This document shows, in pieces, positions 1 to 64,000 of a stretch of 64,000 nucleotides of DNA; within the stretch, counting starts at the first letter, position 1; every line of letters begins with the position of its first letter. This DNA comes from Octopus sinensis (taxonomy: Eukaryota), in the NCBI RefSeq assembly GCF_006345805.1, contig NC_043002.1, positions 83,948,001-84,012,000 on the forward strand. The letters are read 5' to 3'. Below the pieces are notes generated by a model. That model was not told where the DNA came from, ran no database searches, and saw only the letters and a program-made list of their open reading frames with translations. A program made the translations under genes and the position numbers.

Positions 1-274
1 TTTTCGTAAACTCTCCCTATTACTATAGAAACCAGTACATTGTAAAAGAAGAGACAGATGTTGTCAACCAAATGTGCAGTTGTAGGAAGACACAAGCCTT
101 GAAAAAGGAAACTGTGTTGCAGAAATGTTGGAGAACAGGGAAGCACGTAAGGGACTGAACAATGGAATATGACATGAACAATCAATATGACATGATGCAA
201 AAATACAAACACAAAACTATGGATTTAAGGGGAATGGTTCATTGCATCAGCTTCAGTAATTGGTTGATACTTCA

Positions 275-750
275 TCAACAATGAGGGTGGAAGATATTAA
301 GCGACTAGAATCCTTCGATCACCTCTGTCTATGCCGGATCCTTCATGTCCGATGGCATCATTTTGTCTCCAACAATTCGGTGCGACACCAGTGCAGAATC
401 ACCTCCTTCCGACAAGTCATCCTAACGAGACGTCCGCGTTGATTGGGTCATGCCCTCCGTCATCAACCAGGAGAATTCATCTACAAAGCAATTGCCCCAG
501 CTCCCCTTCAGGGTTGGCGAAAGTGATATGGTGGACAACGAAAAACCTGGCTGATGACAGTCAAGGCTGATCTGGAACCCAACCTAGGCCCCCAAATCTA
601 CGGTATTCGCCGCTGGAATAGGGAGTGGTTGGAGATCATGCGGTCATTAGCCTCAAATCGCCAGGTCTGGTCAGCGTTTGTGAGAGATGCAGCATTGAGG
701 ATGAATGATGCCAGCTCAACCCACCCCGGGTAAATGCTGTAAGAAGAAGA
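275..750 (+). mobile_element. RTE-clade LINE, 3' fragment (degenerate ORF2 C-terminus)
   Basis: LESFDHLCLCRILHVRW...R*LGHALR...GGQRKTWLMTVKADL with stops and a frameshift; short (AAG)n tail. Confidence 0.75.
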
Positions 751-1513
751 ATACTTCATCAACAAGGAAGGATGAAAGGCTTCAACAAGATTTGAACTGA
801 TAAGGCAAAGAGCCTGAATAAATACTGAGTCATTTGTCATAATGTCATTTTGACACTAATTCTCCTAATCTACTGCCCTAATGATACTGATAATAAATTA
901 TTTTGTTGTTAGAGAAGCAATGAAGGAGAGTGAACATTATGTGTACACAATATGAAACCATGGAGTGGAGAGGTTATGTCATGTGTAATAGAATACAACA
1001 GATGAAAACAACCAAAATATGTCATCAAAAGTAAACAGGCACCTAAAAACCAGTCAGAAAGCTCACAGATCCTGGATTTTAATTATAATTTCTTTATCAT
1101 ATCATCATCATCATCATCGTTTAATGTCCGCTTTCCATGCTGGCATGGGTTGGACTGTTTGACTGGGGACTGGTGAGTCAGATGGCTGCACCAGGCTCCA
1201 ATCTGATCTGGCAGAGTTTCTACAGCTGAATGCCCTTCCTAATGTCAACCATTCCGAGAGTGCAGTGAGTGCTTTTACGTGCCACCGGTACGAGGGCCAG
1301 TCAGGCGGTATTGGCAACAGCTACATTCAAATGGTGTTTTTACATGTCACCTGCACAGGAGCCAGTCCAGCGGCACTGGCAACACCCTCGCTTGAATGTT
1401 GTTTTTCACATACTACAGGCACAAGTACCAGTAAGCAGCCCTAGCAATGATCATGCTCGGCTGGTGCTCTTAGCACTCCAGTAGCACGGGTGCCAGACAT
1501 GCGGTGCTGTCAC

Positions 1514-1579
<66 letters not shown>

Positions 1580-1673
1580 GTCACATATATATATATATAC
1601 ATGACCGCGTGTGTACCGTTGGCAATTTTTTTTTTCCTCCGTCTTCCCTTCTCTGGATCTTTCCATTTCCTAT

Positions 1674-1708
1674 GTTTCTGATGAAGAGCTCCGCTCGAAA
1701 TGTAAAAC
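1674..1708 (+). ncRNA. Minimal type I hammerhead ribozyme motif in a Penelope-like remnant (about 1600-1810)
   Basis: GTTT-CTGATGA-A-GAGC-TCC-GCTC-GAAA-TG-TA-AAAC; the element sits in (TA)n; a second copy lies at 17960-17994 (-) with GAAT. Confidence 0.6.
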
Positions 1709-2518
1709 CCTCCTTCCCTTCCTTCCTGAGCATCCAATAATACTATATTTGTTCCACATCCTCGCGTTGTTGTTTTCTCTTTGTGTTTTCATGTTTGGAT
1801 TAACTTTATATATATATACACACACACACATACATACATGCATACATACATGCATACATACATACATACATACATACATACATACATACATACATACATA
1901 CATACATACATACATACATGCATGCATACCACCACCAGGAATGTGGATGAACAATTCTATTTAATAGAATATATGTTACCTTTCTGGAATTCACAGTTAC
2001 AAACTAACAGAAATCAGCATTTATTCAACCAAATTTCTAAATCTGAATAAAACTCTACCATTGTCACTGATAGGAGTGTCTCCCATCAACTACAATGGCA
2101 GAATGTGATTTGTGATTTGAATTCTGGTTGAACAAATGTTGCATTCTGTCGTCCTGGAACCTTGGGTTCCAGAAAGGTAATATGAATTCTGTTAAAAGGA
2201 GTATGTGGCCTGGTGGTTAGGATGTTGCACTCACAATCTTGAAATTATGGTTTCAATTTCCAGACTGGTGATGCATTGTGTTCTTGAGTAAAACACTTCA
2301 TATCCTGTTGCTCCAGTCCACTCGGCTGTAAATGGGTAACCCTACGATCGACTGGCATTCTGTTCAAGGGTACTATTGGACTGCCTTGCCAGCAGGATGG
2401 CATCACTCAAAAACTACAACAATATGAGGAAGCATTGTGACCAGCAGGGTATAGCTACACCTAATATTTTTGTTAGTACAGTGATACATAACGTTTGTAG
2501 GTCATAGACACATATATA

Positions 2519-2554
<36 letters not shown>

Positions 2555-4610
2555 TGTATGTATGTATGTATGTATGCATGCATGTATGCATGTGACTGTG
2601 TGGTAAAAAGCTTGCTTCCCAACCACATGGTTCTGGGTTCAGTCACACTGCATGGCACCTTGGGCAAGTGTTTTCTCCTATACCCTCAAGCCAACCAAAG
2701 CCTTGTGAGTGGATTTGGTAAGCAGAAACTGGAAGAATGCCATTGTGTGTGTGTATGTGTATATATATATATATATTATATATATATATATTATATATAT
2801 ATATATATACGTGTGTGTGTGCATGTATATATTTGTGTGTGTGTATGTGTGTTTGTCCCTCCACCATCACTTAACAAATGATGCTGGTGTGTTTATGTCC
2901 CAGTAACTTAGTGGTTTGGAAAAAAATACCGATAGAATAAGTGCTAGGCTTACAAAGAATAAGTCCTGGGATCGATTTCTTCGACTGATACCCTTTGAGG
3001 CAGTGCTCCAACATGGCCACAGTCAAATGACAGAAACGAGTAAAAGAATACACACACACATATATATATTTCAGAACATGGCAACATTAGATATCATTTG
3101 ACTGTGTGGTTAAGAAGTTTCTTTACCAATCACATGGTCCTGGTTCAGACCCACTGTGTGATGCCATGGGCAAGTATCTTTTACTGTAACTCCAGATTGA
3201 CCAAAGCGTTGTGAATGAATTTGTTAGATGGAAACTGAATGAAAGAAAGGTATGTGTGTGTGGATTCAATTCATATTTTCTCTCATCTTCATGTGTGGTT
3301 GCTGGTTGTAAATAATGATCTTGCAAGCAAAAGATGTTTTGTTTGTTTTCAATCTTCTGTGTAAACCTGTCCAGCCACAGGGAAATATTACCTTGTTTGG
3401 AAACAGGTTTGGCCATAGAAAGTCTACCACAGTGAATTCTTTCTGATCCATGAAGTTTGGAAAAATGGACATTAAAATGACAGATTCTAACAAAGCACTT
3501 TTATTATCTCAAATACTTGTAGGCATGTTCTCCAAAATGTGCCAAATTCTTTGTGATTATAGCCAAGGCCTATATGAGTGGTGGAGACAGTCAAGGGCCA
3601 AGAAAACCAAGGAAGGACATACGAATATTTGATAGGCTCTTTTCTCAAAACAACAATCTCTCCCTTTGAATTTTCAAAGGATCTGCCCCTGGGGTCCAAA
3701 AGCATTTTTGTTCTGTTTTACAACCTATTTCACTCAGAACCCCTGATTATAACACAAGGCATGATCGATATTATTTTTATATTTCTGAAATCATAATGAT
3801 TTCTTACATTAGTATATTAGTATATTAGAGAGTATAGTCCATTCAATTGATCCCTGCATAATTACTTCTGATTATCTTATGGACCCTGGTTGACATTGGA
3901 CAAATGAAAAGTAAGAGTGAATTTGGCAGTTTTTTTTTTTTTTTTTTTTTTTTTGTTATCTTGTTGATTCTGTCTGTTGACTGCTGTACTCAGTTTATGG
4001 ATAATCCTTTCAACTATAGGCACAAGACTTGAAATATTGGCAGGAGGAAGTAGTCAATTACATCATTTCCAGTACTCAACTGGTACTTATTTCATCAACC
4101 CAGAAAGGATAAAAGGCAAAAAATCCACATCAGTGGAATATGAACTTACATGCCGGTGGCACGTAAAAAGCACCATCCGATCGTGGCCGTTTGCCAGCCT
4201 CGCCTGGCCTCCATGCCGGTGGCACGTAAAAAGCACCATCAGACCGTGGCCATTTGCCAGACTTGTCTGGCACCTGTGCAGGTGGCACGTAAAAAGCACC
4301 CATTACACTCATGGAGTGGTTGGCGTTAGGAAGGGCATCCAGCCGTAGAAACATTGCCAGATCAGACTGGAGTCTGGTGCAGCCTTCTGGCTTCCCAGAC
4401 CCCAGTTGCACCATCTAACCCATGCCAGCATGGAAAGCGGACGCTAAACGAGGATGATGATGATGATGAATGTAAAACTAAAAGAAATTCCACTAACCAT
4501 TTTGTGTGATATGTTAATGATTCTGCTAGTTTGCAACTCTTCAATTTATGAATAATATGCAATGTTACTCTCTCTGTCTCTATCTCATTCTTTCCTTCTT
4601 TTTTTTTCAG

Positions 4611-4692
4611 GTTGGAAGCAGTGTGGGAGCTTGCAATTAGCTCGCTCTAAAGACCGACTCATCTACTTCCAACGAGCAGAGGCTAGAGCCAA
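4611..4692 (+). CDS. PDPR: PDPR exon (G)[26 protein letters not shown](K)
   Basis: ttttcag acceptor, gtaaat donor, phase 1 to 2. Confidence 0.88.
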
Positions 4693-7600
4693 GTAAATAT
4701 TAAAGTATATTTTTTTTTTGCCAAATTGTACATTTATCCCTTTGTATAGTGGCCCTTCTTGTTGATGTTAACTCCCTCTCAACTGTATGTTATCACTCTT
4801 ATAAACTGGTTCTAATTGTAATAACTAGTAAGTGGTAAATATAGTGATAAATTAAATTAAATTATCTTTTTACATTTTTAATCCATACTGGTATGGACTG
4901 AATTGAATTATCTCAGTTTGTGCTTGTTTTTATTCAGAGTTATTATCCTCTTAGATGGACTGAGGAAACCACATCTCTCTCATACATTTTAAGTTTGGCA
5001 TGATTTCTATGGCTGGATGCCCTTCCTAATCCAACCACTTTACAGAGTGTAGTGAGTGCATTTTATCATAGCATTAGCACCAGAGAAATTGTCATGCCTT
5101 TATCAAGTCTAAGAGTTCTCTTGAATCTATGTCTCCACTTATTTACCAATCACTTTACAGAGTGTACTGGATGCATTTTATTGTGGCACCAGCCCTTGTG
5201 AGGTTACCCTGTACCTTGCAATGGAAAACATTCTGTCACTACTCTACAATGTCACCATCAGTACACAGCAATGTGACCAATAGAGTGAGTAGTCGCAGGG
5301 CCGGATTAAGACCCATAAAGGTCCTAAGCACATTAAAGATTTTGGCTCCCCCATATATATGTCAGTCAATATATAAAACAATAATAGCCATAAAATATAT
5401 TTTTATTTTTTAAAATGAGAAAAAACTAACAGTAAGATGGAAAATAATGTTTATTTTTGTATATTTCCACTTTATTTATATTTGAAAGGTTTTCACCTTT
5501 TTTTTAAATTGCAAAGTCTTTGATCAGATCCTCGCTATGAACACTTTGAAATTATATTTCCGATCATATAAACCACTTCAAAACTACCCTAGGTTACTGT
5601 GCCTGTATAAACAATATAATCAAACAAAATAGCTAATTAACTTTAAATATCTTCTTTTTTGCATCTTTTTATTTGTCTGAAAGACTGACTAAAAGATAGC
5701 TATTTGACAATACTAAATGTTATTGTTATTTACTCCCAGACAAAATGGTCCAGAAGCACACATTATTACTGCTAAAGAGGTTAAAGATAAATGTCCAGAA
5801 ATCCGTCATGAAGATCTCGAGGTAACTAATTCTTTCTTTGAGTTGGTTCTTATTCAAAGTTATTGTCCTCTTAGATAGGTCAGGAGACTATGTCTTTCTC
5901 ATGTTTTTTTTAATTTTCATTTTGTTTTGTTTTGTTTTTAAAGTTTGATATGGTTTCTATTTCTGGATGCCTTTCCTAACGCTGACCAAATTTTTAAAAT
6001 ATCTATTGTTGCTACTATCAGCACCACAAATAGGATAAGGATCATCATCAACTTATCCATATTTTGAGATGATTGGAAGGATTTACATTTTGCAAACCCA
6101 TATCCTTGTATACTTTCACCCTTAGATTCTTCTATGCATGTCACCATGTTTTCTAAGCTAGGATCCTAACAACTACTCTTGTAAATATGAACAATTGTCA
6201 CAACATGGGACAAATTGCCTTGCAACATTCAGCTGTTACTATTGGGTTGTCTGGAAAGTTCATGCCAATTTTTAAAGGAAAGAAAAAAGTCAATGAATAC
6301 ATGCCATAACATTTTTAATCAACCAAATATGAACCATTGTTTTGCACAATGCGTCTCCATCTTTCCTTTAACTTGAAAATACCATCTTCCCAGAATTGAA
6401 GTGGTTTCATGGCAAAGAATTCATCAAGGTATCTTTTTACATCATCCAAGGAATTGAAATTTTTACCATTAAGAGACCTGAATAAGTGGAAATCCCAAGG
6501 AACAATATCTGGTGAATATGGAGGGTGGGGTAACACATCCCAGCCAAGCTGCATCAATTTTTGTCTGGTTCCCAAAGCATCAAGTGCCGAAAATGAACTT
6601 TTTTATCTTCCGGACTTTCTTATCTTCCATTTTAAAGGGTTACAGAATTAACACAGGTTATAGAAACATAAACCTTCTTCCACAAAAAGATAGCTTAAAC
6701 TGTGCTCTAAATGGAGGTGTAGTCAAATCCTATTTTATGGACTCAACCATGTTCTAAAATAAGTCGAAAGGTAAGCTACTATAAATCAGCACAAATTTTC
6801 CGGACAACCCAATATTTACATTCTCTGCATTCAAAGTTTGCCAAGGTCAACTCCACCTTTAATCCCTTCAGGATTGATAAGATAAAGTAACTTGCTAAGT
6901 GCAATTTAATGTTCCTATAAGTGAACCCTAGATGTGGGTAAATTTATGATAGAAGTCTAAGATACCAAGTGATCTATTTTGGCCTAAAATAACTTTGTTC
7001 TAACAAATCATGGTACTTTATATACAATGATCCTCATATATTACAACTGTCTCATCTTAAAGTATCATTCATTGCTGTTAAATGGTTATTTTCTCTGCTA
7101 GTTTTCACTAGTCCTTTTGCTAATTTCATTCAATCATTTCTGTATTCATGAATTTCCCTAATAATTATTTTCTCACTTTATAGCTAAATTTTCCACCTCC
7201 CCTGTCTGTTTGTCACTTTCATTCTTTCTGAAGATAGACACACATACACAGACACACACATATATATTATCATCACCATCCCACCCATGCTAGCATGGAA
7301 GGCAGACATTAAACAACGATGATGATGATATGATGATGATGATCATCATCATCGTTTAATGTCTGCCTTCCATGCTGACATGGGTTGGATATATATACAT
7401 ATATATAATATATATATACATAAATGTATTTATGTATGTATGTACACATACACGCACATGCACACACATATAAAAGATAATTTTTCTCTTTCTCTCTTTC
7501 AGGGTGCTTTATGGGTACCTGGTGATGGTGTTGTTAATCCTACTGACCTTCTCATGGTCTATGCTAAGCTAGCAAAAGAAAAAGGTGAGTCATTTCAAGA

Positions 7601-10600
7601 ATTCTTTACCGCTTTGACACTTTTGTAGATGCACAGGCATGGCTGTGTGGTTAAGAAGCTGACTTCCCAACCATGTGCTTTTGGCATATACGGTTTTTTT
7701 TTTTTCTTATCTTTCAAAGAGAAGTCAGTACCCATGACACTTTATAGGGCCTACAAGAATGGTGCAAGAGGAATGTTAGCATGCCGGGTGAAATGCTTTG
7801 TGGTATTTCATCCGCCACTGTGTTCTGAGCTCAAATTCTGCCGAGGTTGACTTTGCCTTTCATCCTTTCAGGGTTGATAAATTAAGTACCAGTGGCGCAC
7901 TGGGGTCGATGTAATCAACTTAATCCGTTTTTCTGTCCTTGTTTGTCTCCTCTGTGTTTAGCCCCTTGTGGGTAATAAAGAAATAAGAGTGGTGCAAGAG
8001 GTTTGATCCAGTTACTTGTTATAAAATGAGGTTCACAAAAGGTACCCAAAGTACTGCACAATGCTTTCAGTCTACATTTCACATATGTCGTAGCTTAATT
8101 AATGCTCAGAATGCAAAAAGCTTCAGCAAATATGCAGAAGCATCTGGGATGAGTTTTTTTTTTAGTTCTACTCAGCCACCATCCTGGATTGCTGCTTTTT
8201 TATCAACAGTGAAAGGATGAAAGGTACAGTTGGCTTCAGTGGGATTTGAACTCAGAACAAATAGAATCAAGACAAATATAGTAAAGCATTCTGATGTAAT
8301 CTCCAGGGATACAGGCATCCAGCAACAGGACCTCCGCAATGCTATGATGGACTGTGAAGTCTGGCGTAGCATGGTAAATTCCATTGCCTCGACCACGGCC
8401 GAACAATGATGATGATGATGTGGGTGGATACACATGTGTCTGTGTTTCCTTGCACAATATTTTAATTTAAAAACAAGAATGGCATGGCTCTGTGGTTAAG
8501 GGGCTTGCTTTGCAGTCATGTGGTCTTGGGTTCAGTTCCACTGTGTGACTTCTTAGCCAAGTGTCTTCTGCTACAGTCCTAGATCAGGTAATGCATTTAG
8601 AGTGAATTTGGGAGCTGGAAACTGTGTGAAAGCTTGTTATATAATGTGTGTGTGTGTGTCTTTGTGGTTGTTCCCCCTTCAACACTTAATAATGGATGTT
8701 TATTTGTTTACATCCTCGTGACTTAGTGGTTCGGCAAAAAACTCCAATAGAAAAAGTACCAGAGTTAAAATTAAGTCTGACTCCAAAGAATGAAACAAGT
8801 AAAAAACTAAAAAAAAAGATGAATAAAAAAATAATCTATTCCTCTTCACTCTAAATTGAATTGTATGTATGCGTACAAGTATGTGCATGTATATATGCAT
8901 GTGTATGTGTGCTTGTTTGCATATATGTGCATGTACAAGGTGTAATGGGTAAATTGTTGCCATTTTATATTTTTAATTTAAAGCATGTGGTTTGTTTGTT
9001 TTTTTATTTTGTTAACTACACTGTATGGTAGAGTCAGTTGGGCAGTGTCTGTAAGAAAAACAGCACCCATGACACAATTCATTCTGCCAGAAATTTGGAA
9101 ACGGCATGCTGTCACACCAGAAGCTCCAATATGAACATTTCAGAGTGTTTGGGTGTTAATCTGAGGACAGTGCAGAGGATTTGGATACCTAAAAATCAAA
9201 CATCCAGTCAACATCATGGTGTTTCGAATGTTCACTAGTGATGGCAACATTCTACTTCCATTCATCTTCCCACACGGCCTCAGACTCAAGACACAGGCCT
9301 ACATCAAGTGCCTGGAGGAGGTAGTGCTGCCCTGGGTCAAGAGGGTGACTGCTGGAAGATCCTATGTCTGGCAACAGGACTCTGCACCATGCCACACAAG
9401 CAGGAGAACCCAGTCATGGCTGTCAGACAATTTCTGTGACCACATCACCCCTAATCTGGCCACTTAACTCCCCAGACTGCAACCCCCTTCATTATTATGT
9501 GTGGGGCACAGTTGAGCAAGAAACCAACAAAACTCCTTGTAACACCAAAGATGAACTGAAGGCAAGGATTATGGCAGCATTCACCAACTTAAACAAGGAG
9601 ACCATCCAGAAGAGTAGCAGGAGATTCCAAAGTCATCTGGAAGCCATGGTTGAAACCAATGGCGATTTTATTGAATAAATTTACTCTTTAGTCTTTCAAG
9701 ATATTTTTATATAATTTTGGAAAATATATCTGTCAAAATGAGTTGTCAGTGTAATTTTCATTTTTGCGTAATTTATATGACAGTTTATTCACCACAACCT
9801 GTATATCTATGTGTGGAATTTGAAAAACACATCCAGCCCATGCTAACACAGAAAAATCTATGAAAAAGTTTTAAAGTTTTCATTTTGATACAAAGAAACA
9901 TAAGTGACATCATCTTTAAATTTGTAAATGTTTTCTGTATAGGGGAGTCCAGACATGAAAACTGAAAACTGAAAGAAGCCTGTCACATGTGTGACACCAT
10001 TCAAAGGCTAAAACAATGCAAAGCGCAATGCCACCAGCAATGTATAACAACATCTGATCATTGGGTCAATACTGTGATAGATATATATATATGTGAATAA
10101 ATATATGTGTGTGTGTGTGTGTTTAAACACATATCTATGCCACATCTAGAACCTGCACTCAATCAGTTCTATGATTTAAATTGGTTTTGGTACCTACATA
10201 TCTGCAGTATCCCCCAAACATATAATACCTACAGGATCCTTCTACTTCACTGTGAACTTTATGTTATTGTACCTAGCCATTTCTGGCATCCTACATGTTG
10301 ATGTGCCTAGATTCCATAGAATATTATAACTATATATAATAACCAGCCCATTTAAAAAGTACCTTTGAATTGTTGGTTGACACACTATGCTTGAGGAAAC
10401 TTATTGAGTCAAATAAAATCAAAAATCAAAATCAATATCACAATCAGAATCTCAATCAAATGGAAATTGTAGTTGTTGCCGATGCCAGTGCCACCTGACT
10501 GGGCTCCTATGCTGGTGGCATGCAATAAGCCCTATTCATGCATGGGTCATTGCTAGTGTCGCCTGACTGGCTCCCTGTTCAAGTGACATATAAAAAGTAC

Positions 10601-11495
10601 CATCTGAACGTGGTCGATGCCAGCCTTCCCCCAACCACCACCATGCCCCAACTGGCTCCTGTACTGGTGGCATGTAAAAAGCACCATCCAAATGTGGCTG
10701 ATGCCAGTGCCACCTGACTGGCTCCCGTGCTGGTGGCACATAAAAAGCACCCACTACACTCTTGGAATGGTTGATGTTAGGAAGGACATCTGATTCAGAT
10801 CAGATTGGAGCCTGGCACAGCCTCCTGGTTGCCAGTCCCCACTCAAACCATCCAACCAATGGCAGCATGGAAAACAGACGTTAAACAATGATGATGATGA
10901 TGATACCTAGTTATTTTTACCAAAATCTAATAACAAAGTTCTCAAATTTAAAATATGTTGTTTTTGTTTCAAAATGTAATTAAACTCTTATTATTTGCCT
11001 CCATAGGTGTTAAAATTTTTGAAGGTATCCAGGTTTTCCAAATCCCAACAGAAAACCTCAAAGTATCAACTGTGTTAACAAGCCATGGCAAAATCCGGTG
11101 TGAATATTTCGTCAATTGTGCAGGAATGGTGAGTTAAGACGAATTAAGTATAAGTATTCTTGCACATTTCCATTCACGTGACAAACCATTTTGTTTTGTT
11201 CTTTTTTTTTGGGGGGGGGGGGGGGGTTTCCAGGTAACTATTTCATTTCATACATTTCATATGTGATCCAGGAGTTCACTTTGCAATCATATGGGTCTGG
11301 GATTTAGTCCTACTGCATGGTGCTTTGAGCAAGTGTTTTCTACTACAGCTTCTGACTGATCGATGTCATGTGAGTTGATTTGTTAGACAGAAACTGAAAG
11401 ATGCTCATCTATATATCATCATCATTATCATCATCGTTTAGCGTCCGTTCTCCATGCTAAGCATGGGTTGGACGGTTCGACCGAGTATCTGGGAA

Positions 11496-11527
<32 letters not shown>

Positions 11528-12697
11528 GTATATAAATATATATTGGTAAAAACGGTAAGATAACAAAAGAAAGAAAGAGACCTCAATATATGTAACGGTC
11601 TTTTTTCACAGCGTTTTTCAGATGGCCAGATAACCGAATAGATGGTGTTGTGGATTTCCACCTAGGCATCCGAAACTCAAAGTTTTATCTTGGCTATTGA
11701 ATAATTGTCACATATTATTTTACAGATATATAAATGATCGTTGGCCCCTATACGCAATTTTTTTTCTCTCCTTGTTTCTTTTCTGTGTATCTTTCTGTCG
11801 AAGAGCATAGGCTCGAAACGTAAAAGACTTTTTCTATTTCTATTCCTAATACATTGTTTGTTTGTACTCCACCTGCCTTTGTCTTTTGTTTATTTTCGTA
11901 AACCTTCCCGTTATATATATAGATATATATATTGGCTGCTGTGCTCGTGGTATGCAATAAGCACCATGCATGTGTGGATCATTGCTAATGCTGCCATATT
12001 GGCTCCTCGTGCCAGTGCCACATAAAAAGCACCATTCGAACGTGGTCGATGCCAGCCACCCTACCCCGACTGGCTCCTGTGCCAGTAGCATGTAAAAAGT
12101 ACCTTCCAAACGTGGCTGATGCCAGTGCCATCTGACTGGCTCCTGCAGTAGCACGTAAAAAGCACCTACTACACTCTCAGAGTGGTTGGTGTTAGGAAGG
12201 GAATCCAGCTGTTGAAACACTACCAGATCAGATTGGAGCCTGGTGCAACCTCCTGGCTTGCCAGTCCCCAGTCAAACCGTCCAACCCATGCCAGCATGGA
12301 AACAAACATTACACGATGATGAGGATGATGATGATTCAGACAGTGCATATTCAAGAGAAAAAACAGACACAGTTTACCAGCTGATGATCAGAAATGAGAA
12401 ACTCTGAGTAGTGGAAATTGGAGCCTTTCAATTATAATGTACTAACAGAGATACCTGGCATTGCTCAGGGTTACAAGGACAATAGTTTTTAATTGTTTTA
12501 ATTGTTTCGGTCATGTGACTGCAGCCATGCTGGTGCACTGCTTTTAGCCGAAAAGATCAACCTCAGGATTTATTCTTTGTAAGCCAAGTTTTTATCTGTC
12601 GATGTGTTTTGCCAAACGGCTAAGTTATGGTGACATAAACTCAGCAGCATCGGTTGTCAAGCGATGGTGGGGGTACAGACACACACACACACTCTCA

Positions 12698-12746
<49 letters not shown>

Positions 12747-15700
12747 ATGATGATATATATATATATATGATGATGATGATGATATCATCATCATCATCAT
12801 CGTTTAACGTCCGTTTTCCATGCTAGCATGGGTTGGACGGTTCGACCGGGGTCTGGGAAGCCGGGGGCTGCACCAGGCTTCAGTCTGATCTGGCAGAGTT
12901 TCTACAGCTGGATGTCCTTCCTAACGCCAACCACTCCGCGAGTGTAGTGGGTGCTTTTTACGTGCCACCTGCACAGGTGCCAGGGGGGGTCCGGCTGCGG
13001 CCACGATCGGTTGGTGCTTTTAACGTGCCACCGGCATGGAAGCCAGCCAAGGTGGCGCTGGCATCGGCCACGTTCGGATGATGCTTTTTATGTGCCACCG
13101 GCACTGGAGCCAATCAAGGCAGTGCTGGCATCGGCTACGTTCGGATGGTACCGACAGAGATGAAAGAGGGTACCGATAGAGATCAAAGAGGCTGCCGACG
13201 GAGATCAATAAGGGTGCCGACAGAGATCAAAGAGGGTACCGACAGAGATCAAAGAGGGTGCCGACAGAGATCAAAGAGGGTGCCGACAGAGATCAAAGAG
13301 GGTGCCGACTGAGATCAAAGAGGGTACCGACAGAGATCAAAGAGGGTGCCGACAGAGGTTAAAGAAGGTGCAGACAGAGATCAAAGGGAGTGCCGACAGA
13401 GATCAAAGAGGGTGCCGACAGAGATCAAAGAGGGTGCCGACAGAGATCAAAGAGGGTGCAGACAGAGATCAAAGAGGGTGCCGACTGAGATCAAAGAGGG
13501 TGCCGACAGAGATCAAAGGGGGTGCCGACAGGGATCAAAGAGGGTGCCGACAGAGATCAAAGAGGGTGCCGACAGAGATCAAAGAGGGTGCCGACAGAGA
13601 TCAAAGAGGGCGCCGACGGAGATCAAAGGGGGTACCGACGGAGATCAAAGAGGGTGCCGACAGAGATCAAAGATGGTGCCGACAGATCAAAGAGGGTGCC
13701 GACAGAGATCAAAGAGTGTACCGACAGAGATCAAAGAGTGTGCCGAGAGAGATCAAAGAGGGTGCCGACAGAGATTAAAGAGGGTGCAGACAGAGATCAA
13801 AGAGGATGCCGACATAGATAAAAGAGGGTGCCGACAGAGATCAAAGAGGCTGCCGACGGAGATCAATAAGGGTGCCGACAGAGATCAAAGAGGGTACCGA
13901 CAGAGATCAAAGAGGGTGCCGACAGAGATCAAAGAGGGTGCCGACAGAGATCAAAGAGGGTGCCGACTGAGATCAAAGAGGGTACCGACAGAGATCAAAG
14001 AGGGTGCCGACAGAGGTTAAAGAAGGTGCAGACAGATCAAAGGGAGTACCGACAGAGATCAAAGAGGGTGCCGACATAGATCAAAGAGGGTGCCGACAGA
14101 TCAAAGAGGGTGCCGACAGAGATCAAAGAGTGTACCGACAGAGATCAAAGAGGGTGCCGACAGAGATCAAAGGGGGTGCCGACAGGGATCAAAGAGGGTG
14201 CCGACAGAGATCAAAGAGGGTGCCGACAGAGATCAAAGAGGGTGCCGACAGAGATCAAAGAGAGTGCCGATAGAGATCAAAGGGGGTACTGACGGAGATC
14301 AAAGAGGGTGCCGACGGAGATCAATAATAGTGCCGACAGAGATCAAAGAGAGTGCCGACAGAGATTAAAGAGGGTGCAGACAGAGATCAAAGAGGGTGCC
14401 GACTGAGATCAAAGAGGGTACCGACAGATCAAAGGGGGTACCGACGGAGATCAAAGAGGGTGCCGACAGAGATGAAAGATGGTGCCGACAGAGATGAAAG
14501 AGGGTGCCGACAGAGATCAAAGAGGGTGCCGACAGAGATCAAAGAGTGTACCGACATAGATCAAAGAGGGTGCCGACAGAGATCAAAATCGAAGGGCGTG
14601 AAGCCGCCGCACGCCTAGGACCCGCGCGCGGCGGCTGCTACGATGGCCCGTACGCGTCGGTCTCAGTCTAATATTTGCGCTGCGACCAATGCGGAAGGCC
14701 GACCATATCGTCATGACTGGAAGGGACAGGCGCAGATGCGCCACCCCCAAACCGGCCGAGCGGACGCCGGCGGCGAACGACGACGACGCCGCGAAGATGT
14801 CAATGTGCAGTTTTGTGTCTTTGAAATAAAATAGTTACTGTAGTTTTTTAATGCTCTTGGGAAATGGTTTCCGGTCAATATGTGAAGGTGTAAAGACAAA
14901 TAAATGGTATGGCAGTATAAGTGATTTGATTGATTAAGTGAGAAGGTGAGTGAGTCTGTGAGAGTGAAAGAAAGAGTTGAGAGAGATAAAGGACAGAATG
15001 AAGGAATTTTAATGTGTGTGTGTGATGGAAGGAAGTGGAAGAGGGAGTGTGTGTGTGTGAAGAAGCAAAACATAAAAGAAAAAGACAATGGAAGGAGATA
15101 TGAATGAAGAAAACAAATGGATGATTGTGTAAGAAGAAAATGAAAGAGGAAAAAAGAGGGAGAGTACAGAATGCATTTGTGTGTGAAGTAGATAGAAGGA
15201 GAAACGAAGGAATAGAGAAAGGTATAAGAAGAAAGAGGGAGAGGATATAAGGGGGAGAAAAACCAGAAAAATAGGGAACAAATATAAAAAGAGAGTTCGA
15301 GAAAATAGTAAGAGAAAGGAGGAGGAAAGGAAAACAAAGAGAGGGGAGGAGAAGAAAGAAATAATTAATTTAAGAAAAGAAAGGCATAATTATTTCAGAT
15401 AGTAGGAATGAGAGAAAAGAAAAAAGTAAGAGAGGAGACAGAAAGGGGAACCAAAGGGAAGGTGAAAAAAAAAAAAAAAAAAAAGGATGAGAGCGTGAGT
15501 GAGAAAGAGGATGAAGAAGAAAGAGAGAAAAAAAAGTAGTGTAAAATGAAGATAAGTAAGTCAAAGAAACTAATTTACTTGCGATATTGTTTAATAATTC
15601 CAATAGGTGTATGAGGGGAAAATATGTTGCAATAGCTTGTCCCTTTATATTCTGAGCTTAAATTGCACCTAGGTTGACTTTATCATTTAGTATTCCTGTG

Positions 15701-18435
15701 CAGAAGTACCTGCTAAGTGCACCAAACAAACCGACTTGTCAATTAAGTCCTTCTGTGGAAACCTCAGGGGCAACAGCACAAGGGATATCTAAAGATTAAA
15801 TAGTACAAGATCGACAGGGACCATTAGCTGATAAACCTAGGATGGAAAGATGCTGTGAGGGCAGCTGGTGACTGATTGTGCTGGAATACTTTGACTTCCT
15901 CAGGCATCAGCTGATGCAAGAAAACCTAAGTTTAAGTATGTACCAGGTTGATTTAATAGAATATCCGAGGGGGTGCTGAAAAGTTCCTGGCTTTACAGAT
16001 ATCACGAAAGGCCTGGTGGAAACCCAACCTCTCAAGTTCTTTTACAGGGCTTAGAAAAACTGAAGGACCACTGCAATAAGTGTGTGAATATGAGAAGAGA
16101 ATAAAATCATAATTAACTGATCCTCGTGGATTTTCTTTTACCCAAAGCACTGTACTTCACCCCACAAAAATGTGACTATGTTTATGTAGAAAATATTATC
16201 CATGACAGAGAATAAAAATTATCACAAATTCAAGGACACATTGAATTAACTAAACTAAACCTGAACTTTAAATAAAACCTTTTGGAAGATGGTCACATAG
16301 ATTGCCAAATGATAAAGCATTATATACTTCCTCTTTTTTTTTTTTTTTGGTTTTCCCTATAATTCCAAGTTATGTTTGGAGCTATGAACATTCACAGGTA
16401 AAATTGTTAAAGGAAGTGTGTTTTTCCAGTTTGATAAATGTGTTTATCATAGTTACATAATTAAAATTATCAAACAACATGAGGGATGGGTTTCTGCAAA
16501 GCCTATCGACTTGATAGAAATGGCCAAATCTCACTCAAATTCCTCACCATACCATTTAAAAGGTGAAAGACACTATGAATCATATAGTTCAAGATAGACT
16601 ATGTCTAAAATAGAAGAAAAAGACAGAATGGTTACTGTTGGAATGTTTTAGATTATGTAGAGGACTGCATGCACAAATATGATAAGAAATAAAAAAAAAA
16701 GGTAACAACAATTAGGATTGTTCCTGCACCCACTGATACACGTTTTAGCCAAGAAAAATGAAAGGAAGTTTAATATTCTTCAATCTTTACAAAATCAATT
16801 AACTTAACCAGAGAACGTTAGATTAAAAAAAAAATTAGCTCGAAATACATTTTGTAAAATTGTGAGATACACAAAAGAGAATACTCTTCACAGAATTTAG
16901 TAAAGTTCAGTGATCTCTCACACACACACACACACACACAGAAGTGTATTACCTGTCAAAAATGATGCAGTTTACTTCTGCCTCCTTTCAGTAATTTCTA
17001 ATGCTTTTGTTTCAAGCTTTGCTCCCATTTTCTTCTTATGTTTCATTTTATCTTCTTTTAGTCATTCTTTTTAACTTCATTCATTCTCCTAATTTTCAAA
17101 CTTATATGATTACATCTCTATCTAAATATATCTGTATTTTCTAAATTTTTTTCACTCAATCAAAATCTGCCTCAACACCTTTTCTCCCCAACCCTTCCAT
17201 ACCATACAGGAATTCCTTTTTCTATCTCTATTGTTCTTTCTATATCCTAGTTATTTTATCCCATTACTTCTCTAATTCCCCATCAGTACTGTAGAGCTTT
17301 ATCTTTCTTCACTTCTTTCTACTTCTCTCACCCTTTCTTCTACTCCTCCTCTATTTTATGTCTGCTACTCTGAATATTGTATGACTGCTGACAAATTTTC
17401 TATTACTTTTCATCCCACGCTGTCAATCCCACTTTTATATTAAATCTTTCTTCATATTACTTTTCATTTCTCTCTCTCTCTCTTCACATCATTCAGCACA
17501 GTTACTACTTTCTCCTATCAGCATGTAAAGGAGAGACAAATGACCCAACAAGAAAATGGATATATCACGTTGCATTATATGTATAAAGATACCACTAGCA
17601 TATTGATGGATGGTATTCTTCTGTCATTACTCGTGCCAATGTTCCTCCAAATGAGCAAGACAGCTTTCGAAAACATCACTTACCAGTTCCATATATATAT
17701 TTGCATACATATATATATATAATATATATATATATATGCATATATGTATGCATATATGTATGCATGCATACACACACATATATATATATATACATATATA
17801 GACATATATATATATAAATATACATATATATATATATATATACATATATACATATATATTTAATCCCAACATAAAAACACAAAGAGAAAACACAACAATG
17901 CGAGGACGTAGAACAAATATAGTATTATTAGATGCTCAGGAAGGAAGGGAAGAAGGAGGGTTTTACAATTCGAGCTGAGCTCTTCATCAGAAACATAGGA
18001 AAAGGAAAGATCCAGAGAAGGGAAAACAGAGGAAAAAAAAATCGCTAACAGTACACACACGGTCACATTTTGTATATATATATATATATATATATCATCA
18101 TCATCATCATCATCATCATCGTTTAACGTCTGTTCTCCATGCTAGCATGGGTTGGACGGTTCGACCGGGGATCTGGGAAGCCAGAAGGCTGCACCAGGCT
18201 CCAGTCTTATCTGGCAGTGTTTCTACAGCTGGATGCCCTTCCTAACGCCAACCACTCCGTGGTATACATATATATAAATATACACATGTATATACATATA
18301 TGTATACATATATATAGATATATATACATACATATATATACATATATATAGATACATAAATATACATATATATAGATAGATAGATAGATAGATATATACA
18401 TACATATATATACATATATATATAGCTACATAACT

Positions 18436-18495
<60 letters not shown>

Positions 18496-18712
18496 TATAT
18501 ATATAAACTGGGTTCTGTGCTGGTGGCACATAAAAAGCACCCACTACAATCACGGAGTGGTTGGCGTTAGGAAGGGCATCCAGCTCTAGAAACACTGCCG
18601 GATCAGACTGGAGCCTGGTGCAGTCTCCTGGCTTCCCAGACCCCAGTCGGACTGTCCAACCCATGTTAGCACGGAAAACAGACGTTAAACAATGATGATG
18701 ATGATATGTATG

Positions 18713-18779
<67 letters not shown>

Positions 18780-21493
18780 CAATGTATACATATAGATATA
18801 TGTACATATTAATCTATATAAGTTAACGTAATATAATCTCTAAAAGTTGATGGACCACCTATTGATCCCTTCCATTTTCTTATTGCTCTGCATTTAAATA
18901 TATACACGCGTGCACACACACACACACACACATGCATACACACATACATTCTCTCTTGAAGGAATTTGTTGTGGTTAGACCTAGGGATGGTCGAATCTAA
19001 AAATGTCCAGTGACTCCATTAGGAATTGGGAGCCCAAGTTAACACTTCAGCAGGTGTAATTTAGCACACAACATTTTTGTGAAGGAATTTGCTTTGCATT
19101 TACATAGAGTTTGGTTCTTAGCATGTAAAGTGTTTTTTACCATAGCTTCAGATCAAACAAAGCTTTGAGAGTGAAATTTAATTGGCAGAAAATTTGAGTG
19201 GAAATCTGAGTGTGAGACCATTTTCATGTTCTTGCATAACAGATTCAGTCTGTTGCTTGGTTCAACACCATCATCTAGCCCTTAGAAACCTTTAGCAAAA
19301 TTCCCTCTGTTGCAAGCATCCAGGTCAGTTCACTGATTTAAGGATAGCAATTTCTCTTCCTGCCATAAGTCACAGAGGCCCTGAAGAAGTCCATGAGCAC
19401 TATTCTTCCCCTGATTAAACAATGAAAAATTTTAAACATGATTACAATGGAAAAAGAGAGTCACAAAAATACACTTTGATGTATTCTAAACATATTACTG
19501 AATTCATTGCCAATTATATATCTACTTTACGGAGATGTACTCGATCTGAGATCGTGTGCTGGAACGAAAACTATTGCAGCGTGGAAGGTGTTTGTAAGCC
19601 ATTTAAGAAACACACAAAAGCCGTTCGATTCACTTCAACATTTAAGTTTAATTTGTCAAAATATTTTCGTCGCTTTAAGACCATGACCTGTTCACTGCAG
19701 CACGGATTTTTGTCAGTGAACAGGTTGCGGATTTTAGTGACGAAAATATTTTGACAAATTAAACTTAAATGTTGAAGTGAATCGAACGGCTTTTGTGTGT
19801 TTCTTAAATGGCTTACAAACACCTTCCACGCTGCAATTGTATATATCTACTTTTATCTCTCTAATATGTTGTCTCCATAGCCTTCCCGTTACTCCTTAGT
19901 TATATGTATCTTCCTCACCAACCATTAGCCAGTAAATAATAGATATTTGTGGGAAGCTATTTTTTTAGGTCAACATAAATGAGGTAGAGCTGTTTGTTTA
20001 TTGTCATGTGCTATCTGTTATGCTTTATTCATTTTGTATCCTTCTAATAGGTTGCCAATTGACTATGTAAACTAGTTTATGAGAGGTTATAAGGTCAGCA
20101 TGGTATGAGATTCCCACATTATAATAGAGATTTTATTGTTTCACTTTTGACATGTAATACTGAAATAGTGTAAGAGATAAGAGATTGCTCCTGGCTTGCA
20201 TTAGGCAAGAAGTTGAAAATTTTTTTGGCCCATGAAACTGCATGTACCCTAACTAAGGTATGTGTAAAATTTGAATGAAATTGGTTGGGTAGTTCTCGAG
20301 TTTTAGGGATTCACACAGAGAGACAGACACACATTCTCAGTTTCATATATTAAGAAGATTGTATGAATCAGACAGAATTTATTGGGTCACATTTCTTCTG
20401 CTGCTGGGTGCTCTTCCTTATTGCCTGTGTCCAAGCAAGGTGATTTTCCTACACATGCACATACATGCATGCAGACACATGCATACACATGTGCGCACAT
20501 GCACACACACAAAATAATGGGCCTCATTCAGTTTCTGTCTATCAAATCCACTCACATGGTTTTGGTCAGCCCAAAGATATAGAACGTACTTACCCAATGT
20601 GCCACACAGTGGGACTGAACCAAAGACCACATGCTTGGGAAGCAAGCATCTTAATTATAGAACTATGTCTGCACCTAGCTATACATTAATAAGATGGTGA
20701 TGATGATATGATATAATTTAATAATAATAATAATAATAATATTAATAATAATAAGTTGTGGGGGAGCATCATAGCCACGTGTTGAGAGGGATTCTTTGGG
20801 GTTTGAATAATTTACCTCTGGAAACATGGGTGTTTCATTCAACATCTTAAACAACCCTTATTCAGGGACCTTTTGAGCAGGATGAGTTACTCAACCAGAA
20901 GAAAATTCTAACTGGGCCCCACCTGCAAGTTCATATGCTGTTTGTCTTGATATGAGATCACCATGTCGTGCACATATGGTTGTGATGCATGTGCCTAGTG
21001 TACCCTTATCAGATGGGTAGTCATGATGGGTATACTGGGCTTCATATATTCATACCCCAGTGTCACTTTGATGGCATGCACTGCTCTCTCACTCAATAAT
21101 AATAATAATAATAAACTGCATACAAAAAAAAACAGAGCACAAGAATCTTTGCTGGAGAAGCAAATTTTAATTTTTATATGTATTATTTTCCAGTGGTCCC
21201 GAGAAATTGGTAAAAGGACCATTCCCCGTGTACGTGTACCTGTACATGCTTGTGAACATTTCTACATTGTTACTAAACCATTTGGTAATATTGATCCTAT
21301 GATGCCAGGTATGTACCAATCACTTGTAACTGTGCTTGTTATTCTGAAACTATTCAGGCAGAGTATTTCTATAATTACATCTTTATATGTGTACCACAGG
21401 CTTCTTTCAGCTTCCATCTATACTCACCAGGCTTTGATTGGCCCAGGGCTACAGCAGAAGACACTGCCAAAATGTGTAGAAGCTCAATGTATA

Positions 21494-21524
<31 letters not shown>

Positions 21525-23202
21525 ACAGAGATTTTGAAATTTCAGCCTGTTAAGCCCCATCAGAATACAGTCTGACAATGAAACTTCGAAGTCACTATTA
21601 ACAATATTACTGTTTCAAAATACACACATACACACGTGTGTGTGTATTATACTTCGAGCTTCTACTCATCTTCTGTCTTACAAATTTCTCTCAATTGTGG
21701 TCAACCCAAGGCTGTTGTGGAAGACACTTAGTGCTGTGCAATGAGATCAAACCCACAATTATGTGATTCTGCAGTAAACTTTTTAACCATACAGCTACTG
21801 GCATGTACTCATTGCAATTTTTTTTATATTTCCATAACATAAGGCAGTGAGCTAGCAGATTTGTTAGCACACTGGGTAAAATGCTTTGTGGCATTTCATC
21901 CATCATTACATTCTGAGTTCAAATTCCACCGAGGTCAACTTTGACTTTCATCTTTCCAGGGTCACTGAAATAAGTACCAGTTGAACACTGAGATCAGCAT
22001 AATCAACCGATCCCTGCCCCTGAAATTGCTGGCCTTATGCCAAAATTTGATACCAATATTTCCATACCATACATCTAATGAGTAAATTACTTGCAAATCA
22101 TAAAAGTAAATCGTAATCCTTAAGGTTTTATTATAACACCTTTATTTTTACACCGGGTGTAGCCCTGATAGTCAGCCATCATAGGGCAGATGATCCTTTC
22201 TAGATTAAGCTAAATTAAGGCAGGTTTGGAAGTTAGAATTTTAAACCAAAGAATAAAGGTATTCAGAATAAACATATTTAATACTAGCAGTATAGCCCAG
22301 CGTTGCTCAGGTTTGTTTTCATTTCAACCCTTTAGAATTGGAATTTTTGAAAAGTAAAAATTTTGCATTATGTAGCTTGTTATTCTCTTTAAGTGAACAT
22401 TTTTCTGCTTGAAATACACCGAAAAATGGCGACACAGCATAGAAAAAAAGCACCTTCTTGATGTAAATAATTTTTGGTGTTAACAGGTCTGATTTGAATT
22501 TTATCTTCTATGGAAGGAAGAGCAAGCCTTCTTCTATCATACTCTCAATTTTGGTCAACTTGTGCCGCAGGGTCTTGGAGGAGATAGTGTTAGTTGAAGC
22601 CTACCAAACCTGCCACACACACACAGACAACTTCAGTTTTATATATATGGATTTCGTTTTTCTTCACATTATAAAGATCTAGAAATTTCCAGTCTTTGGT
22701 AGCTATGTATAGTACCATTTCAACCTTCCTTTATTTTTTAATTTTCTTTCGAATTCTTTGTAGTTGTAAGAGATTATGATGGCCAAGTATACATACGTGA
22801 ATGGAGTGGAGGAGTTCTGGCTGGAGGATTTGAACCTCAAGCCAAACCAGTCTTTCATCATGGTGTTCCTGAAAATTTTGAATACCAACTTCTTCCTGAA
22901 GACTGGGATCATTTCCGTAAGATAACTTCCTTTTTTTTTTCTTTTTTTTTAATTCTCACATAAATTGATGGTGTAATTGTAATAATAATAATAATAAAAT
23001 ATTCAGACAAATACATAATAAAAACACCAGGACTCACAAATATATATAACATACAGAAAATTGCACTACTTGGCACTGCACACATCTTATGCAAAACATT
23101 TTCAATACAGTAACCATAAGAGCATCAAACCAAACTACAGCACTTACCCAAGGCACACAGAGCTGCGCTCGGTAGTGAAAGCACGTTATAAAAATCAAAC
23201 TA

Positions 23203-23247
<45 letters not shown>

Positions 23248-26200
23248 TCTATTAATTATTCCATTTTTTAAATGAAAATATTCATATATTGCAATTTTTT
23301 TTTTTTTTTTTCCCCAACATCTCAGAAGTTCTTTTGGAGCCCATTCTCCACCGATTTCCTGGTGTTGGAGAAGCTCAGGTCCGACAACTTTTAAATGGTC
23401 CAGAATCATTCACACCTGATGGAACGTATATTGTAGGAGAATCTCCTGAGGTGAGCTGTTCACACATGTGTGTGTTTTGTGCGTGTGTTTAGTGTGTGTG
23501 TGCTTAGTGCATGTGTTTAGTGAGTGTGTAGTAATATTTCCTATTGGACAGACATGTCTTTCATGACAGGCTGGAAGCAAACAGCATCATTTGTATGATA
23601 CTGATGCTCATTTACAACAATCATGTGTTATCAAGACATGATCACACACACACCACAAAATTCTACTGCAAATTGCCATGCACTAGAACTGAACCTGAAA
23701 CCATGTGGTTGGTAAGTAAAATTCTTAACCCCACATCTACTGCTACTCCTTCCTCAGTGGAAAGGATCTTGTTTTGCAAGTTAGTTGGTGACCTCACTGC
23801 TGCTGGTGCCATGTAAAAAAAGCAACCAGTACACTTTGTAAAGTGGTTGAGTGTTAGGAAGGACATTCAGCTATAGAGAGCATACTAAAACAGACAGTAG
23901 AGTGAGGCACAGTCTCCTGACCTGCCAGCTCCTGTCAAACCATCCAACCCATGCCAGCATGAAAGGAAAACGTTAAATGATAATTCTTATGATGATGATG
24001 ATGAACATGAACATATTCTATGAACTAAAAGTACTTGTGTCTTTACCATTTCAGGTGGATAATTACTTTGTAGCTGCTGGCATGAATTCTTCTGGAATTG
24101 CTGGCTCAGGAGGTGTTGGTAAGGAGGTTGCTGACTGGATTGTAGATGGTACCACCAGTAAGAATCTATGGTCTGTTGATGTGAGCCGATTTGTTGACTT
24201 ACACAATAACAGAAGGTTCCTGCGGGACAGAGTAAAAGAAGCAGTTGGTTAGTAGTTTATTATTATTATAATAATGATAATAATAATAATGATAATTCTT
24301 TCTACTATAGGGACAAGGCCTGATATTTGGCGGGGGGGGGGGGCTAGTCGATTACATAAACTCCAGTGTTTCACTGATATTTAATTTATCAACCCCAAAA
24401 GAGTGAAAGGCAAAGTTAACCTCAGCTGAATTTGAACTCAGAATGTAGAAATGGGCAAGATACTACTAAACACGTTGCCTGGCATGCTAATGATTCTTAT
24501 TTCTTTATTGCCCACAAGGGGAAAAACATAGAAGGGACAAACAAGGACAGACAAAGGGATTAAGTCAATTATATCGACCCCAATGCGTAACTGGTACTTA
24601 TTTGATCGACCCCGAAAGGATGAAAGGCAGAGTCGACCTCGGCGGAATTTGAACTCAGAACGTAGCAGCAGACGAAATACTGCTAAGCATTTCGCCCGGC
24701 GTGCAAACGATTCTGCCAGCTCACCACCTTCAATGACTTCAAATTCTGGCACAAGGCCAGCAATTTCAAAGGAGGGGTAAGTCAATTACATCGACGCCAG
24801 TATTCAACTGCTACCTATTTTATTGACCCTGAAAGGATGAAAGGCAAAGTCAACCTCGACGGAATTTGAACTCAGAACATAAGGACAGACAAAATGCCGC
24901 TAAGCATTTTGCAGGGTGTTCTAACAATTCTGCCAGCTCGCTGCCTTAATAATAATAATAATAATAATATAATAATAATAATAATAATAATCCTTTCTTC
25001 TATAGGCGCAAGGCCTGAAATTTGATAGGACTACATTGACCCCAGTGTTTTACTGGTACTTAATTTATTGACTCTACTTTGAGGCATAGTTTTGGAACCA
25101 GATGCACTTTTTGTTTCTAATCCTTATTTACCAAATTAGAGATATCTTATTCCACACATTTTCAAAAGCCAGCAGACAACCCATCAATAAGAGAAATGAC
25201 AGTAACATTACTCCCCATAGCTAGGCAATGTTTGGAGAATATAAACACACACATCAATGCACACTTTTAAACACACACACATGCATACACACCTACAAAT
25301 ACACATACTCTTTACTCTTTTACTTGTTTCAGTCATTTTGACTGTGGCCATGCTGGAGCACCGCCTTTAGTTGAGCAAATCGACCCCGGGACTTATTCTT
25401 TGTAAGCCCAGTACTTATTCTATCAGTCTCTTTTGCCGAACCGCTAAGTGACGGGGATGTAAACACACCAGCATCGGTTGTCAAGCAATGCTAGGGGGAC
25501 AAACACACACACACACACTCATATATATATATACATATATATGACAGGCTTCTTTCAGTTTCCGTCTACCAAATCCACTCACAAGGCATTGGTCGGCCTG
25601 GGGCTATAGCAGAAGACACTTGCCCAAGATGCCACGCAGTGGGACTGAACCCGGAATCATGTGGTTGGTTAGCATGCTACTTACCACACAGCCAAGCCAC
25701 TCATACACACACACATGTACATAATAACAGACGACTGGAGTTTAAATTTTGTGACAATTATTTCAGTAGGAATTTTTATTTAATGTAATCATAATACAAT
25801 GTCTTGGACTACATCATACAGTATGTGAATCCCCAGTCTCATCAGACATTATTTAAACATGGTCAACCCATGACTGGCCAACTAGTTTCAGCAAGTGAAG
25901 TTATCAATATATAGCTCTAGCAAGTGGGTGTGTTCAAGAGCTGACAAGCAGCTATGGTACAAAGCTAAGAGGGGAAGAAGATATAATTTATGGTCTTATA
26001 CCTTAAGCTAACAGAAAGTTGGTTCATCTGATTTATTAACCCTTTCGTTACCAACCCGGCTGAAACCGGCTCTGGCTCTGAGTACAAATGTCTTGTTTTC
26101 ATAAGTTCTGAATTAAAATCTTCCACCAAACCTTAGTCACAATTTATGTTCCTAACACTAGCTGAATGATAACGAAGTTATTTTACTTAATTCTTTGTTA

Positions 26201-27586
26201 TATTTAAAGTGATTGGACAGAACACAGAGCATCTCAAAATAAATACAGTAACGAAAAGGTTACCCTCCCCAGAACATTTTAGGGTTTCTAGTAATTCAGT
26301 GTTGCATAGTTTACATCCATATCTATCTTTGATATAAGCCTAGCATTCTTCACAGTGCTCCAAGTAATGTGGAACTCAACGTTGTCTTTCAGTTCCCAGA
26401 TTTTTGCAGCTAGGGATGTCATTTTAGCCTTATCTCTACTTCTAAAGTTGTGAACATGGTTAAATGTTATTCATTCAAGTAAAAAAGATGTGGAGCCTAC
26501 GTAGGTAAAAGTATTCAGGTTAGTGTGGACGTTAGACCTATAGACAATATTTCTAATTAGGCACTTATTGTTAAGCGGTACTAATTCAGAGAAATATCTG
26601 AAAATAAGCACATGCTGCATGAGATTGTATAAGAAAATAAAGCAGTCTTTACTGGGAGGTCAAAACATGGAGAGGGGTTGTTTGTAATGTCATATGGTAA
26701 AAGGGATGCAGAGCCACTGCTCTAAAGGATTCTGCTCCAGCATGGCAACAATCCAAACAACTGAAACCAATAAAAGAATACATGTTATTTTGCCTTGCTT
26801 ATGATTCTATACAATTGTAGTTTACTAATAAAATATTTACCCTTTTTTAAAGGACATCTTTATGCTATTGGTTACTCAACTGAAGAGTATGGGTCTTCTC
26901 GTAAACTAAGGACATCTCCATTACATACCAGGCTTGAAGTAGCAGGAGCTGTCTTTGGAGAAACTAATGCCTATGAAACACCAATGTGGTTTGTTCCTAA
27001 TGCTGATGGTGAGTGTTTCAAATTCTACCTGCTCTTTCCATTTTCTGCTATGATTAAATTAAATTTGGATTTAATTAGTTTGTTTACGATATATATGTGA
27101 TTAAAGTTGCAAAATATTTAAAACACTCCCTGATTTGATTGCTTGTATTACACAAGATGATGGGATTGTCATAGCTGGAGTGCCTTTGATCCTAAGTCCA
27201 GATGACAAGAGTTGTTAAACAATAACAACTGGCTGTTTCAGGGTGGAAGAAGTGCATGTAGTGCTTTACTTAGCATACATCAATATATAGCAAATGGCAT
27301 GTTATAGTTAATATTCTTTTCTACTCTAGTCGTCTGAGTGTAAGAACTGACAATGTAGAAAAAATGAGCATGTCTTAGATTAAGTTGTCCTTGCCTTGAT
27401 CTTTCCTCTAACTGATGATAGATATTTTTCTCTCTACTTTATGAGTGATCTTTCTCTTTACCTTGTGGTTGATCTTTCTCTTTACTTCATGATTGAGCTC
27501 TCCCCTCTTCTCTGTGATTGATTTTTCTCTCTACTTTGTGAATGATCCCTTTCTTTATCTTTCTCCTTCTCTCACTCTCTCTCTCT

Positions 27587-27632
<46 letters not shown>

Positions 27633-27642
27633 TATATGTATG

Positions 27643-27716
<74 letters not shown>

Positions 27717-27860
27717 TGTATGTATATATATATATGTATATATATGTATGTATGTATATATATGTATGTATGTATAATATATATATATGTATGTATATTA
27801 TATATATATATTATATATATATATATATATATAATATATGTATGTATTATGTATGTATGT

Positions 27861-27901
<41 letters not shown>

Positions 27902-28048
27902 TATGTATGTATGTATATATGTATGTATGTATGTATATATGTATGTATATGTATGTATATGTATGTATATGTCTGTATATATGTATATATATGTATGTAT
28001 ATATATATGCATGTATATATATGCATGTATATATATATGTATATATAT

Positions 28049-28084
<36 letters not shown>

Positions 28085-29065
28085 CCATATGATTGATCTT
28101 TCTTTTTGTCTTATGATTGATCTTTCTCTTCCATTTTCTTTTTTTTCTTTTTTTTTTTCAAATTTCTTCCTTTCAAGACGAGTTTGTTGAACAGCGAATG
28201 TCACAGGGAACATTCAGTAAACCAGATTGGTTTAATATTGTCAAAGATGAGTATTGGGCTTGTAAAGAAAGGGTTTGCATCATAGACATGTCTTCATTCT
28301 CTAAAATTGAAGTAAAGGTAAATTCTATATTATATTAACCATTTTGTGACCCTTGTTTCTAATGGAACACATCATGCATTTCAATTAATTTTTAAATAAA
28401 TCAAGAATTTAGAGGGATTTAATAAAATAGCATTAAGCAGGTTTTTGTGACATAACTTAATTAGAGGTTGCCACGTAAACTTTTAATGGAAAGTTTTAAT
28501 TTGAGCAGGAAAGCTTTAAATTAAACAAGAAATTCTATATCAAATAAACAGTGCTGATCTCATGTAAGCTGGTACAGAAGGAGAATTTTTTTTTAAATTG
28601 CTGTTTCTCCCTGCTCCTATAAATAGAATTAACTGCTGATTAGTCCTGAATAATAATATCCTTACTGTGCTGGTTCATCTTAAAAAGACCAAAGAGGCTG
28701 ATTTTATAGTTTTGGCCCTTTTTTATATGTATTTTTTGGTGGGTTTAGAGTAAAAACTGATTTTTTGCTTTCTGTTATAAGATAAATTAATGTTAACGGT
28801 TTACACATGTATATATTTCTTTACTACCCACAAGGGGCTAAACATAGAGGGGACAAACAAGGACAGACAAAAGGATTAAGTCGATTACATCGACCCCAGT
28901 GCATAACTGGTACTTAATTTATCGACCCCAAAAGGATGAAAGGCAAAGTCGACCTCAGCGGAATTTGAACTTGGAATGTAATGACAAACGAAATACGGCT
29001 ACGCATTTCGCCTGGTGTGCTAACGTTTCTGCCAGCTCACTGCCCTCTTAACAGTTTATACATAC

Positions 29066-29124
<59 letters not shown>

Positions 29125-30262
29125 ACATACACATTCATACAGGGTGCAATGGGTAAATTGTCGCCATTTTATATTTTTAATTTCGCGCATGTGTAGTTGA
29201 TTTTGTTGACTACACAGTATAGTAGGGTCAGATGAGCACCATGACACAATTCACACTGCCAGAAATTTGGAAACAACATGCTGTACTGCTTGGCATTTGC
29301 ATTGGAAGCTTCAATTTGAACATTTCAGATTGTTTGGGTGTCGATCTGGGGACATGTACCGAGAGTGATAAAAATCAAACATCCAGTCAACATCATGGTG
29401 TTTGAAGTGATCAATTGTGATGGCGACATTATGCTTCCATTCATCTTCCCTCACGCCATCAGACTCAACACAGAGGCCTACATCAAGTGCCTGGAGGAGG
29501 TAGTGCTGCTCTGGGTCAAGAGGGTGGCTGCTGGAACACCCTATGTCTGGCAACGAGACTCTGCACCATACCACACAAGCAGGAGAACCCACTCATGGCT
29601 GAGTGAAAAAGATGTGGAGCCTATATAGGTAAAAATATTCAGGTTAGTGTGGACATTAGACCTATAGACAATATTTCTAATTAGGCACTTATTGTTAAGC
29701 GGTACTAATTCAAAGAAATATCTGAAAATAGGCACATGCTGCATGAGATAGTATAAGAAAATAAAGCAATCCTTACTTGGAGGTCAAAACATGGAAAGGG
29801 GTTGTTTGTAATGTCATATGGTAAAAGGGATGCAGAGCCACTGCTCTAAAGGATTCTGCATTAGTTCCAGTGTGCTACCACATCATCCCTAACATTTGGA
29901 CATCCCAGGCTGCAGCCCCCTTCATTATTATGTGTGGGGCACAGTTGAGCAAGAAACCAACAAAACTCCTTGTAACACCAAAGATGAACTGACGGCAAGG
30001 ATTATGGCAACATTCAGCAACTTAAACAAGGAGACCGTCCAGAAGAGTTGCAGTAGATTCTGAAGTCATCTGGAAGCCATGGTTGAAGCTAATGGCGATT
30101 TTATTAAATAAATTTACTCTTTAGTATTTCAAGATATTTTTATGTAATTTTGGTGAATATATCTGTTAGAATGAGATGTGAGTGTTATTTTCATTTTTGC
30201 ATGATTTAGATAACAGTTTATTCACTGCACTCTCTACATACATACATATTTATATATATATA

Positions 30263-30301
<39 letters not shown>

Positions 30302-30490
30302 AATAAGAAAATGGAGGAACAAATTCATTTCAATCATCAACTTACAGATATTACCATTTCATATTATTTATTAATTATATAAATAGGAACTTGAAAATCG
30401 AACAAAACAATATACATCAATATGCAAATTAATAATATTGGATAACTGATATCCCATAGTGGGTTACCCTCATAACTCCTATCTTACTTT

Positions 30491-30535
<45 letters not shown>

Positions 30536-33466
30536 GCACACACAAAAGTACTTGTGTATATACACACACACATGTATGCATACATACATGCATGCATGCA
30601 TGCTTACATACATGCATGCATACATACATACATACATTGGTTAGCAACATGAAGGGCATCCAGCCACAGAAAATCTGGCTCAAATAAACTCCATCTAACC
30701 CATGCAAGCATAAAAAAGTGGATTTTAAATGATGGTGTGTGTGAGTGAGTGTGTACATGTGTATGTGCCTGCTTGTGCGCGCGTGTGTGCGTGTATGTGT
30801 ATGTACTTACATGTGTGGGGAGGGAGGGAAAGAGATTTGTCTATTATCATTTCTGCTCCCATTTTTTTTTTAAACTTATTTTCCTGTTTTTTTTTTAATA
30901 ATGCTTCATTCTTCAATTAATTACCTGAACATTTAATTAGTGATCTTGTAATATTTGCATATTATATCCTGAGTCATTATTTCTTTACACATCTTTTTTG
31001 TCTATTTCAGTCTGCCAACCAAGAAGCTGCTAACTTTTTACAGTATCTATGTTCAAATGATGTCGATCTTGATGTTGGTACTGTTGTAAATACAGGAATG
31101 CAAAATGAGTTTGGAGGCTACGAAAATGACTGTAGTGTGGCACGGTTGAGTGAAAATTAGTAAGAATTATTATCTACTTATTTATACCATACCATGTTTT
31201 TTAATTTTTATGACAACTGAAAATGTAAAGATTGTGCTACCATCATTACCAAAGATTTTCTGTAAACTACTACTACTATTCTTCTTCTTCTTCTTCTTCT
31301 CCTCCTCTCTTCCTCCTGCTACCAGTTCGTCTCTCAATTCTTTTTTCTTCTTCTTCACCACCACCGCCACCACCAGGTCAGTTGTGTTCAGGCTGGCCTG
31401 TGACCAAAGGTATTTCATCAGGCATTTGCCATATTCTATACGCCTTACTTCCCTGGGCATGGACACATTGAAACTCCGACGTCTGGCAGCTGACTTGGCA
31501 GACTCCCATAAAATTATTAACCATCTTACAAACAATAACTCTGAGCACCTTTTCAAACTCCACCTGTCTAACACCCGTGGACACATTTACAAAGTCAGAA
31601 AGCAACACAGCTCCCATGATTTTCAGAAACATTTTTTCACGCTAAGAGTTGCTGAAGTATGGAACAGACTGCCGGCATCAGTTGTTAGTTGTTGGAGCAC
31701 TGCATCCTTCAAAACTTCCATGCTTCCTGAGATTCGCCAACACTACACCTGATTTTCTCCCCTCCATACACACACAAGCATGTATCTAACTCATACACTG
31801 TTCACTTCCCAGATAGTTGTACATTACTGCATATGCTTTATACGCACTTTTGACAAGTTGTGGTGCACCTGAGCACTGTATACAATAATTTCATTATTAT
31901 TATTATGACCTTGACCATTCAATCTTTCATTACTCGGACATAGTGTATCATACTGACAATAGAACACCATACTAATGATGCTATTTTGTACACAATCAAC
32001 ACAACACTATGACTCAACATATACACAACACATATTCAACACAACACACATATGAAATATGCAAAGAACATCAGACACAACAATATAAAAGTGAAATGGA
32101 ATACAACAGCATGACTGCTACGTTTTTTTTATTGACTCTGAAAGGACAAAAGGCAAAGTTAGCTTCAGAAGAATTTGAACTCAGAATGCATAGCCAGAAG
32201 AAATGCATTAGTTCCAGTGTGCTAACAATTCTGCCAGCTCACTGTCTAACAACAACAATTATTGTTTAGTGGCAAGCTGGCAGAATTGTTAGCACACCGG
32301 ACAAAATTCTTAGTGGCATTTCATTTATTTTTACATTCTAAGTTCAAATTCCGCTCATGTCGACTTTGCCTTTCATCCTTTCGGGGCTGATAAAATAAGT
32401 ATCAGTTGAACACTGGGGCTAATGTAAATGATTTAAACACTCCCCTGAACTTACTGGCCTTGTGCCAAAATGTGAAACCATAAGGCGGTGAGCTGGCAGA
32501 GACATTAGCCCACCAGGCAAAATGCTTAGCAATTGTATGTTCCGAGTTCAAATTCCACCAAGGTCAACTTTGCCTTTCATCCTTTCAGGGTTGATAAATT
32601 AAGTACCAGTCATGTACTGAAGTCGATGTGATCAACTCAACTCTTCCCCACAAATTTCAGGCCTTGTGCCTACAGCAGAAAGGATTATTATTATTATTAT
32701 TATTAAGGCAGTGAGCTGGCAAAATTGTTAGCATGCCATACAAAATGTATAGCGGCATTTCATCCATATTTAGGTTCTGAGCTCAAATTCAGCCAGGGTT
32801 GACTTTGCCTTTCATCCTTTCAGAGTTGATAAAACAAGTACCAGCTGAGCACTGGGGTTGCTGTAATCAGCTAGCCCCTTCCCTCAAATTTCAGGCCCTG
32901 TGTCTATAGTAGAAAATATTATTATTAATAATAATAATAATAATATTAAGGTGGTGAACTGGTAGAACTGTTAGCACAGAGGTTAAATGCTAAGAAGTAT
33001 TTTGTCTGTCTTCACGTTCCGAGTTCAAATTCCACTGAGGTCAACTTTGCCTTTCATCCTTTTGGGGTCAATGAAATAAATACCAGTTGGACACTGGGGT
33101 CGATGTAATCAACTAACCCCCATCCCACAAATTTCAGGCCTTGTGCCTATAGTAGAAAGGATTATTATTATTATTATTATTATTATTTTCATTTAACTAA
33201 TTTTGCTTCTCTGATTTCTCTTCAGTTACTTCCTGATCTCTCCAACTACTCAACAAACGAAAAGTTTGGCATGGTTGTTACGGCACCTCCCAAAAGATGG
33301 CTCTATCCAAATTAGAGATGTGACATCCATGTATTCTGCAATCACTCTGATTGGTCCACATGCCCAAGAACTTCTTGCTGAAGTTACAGAGGCCTCCACA
33401 ACAAAATCAGACTTCAAATTCATGACTTGTAAGGTAAATATCCCAAATATATATGGTTCTGAAGTG

Positions 33467-33522
<56 letters not shown>

Positions 33523-33768
33523 ATTAGGGAGTATGGCTCCAAACTTACAGGGAAAAATTAGATTTAGGATTAAATCAAATTTCACAGTATAAATATATAA
33601 AATATGAATTAAACCACTATTAGGCAACTCAAACAGTGATAGACATAAACCAATACATAAATAATAAATAATATAAATATAATTAATATAATATATATAA
33701 AATTTTAATTTTTTTTTTCCCAAAAGTATAAAAAGAATGATAAATATAATATAATAAGTAATAAGTAA

Positions 33769-33812
<44 letters not shown>

Positions 33813-34261
33813 CGGGAAGGTTTATGAAAATAAACAAAAGACGAAGGCAGGTTTACGAAAATAAACAAAAGACGAAGGCAGGTGGAGTACAAACAAATAA
33901 TGTATTAGTATGGCACTCAGGAATAGAAATAACACAAGTATTTTACGTTTCGAGCCTACGCTCTTCGACAGAAAGATACACAGAAAAGAAAAAAATTGCG
34001 TGTAGGGGCTAACGATTCAACATATCCAGAGGTAATGCAGTACGATCGTTTCATGCGACTCCATTTAATTGAACAATACAATCATTAAATGGAGTTGCAT
34101 GAAACAATCGTACTGCATTACCTCTGGATATCCTTGTTGCTTATTTTGATTTTAATCACCTTATTTTAAATTGTATAGATAATACTATACTAAATTCTGG
34201 TGCCTCAACTTAAGTACCACATTCATCTGAATCTATATATTTATATCATCATCATCATCGT

Positions 34262-34308
<47 letters not shown>

Positions 34309-34641
34309 CATACCTATACGTATTATAATATGTATACACACACATACACATGCACACACACACAAATGAATACATATATATATATAACTTATAAAATGAG
34401 GGCAAAAGAAAAATTCTAATGCCAAATATGCTGAAAAAAAAACAAAATTGTCAATAACCATTATAATTAATTATAATGGTTATTGACAATTTTGTCTTTT
34501 TTTTCGGCATATTTGGCATTAGAATTTTTCTTTTGCCCTTATTTTATAAGCTATTTATAAATCAACCTTTAAAGGTATTTTTTGATATGCTGGCCATTGA
34601 TAAAATTTTTTTTTCGAAAAAAAATTTTATCCTACATTAGT

Positions 34642-34697
<56 letters not shown>

Positions 34698-37600
34698 ATA
34701 TATCATGTGATTATGTGACTGACCAGGCTGTCAGCTATTGTTATACATCACTGGTCACAATGCACCTTCGCATTGTTTTAGCCTTCAAATGATGCCACCC
34801 TGCCTGCTAGGCAAGTAGGCTAACAGTCCTCACTGATCAAAAGTGGGACTGAAGCAACACAAAATGAAGTGTTTTGCTCAAGAAGACAACACACTGCCCA
34901 GTCAGAGAATTGAACCCACAATCTAGTGATTGTGAGTGCAACAGCCTAACCACATGGAAAAGCAGACATTAATATGATGATGATGGCAGCGGCAGTGATC
35001 TATGTAGGTATGTATGTAATCATCATCGTCATCATCATCATCATCATCATCATTACTTCTTTACGTCCATGCTGGCATAGGTTGGAAGGAATTATCTTTT
35101 TGTAGTAATGTTTTATGACCTAACACTCTTCCTGGGGCCAACCCTGTATCTGTACATATTATCTTCATTTTACTTTAAAGGTCGTTGATGTTGGATATGC
35201 AAGTGGAATTCGAGCAATGCGTCTCACTCATGTTGGAGAAGATGGATTTATTTTATACATCCCTGCTGAGGTAGGAATTTCTTGTTCAAACAAATGTAAA
35301 AAAGAAAAAAAGAGAAAGAATTTCTTACATAAAAATGAACTAATACTAGTTAATTAACCAGTACCAGTTGAGTACTGGGGTTGATGTAATCGACTAGCCC
35401 CCACCTCCCCTCAAATATCAGGCCTTGTGCTTACAGTAAAAAGGATTATTATTATTAAATTTCTCTAATATACCATATTTTCTGGCATAGAAGTCGGACT
35501 TTTCAGGCCAAAATTTAGAGCCATAAAATGTAGGTTGATTTCTACACTGAGACAACTTTGGAGAACCAAAAATTCCAAATGAAATGCACCAAGATTTGGA
35601 ATGATAGTGAATCATCATCATCATTCTTTAACGTCTGCTTTCCATGCTAGCATGGGTTGGACGATTTGACTGAGGTCTGGTGAACCAGATGGCTGCATCA
35701 GGCTTCAATCTTGATCTGGCAGAGTTTCTACAGCTGGATGCCCTTCCTAACGCCAACCACTGAGAGTGTAGTGGGTGCTTTTACGTGCCTCCAGCACGAG
35801 GGCCAGTCTGGCGGTACTAGCAACAGCCACGCCCAAATGGTGCTTTTTATTTGCCACCTGCACAGGAGCCAGTCCAGTGGAACTAGCAACAACCTCGCTC
35901 AAATGTTTTTTTACGTGCCCACAGCACAAGTGCCTGTAAGGTGACGCAGGTAACGATCACGCTCGAATGGTGCTTTTTACGTGCCACTGGCACGGATGTT
36001 TATACTATATGCCAAGTCTGCTTGTATGCCAAGAAATACAGTCTTGTAAAACATACTAGGTGCAGGCTTGGCTGTGTGGTAAGAAGCTTGCTTCCCAACC
36101 ACATGGTTCCAGGTTCAGTTACACTGCATGGCACCTTGGGAAACCTAAGCCTTGTAAGTGGATTTGGTAGACAGAAAATGAAAGAAGCCCATCGTGTGTG
36201 TGTGTGTGTGTGTGCGTGCACATGTGTATCTTTGTGTCAGTGTTTGTCCCCACCATCACTTGACATCTGGTGTTGGTATGTTTGCATCCTTGTAACTTAG
36301 CAGCTCAGCAAAGAGGCTTATAGAATAAATATCAGGTTTAAACAAAAGGGAAACAAATAAGTCCTGGGGTCAATTCATTTAACTAAAAATTCCTCAAGGT
36401 GGTGCCCCAGCATGGCTACACTCTAATAACCAAAGCAAGTTAAAGATACAAAAATGATAGAATATGTTGGTTAATGTTTACTTTAACACCCGGCTACTAA
36501 AACAAACAAAAAAAACAAGTGTAATATGTGTTTTAAAAAAATGTGTAATCAATGAATATGAAAACAAAAATTCGTGCCAACAAACCGGGGAGGGAGGACT
36601 TTTGGAAAATTCACAAGATCTGATTTTTTTCCCTCATAACCTTTAGGAAAATGGATACCTTTTAATGAAATTTTATATAAATACTTTTGAAACAGAATAA
36701 ATTATGATTATAAAGAAATTTGTGGGGGAGATTTTTTCCAAGTGGGTGGGCAGAGGATTTTTGGAAAATTCATGCAATCTGATTTTTCCCTCATAACTTT
36801 TAGGAAAATGCTTATCTCTTAAACGGTATAGATTATGATTATATAGAAATGTGTAGGGAAAATTTTTTCTGAGGGTGTGGGAAGGCGACTTTTGAAGAGA
36901 AAGAAATTCATAAATTATTGTTTTGTGTAAGTGTAATGGAAAAAAGGTTTGAAAAAAAATTTTTACCTTCATTTATTTTTTGTTTGAGTAATAGAAAAAG
37001 GTTTTAAAAAATGATCTCAATGGTGGAGTTGTGCTAAAAACAACAGCTAAATCACCCTTAACCTTTTTACCATAGTGAAACCATATTCAACGCCGTATTT
37101 ATGATTTGGTTTCTCTCACCATGATACATGTGTTCTATGCCATTTCAAAGGTTTTTGTGTAAAATTTCATTACAAGATATCCATTTTTCTAAAAGTTATG
37201 AAGGAAAAATCGGATCATGTGAATTTTCCGAAAGTCCTCTCCCCAACCCCCTTAGAAAAAATTTTCCACACAAATTTCTTTATAATCATCATCTATGCTG
37301 TTTCAAAGGTATTTGTATAAAATTTACTGAAAGTCCTCTCCCCACCCCCCAGTTTATTGGCACAAAATTTTTGTTTTCATATTTGTTTAATACACATTTT
37401 TTACACCTATTACACCTATTTTTTTTTTGTTTTGGTGGCCAAGTGTTAAAGTAAACGTTAACCAATATGTTTATTATCACAGGTAATTTTTCATGTTCCT
37501 TTGTGCTGTATTGGATAGGCATAAAGATGCCCTACTTCTGTCCCTAAATGTTTATGTAGAAATTATATTGCAAAACATTGATTATATTTGTATAATTATG

Positions 37601-38013
37601 ACTTACTCTGCCAAAAGTGATTTTATATTTTATTGCTATTTTTTCTGAAATTTTGTTTAACCCTTTAGTGTTTAAACCGGCCATATCCAGCCTAAATATT
37701 CTATGTTTTATATTCAAACTGGCCATATCTGGCCCAGATATTCTACATGTTTTATATTCAAACTGGTGATATCTAGCCTCTCACACCTAACCTACATTGA
37801 CATTCTACAAATAAACAATCACATCACTGAAACCTCAAAAGCTATAAGATAATGCAGGATTAATTAAAAACAATTTGAGTTAAAAAATATTACATTTAAC
37901 AGAGTAATCTGAACACTAAAAGGTTAAAGGATATAATATATATGTATTTTTATCCTTTGTTATGTGAACAGTACAAACACACATGTGTGTGTGTGCATAT
38001 ATAAAATATATAG

Positions 38014-38045
<32 letters not shown>

Positions 38046-41000
38046 TGTGTACAGTGCTCAGGTGCACTACAACTCATCTAAAGTGTATATATAATCAGGT
38101 GTAGTTTCGGCGGATTTCGGAAAGCATGAGGGCCTTAAAAGATGCAGTGTCATGGCAGTCAAACTCAAAGCAGACGGTTAGCTTTTAATATAAGCAGCAG
38201 CACGCACACACACACACACACACACACCTCGGTGACATTTGAAATCAGAGTTTAGTGGGTTGTATATTATGACTAAATATCAGGGAACACTCTTAAGAAG
38301 AAGTAAAAATAAAAATTTTTTTTTAGTATTTATTAGATGACCCAAATTAATCACTTCATTGAAGGATATTGGTGGTCCTTATCACAATGACAGTAGTTTA
38401 AGGTATTGTAAACAGAACATCCAATTTAGGCTGGATGTGCTAACTACTACTATTCATTACAAAAGCCACACCTGTTGCTAATAGATAATAATTAATGTTA
38501 TTGCAGTACAATGAATGTAGTTTGCTAATGTTTTTTAATTGTTTGTTTTTTTCTTTTGTATATATTTTCAGTATGCCCTCCATGTCTATGATACATTAAT
38601 GCGTGCAGGTGTTGACTATGGAATTCGTAATGTTGGCTTCAATTGCATGAAAGAATTAAGAGTAGAGAAATTCTTTGCAAGTTGGGGTGTTGATTTGACT
38701 CCCATCACAACACCTTTTGAATGCGGTCGAGAATTCCGTGTCAAGTTTAATGTAAGTTAACTAGAAAACAGGCATTGTTCACATTATTAAACAACATGTA
38801 TGAAGCCATTGAATTACAGCTGGTGAAGCTAATAACGTGTTGATCTCTCTTGCAAATGGGTTAATGGTTTATATCTCATCACCAGTATTATATTGTGCCA
38901 TGCTTCACGGTAGTGAAGCATGGGTTGTGACTGCGGAGGAAATGCGTAGGCTTGAAAGAAATGAAGCTAGCATGATCCGCTGGATGTGTAATGTCAGTGT
39001 CCATACATGACAGAGTGTAAGTGCTCTGAGAGAAATGCTGGACATAAGAAGCATTGGTGGACATAAGATGCAACGTGCAGGAGAGACGATTGCGTTGGTA
39101 TGGTCATGTACTAGGGATGGATGAGGAGAGATGTGTGAAGAAGTGCCACTCCCAAATTGTTGAAGGAATCCGAGGTAGAGGTAGACCCAGGAAGATATGG
39201 GACAAGGTGGTCAAGCATGACCTTCGTACTCTGAGTCTCACAGAGGCTATGACGAAAGACCGAGACCTCTGGAGATATGCTGTGACTTCGAAGACCCGAC
39301 AAATGAAGTGAGTTCATGGCTCGCAGGATGGCCTGCTGTGCTAACCTTGGATCGTAGTGTGACCCACTGTTCTTGAGGAGACCTATTGAGTCAAGTACAT
39401 CAACATCAAAATAAAAATTCAAATGGAAATTGTAGTTAAGACACCCGTGCCGTTGACACATAAAAAGCACCATCCAAACGTGGCAGATGCCAGCGCCGCC
39501 TGACTGGCGTCCGTGTCGGTGACACGTAAAAGCACCAGCCGATTGTGGCCGTTTGCCAGCCTGCTCTGGCCCCTGTGCCAGTGGCATGTAAAAAAACACC
39601 CACTACACTCAAGGAGTGGTTGGCGTTAGGAAGGTCATCCAGCTGAAGAAACACTGCCAAATCAGACTAGAGCCTGGTGCAGCCTCCATGGCTTCCAGAC
39701 CCGGTCGAACTGTCTAACCCATGCTAGCGTGGAAAATGGACGTTAAATGATGATGATGATGATATATATATATATATATGTATATGCATATATCATCAAC
39801 ATCATTATTATTCAGCATGTTTTCCATGTTGGCATTGGTTTAGACAGCTTGACAAGAGCTAGTCAGTTGAAGAGCTACCCAGGTTCCATATCAGTTTGGC
39901 TGGATGCCCTTCCTAACACCAACCACCTTACAGAATATACTGGGTGCTGCTACACAACACCGGAATAGGTGCATTTACATGGTACTGGTACAAGTGTTTG
40001 TTATGTGGCACCAGCACCCATGAGCCTGCAAGATTAGGAATGCTCAGCGGGAGAGGGATGCAGGGGACAAACCTGGATGCAAGAACAGCCATGCTTTTAC
40101 TTAGCTTGATGTGTCTTTTCAAGTACAGCAAACTGCCAGGAGTCTCAGTCCCTTGTCATCTCTCTGTGAGTCCCAACATCTGTAGATCCTTTCTCACCAC
40201 TTCATCCTGTTTTCCAGGTCTACCCCTTCCACATGTTCACTCTACAATTAGAGATCAGCATCTCTTGATGCAGCTGTCTTCGTCCATATACATCACATGA
40301 CCATACTAGCACAGTCTTCTCTCTGGCACACTACATCTGATGCCTTGTATACCCAGTTTTTCTCTCCTCAAATCACTTACACTCTGGCATATATGTTCAC
40401 TGACATTAACCAACCTGGATACTGGCTTCATTTCTTTCAAGCCTTTGCATATCTTCAGTAGTCATAGCCCATGTCTCCCTGTCATGTAGCATAGCTGTTC
40501 ATACACAGGCATCATACAACCTGCCTTTCACTCTGAGAGAGAGGCCTTTCATTACTAACAGAGGTAGTAGTTCTCTGAACTTTTCCCAGCCTATTCTTAT
40601 TCTAACAGCTATGCTTTCAGAACAACACCTCCCACAACTAACTTGTCACCTAAGTAACGAAAACTGTCTACTACTTGTAAAGATCCCCACTAACATATGA
40701 GGAAGTCTATTTTTTTTGTACATTCCTGATCTTTAACATGCCTGCACATCTGCCACATGTAAAGCCTACTTTCTCTGTTAGTCTTCCAGTGATACCTCTG
40801 CACCTCTTATGTGTCCATAGCTTGCACTAGGTACACCTTATAGACTTTCTCCCAATACCTTTTCTACATATCAAGCAGGGCCACCGCTCTGAAGAGATTT
40901 GTGATTTGCTTGTTTTCCTATCTTGGTCTTTGCTAAATTAACTCTAAAGCCCTTTGATTCCAGTCTGTGCTTCTATACCCGAAATTTCTTCTCTAGTTCT

Positions 41001-42224
41001 GGTTGTGATTCAGCAATAATCTTCTCTAGTTCTGTGTGTACAAAGAGATGTATGACTGCTAGTGTTAAATTTAGAGGTTTACAGAGATTATCATCATCCA
41101 GTCTGCTTCCAGTGTAGTGATTTAGCAACTACTATACTTAGTACCTTTACTAGCTATGATATACGAAGCAAATGCAAGACAAATTACAATAAACTTGCTG
41201 GGTGTGAAGGAAGGTGCAGTACCCATAGCTTCTTCCAGACCCTCCTAGAGCGGTGAGACTGATACCATTAATGTCCCTCTTGAACTTTTGTAAATCAGCA
41301 CCACCTCTGATGTTCTAGGAAGAAAGGACTGGATGACATGGTCAGTATAAGGCCTGCAGTATTCAGCATAACTAGGGTGATGGGAGAATGAGAGACAAGT
41401 GGGACAGAAATACTCAAGTGGAGGTGACATGAGCCCAGTCAGCTCCAAGGAGCAGAGAGGAGACAGTTTACTGGTGGACTGGATGTTGGGTGTCTGTCTG
41501 TGACTTTATACCATTCAGTTGGGTGGCTCATTTTTGTATTGTTAAAGTATAAAGCAAGGTTTTTTTTGGAGTCAGCCTCAGTGACCAGACTACTCAACCT
41601 ACTTGAAAAAAAATATCACCCATATTTAAGTGAAATATTGTGGGCTGTGACTTAATTATAATTGCTATTATCAATACTGTTATCTTTATCATTTTTAAAT
41701 GAACTATTAATTTATCTTTATTTCATTGAAATTTCTACACCACTTAAAATTTAATAAATATTTTTTATAGTTCTGATTTGTCCTCCATCCTTTTGCTACT
41801 TTTTCATTTACAGAAAGGAGACTTCATTGGAAAAGACGCTTTATTGCAACAACGTGAAGAAGGTGTTAAACAGAAATTGGTGCATTTCTTGTTGGACGAT
41901 CATAACATCGATACAGATCTTTGGCCATGGGGTGGTGAACCAATCTATAGAAATGGTGAGTATGTAGGAGAAACAACATCAAGCGGTTATGGTTTTACTT
42001 TAGAGCAGATGCTATGTCTTGGCTATGTTTCAAAGTTTGATGACAGATATCAGCCATGCATCATGAAAAATCTTAATGAATTTATTCTGGACAAAAATGC
42101 CAAATATGAAATTGATATTTCTGGTCAAAGATTTCCAGCTAAAGCTGGAATCTACACACCTAAAAATGCTCTAACTATTTCAGAGCCATCCTTTATTCCC
42201 GTCCCACACAGAAGCAGGACATGA
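4611..42224 (+). CDS. PDPR: Pyruvate dehydrogenase phosphatase regulatory subunit, mitochondrial; 5'-partial, 15 coding exons in window
   Basis: Fifteen GT-AG exons join in consistent phase (2288 nt, about 761 aa plus TGA). Motifs match PDPR: [120 protein letters not shown]-oxidoreductase plus GCV_T architecture. Confidence 0.93.
5740..5821 (+). CDS. PDPR: PDPR exon [27 protein letters not shown]
   Basis: tcccag acceptor, gtaact donor, phase 2 to 0. Confidence 0.87.
6242..6812 (-). mobile_element. Internally deleted mariner (DD34D-type) transposon
   Basis: TA-flanked TIRs TTGGGTTGTCTGGAAAGTT / AATTTTCCGGACAACCCAA; transposase C-terminus [21 protein letters not shown]...[15 protein letters not shown]. 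Confidence 0.88.
7503..7584 (+). CDS. PDPR: PDPR exon [27 protein letters not shown]
   Basis: tttcag acceptor, gtgagt donor. Confidence 0.92.
8936..9801 (+). mobile_element. Non-autonomous Tc1/mariner maT (DD37D-type) element, copy 1
   Basis: TA target duplication, imperfect TIRs; WQQDSAPCH...[11 protein letters not shown](H)YYVWG with about 37 residues between the last two catalytic positions (across a frameshift). Confidence 0.82.
11007..11128 (+). CDS. PDPR: PDPR exon (G)VKIFEGIQ...[10 protein letters not shown]
   Basis: ccatag acceptor, gtgagt donor. Confidence 0.92.
11790..11827 (+). ncRNA. Minimal hammerhead-like motif with CUGUCGA core (Penelope-like remnant)
   Basis: TCTTT-CTGTCGA-A-GAGC-ATAG-GCTC-GAAA-CG-TA-AAAGA; second copy at 33941-33976 (-). 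Confidence 0.5.
12783..13150 (-). mobile_element. Representative copy of the abundant RTE LINE 3'-UTR repeat with (ATG)n tail
   Basis: Same family at about 1101-1500(-), 4148-4470(+), 10360-10905(+), 11935-12335(+), 18095-18262(-), 18510-18705(+), 35612-35996(-), 45565-45965(-), 51910-52430(-), 55297-55645(-), 56780-57132(+), 57278-57765(+), 62097-62310(+). The family is contiguous with RTE ORF2 at 39054-39760. Confidence 0.75.
13146..14587. repeat. 22-bp minisatellite (GACAGAGATCAAAGAGGGTGCC)n, about 65 copies
   Basis: Directly visible tandem array; the repetitive ORFs here are 3-unit (22-aa) translation artefacts. Confidence 0.95.
15966..16165. mobile_element. Mariner-derived MITE; related copy at 51717-52507 contains a nested RTE-tail insertion
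   Basis: TIR CGAGGGGGTGCTGAAAAGTTCCTGGCTTT; the inverted end AAAGCCAGGAACTTTACAGTACCTCCTC is visible in the second copy. Confidence 0.65.
19529..19839. mobile_element. Fold-back insertion with about 125-bp inverted arms, probable Penelope-like remnant
   Basis: Arms at 19573-19697 and 19714-19837; 14-bp direct repeat TATATATCTACTTT at 19515-19528 and 19840-19853. Confidence 0.7.
19709..19758 (+). ncRNA. Minimal type I hammerhead-like motif with G3-C8 swapped core
   Basis: TTTGTCA-GTGAACA-G-GTTGC-ggatttta-GTGAC-GAAA-ATAT-TT-TGACAAA; mirror copy on the - strand at about 19652-19700. Confidence 0.55.
21194..21308 (+). CDS. PDPR: PDPR exon [38 protein letters not shown]
   Basis: ttccag acceptor, gtatgt donor. 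Confidence 0.92.
22282..22652 (+). mobile_element. Non-autonomous Helitron-like repeat (related copy at 57768-58133)
   Basis: Shared ACTAGCA...CCCAGC..CGCT 5' hairpin and 3' ACACAGACA...TTTATATATA(G)GAT end; family assignment is inferred. Confidence 0.4.
22764..22916 (+). CDS. PDPR: PDPR exon (V)[24 protein letters not shown]...LPEDWDHF
   Basis: ttgtag acceptor, gtaaga donor; translated by hand, not in the ORF track. Confidence 0.92.
23326..23450 (+). CDS. PDPR: PDPR exon [12 protein letters not shown]...[19 protein letters not shown]
   Basis: ctcag acceptor, gtgagc donor. Confidence 0.92.
24055..24247 (+). CDS. PDPR: PDPR exon [14 protein letters not shown]...[10 protein letters not shown]
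   Basis: tttcag acceptor, gttagt donor. Confidence 0.92.
26040..26259. mobile_element. piggyBac-like MITE
   Basis: TTAA|CCCTTTCGTTAC ... GTAACGAAAAGG|TTAC. Confidence 0.6.
26853..27008 (+). CDS. PDPR: PDPR exon (G)HLYAIGY...[10 protein letters not shown]...PMWFVPNAD
   Basis: ttttaaag acceptor, gtgagt donor. Confidence 0.9.
27580..28085. repeat. Compound (TC)n/(TA)n/(TATG)n microsatellite
   Basis: Directly visible; source of the Y/I/M/C-rich spurious ORFs. Confidence 0.95.
28178..28317 (+). CDS. PDPR: PDPR exon (D)[18 protein letters not shown]...[12 protein letters not shown]
   Basis: tttcaag acceptor, gtaaat donor. Confidence 0.9.
29140..30234 (+). mobile_element. maT element copy 2, interrupted by a templated host-DNA insertion (29602-29877)
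   Basis: Colinear with 8936-9801; TA-flanked TIR CAGGGTGCAATGGGTAAATTGTC. Confidence 0.82.
31011..31159 (+). CDS. PDPR: PDPR exon [19 protein letters not shown]...[15 protein letters not shown]
   Basis: tttcag acceptor, gtaaga donor. Confidence 0.92.
31415..31905 (+). mobile_element. CR1/L2-group LINE 3' fragment
   Basis: [19 protein letters not shown]...NTRGHIYK...[19 protein letters not shown]; (TTA)n tail; related reverse fragment at about 38020-38160. Confidence 0.8.
33226..33433 (+). CDS. PDPR: PDPR exon (Y)[17 protein letters not shown]...FKFMTCK
   Basis: cttcag acceptor, gtaaat donor. Confidence 0.92.
35181..35270 (+). CDS. PDPR: PDPR exon [30 protein letters not shown]
   Basis: tttaaag acceptor, gtagga donor. 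Confidence 0.92.
36469..37463. mobile_element. Non-autonomous fold-back DNA transposon, Merlin-like
   Basis: Ends GGTTAATGTTTACTTTAACAC / GTGTTAAAGTAAACGTTAACC, long internal inverted repeats, 8-bp TSD AATATGTT (36461-36468 and 37464-37471). Confidence 0.7.
37661..37923. mobile_element. piggyBac-like MITE
   Basis: TTAA|CCCTTTAGTGTT ... AACACTAAAAGG|TTAA. Confidence 0.65.
38572..38751 (+). CDS. PDPR: PDPR exon [10 protein letters not shown]...[11 protein letters not shown]
   Basis: tttcag acceptor, gtaagt donor. Confidence 0.93.
38890..39762 (+). mobile_element. 5'-truncated RTE LINE (ORF2 end, 3' UTR and (ATG)n tail)
   Basis: [20 protein letters not shown]...[17 protein letters not shown] runs directly into the abundant 3'-UTR repeat. 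Confidence 0.85.
39800..41020 (-). mobile_element. Degenerate RTE LINE ORF2 fragment with an embedded PHD-type finger
   Basis: [44 protein letters not shown] and QRLERNE motifs with stops. Confidence 0.8.
41814..42224 (+). CDS. PDPR: PDPR terminal coding exon [11 protein letters not shown]...PHRSRT*
   Basis: ttacag acceptor, TGA at 42222-42224. Confidence 0.93.
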   Translation, partial: KGDFIGKDALLQQREEGVKQKLVHFLLDDHNIDTDLWPWGGEPIYRNGEYVGETTSSGYGFTLEQMLCLGYVSKFDDRYQPCIMKNLNEFILDKNAKYEIDISGQRFPAKAGIYTPKNALTISEPSFIPVPHRSRT

Positions 42225-44503
42225 TTTCTTTTTTCTCTTCTCTTCTTTCAAATTGTTGTTTAAAAATCTCAAAAGCTCAGTATCTGTTGTCTCTTGAGAA
42301 ATAATCTTTATTTTGCAATATTTTTTGACATGTTTTATCTTGATTTGATACTTCCCCCTGCCCTACAATAAATTTGTTTTTATTTTTACATTGTTTTTTC
42401 TTTTAAACTTTTTTTTAATATACTAGTTTACAGGTATTAAATTCTTTAAAAAAAAAATCAATGAATAATTTCATATCAGAAAGATCTCATTTTTTCTCTT
42501 ATTTCTACTATTTATCAATAACTATCTTTTCTAAACAAGTTAAGAAAAATATCTTATGATGAAATATTTATTTTTATAAATGAATAATATTAACATTCTT
42601 AAGTTAAATATTCTTTCTGATTTAGTAATACCAGTAAATAATGTCCATAAATTTTTTTTAAATTCCAAATTAAAAGAAATATTCACATTTTCTATTTATT
42701 GTTTGTGATTCAATACCTGAATTATTGAGACACCTCATGTAAGCAGTACAAATACTTGTGATTAACTGGTTCAAAATATCAGTAAATAAAAAGGAATTAC
42801 AACTCTAACACTTTAGAATTCATATTAAATATTAGGCTACTTAAGTAGATTTTTATTAGATGTTTTTGTATCTCAACAAATGTTCAGAGAGCACCATTTA
42901 ATGGTTACATGTCTCTCAAAGTAGCAAGTCTACCACTGAGTTTTGACAACTTGTTGAAGATATGTTCACTTTAACTCATGCCTTTAATGTCCTAAACATT
43001 ACAATTCCTATTTGTTCCTCCCATAAATACCTTGGCTTTCATTCCTACCTGGAGAAGATAATAGAAACAAGTAACCCGGTATCCCAGGGCTTAAAAATAT
43101 CATATACAAGAGCACTGACTACTAATATATATATATGTTTTTAATTTGATAATCAACTCTAATGAACTTTTTTTATATAATTTTTAAAATCTCCAGACAT
43201 ACCACATGTATATTCATTAAACTCTTTAAGTTATTGTTTGATTTTTTTTTATTGTTGTTTTTTGCAATTAGTTAATTTGAGGAGGAAAGCAATGCCTATA
43301 ATTTTTTTTCACAGACCTTCCTTGTAAGCAAAGGGAGAAGAATATGCCAGTTCAATTTGAATTGTTGCAGTTAAGTTGGTGGGAAGGGAAACAATTCTGA
43401 TAAATGGCAAGAAAATGAATTTCAGCTGGGATCTTAGGTTAGGAGATGGAAAGATGGAAGAAACTGATACATAGAATGGATTTAAGTGAAGTATTGATAC
43501 TGATCGCAAGTTTAAAAGAATAAAGGCCTTTGTGGTAGCTGTGAAATTGAGAGTAAAGATGATACAGCTCGACAACATTCGTGTGTTTGAAAATGCTTGC
43601 TTATTAGGCAGACATCATTCTGTGATGCAATCTAAAATATATATGATTATGTTTGAACCAGCTGCTATCTCAAATATATAAACTATACTTTAGTGTAGGT
43701 CAAATTTGTGCTTTATTTAAAGTATTAGCAGGTTTGGAAAATTGTCTGGTGCTACAGAAGGAAGAACAACTTTTGTAATTGACAAGGACAATATACATAT
43801 AATTATAATAATAATAATAATCTAGATGAATGTTTTAAATTGGAAAGGATAAAAAAAGCGAAATTATTCTGTTTAAAATTAATCATTAATTAATTATTTA
43901 AAAAAGTTTTCTTTGTCAAGTTTTATTGAAAAGTTATAAATGATACTAATACTGGTGTGAAAAAGGGCAGCTTACATGTTATCGACTGAGGAGGACTGGT
44001 TTTAAAATATTTTATGGATTTCAAGTATGTTCAGTTTAACAGCTTTATCCAAGTATTTTCTTTTCTAACTTTTAAATAGAAAATAAACAAGTTCATCAAA
44101 TATACACAAGCATAAGATGATTATGCCTTCTCTCATAGTATAAAGTTTTTTTGTCAATCATTTGAAAGTCTTTGTAAGGACACGGATATCAAGACCTTTT
44201 TTTCTTTGCTGAAGGTACAAATAAATCTCACCTTATATTTAGGTGTATATGATACTTGTTTTTTTTTTGTTTGTTTTTTTTGTTTTTTTGTTGTTTTTTT
44301 TTCAATTCTAGAAAAGAAAAAAAATAAATCAAAACTCGATCTTTTTTTTTATTCCTTCTAATCTTTCTCTTTGTTCTTGTTAAATGAATATTTCTGTGAA
44401 AATATCTTGCAATTAGCAGTGATACAATACATCACAATAACACAGAGAAAGGATAAGCAGCTATACATTAATCTTCACCCATGATAACAGAATTGCATTA
44501 ATT

Positions 44504-44558
44504 AATAAAATACTTGTTTAATATGTTTGTAATTTCATCAATTTCTTCTTTAAATAAA
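44504..44558 (+). terminator. Candidate distal polyadenylation signals of PDPR
   Basis: AATAAA at 44504 and 44553, at the end of a repeat-free AT-rich tract and followed by T/GT-rich sequence; a proximal AATAAA is also present at 42367. Confidence 0.35.
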
Positions 44559-45201
44559 TTGAATTCAATACATAACTATTTGAGTTTGAATCATTTTCTG
44601 TTTCTTGAAAAATAAGTTGTTGTTTTTTTTAATGTGTTTAGTTGTGCAAACACAGGCATGGCTGTGTGGTTTAAGTTCACTTCAGAAGGAAGTGGTTCAG
44701 TTCAAAGTTCGATTCCACTGTATGATACTTTATACAAGTGGCCTTAGTTTGACCAATGCCTTGTGAGAGAAATTTGTTTGCAGGAATCTGTGCAAAGACC
44801 ATCATATAATAAATATATCATCATTTTTACATCCACTTTCCATGCTTGCATGGCTTAGTGAGATACTTTCCAGCCATAGAATCTTGCCATTTGTTGGAAT
44901 AAAAAAAATGGTATGTTCAGACAGGAATACCCAAGCAAACTGGCCAAGTTGTAAGAGTGCTGGATAAATCATTTTGCAGTATATGTCCCAGCTCTTTATA
45001 CTCTTGAGATATAATACAGCTAAAGTCAACCCTTGCCTTTCATCCTGTACTGCAGTCAACTATTCACCTTGTCTCTCTCCCCTGGAAAAAAAAATCATTT
45101 ATGGTCAGACCTGGAGAGAGATGGACTCCACCAGGTCTAAAACAATGTTCAAGACACACTGTGTGTCCTGATAGCACTACTACAACTCTTACTGCTACAC
45201 C

Positions 45202-45353
45202 AGCTATAATAAAAAATTTGATATATCAGAATTGAGGTAGCAAGGCACCCTGAAGAATAGCCTGAGTTATCTCCCTTAGCTATTATAAGAAATTTGATAT
45301 ATCAGAATTGAGGTAGCAAGGCACTCTGAAGAATAGCCTGAGTTATCTCCCTT
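45202..45353. repeat. 76-bp tandem duplication
   Basis: Two near-identical copies starting at 45202 and 45278. Confidence 0.85.
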
Positions 45354-46425
45354 GATGCTAATTTCCATTGGAATAAGTACTTTAACAAATACTAATTGAT
45401 TAAAACTCTTTAAAGGTAGTGCCCCAGCATCACCACAGTCCAATCACTGAAATTTGTAAAAAAAAAAATTTCTGTGTCAACATAGTGAGAGAAAGAACGA
45501 GAGTAATAGCCTAAATAATAGAAATTTTATGTAATTATCAGTGCCTTGTGTTTAACTTCTCCACCATCATCATCGTTTAACGTCCACTTTCCATGCTGGC
45601 ATGGGTTGGACGGTTTGACTGAGAACTGGCAAGCCAGGAGGCTGTACCAAGCTCCAATCTGATCAGGCAAGGTTTCTATATCTAGATGCCCTTCTTAACA
45701 CCAACCACCCCAAGAGTGTAGTAGATGCTTTTTACGTGCCACCGGCACGGGGGCCAGTCAGGTGGCACAAGCATTGACTATGTTCGAATGGTGCTTTTTA
45801 TATGCCACCGGCACAGGTGCCAGTCAGGTGGCACTCGCATCAGCAACGACTATAATTTCACTTGACTCAACAGGTCTTCTCAAACACAGCATATTGCCTG
45901 ACGATCGAAGGGTACTTTTAAAAGGACCAGTTATGTGACACTGGCATTGGCCATGGCTACGATCCTAAGTGGTCGAAAAATTTGGAATGTGTGTCATATA
46001 CGATGCATAGATGCCAGGGAAATTTGTACTGTGTATCACATGTGGACAAGTAAAGGATGGGTTTATTATAGTTTGTTTATATTTAATTCCCATGACACAA
46101 TGTGTTATGATGGCACACTTATAACTCTGTCTGTTGAGGATGCAGGGTAAAGCAAAACAGACTTCTTTGGAGAAGCTAATTATCTTTTATTTATCCCTAT
46201 TACTTGTTTCAGTCATTAGACTGTAGCCATGCTAGAGCACCACCTTGAAGGATTTTAGTCAAATTGATTCAAGTACTTATTTTGCATTTTAAGCCTGGTA
46301 TTTATCCTATTGGTCTCTTTTGCTGAATTGTTAAGTTATGGGGGTGTAAACACAATAACTCCAGTTGTCAAGCAGTGGTGGAGAAAAAACATAAAGACTC
46401 ACACACAGATACTGAATGTATATGT

Positions 46426-46456
<31 letters not shown>

Positions 46457-46515
46457 CAAAGATATCCAGCAAAAGGTATGGCAGTATCAAAGATATCCAG
46501 TGACAGATATGACAG

Positions 46516-49500
46516 TGTAGCAGAGCTACATATTACATAGTAATATGTGAGTCGACCTGCACAGCAGATGAATATATCGCTTGGCTACAGTAGCCTGTAA
46601 CAGATGGGAGCTGTTAGCTATGTATTTAGCAGTCAAACATGTCCAGCACACACCTGAGGGACGCCAATCCATGATTTTTACGGACCACCATCCACTCACC
46701 TTTGCCCTGCGTTCGAAGTCTGACAAGTACTCTCTGCAGGAAACCAGGCACTTGGATTTCATTTCCCAATTTACCACCAACATCCACCACATCTCTGGTA
46801 TAGATAACTCTGCAACAGACGCCTTATCGCGTCTAACCATTGAATTCGCTGTCATCACCCACAGACATCGATCTGTATCTCCTGACTAAAGATCAACCTC
46901 ACTTAGAGACAATTAATATAACCTCACTCGCCTTTGCCACATGCAACTTCAAGTACTTCCCAGTACCCACAGCTGATGCACAGATTTTGTGTGATACTTC
47001 TATGAATTCTCCTTGTCCTTTTGTTCCAGAGACCCACAAACAGTCTTCAGCACACTGCGTAATCTGTCACACCCTGGTGTCACTGCCACAGTGAAACTCA
47101 TTTCGGCTAGATTCTTTTAACCAAATATGAGACAAGACATCACTGCTTGGTCATGCTCCTTCCGTTTTTGTCAGAAGTCAAAGGTGCATAATCTTTAATT
47201 ATCTAACTGCACTGGAAAGGATGTTTGCCAAAATATTAAAATATATTAAATCTGATTTGGCTATTTCCATTGTAAAAAAAAAAAAAAAAAGTGACATTGT
47301 CTTTGTAACATTTTTCAGTATAATTAAAAATCTTTTACAGGTAATCAATCTTTAATACACTGCAGATATACAGATTGAAATTCAACTTTTTGTTTTCAGT
47401 GTTCTTAAACATCTGTTTGGAATTTTAATTCTATAAAAACAGAAGTTTTTATAAATCAAAATTAAATCGACAAACATATGAAACTGAAATTTGAACTTAA
47501 AATTAAAATCCAATAAAAGCTTACTTTTATTGATTCTGATTCAAATTTTAATTTGATTGTTTCTTTTTTCCAAATTCAAATTTCCAAATTCAAAATTCCT
47601 GCACCACTTGGCACATTCAACACACATTCAACCATATACACATCAAACTTGTCAGGCGTTGGCCAGTCAGCCAGGGATATACCTACCTGCTCACTTGCAT
47701 TGATCGTTTCACACATTAGCCAGAAGCTATTCCTTTAGTAGATATCACTGCAGAATCTGTTGCCAAAGCAGGATGGATATCACGATACGGAGTCCATACT
47801 ACCATCACTATCGACCATGAAAAACAGTTTAAACCACAACTCTTCCACGAGCTCACAATGACCATAGGTGCATGTCGGATTTGAACCACCAGTTACCATC
47901 CACAATCCAATGGTATGGTGGAATGATTCCACCATCAAATGAAAGCTGCTTTGCGTGCTTACCCAGATCGGTGGTGTTGGAGCGAATATCTTCCAATTGT
48001 CCTTCTTGGCTGTTGAGTCTCGATAAAGGAGGATCTCAGTTATTCCTAAGCAGAACTTGTTTATGGAACACCTCTTTCGTTGCCAGGCCAGATACTGGTC
48101 CCAGTGGATCTGTCCACACAAGACCCCACTATGTACATACACAGACTTCGCAAATACATGCAAGAACTGCCACCCATGTCAACACAACACCAAACTGCTA
48201 GATCATCAGTTCCAAAAGACACTGATTCTTGCACTCATGTGCTCCTACAAAAATGATGCTGTGAAAATCCCTCTCACATCTCTATACACAGGACCCTATC
48301 ACACACAGACAAACTATATACCATAGACATTAATGGTAAAAAGGAAACTGTCTCAATTTTTTTTTTTTCCTTCTCGAGCCATGCCTGGCTCATAAAGGCC
48401 GGTTTCTCGGTATCTTGGCATATAGGCTCCCCACCTGGACAGGACGCCGGTCCATCGCAGGTAAGCTGCAAGATGCAGGCGGAAAGAATGAGAGAAAGTT
48501 GTGACAAAAGAGTCAGCAGAGGCTTCGCCATAACCTTCTGCCAGAGCCATGTGGAGCTTAGGTGTTTCGCTCATAAACACATGCATCACCCAGTCTGAGA
48601 TTCGAACCCGCAATCCCTCGACTGTGAGTCCGCTGCTCTAACCACTAGGCCATGTGCCTCCACAAACTGTCTCAATAGACAGGCTTAAGCAGGCACACAC
48701 AGACAGTGATACAATACCACCTCATACACCTCCCACATTCAAAGTACAACACAAAAGCAAACGCAACCATCACATACACCAACCCCTCCTCCATCTATAT
48801 ATGTCACTATGACTCGGCCCACCAAGCTGTCTAAAACTATATACATCTGAACTATAATGAACTACTTGGGAACTTACCAGAGACTTTTCAACACATATCA
48901 CCAATGATGCAGTTTTGTTCTTCACAGTATTCCTTTGAACTTTACCAAATCAGACTTGAACATTTTGCTTATTTCTTAGTGTTCATATTCTGTTTACCCT
49001 TAACAAGCTCTGCTTTTTCATTTCAGTTTCTCATTTTTTGTGGTATTGCATCCTTATGTTTGTATTCCATGTTCTTACATGCTTTTCGCACTGCATATTT
49101 ACATACGCCAACTCTATTTTTTTCGACTTTTTCAAGTCTAGCAGGAGGCTATGTAGCAGAGCTACATATTACGTAGTAATATGTGAGTCGACCTGCACAG
49201 TAGATGAATATATCAATGAGGTGTCTAGCCTTGCTTTGATACACTACTCTCACTTTGATACAGTAGCCTCGTTCTGAGACACTGGCCTCATTCTGAGCTA
49301 CACTGTAGGAACTCTCATTTCCTGCCAGGTTTCAGTCAAAGATACATGTCTTCTCTGCAGCTCTACATGCAATCTCCCACATGTGACTCACATGTCTATT
49401 CACCTCAACATAAGATATATGATTCATAAACGAAGATATTTTATCACATACACATTCTCAAAATGACTGTTCTCATTCTACACATGCATACAAATACAAA

Positions 49501-49685
49501 TATTGTGTTACTTCTTTCAGTGCAAAAGCAAAAATTAAAACTTCCTTTGTATGTAAACACACGTTTTTGTATCATACTACATGCTTCCACCACAAAAATT
49601 GAACACAGAATAAACATCTTATGGTGATTCATACTGTTTTTCCATATAATAAAATGCACTTGAACAGCCAACAGCAGCCACTATA
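46516..49685 (+). mobile_element. Decayed Gypsy/Ty3 LTR retrotransposon
   Basis: 5' LTR stub 46516-46578; 3' LTR 49152-49685 (TGTAG...CTATA, AATAAA at 49648) preceded by a purine tract; RNase H ELLAMYLAVKH...FTDHHPL; integrase HPGV...CQKSKVH, YLLTCIDRFT, TTSYHPQSNGMVE; TSD ACAG/AGAG. Confidence 0.88.
48358..48663 (-). mobile_element. Full-length tRNA-derived SINE nested in the Gypsy element
   Basis: A box TGGCCTAGTGG, B box GGTTCGAATC, poly(A) tail, 13-bp TSD AAACTGTCTCAAT (48345-48357 and 48664-48676). Confidence 0.88.
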
Positions 49686-49689
49686 AGAG

Positions 49690-49960
49690 TGTTGAAGGTA
49701 TCCAGTGACAGGTATGACAATGTCAATGATATCCTCTAATAGACTTGACATTGTCAAAGACGTCCAGAGACAGATTTGTTAGTGTTAAAGATTGAATAGA
49801 TCTAGTGTCAATGATTATCACTGGCAAATTTTGACTGTGTCAAAGATATCCATAGAGATTTGATATTGTCAAAGATATCCAGTGACCATGATAACTAATG
49901 ACAGATTTAGCAGTATCAAACATGTCCAGTAACAAATTCGACAATGTCAAGGACAACCAG
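49690..49960. repeat. About 30-bp degenerate minisatellite (AAAGATATCCAGTGACAGATATGACAGTGTC), continued at 46456-46515
   Basis: The array is split by the Gypsy insertion. Confidence 0.75.
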
Positions 49961-50932
49961 TAGAAAATAATTGTTGACAATCATAAAATACCTTTCCTTT
50001 TTTTTTTAATATGAATATTTTTCTCAATTTGTGTTTTGAATATATTAAAAATACTTTCAATGAACAAATATATCAATTTAAGTGAAGTATAATTTACTTT
50101 ATCTGGAATATTTGTTTCGTTTATAATACAAAAAAATTGTTTCAAAAGCGTCAGATCAACATTATTGGTTGAATGTCCATTTTTTGCTTCATGGCATTTT
50201 ATAATTTTTTTTTTATTTTTATTTTTTTGCTTAAGAAAATTCTATTGCAGTTAATTTCAAGTCAAAGATTATCTTTAATTATCTAACTGCACTGGAAAGG
50301 ATGTTTGCCAAAATATTAAAATATATTAAATCTGATTTGGCTATTTCCATTGTAAAAAAAAAAAAAAAAAGTGACATTGTCTTTGTAACATTTTTCAGTA
50401 TAATTAAAAATCTTTTACAGGTAATCAATCTTTAATACACTGCAGAAATACAGATTGAAATTCAACTTTTTGTTTTCAGTGTTCTTAAACATCTGTGTTT
50501 GGAATTTTAATTCTATAAAAACAGAAGTTTTTATAAATCAAAATTGAAACGACAAACATATGAAACTGAAATTTGAACTTAAAATTAAAATCCGATAAAA
50601 GCTTACTTTTATTGATTCTGATTCAAATTTTAATTTGATTGTTTCTTTTTTCCAAATTCAAAATTTCAATTTCAGTTTGTTTTGTTTTGTATTTTTGTGT
50701 TTTATTTTTATTATATTTCTGTTTTTAAAATATTTGTTTCAACAATTTAAATTATTAAATTGTAAAAACAAAAAAAAAGAACAAAAATAATAAAAAAAAT
50801 TTCCTGTCCCTGGCTTGTAGTCATGAAGGAATGCTTAAATATTTTGAATCGTTTAAAAGGTTAATTTAACCAGACAAAAGATCCATCTTACTTTTTCAGT
50901 TCAGGTGATTGCAATCTGATGAAAAAATCCAA

Positions 50933-50941
50933 TTAGTCCAC
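50933..50941 (-). CDS. Putative terminal coding segment (VD*) of the uncharacterised gene
   Basis: ttttcacag acceptor then GTG GAC TAA, followed by a repeat-free AT-rich putative 3' UTR. Confidence 0.35.
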   Translation of the reverse strand: MD

Positions 50942-52774
50942 CTGTGAAAATTAAATAAATAAATAAATATAAATCCTGCCGATAAATAACAGGATTATTC
51001 ACTTTAATTTGATTATTGCTAAAACATTTTTTTTTCTCCTTTCAGAAGAGATTAAAGTTTGCTAATAATTTTTTCTACAAGGGACTAGCATCCACATTTG
51101 AGAGGAATGTTGTAATCTTGGCCATTTGTATGCCAGGGAAACTGTGTGACCAAATTTACGAGTTCCAAAGTTCAAGAAAAAAAAGTAAATTTTTTTTCTC
51201 TGCGTCAGAAAGCTGCTTAATTTCAAATAAATATACTCTTTTGTTCTTGTTTCAGTCATTTGACTACGGCTATGCTGGAGCACTGCCTTAAATGATTTTA
51301 GTTGAAGAAATCGACCCCAGGACTTACTTTTTGTACACCGAGTACTTATTTTATTGGACACTTTTGCTGAACCACTAAGTTACAAGGATGTAAACAGATC
51401 AGCATTGGTTGTCAAGTAGTGTGGGGGGGGGGAACACAAAAGCAAGTAGGGGATGATCTGCATCAACAAAAGTAAATTAACAAAATTAACCCTCTCAGAC
51501 CTGGGCCATTACCCTCCAACTGGGTTCATGAGCAAAAAAATAATTAGTTGCATATACAATTCTAGAGTAACAATTGCAGGCAAACTAACAGACAGAATTG
51601 GTTGCATCTTCGTTTTCTATGTGTGTTACTTATTACTGCTTTACTGGGAATTCAACAGAGATGACGTTTAACCTATTCCCACTATAGCAGGAACATGGCG
51701 TGACAGGGTTAAGATACAAAGGGGTGCTGTAAAGTTCCAGGCTTTAAAGGTATCACAAAAGGCCTGACTGGAGGCTGAACCTTCTGAGTTCTTTTACAGG
51801 GGCTTAGAAAAACTGAAGGACCACTGCAATAAGTGTGTGAATCTGAGAGTGGGGAACAACAACAATGCTGTCACCGATTAATGTCCACCTTCCATGCTGG
51901 CATGGGTTCATCATCATCATCATCGTTTAACATCTGTTCTCCATGCTAGCATGGGTTGGACAATTCGACCGGGGATCTGGGAAGCCAGAAGGCTGCACCA
52001 GGCTCCAGTCTGATCTGGCAGTGTTTCTACAGCTGGATGCCCTTCCTAACGCCAACCACTCCGTGAGTGTAGTGGGTGCTTTTTACATACCACCGGCACA
52101 GGTGCCAGGCGAGGCTGGCAACAGTCACGATCGGATTGGTGCATTTTATGTGCCACCGGCACGGAAGCCAGTCGGGGCGGCACTGGCATCGGCCATGTTC
52201 GGATGGTGCTTTTTACGTGCCACCGGCACAGGGATCACAACTGCAGTTTCCATTGATTTTGATGTTGGTGTACTTGACTCAATGGATCTCCTCAAGCACA
52301 GGGTCGAAATGGTGTTTCTTGACTTGCCACCTGCACAGGAGTCAGTCCAGCGGTCCTGGCAACTGCCGGGTGCCAGTCATAGGATTGGTTCAATTTCGAT
52401 TTCACTTGCCCCAACAGGTCTTCGCAAGCAGAGAATAAAATCATAATTAACTGAATCTCTTGTATTTTCTTTTACCCAAAGCCAGGAACTTTACAGTACC
52501 TCCTCATAAGTTTTACATGCCATGTGGAAAGGGGAGTTCTGGAATCTAGATCCGAGACCAATTTTGATATTCCAAAGCATAAAACTCTTATCATGACACA
52601 TAAACTTATCTTATTTTACACATATTATTAGCTCTTTATATCTTTCAATTTTTCACTTTTCTATCTCAAATGAGTACTCATAATATCTAATAGCATATAA
52701 ATTTAAATCTTAGCAGTTAATCAGCAGATTATCAATCCAAAGAGGAAAATGATAAAAAAAAAAGCTCATCATAC

Positions 52775-53023
52775 CACTTGCAGAGATGATACCGGAATGT
52801 CAGAACTCTCAGCTAACGTAGTGGCTGTGTTGACTACTGTGTTGTTGGTTCCAATCAATGTGTTTGTTGGAATATTTAATCCAGGAATTGTGGGACTTGA
52901 TGACCGCACAGGGTCATTCATCCCAGAAACTGTGATTTTCTGTACATCTCCTAATGTTGAACGTTTTTTCAACTGCCATCGAATGTGTCGAATTTTCTGA
53001 GATAATGTTTTGGAGAAATGAGA
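52775..53023 (-). CDS. Uncharacterised gene, exon SHFSKTLSQKIRHIRWQLKKRST...SSLQV
   Basis: ttccag acceptor, phase-0 join to PW. Ends at donor gtg|gtatga, or reads through to TGA at 52769. Confidence 0.8.
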
Positions 53024-53485
53024 CTGGAAAAGAAACATTAAATTATGTTAGTTTTAAATCATCAAAACAAATTTCTTATTCTGTTGTGTCTGGGGAGAGT
53101 CATTTTCTTTTTGTGCCTTATAATGTAACACACTCACTGGTAAAATTTCCACTTATTTCTTATTTTTATTTTCCTAAAATTTTTGTTGCGTCTTGCAACC
53201 TTTTCAATAGTTTTGACACAACAGAATATGCTTCAACACACGAACTGATATAAAGAATCTTGCAAACCAAATCAAAAAACCAAATTTCTTATGTTTTTTG
53301 TCTTTTACTTGTTTCAGTCATTTAGACTGAAGCATTGCCTTGAGGAATTTTAGTTAAATGCATTGATTGACTCAGTACTTATTTTTTTCAAAGCTTAGTT
53401 CTTATTGTATCAGTTTCTTTTGTCGTAAGTTATCAGAACTTAAGCACACCAACACTGGTTGTCAAGCAGTGATGGAGGATAAACA

Positions 53486-53526
<41 letters not shown>

Positions 53527-55695
53527 GACAAGTTTCTTTCTTTCACTTTCTGTTTACCAAATCCACTCACAAAACTTTGGTCAGCCCAAGGCTGTAGTAC
53601 AAGATGCTTGTCTAACGTACCACACAGTGTGACAAAACCTGGAACCATGTGCCTATTACTCTTTTACTCTTTTACTTGTTTCAGTCATTTGACTGCAGCC
53701 ACGCTGGAGCACCGCCTTTAGTCAAGCAAATCGACCCCAGGATTTATTCTTTGTAAACCTAGTACTCTTTTGCCGAATCGCTAAGTTACGAGGATGTAAA
53801 CACACCAGCATCGGTTGTCAAGCAATGTTAGGGGGACAAACACTGACACAAACACACACATATATACATATACAAATATACGATGGGCTTCTTTCAGTTT
53901 CCGTCTACCAAATCCACTCACAAGGCTTTGGTTGGCCCAAGGCTATAGCAGAAGACACTTACCCAAGGTGCCACACAGTGGGACTGAACCCAGAACCATG
54001 TGGCTGGTAAGCAAAGCTACTTACCACATAGCCACTCCTGCACCTATAATATTTTTCAGAGGGAAGAGCATTATCTTTTATTTGTTTCAGTCATTGATCT
54101 ACATTTAAAATTCATCTATTTACTGGTCTTCTGGTTGGTTTGGTATATAAACCAAAAAAACTTTTATGATTTAAACACTTTTAGTCTTGAGCTCATTGAA
54201 AGAAGTCGTGATGAGAGCAAAAGAATTTTATACGCAGATTATTTGAGATGAAGAAGCTGCAATAGAATTTCTCCGACGCCATGAACTCCTTGTTTAATTC
54301 ACTCTTCTAATTATGATTGCAAATTTATAACATAATTTTGAATGTAGATGACAAGCTAGTCTAGATTTAAGCTGCATGTAGATCACATACTACACCAGCA
54401 CCTTCAGTCTTATAGCGAATACACAATTTGTTCAAAGTTTATATTTACTTTAACACACTCACTGATAAAGCCCCTACATTTCCTTCCAAATTCTCACTAC
54501 ATGCAGTCACACACACACACACAAACACACACAAACACACACACACACTTTATCTCTTTCTTTCTTTCTCTCTCTCTCTCTCTCTCTCTCTCACATACAC
54601 ACACATTCATTATCATTATCATCACCATTTAAACATCTACTTTTTCCAAGCTTGCATGGGGCAGAGGAATTTAAGTTGTGGCACAGTTTTCTACAATCAA
54701 ATGTCCCTCCAGTTGCCAACCCTCACTTGTTTCCAAACAAAGTAATAAGCTCTTTGTCTATCAAACGACAACAAGCCGGACATTTTTACCCTGAGGACCG
54801 GAAATAAACAATGCCATGTAAACTAGCCTCTGGTTTACAAAGATCATACATGCCAAGACAAGTCAAGAAGTCTGGATATGCTTTTGCAATGGACTACAAG
54901 CAAACAACACTCTCAGAAGGTTGTTGTTTACAACCAACAAACAAAACTCCGCCCAAACTCTCCTTCACCACTCCATCTGTCTTACCAACACTACCTTCAG
55001 CCGGAGCTGTGTGGAGCTTAGGTGTTTCACTCATAAACATACACATCGCCCGGTCTGAGATTCGAAACCGCGATCCCCCGACTGCGAGTCTGCTGCTCTA
55101 ACCATTAGGCCATTTGCCTCAACATCACTCAATCAGGGTTGACCATGGGCTAAACAACAACTACTATGAGATGTGTGTGTGTGTTTTATTTAAGAAAGGG
55201 GAAAGCAGAAAGGTGTTGAGCAGTTAACTATCACGACTCAAACAAAAAAAACTGCAATTCAAGCAAGAAAAACAAAAGGAAAAAAATAAGAACAACATAT
55301 CATCATCATTTAATGTTTACTTTCCATGCTGGCATGGGTTAGACGGTTTCACTGAAAACTGGTATGCCAGGGAGCTGCACTGGATTCTGATCTGATTTCG
55401 TAAGGTTTCTACAGCTGGATGCCCTTCCTAACGCCATCCACTCTGAGGGTGTAGTGAGTGCTTTTTATATGCCACCAGCACAGGTGCCACTGACCTGACA
55501 CCAGCATTGGCCACAACTACAGTCTCACTTGGCTTAACAACTCTACACAAGCACGGTATATTATCAAAGGTCTTGGTTACATGTCACTGCCTCCATGAGG
55601 CCCAACACTCAAATGGTACTTTTTACGTGCCACTGGCACTGGCATCAGAAAACAAATGACATGAAAACAAATGATAACAACCAAACTACACTTAC

Positions 55696-55956
55696 CCATG
55701 GTTGGGGACCTTCTAATCCAATACTGGGATATTGTTGATATAAAGCATGGCAAAATTCCCGATAGTCGTGTTTTTCACGAATGTCTTTTTGCGCTAAAAT
55801 ATGATATGCACATTGTTCTACTAACTTTGACCACACAAACTGAGCTTTTCCAGTTTCTAGCATGTTCTGTAAATAGCCACTGAATACAGGTAAGGAAATG
55901 TTTGGTTTGAAGCGGTTACCAATATATCTGCGCCGAGATATTACAGCATTTGAAAA
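55696..55956 (-). CDS. Uncharacterised gene, exon FSNAVISRRRYIGNRFKPNISLPVFS...ALYQQYPSIGLEGPQPW
   Basis: Long pyrimidine tract plus cag, gtaagt donor, 87 open codons with globular-protein composition. Confidence 0.82.
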
Positions 55957-56406
55957 CTGAAAGAGAGAGAAAGAAAAATCAATTTTAGAATATAGTAAAT
56001 AAAACACAAGTGCAGGCATGGCTGTGTAGTTAAGAAGCTCACTTTGTAACGAAGTGGTTTCAGGTTCAGTACCACTGTGCAGCATCATGGGCAAGATAAA
56101 TATGGTGCATATTCTATCAGTTTCTTTTGCCAAACTGCTAAGTTAAGGGGACATAAACAAATCAACACTCATCAAGTGGTGCATGGGGGTGACAAACACA
56201 CACACACAGGCACATCATTTAAGGTCCTTTTACATCTGGATGCCCTTCTTAACACCAACCACCAGCAGAGTGGGCTCAGTACTTTTTACATGGCACCAGC
56301 ACAGGCAAGGTCATTTTTGGCATAGTTTTTTACAGCTGGATGCCTTTCCAAATGCCAACCACTTTACAGTGTGGACTCTGTGTATGTGTGTGTGTGTGTG
56401 TGTGTG

Positions 56407-56474
<68 letters not shown>

Positions 56475-59400
56475 CTTCCACAGAATTTCCATCTATCGAA
56501 TTTGCTCACAAGACATAGGTCAGCCCAAGGCTATAATAGAAGACTCTTGCCCATGTGCTAAGCTGTGTGTGGGACAGGACATGAAGGTCTGTGAATGCTG
56601 ACAACTGTAAGTGTGGCACATGGAAAGGAGAGGATTCTGTCTATCATTACTATAAACTCTATTGTATTTTATCCCTTGAAGCATCTCTTCTACTTCACCA
56701 TTACCTTTCCAGCAGGTGGTAACAGTAGTATTATGACAGACATTGTAGTAACACCTGATTACAGATATTTTCATTAAGTTGAAATCAAATGGAAATTGTA
56801 GTTATGATACCCATGCCAGTGACATGTAAAAAGCACCATACGAATGTGGCCAATACCAGCGCCGCCCAACTAGTGTCCGTGTCGGTGACACATAAAAAGC
56901 ACTGACCAATCATGGCTGTTTGCCAGCCTCCTCTGGCCCCTGTGTCAGTGGCATGTAAAAAGCACCCACTACACTCACGGAGTGGTTGGCGTTAGGAAGG
57001 GCATCCAGCTGTAGAAACACTGCCAGATCAGACTGGAGCCTGGCGTAGCCTCTTGGCTTCCCAGACCTCGGTCAAACCGTCCAACCCATGCTATCATGGA
57101 AAACGGACGTTAAAGAATGATGATGATGATGAATGATGTTGAAACAATAATATACTTTTAGATTAGGGTTTCTCAACCATTTTTTGTTTGTGAACCCTTT
57201 TGACTCTTATTTTACTCTACTGGATTCCCACAGTTATTTGATGTTTATAAAAATCCCATTGTATTTTTATAATTAACAAGCACCATCCGATCGTGGCCGT
57301 TTGCCAGCCTCATCTGGCACCTGTGTCGGTGGCACATAAAAACACCATCCGAGCGTGGCCGTCTGCCAGCCTCGTCTGGCACCTGTGTCGGTGGCACATA
57401 AAAACACCATCCGAGCGTGGCCGTCTGCCAGCCTCGTCTGGCACCTGTGTCGGTGGCACATAAAAAACACCATCCGAGCGTGGCCGTCTGCCAGCCTCGT
57501 CTGGCACCTGTGTCGGTGGCACATAAAAAACACCATCCGAGCGTGGCCGTTTGCCAGCCTCGTCTGGCACCTGTGTCGGTGGCACATAAAATCACCCACT
57601 ACACTCTCGGAGTGGTTGGCGTTAGGAAGGGCATCCAGCTGTAGAAACACTGCCAGATCTGACTGGACTGGTGCAGCTTTCGGGCTCCCCAGACCCCAGT
57701 TGAACCGTCCAACCCATGCTAGCATGGAAAGCGGACGTTAAATGATGATGATGATGATGATGATGAAACTAGCATTATGACCCAGCAACGCTGGGTCATA
57801 GTGCTAGTGCATGCATATACAGCTGCGTGCGTGCACACATACACGCGAGTACTGTCCAAATCTCTGACCAATCACATACAACTAGCTGGCATTCAATTGG
57901 CGTATCAAGTTTCGGGCATTTTGATTGGGTTTTGGATAGAAAATTCACAAAAAAGTCACTTCTATTGATTTTTTAATGGCTTTGCGGAGTGAGTGGGGAA
58001 ATGTAAAGATGTGCACGACCACCCTTGGACAGTTTTGAATGACCATAGAAAGTGCGAGCCCACTAACTGAAAAATTGTGGATTTGTATAAAGGACACACG
58101 CGCAGACATTTTGCTGTTTATATATAGAGAGATAATATCAGGAAGAGTATTTAAAAAATGTTAAAATAGGTTTTGCATTGCAGAAGTATAACTAACTTAT
58201 TGCTCTTTTACTTGTTTCAGTCATTTGACTGTGGCCATGCTAGAGCACTGCCTTTAGTCAAGCAAATCGACCCCAGGACTTATTCTTTGCAAGCCTAGTA
58301 CTTATTCTATCAGTCACTTTTGCCGAACCGCTAAGTTACGGGGACGTAAACACACCATCATCGGTTTGTCAAGCGATGATGGGAGGACAAACACAGACAC
58401 ACAAACATATACACACACACGTACATATATATACATATATACGACGGGCTTCTTTCAGTTTCCGTCTACCAAATCCACTCACAAGGCTTTGGTCAGCCCG
58501 AGGCTATAGTAGGAGACACTTGCCCATGGTGCCATGCAGTGGGACTGAACCCAGGACTATGTGGCTGGTAAGCAAGCTACTTACCACACAGCCATCAACA
58601 ACTAAATCTTATATGGACTGCCAAAGGTCATTTATTCCCTAGCTGAGGACCACAACTTTAGATAACGAGAATACAATCCCAAATGTGTAACACTATGATC
58701 ATACAATAAATATATTGCTCCAGTTGGCCTAAATGTTCCTTCACAATAGAAACAATTTCCATTACATATGCCAAGATGGTAGAATCATTAGCATGCTAGA
58801 CAAAATGCTTAGTGACATTTCATTCACCTTCACATTCTGAGTTCAAATTCTGCCAACAACTTTGCCAGTCATCCATTCAGGATCAATAAAATAAGTACCA
58901 GTTGAAAACTGGGGTTGATGTAACCAACCAGCTCCCACCCACAAAATTTCAGGTTTTGTACCTATAGTAGAAAGGATTATATATACCTACTAGGTGCCAT
59001 GAGAGATGAATCTTCTCTCTGGATAAGACAACTGTCTAATGTAGATAATCAACCCAGGCAATTTCTTATCAGTTTCAAATGAGAGCTTGGACATTATTAA
59101 ACAAACTATTCTGACCCAGAACAAAAATCAATGTTAAACAGTTAAAATTATTACAAATATTTGACTTTGTATAACCGTATGTATAACCATGACAATACCT
59201 ATCTTAATATTACAATCTCACCATTAAAGCAGTGAAGGCACATGGCTCAGTGGTTAGAACATCAGGCCCATAATCATGAGGTAGTGAGTTTGATTCCTGG
59301 TTTGGGCTGTGTGTGGTGTTCTTGAATAAGACACTTTATTTTACATTGCTCCAGTTCATTCAGCTGTAATAAATGAGTTGCGATGTCAAAGGTTTCAAGC

Positions 59401-59944
59401 TGTATCGGCCTTTGCCTTTTCCTTGAATAACATCAGTGGTGTGGAGAGGAGAGGCTGATATGCATGGGTGACTGCTGGTCTTCCATAAACGACCTTGCCC
59501 AAACTTGTGCTCTGGAGGGGAACTTTTTAGGTGCAATCCTGTGGTCATTCATCATAACCGAAGGGGATCTTTACCCTTTTGCCATTAAAGCAGCGAGATG
59601 GCAAAATCATTAGCATGCTGAAAAAAATGCTTAGCAGCATTTCATCCATCTTAACATTCAGAGTTCAAATTCTGCCATGGTCAACTGAGCCTTTTATCTT
59701 TCTGGAGTCAATAAAATAAGTACCAGTTAGCACCAGGGTCAATGTAATCGACTTAGCCTCTCCCACAAGATTGTTGGGCTTGTGCCAAAATTTAAAACTA
59801 GGATTAAAATTTTCACCAATATCAAAACACAAAAAATTGTGCTAATTGAGCAATGACTGAAAATATGGAACAGAAATAGATTCCATATGAGATACAAAAA
59901 TAAAATCTTTTTTAATGGAAATTAACATTAAAAACCAAACCAAC

Positions 59945-60033
59945 TTCTTTCAATTCTTCAGCACTCCATAGACGTTCAGCATTTACAGTGTCGTGTTGTG
60001 AACTATGGCTGTTTTCACCTTCCATGTCAGAAT
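59945..60033 (-). CDS. Uncharacterised gene, exon (D)SDMEGENSHSSQHDTVNAERLWSAEELKE; possible start ATG at 60025
   Basis: ttttacag acceptor; gttggt donor gives a phase-0 join to the 55956 exon; gacATGG context. Confidence 0.65.
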
Positions 60034-60217
60034 CTGTAAAATAATATAAATATCCAAGATGTTAACTTTAAAGTTTTATATCAAAAGATGTTATATTTCA
60101 AAAGTAATTTGTTGTTACCTTCCATGTCAGAATCTGTAAAATAATATAAATATCCAAGATGTTAACTTTAAAATCTTATATCAAAAGATGTTATATTTCA
60201 AAAGTAATTTGTTGTTA
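60017..60217. repeat. 100-bp tandem duplication spanning a splice acceptor
   Basis: 60017-60116 versus 60117-60216, two mismatches. Confidence 0.92.
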
Positions 60218-60704
60218 TTGTTGTTCATCATCATCATCATATTTGACACCCAATTTTCCATGCTTGTATGGGTCACATGGAATTTGTAGATGTTCTATGC
60301 CCAGATGCCCTTCTTGTCACCAATCCTCACCCATTTCCAACCAAGATAATATTTCACCCACAGAAGACAAGAAACAAACCTCACCACTTGTATAATGGTG
60401 ATGCTCATTTGCAAACATCACATGATATCACGACAAGGGCACACACATACACACATACACACACACACAAACAGACATGATAGACTCCTTCCAATTTTCA
60501 GTTACCTGTCCACTCAAGGCTTTGGTTGGTCCAGCACTATAGCAGAAGACACTTGCCCAAGGTATCATGCAGTAGGACTGAACCCAAGACCACATGTTTA
60601 GGAAGCAAGCATTTTAACTATACAACCACATCTGTTAGAAATAATTCATTTCTAACATTAACAGCAGCCAGAATTTTAGGGAGGGACGTGAGTTAGTTGA
60701 TTAA

Positions 60705-61056
60705 ATATGCGTGCAAGACCCTGCCTCAGTAAAGCTGGACTCAAGAGTCATCTTCGTAGTCATAAAGCGAGACAGATGAGTGACAACCTGGCCACTGGTG
60801 GTGGTGTTACACACCGTACTAATCATATCTGTCAGGCATGTGGAAGAGAGTGTAATTCGACAGGAGGACTTAAACGACATGCAAAGGTACATGAAGCCCA
60901 GTTACAACTACAGCCAGCTATTGCCAGTAAAGGTTTTAACTGCCAATTCTGTACAAAACATTGTAGATCTTTAGCTTGGCTAAAAAGTCACATTAGATCA
61001 CAGCACCAGGAACAGTTAAGCTTCGTGCAATGGCCATACTCGATAACGAGGGGGCA

Positions 61057-61062
<6 letters not shown>
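60705..61062 (+). mobile_element. Probable RTE LINE 3' end encoding tandem C2H2 zinc fingers
   Basis: Three fingers of the C-x2-C-x-R-x-C-x-S-x2-GL-x2-H-x3-H type (first truncated), then a short tail and (TA)n. Confidence 0.55.
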
Positions 61063-61104
<42 letters not shown>

Positions 61105-61124
61105 TTCCACTGTGACAATCAGTG

Positions 61125-61570
61125 ATTCTTGTTATACTATCCACTATCTCATGTGGTCTGGTTATACCATTCACTGTCTCTTATATTCTGGATATATCAT
61201 CCATTATCCCTTATATTCTTGTTATACCATGCACTGTCCCCTATATTCAGGTTAAACCATTTCTTTGTCCCCTGTGAACTGATTATACCATTCACTGTCC
61301 TTTGTGTTCAGGTTTTATCATTCACTTTCTCTCTATATTCTGGTTATACCTTTTACTGCCCCTTATATTCTGGATACATCATTCACTGTCCCCTATATAC
61401 TAGTTAAACCATCCACTGTCCCATTCCAGTCATACCATTTCCTGTCTCTATATGCTAATTAAACCATTTTCTGCCTTTATATTTTGATTAAGCCATTCAG
61501 TCTCTAATTTCCTGGTCATACTATTATCCCCCTCCCTACTCTATTTATACCGTTCACTGTTCCTACATTC
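61125..61570. repeat. About 30-bp degenerate minisatellite (TTATACCATTCACTGTCCCTTATATTCTGG)
   Basis: Directly visible periodicity. Confidence 0.8.
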
Positions 61571-61774
61571 AAATGAAAATATTAATTAAATACATTAAAA
61601 AGAACAAAACATTATTGCCCTACCCAAAATATCCAGCTTAAATATTTAAAATATTTAGTGTTGTTGCCCATTGCAGTTGAACAAGAAATGTTGAATACTT
61701 GATGCAAACAAGGCTACATGAGTTAAGAAGTTTGCTCCATAACCACATGATTCTGGGTGTAATCCCACACTACA

Positions 61775-62001
61775 GAACAGAAGGCGAGGAGCTTTCTCCG
61801 TCCGGGTTGCGGATCCGTGGAACAAGCTGCCAGACGAGATGGTGAAGATGCCGACGACCGCTTTGTTCAAAGCCTCCCTGGACCTCAAGTGGCCTGAACT
61901 CTTTACATGAACACCACCCTGTACTTAACTCCATGTCCCCCTACATGGCCTTGCTATTTGCTTTTGAGCCAAATTAACTAACTAACTAACTAACTAACTA
62001 A
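61775..62001 (+). mobile_element. CR1-like LINE extreme 3' end
   Basis: RRGAFSVRVADPWNKLPDEMVKMPTTALFKASLD; (TAAC)n tail. Confidence 0.75.
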
Positions 62002-63600
62002 CATTTGGAAAGTATCTTTTAGCATAGACTCAGATTAACCAATTACTTGTGAGTGGGATCAGAGAGAAAGAAACTTTATGGAAGATTGTCATCTATATCG
62101 TGGCCGTTGCCAACCTCGCCTGGCCCCCGTGCCGGTGGCACGTAAAAAGCACCCACTACACTCACGGAATGGTTGGCGTTAGGAAGGGCATCCAGCCGTA
62201 GAAACATTGCCAGATCAGACTGGGCCTGGTGCAGCCTTCTGGCTTCCCAGACCCCAGTTGAACCGTCCAACCCATGCTAGCATGGAAAGCGGACGTTAAA
62301 TGATGATGATGATATGTATAAGTGTATGTGCATGTGTCAGGGTATCTATCACAGATGTATACTTACGAAGGATATAAACGACAGCAAGAAAATTGATGCT
62401 TTACAGACATAGACCCTTGAGATATGTATTCTGCATTGAGTTACAGATACTCCCATGTCTCTTTCACCATCAGAAACATAGTGGACCAGTGACTGGCCCC
62501 TCGGCTACCTGCAATCAATAGCATTGCTGCTGTTCACTAATTGCAATATAAAATAGATAAGTACAAGCTGGCAGAATCATTAGCATAATGGACAAAATGC
62601 TTAGTGGCATTTCATCCACCTTTACATTCTGAATTCAAATTCCATTGAGGTCAACTATGCCTTTCATCCTTTCAGGGTCAATAAAGTAAGTACCAGTCGA
62701 GCACTGGGGTCAATGTAATCGACTTATGCCCTGCCCAAAATTGCTGGCCTTGTGCCAAAATTTGAAACCAATAAATGGAAAACTGTTAAATAAGACAATA
62801 TGCTCTCAATCTCCAGTTGAAACCATTTCAATTCCCTTATACCATAATATCTTGAATATCACATTCTTCTATTTTCTTCTCCTAGAACACATAGTATTTA
62901 TATCTACTTAGAAAAGAAACCAGAATTTAGCTCTCTTATTTCTTTACTGCCCGCAAGGGGCTACACACAGAGGGGACAAACAAGGACAGACAAACAGATT
63001 AAGTCGATTATATTGACCCCAGTGTGTAACTGGTACTTATTTAATTGACCCCGAAAGGATGAAAGGCAAAGTCGCGGCAGACAAAATACCTATTTCTTTA
63101 CTATCCACAAGGGGCTACACACAGAGGGGACAAACAAGGACAGACAAACGGATTAAGTCGATTATATCGACTCCAGTGTGTAACTGGTACTTATTTATCG
63201 ACCCCGAAAGGATGAAAGGCAAAGTCGACCTCGGCAGAATTTGAACTCAGAACTCAGAACTCAGACGAAATATCGTTAAGCAATTTGCCTGGCGTGCTAA
63301 CATCTCTGCCAGCTCGCCGCCTTAGCTCTCTTTTCTGTAAAAATGCTGTTTTTTTTTTAAGAGGCGCATTGTGATTTAATACTTTGGTATTCATATTACT
63401 TTGCCAAATGTAATGCTTATTTATTCACATTGTTTTGAATTATTTATGCATTATATCTTGTAGCGTTGAGACTTTGATGACATGGTTGTTTATCATTAGA
63501 ATGACACTGTAGTGTAGATGTGGGAGGTCAGATTTGGCTAGGTTGAATACAAAACACGTACAATATTTGGGCCAGATATGGATGGTTTAAATGCCAAAGG

Positions 63601-63939
63601 CTCAGTGGTTAGAGCGTCGAGCTTATGATCGTGAGGTTGTGAGTTCGAATTCTGGACCGGGCTGCGTGTTGTGTTCTTGAGCAAGACACTTTATTTCACG
63701 TTGCTCCTGTTCACTCAGCTGTAGAAATGAGCTGCGACGTCCCTGGTGCCAAACTGTATCGGCCTTTGCCTTTCCCTTGGATAACACTGGTGGCGAGGAG
63801 AGGGGAGGCCGGTATGCATGGGCGACTGCTGGTCCTCCATAAACCACCTTGCCCAGAATTGTGACTAGGAGGGTAACTTTCTAGGTGCAATCCCATGGTC
63901 AGTGCCGTGACCAAAGGGGATCCCCCGACCTGATCCCCG
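63601..63939 (+). mobile_element. tRNA-derived SINE inserted in a piggyBac-like MITE (related copy at about 59236-59575)
   Basis: CTCAGTGGTTAGAGC A box, GAGTTCGAATT B box, 12-bp TSD AAATGCCAAAGG (63589-63600 and 63940-63951). Confidence 0.82.
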
Positions 63940-64000
63940 AAATGCCAAAGGGTTAAATACAAAGACTGCCAGTGATGGAATAAGGAAACTTCTAATGGTC

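What the first reader, a model, noticed from the sequence alone, without database searches (positions are those of the whole stretch)
19529..19839. Fold-back insertion with a hammerhead-like ribozyme motif (G3-C8 swapped core) on each strand
Seen: a 311-bp insert with a 14-bp target duplication and about 125-bp inverted arms. The right arm reads stem I TTTGTCA/TGACAAA (7 bp), core GTGAACA, one extra G, stem II GTTGC/GTGAC, GAAA, and a self-complementary AAAATATTTT stem III. The left arm carries the same motif on the - strand (stem II GTCAT/GCGAC, stem I broken). Established: the hammerhead core is CUGANGA, C3 and G8 form a tertiary Watson-Crick pair, and Penelope-like elements carry minimal type I hammerheads with palindromic stem III that can act as dimers. 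GUGAACA differs from CUGANGA only at positions 3 and 8, as a compensatory swap. Inference: this is a Penelope-like family with a non-canonical ribozyme that CUGA-based searches would miss. The intact copy is in sense orientation in a PDPR intron; the predicted cleavage triplet UUU is weak.
Basis: partly seen in the sequence, partly recalled or inferred. Interest (0 to 1): 0.75.

Follow-up and report, generated by a model that had tools for sequence, protein, structure and literature searches.

The report
Octopus Penelope hammerhead with flipped pair
This 311-base insert is a head-to-head double copy of the front end of a Penelope-type jumping gene, likely in an octopus, whose family carries a hammerhead-shaped RNA with two paired core letters swapped (G-C instead of C-G); the family motif likely can cut RNA but this is untested, and this decayed copy is predicted not to cut.

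Summary
The 311-bp insert has a 14-bp duplication, and related genomes show the empty site. [quoted passage not shown] About 4,400 motif copies exist; 90 of the first 100 are G3-C8 and none C3-G8. Homologous leaders carry C3-G8 in sister families and U3-A8 in a 46%-identical relative, with the same frame. So it is a natural G3-C8 minimal hammerhead variant; cleavage is untested. Corrections: this copy is not intact (two stem II decays; the hairpin costs about 49 kcal/mol); U17 is usual in relatives; the two arms carry different subfamily loops, so it is not a simple fold-back. Copies pile up at a likely cap site upstream of the motif (353 matches, 78 of 100 with an extra G), not at the cut site (at most 22), so templates were likely uncut. 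The scan noted this variant before on other octopus DNA (7 notes).

The parts
19515..19528 (.). left target-site duplication, 14 bp
   Evidence: exact repeat; single copy at the empty site
19529..19697 (-). left arm: inverted pLTR unit with the Penelope 'tail' (about 19529-19569, 16-bp deletion at 19542/19543), 5'-truncated inside stem I; loop II of subfamily type b
   Evidence: alignment of 30 copies
19600..19602 (-). start codon of the element's ORF in the left arm
   Evidence: ORF continues from this ATG in longer copy L262
19652..19697 (-). decayed G3-C8 hammerhead motif (G3 19695, C8 19690); stem I 2 bp only, stem II with one mismatch; predicted inactive
19696..19839 (+). right arm: pLTR unit from 3 nt behind the inferred RNA start to the first (tail-less) 3' end; loop II of subfamily type a
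19709..19758 (+). minimal type I hammerhead motif, G3-C8 core, extra G after A9, 6-nt palindromic stem III, predicted cut 19751/19752; two C-to-T changes in stem II (19726, 19738); predicted inactive here
19808..19839 (+). first 10 codons of the element's ORF
19840..19853 (.). right target-site duplication, 14 bp
11192..21172 (+). host PDPR intron (left border approximate) that holds the insert
   Evidence: tblastn of P0121, named PDPR-like, on the window

Best explanation
The insert is a recent head-to-head double insertion of the leader and ORF start of a Penelope-like retrotransposon whose family carries a minimal hammerhead motif with a G3-C8 core pair, likely a working (dimer- or protein-assisted) ribozyme in source elements but predicted inactive in this copy. 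Shown: insertion with 14-bp duplication, linkage to the RT/endonuclease ORF, motif 57 nt ahead of the start codon, G3-C8 as the family state, homology to C3-G8 and U3-A8 leaders. Inferred: an internal promoter makes a capped RNA that starts 23 nt before G3; the element's enzyme cuts both DNA strands 14 bp apart in AT-rich DNA and primes reverse transcription from each end at two internal sites in the ORF start (one arm without, one with the tail), copying uncut RNA to its cap and joining the two cDNAs at their 5' ends; here the two templates came from different subfamilies. Inferred: in source elements the hammerhead cuts slowly and late, separating tandem units or removing the cap ahead of the ORF, and U17 avoids a blocking G3-C17 pair. 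Odds: Penelope fragment 0.97; motif descended from a hammerhead 0.93; family motif cleaves under some condition 0.6; this copy inactive 0.9.
For: Empty site and duplication. Walk from the unit to the ORF end and from the unit into the ORF start (L262, 40% to P0011 residues 4-555, 88% to the L127 RT). ORF has DKSG, YVDD, a CX3CxxC linker and VYQIxC..YIGET, 277 homologs. G3-C8 in 90 of the first 100 of 4,425 matches with positions 3, 7, 8, 9 free and in 35 of 39 copies found by upstream DNA or ORF, not by the motif. Sister family B has C3-G8 at the same place with compensatory changes in stems I, II, III (92.9% of cells paired, covariation 0.41 against 0.22 shuffled). With 3 and 8 left free, 20 sense hits behind related ORFs in 75 metagenome loci are 19 C-G and 1 U-A, none unpaired. 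Subfamily differences inside the motif fall only at N7 and loop II. A typical unit folds stems I and II. Engineered C3G/G8C partly restores cleavage in an anole Penelope hammerhead, which needs protein and is not needed for insertion (PMC11167929). 5' ends: 353 matches with a non-native base before the start, 78 of the first 100 a G with varied bases before it, against at most 22 new junctions at the cut site.
Against: No cleavage was measured. Copies within the family are young (91-98% alike), so their shared core mostly reflects descent. The alignment holds few independent events (5 family A rows, 4 family B rows). G3-C8 rests on one lineage; given two changes, a pairing outcome has about 1 in 3 odds by chance. 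Sister family B often has C9, so the clade tolerates departures that may mean weak or lost activity. The double mutant restores activity only partly. The predicted fold pairs G3 with U17, and the 10-nt palindrome gives a stronger dimer duplex (-3.8) than the 6-nt stem III (-0.2), one that would tie up A13, A14 and U17. No pile-up of 5' ends at the cut site (no neighbouring-position control). Pfam finds no domain in the L127 ORF; its identity rests on motifs, homologs and a weak match to a GIY-YIG-positive element.
Confidence: 0.62

Rival explanations
1. The motif is a catalytically dead or nearly dead descendant of a hammerhead, kept as a folded leader (protein-binding, translation or promoter element) or carried along in one successful lineage; G3-C8 keeps the fold, not the chemistry.
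For: Insertion templates look uncut; hammerhead mutants do not affect insertion in the anole element; minimal Penelope hammerheads cleave poorly (PMC4209133); family B often has C9; competing G3-U17 and 10-bp dimer pairings.
Against: U4, G5, A6, G12-A15.1 and U16.1 are invariant across 12 aligned leaders of mean 51% column identity; the 3-8 pair is a feature of the active fold and is Watson-Crick in all 20 sense hits of relatives.
Confidence: 0.3
2. The palindrome is itself a mobile unit (a MITE-like or hairpin derivative copied whole), or arose by fold-back of one cDNA with later gene conversion of one loop.
For: Several copies share the same centre junction, and L002 shares the window's mixed loops at another site (by eye); most hairpins have the same loop type in both arms (17 of 19, random 0.37), as fold-back or a single template predicts.
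Against: Ends are asymmetric (tail on one arm), duplications are 12-14 bp and of varied sequence (10 of 29 parsed; many others unreadable in TA repeats), arm lengths run from tens to about 490 bp and centres vary; the centre junction has a 2-nt microhomology.
Confidence: 0.12
3. The 5' junction hot spot is a 3' splice site, and short copies come from spliced RNA whose first exon ends in G-A-G.
For: The native upstream DNA reads like a branch point, pyrimidine tract and CAG; in D. virilis Penelope an intron ends at helix I.
Against: Bases before the extra G vary freely in 100 listed junctions, so no shared exon is seen; no matching joint in contigs of four guessed-RNA runs (weak).
Confidence: 0.15
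4. The insert matters as a host element: a long intronic hairpin in PDPR pre-mRNA used for A-to-I editing, small RNA production or self-cleavage.
For: About 125-bp near-perfect duplex on the sense strand; heavy editing in cephalopods is recalled, not tested.
Against: Absent from three related genomes; about 1.3 kb from the nearest mapped exon; the hammerhead fold costs 48.9 kcal/mol inside the hairpin; the Rfam microRNA matches are all below gathering score.
Confidence: 0.04

Closest known systems
Minimal type I hammerheads of metazoan Penelope-like elements (Cervera and de la Pena 2014, PMC4209133)
   Same: In the pLTR; extra base between 9 and 10.1; G10.1-C11.1; palindromic 15.2-16.2 region; mostly in truncated copies; opposite-strand pairs 100-700 bp apart; a natural 3-8 covariation (U3-A8 in Schistosoma).
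   Different: G3-C8 is not mentioned in the text I read (parts 1-2 of 4; supplements not seen). Stem I here is 7 bp rather than 4-5.
PAc, Poseidon element of the green anole (Frangieh et al. 2024, PMC11167929)
   Same: Hammerhead at the pLTR-ORF junction; two 3' ends defining a tail inside the ORF start; AT-rich targets; uncut RNA as insertion template; engineered C3G/G8C partly active.
   Different: PAc is C3-G8 in nature and its ORF starts inside the hammerhead; here the ATG lies 57 nt behind the cut site and the nuclease has a Cys linker that Penelope/Poseidon lack.
Nematis and Neptune clades of EN+ Penelope-like elements (Craig et al. 2021, PMC8557442)
   Same: RT followed by a CX2-5CxxC linker and C-terminal GIY-YIG-type domain; inverted 5'-truncated copies, tail, TA-repeat targets. 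The short linker and nuclease layout resemble the Nematis rows of their Fig. S2 by eye.
   Different: DKSG in place of DKG, an insertion between RT motifs A and B, about 50-nt tail; only 21% identical to a Neptune-like element of the same genome. Clade not tested by a tree.
Natural hammerhead core variants (Perreault et al. 2011, PMC3088659)
   Same: Natural covariation at the 3-8 pair.
   Different: Section 8 reports U3-A8 only; figures and supplements not seen.

Membership tests
EN+ Penelope-like element | single ORF with RT and C-terminal GIY-YIG-type endonuclease linked to the repeat | tested here: met
   by motifs and homologs, Pfam gives no hit for L127
EN+ Penelope-like element | pLTR at both ends; tandem and inverted 5'-truncated copies | tested here: met
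   unit behind the ORF (L118, L116, L112), ahead of it (L262), inverted (L127)
EN+ Penelope-like element | optional tail at one end, inside the ORF start | tested here: met
EN+ Penelope-like element | variable target-site duplication in AT-rich DNA | tested here: met
   14 bp with empty site; 12-14 bp in 10 of 29 parsed copies
Nematis clade | RT phylogeny and short Cys linker | tested here: inconclusive
   linker and nuclease resemble Nematis by eye; no tree with reference elements
Minimal type I hammerhead | core U4 G5 A6, A9, G12 A13 A14 A15.1, U16.1, H17 | tested here: met
Minimal type I hammerhead | canonical C3 and G8 | tested here: not met
   G3 and C8
Minimal type I hammerhead | Watson-Crick pair between 3 and 8 | tested here: met
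   G-C here, C-G and U-A in relatives
Minimal type I hammerhead | stems I and II form | tested here: met
   typical family unit, most pair probabilities 0.9 or more; not met for the window copy (0.01 and 0)
Minimal type I hammerhead | palindromic stem III for dimers | tested here: inconclusive
   6-nt palindrome present, 4-nt palindromic loop in 20 of 20 relatives, but its duplex is weak and a 10-nt register competes
Minimal type I hammerhead | site-specific self-cleavage | not testable with these tools
   only contigs were offered, which show no RNA ends
Rfam hammerhead families | match to a covariance model | tested here: not met
   no hammerhead family among 7 matches up to E 10 in 19000-20400
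Non-LTR retrozyme | tandem non-coding monomers with canonical hammerheads, circular RNA | tested here: not met
   dispersed, inverted copies that run into a coding ORF; definition from abstracts listed; circular RNA not tested

The most novel reading that the evidence does not exclude
A whole octopus Penelope lineage has run for several subfamilies on a naturally flipped G3-C8, U17 hammerhead that still cleaves under dimer or protein control. It would act as a decapping switch 57 nt ahead of the ORF: uncut capped RNA is the insertion template, cut RNA has another fate such as translation or decay. That completes a natural three-way series (C-G, U-A, G-C) at the catalytic tertiary pair and implies that CUGA-based surveys miss whole hammerhead families.
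Probability: 0.35. Interest if true: 0.68.

Novelty: new variant of a known kind. Interest (0 to 1): 0.48.

Why it matters
The 3-8 pair positions the general acid of the hammerhead (established). Its flipped form is known from mutagenesis, but seven literature searches showed me no natural G3-C8 family; Lunse et al. 2017, the likeliest place for one, was not held. A lineage with thousands of copies and C3-G8 sisters in one genome gives a matched natural test of whether Penelope hammerheads are kept for catalysis, an open question. The 5'-end counts add genomic support for the in vitro finding that uncut RNA is what gets inserted. This particular intronic copy is probably neutral.

Tried and rejected
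Rfam scan: no hammerhead; microRNA hits are sub-threshold hairpin artefacts. The Neptune-like ORF beside one copy (L033:7189-9474) is not the partner: none of 30 of its loci holds the family core. Pfam on the partner ORF: no domain. RNA evidence: no RNA holder listed on record; four guessed-RNA runs are contigs, cover ORF and leader, show no ends and no intron joint at the CAG; not used as evidence on expression or cleavage. A pattern meant to give the 3-8 state of two rarer sister families (L180 U-U, L181 U-G, one copy each) found nothing, so their consensus is unknown. phmmer of the 30-residue ORF start against 120 homologs gave no significant hit; the ORF start was then shown directly. A Fisher test of subfamily differences (0 of 41 constrained, 4 of 9 free positions, p 0.0005) is post hoc, loop changes may be one event and one subfamily had 3 copies, so I give it little weight. 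An ATG right at the 5' junction was rejected as ORF start (stops within about 20 codons, read from the sequence). Lunse et al. 2017 could not be read; supplements of PMC4209133, PMC3088659 and PMC11167929 were not seen and may hold G3-C8 examples.

Full report
Observation. The insert is as described. It spans 19529-19839 between two exact 14-bp repeats, with arms of 105 nt at 98% plus a 12-nt inner arm and a fold of -211.6 kcal/mol, z -26. Contigs of three public DNA-like runs, coded as three organisms from two studies, join 19514 to 19840 with 14 letters fitting both sides. This is the empty site, so the insertion and the duplication are real and recent; those genomes differ from the window at about 9-10 of 274 flanking bases plus a 25-base insertion. 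Exons of a PDPR homolog (P0121, 90% over the last exon) map on the plus strand on both sides. Named protein hits point to an octopus (inference).

Family. A DNA search of the 2.72-Gb own genome gave 2,627 candidates, 40 scored, 91-98% alike on their best strand. An exact 29-mer occurs 1,118 times and a pattern with positions 3, 7, 8, 9 free 4,425 times, reversed controls 0; these count motifs, not elements. Of the first 100 listed, 90 are G3-C8, 10 carry other states and none is C3-G8 (my count). Among 39 copies found through upstream DNA or the ORF rather than the motif, 35 are G3-C8, 36 keep GAAA and 39 have U17. The window's T19726 and T19738 are C in most copies.

Parent element. Longer copies extend upstream through 0.9-1.4 kb of repeat-rich DNA into an ORF end. 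L127 holds 722 open codons with DKSG, YVDD, a CX3CxxC linker and a GIY-YIG-type VYQIxC..YIGET end, with an inverted copy of the unit at its 5' side. Pfam finds nothing; it has 277 homologs and 21% identity to a GIY-YIG-positive element. In L262 the unit runs straight into the ORF: motif, ATG 57 nt behind the predicted cut, then protein 40% identical to P0011 residues 4-555 and 88% to the L127 RT. So each arm is the leader plus the first codons of the ORF (ATG at 19808 on plus, 19602 on minus). The right arm stops at the short 3' end and the left carries the roughly 50-nt tail, as described for Penelope elements (PMC8557442, passages; PMC11167929, parts 1-2 of 4). The nuclease resembles Nematis rows by eye (supplement passages); no tree was made.

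Is it a hammerhead? A sister family B, 56% identical in protein, has at the same place a motif with the same spacing and a C3-G8 core, often with C9. A genome pattern leaving 3 and 8 free and excluding A7 gave 3,792 matches against 11 in controls; the first 100 are 79 C-G, 10 G-C and 11 others, and all 10 with C8 have G3 (my count). Twelve leaders from five groups align beyond the motif; 92.9% of cells pair, five pairs change on both sides, covariation 0.41 against 0.22 shuffled, but the rows are related and stand for few events. In 75 metagenome loci of related ORFs, a descriptor with 3, 7, 8, 9 free found 20 sense hits (16 distinct) and 1 antisense; the sense hits are 19 C-G and 1 U-A, the latter in a 46%-identical relative, all with a 4-nt palindrome before UH, and 15 of 20 with U17 (many come from similarly named, distant records). 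Subfamily differences inside the motif fall at N7 and loop II only. The extra base after A9, the palindrome, opposite-strand pairs and U3-A8 are published Penelope traits (PMC4209133, parts 1-2 of 4). Rfam misses it.

Would it cut? Untested. For: engineered C3G/G8C partly restores activity, also in the anole Penelope hammerhead, which needs protein; a typical unit folds stems I and II. A G3-C8 variant was reported less active with C17 than with G17 (PMC3884650, passage, data not shown there), so U17 may be the fitting partner (inference). Against: rescue is partial; G3 is predicted to pair with U17; the 10-nt palindrome outcompetes the 6-nt stem III in a dimer; minimal Penelope hammerheads are weak. 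The window copy is predicted dead: pair probabilities 0.01 in the right arm alone, 0 in the insert, where the hammerhead fold costs 48.9 kcal/mol; the minus copy lacks stem I.

How the insert formed. Short copies begin at one spot: 17 of 33 non-native junctions in hand read GAG where the genome has CAG (some rows are related). Genome-wide, 353 matches have a non-native base there, 78 of the first 100 a G with varied bases before it. The best reading is an RNA start at the A of TCAG with the cap copied as G (cap copying by retroelement RTs is recalled; an internal promoter is shown for D. virilis Penelope, PMC2377424, passages). At the predicted cut site there are 39 matches, of which 11 are point mutants and 6 arm recombinants, leaving at most 22 (no neighbour control; both patterns need exact matches and exclude the native base). 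So inserted RNA was mostly uncut, as in the anole system. That enzyme cuts and extends both strands from two internal start sites, which would give this layout: antisense arm left, sense arm right, 5' ends joined. Most hairpins have one loop type in both arms (17 of 19 typed among the 30 best hits; random 0.37), but the window copy has two, pointing to two templates or later conversion, not plain fold-back.

Novelty. Searches and passages of PMC3088659 (section 8), PMC6765202, PMC6155905, PMC13725137 and preprint 10.64898/2026.07.22.740005 showed natural U3-A8 and engineered G3-C8 but no natural G3-C8. Lunse et al. 2017 was seen only as a title, and unseen supplements may bear on this. PMC13725137 reports that hammerhead cleavage ahead of viral ORFs can drive translation (passages), a lead for the leader's role. 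Earlier notes of this scan describe a G3-C8 octopus Penelope hammerhead seven times; I read them after reaching my reading, and they are not independent support.

Verdict. A real, ordinary Penelope fragment carrying a real, unusual ribozyme variant: new variant of a known kind, interest 0.48.

Noticed in passing
L033:7189-9474 and L051-L080: A separate, very young Neptune-like Penelope family (1,249 candidates, 40 scored at 99%; GIY-YIG Pfam hit); it lacks the G3-C8 core and no canonical hammerhead was seen by eye in four 3' ends.
   Followed up: partly
L136, L137 (family B): Sister family with open ORFs of 1,044 and 1,120 codons; many of its hammerheads read C9 instead of A9, with C17 or U17. 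The 46%-identical relative L187 has U3-A8 with C9.
   Followed up: partly
L180:1027-1062, L181:1072-1105, L177-L179: Three rarer related leaders; single copies read U3-U8 and U3-G8, and one group has a disturbed stem I junction. Consensus states unknown (empty).
   Followed up: partly
L113:5021-6499: RT-like ORF with a CxCX5C motif ahead of a GIY-YIG-like end, as described for the Hydra clade; not tested.
   Followed up: no
L273-L277, L281, L286: Tandem arrays of short units that stop about 90 codons into the ORF and restart at the inferred cap site, a possible third reverse-transcription start.
   Followed up: no
window 20115-20300: Another high-copy repeat just right of the insert, and a 25-base stretch at 20090 present in three related genomes but not in the window.
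   Followed up: no
window 13212-14618: Long tandem repeat open in all three plus frames.
   Followed up: no
window 6315-6602, 9165-9678, 29320-29628: Fragments that read like Tc1/mariner transposases (label recalled, not tested).
   Followed up: no
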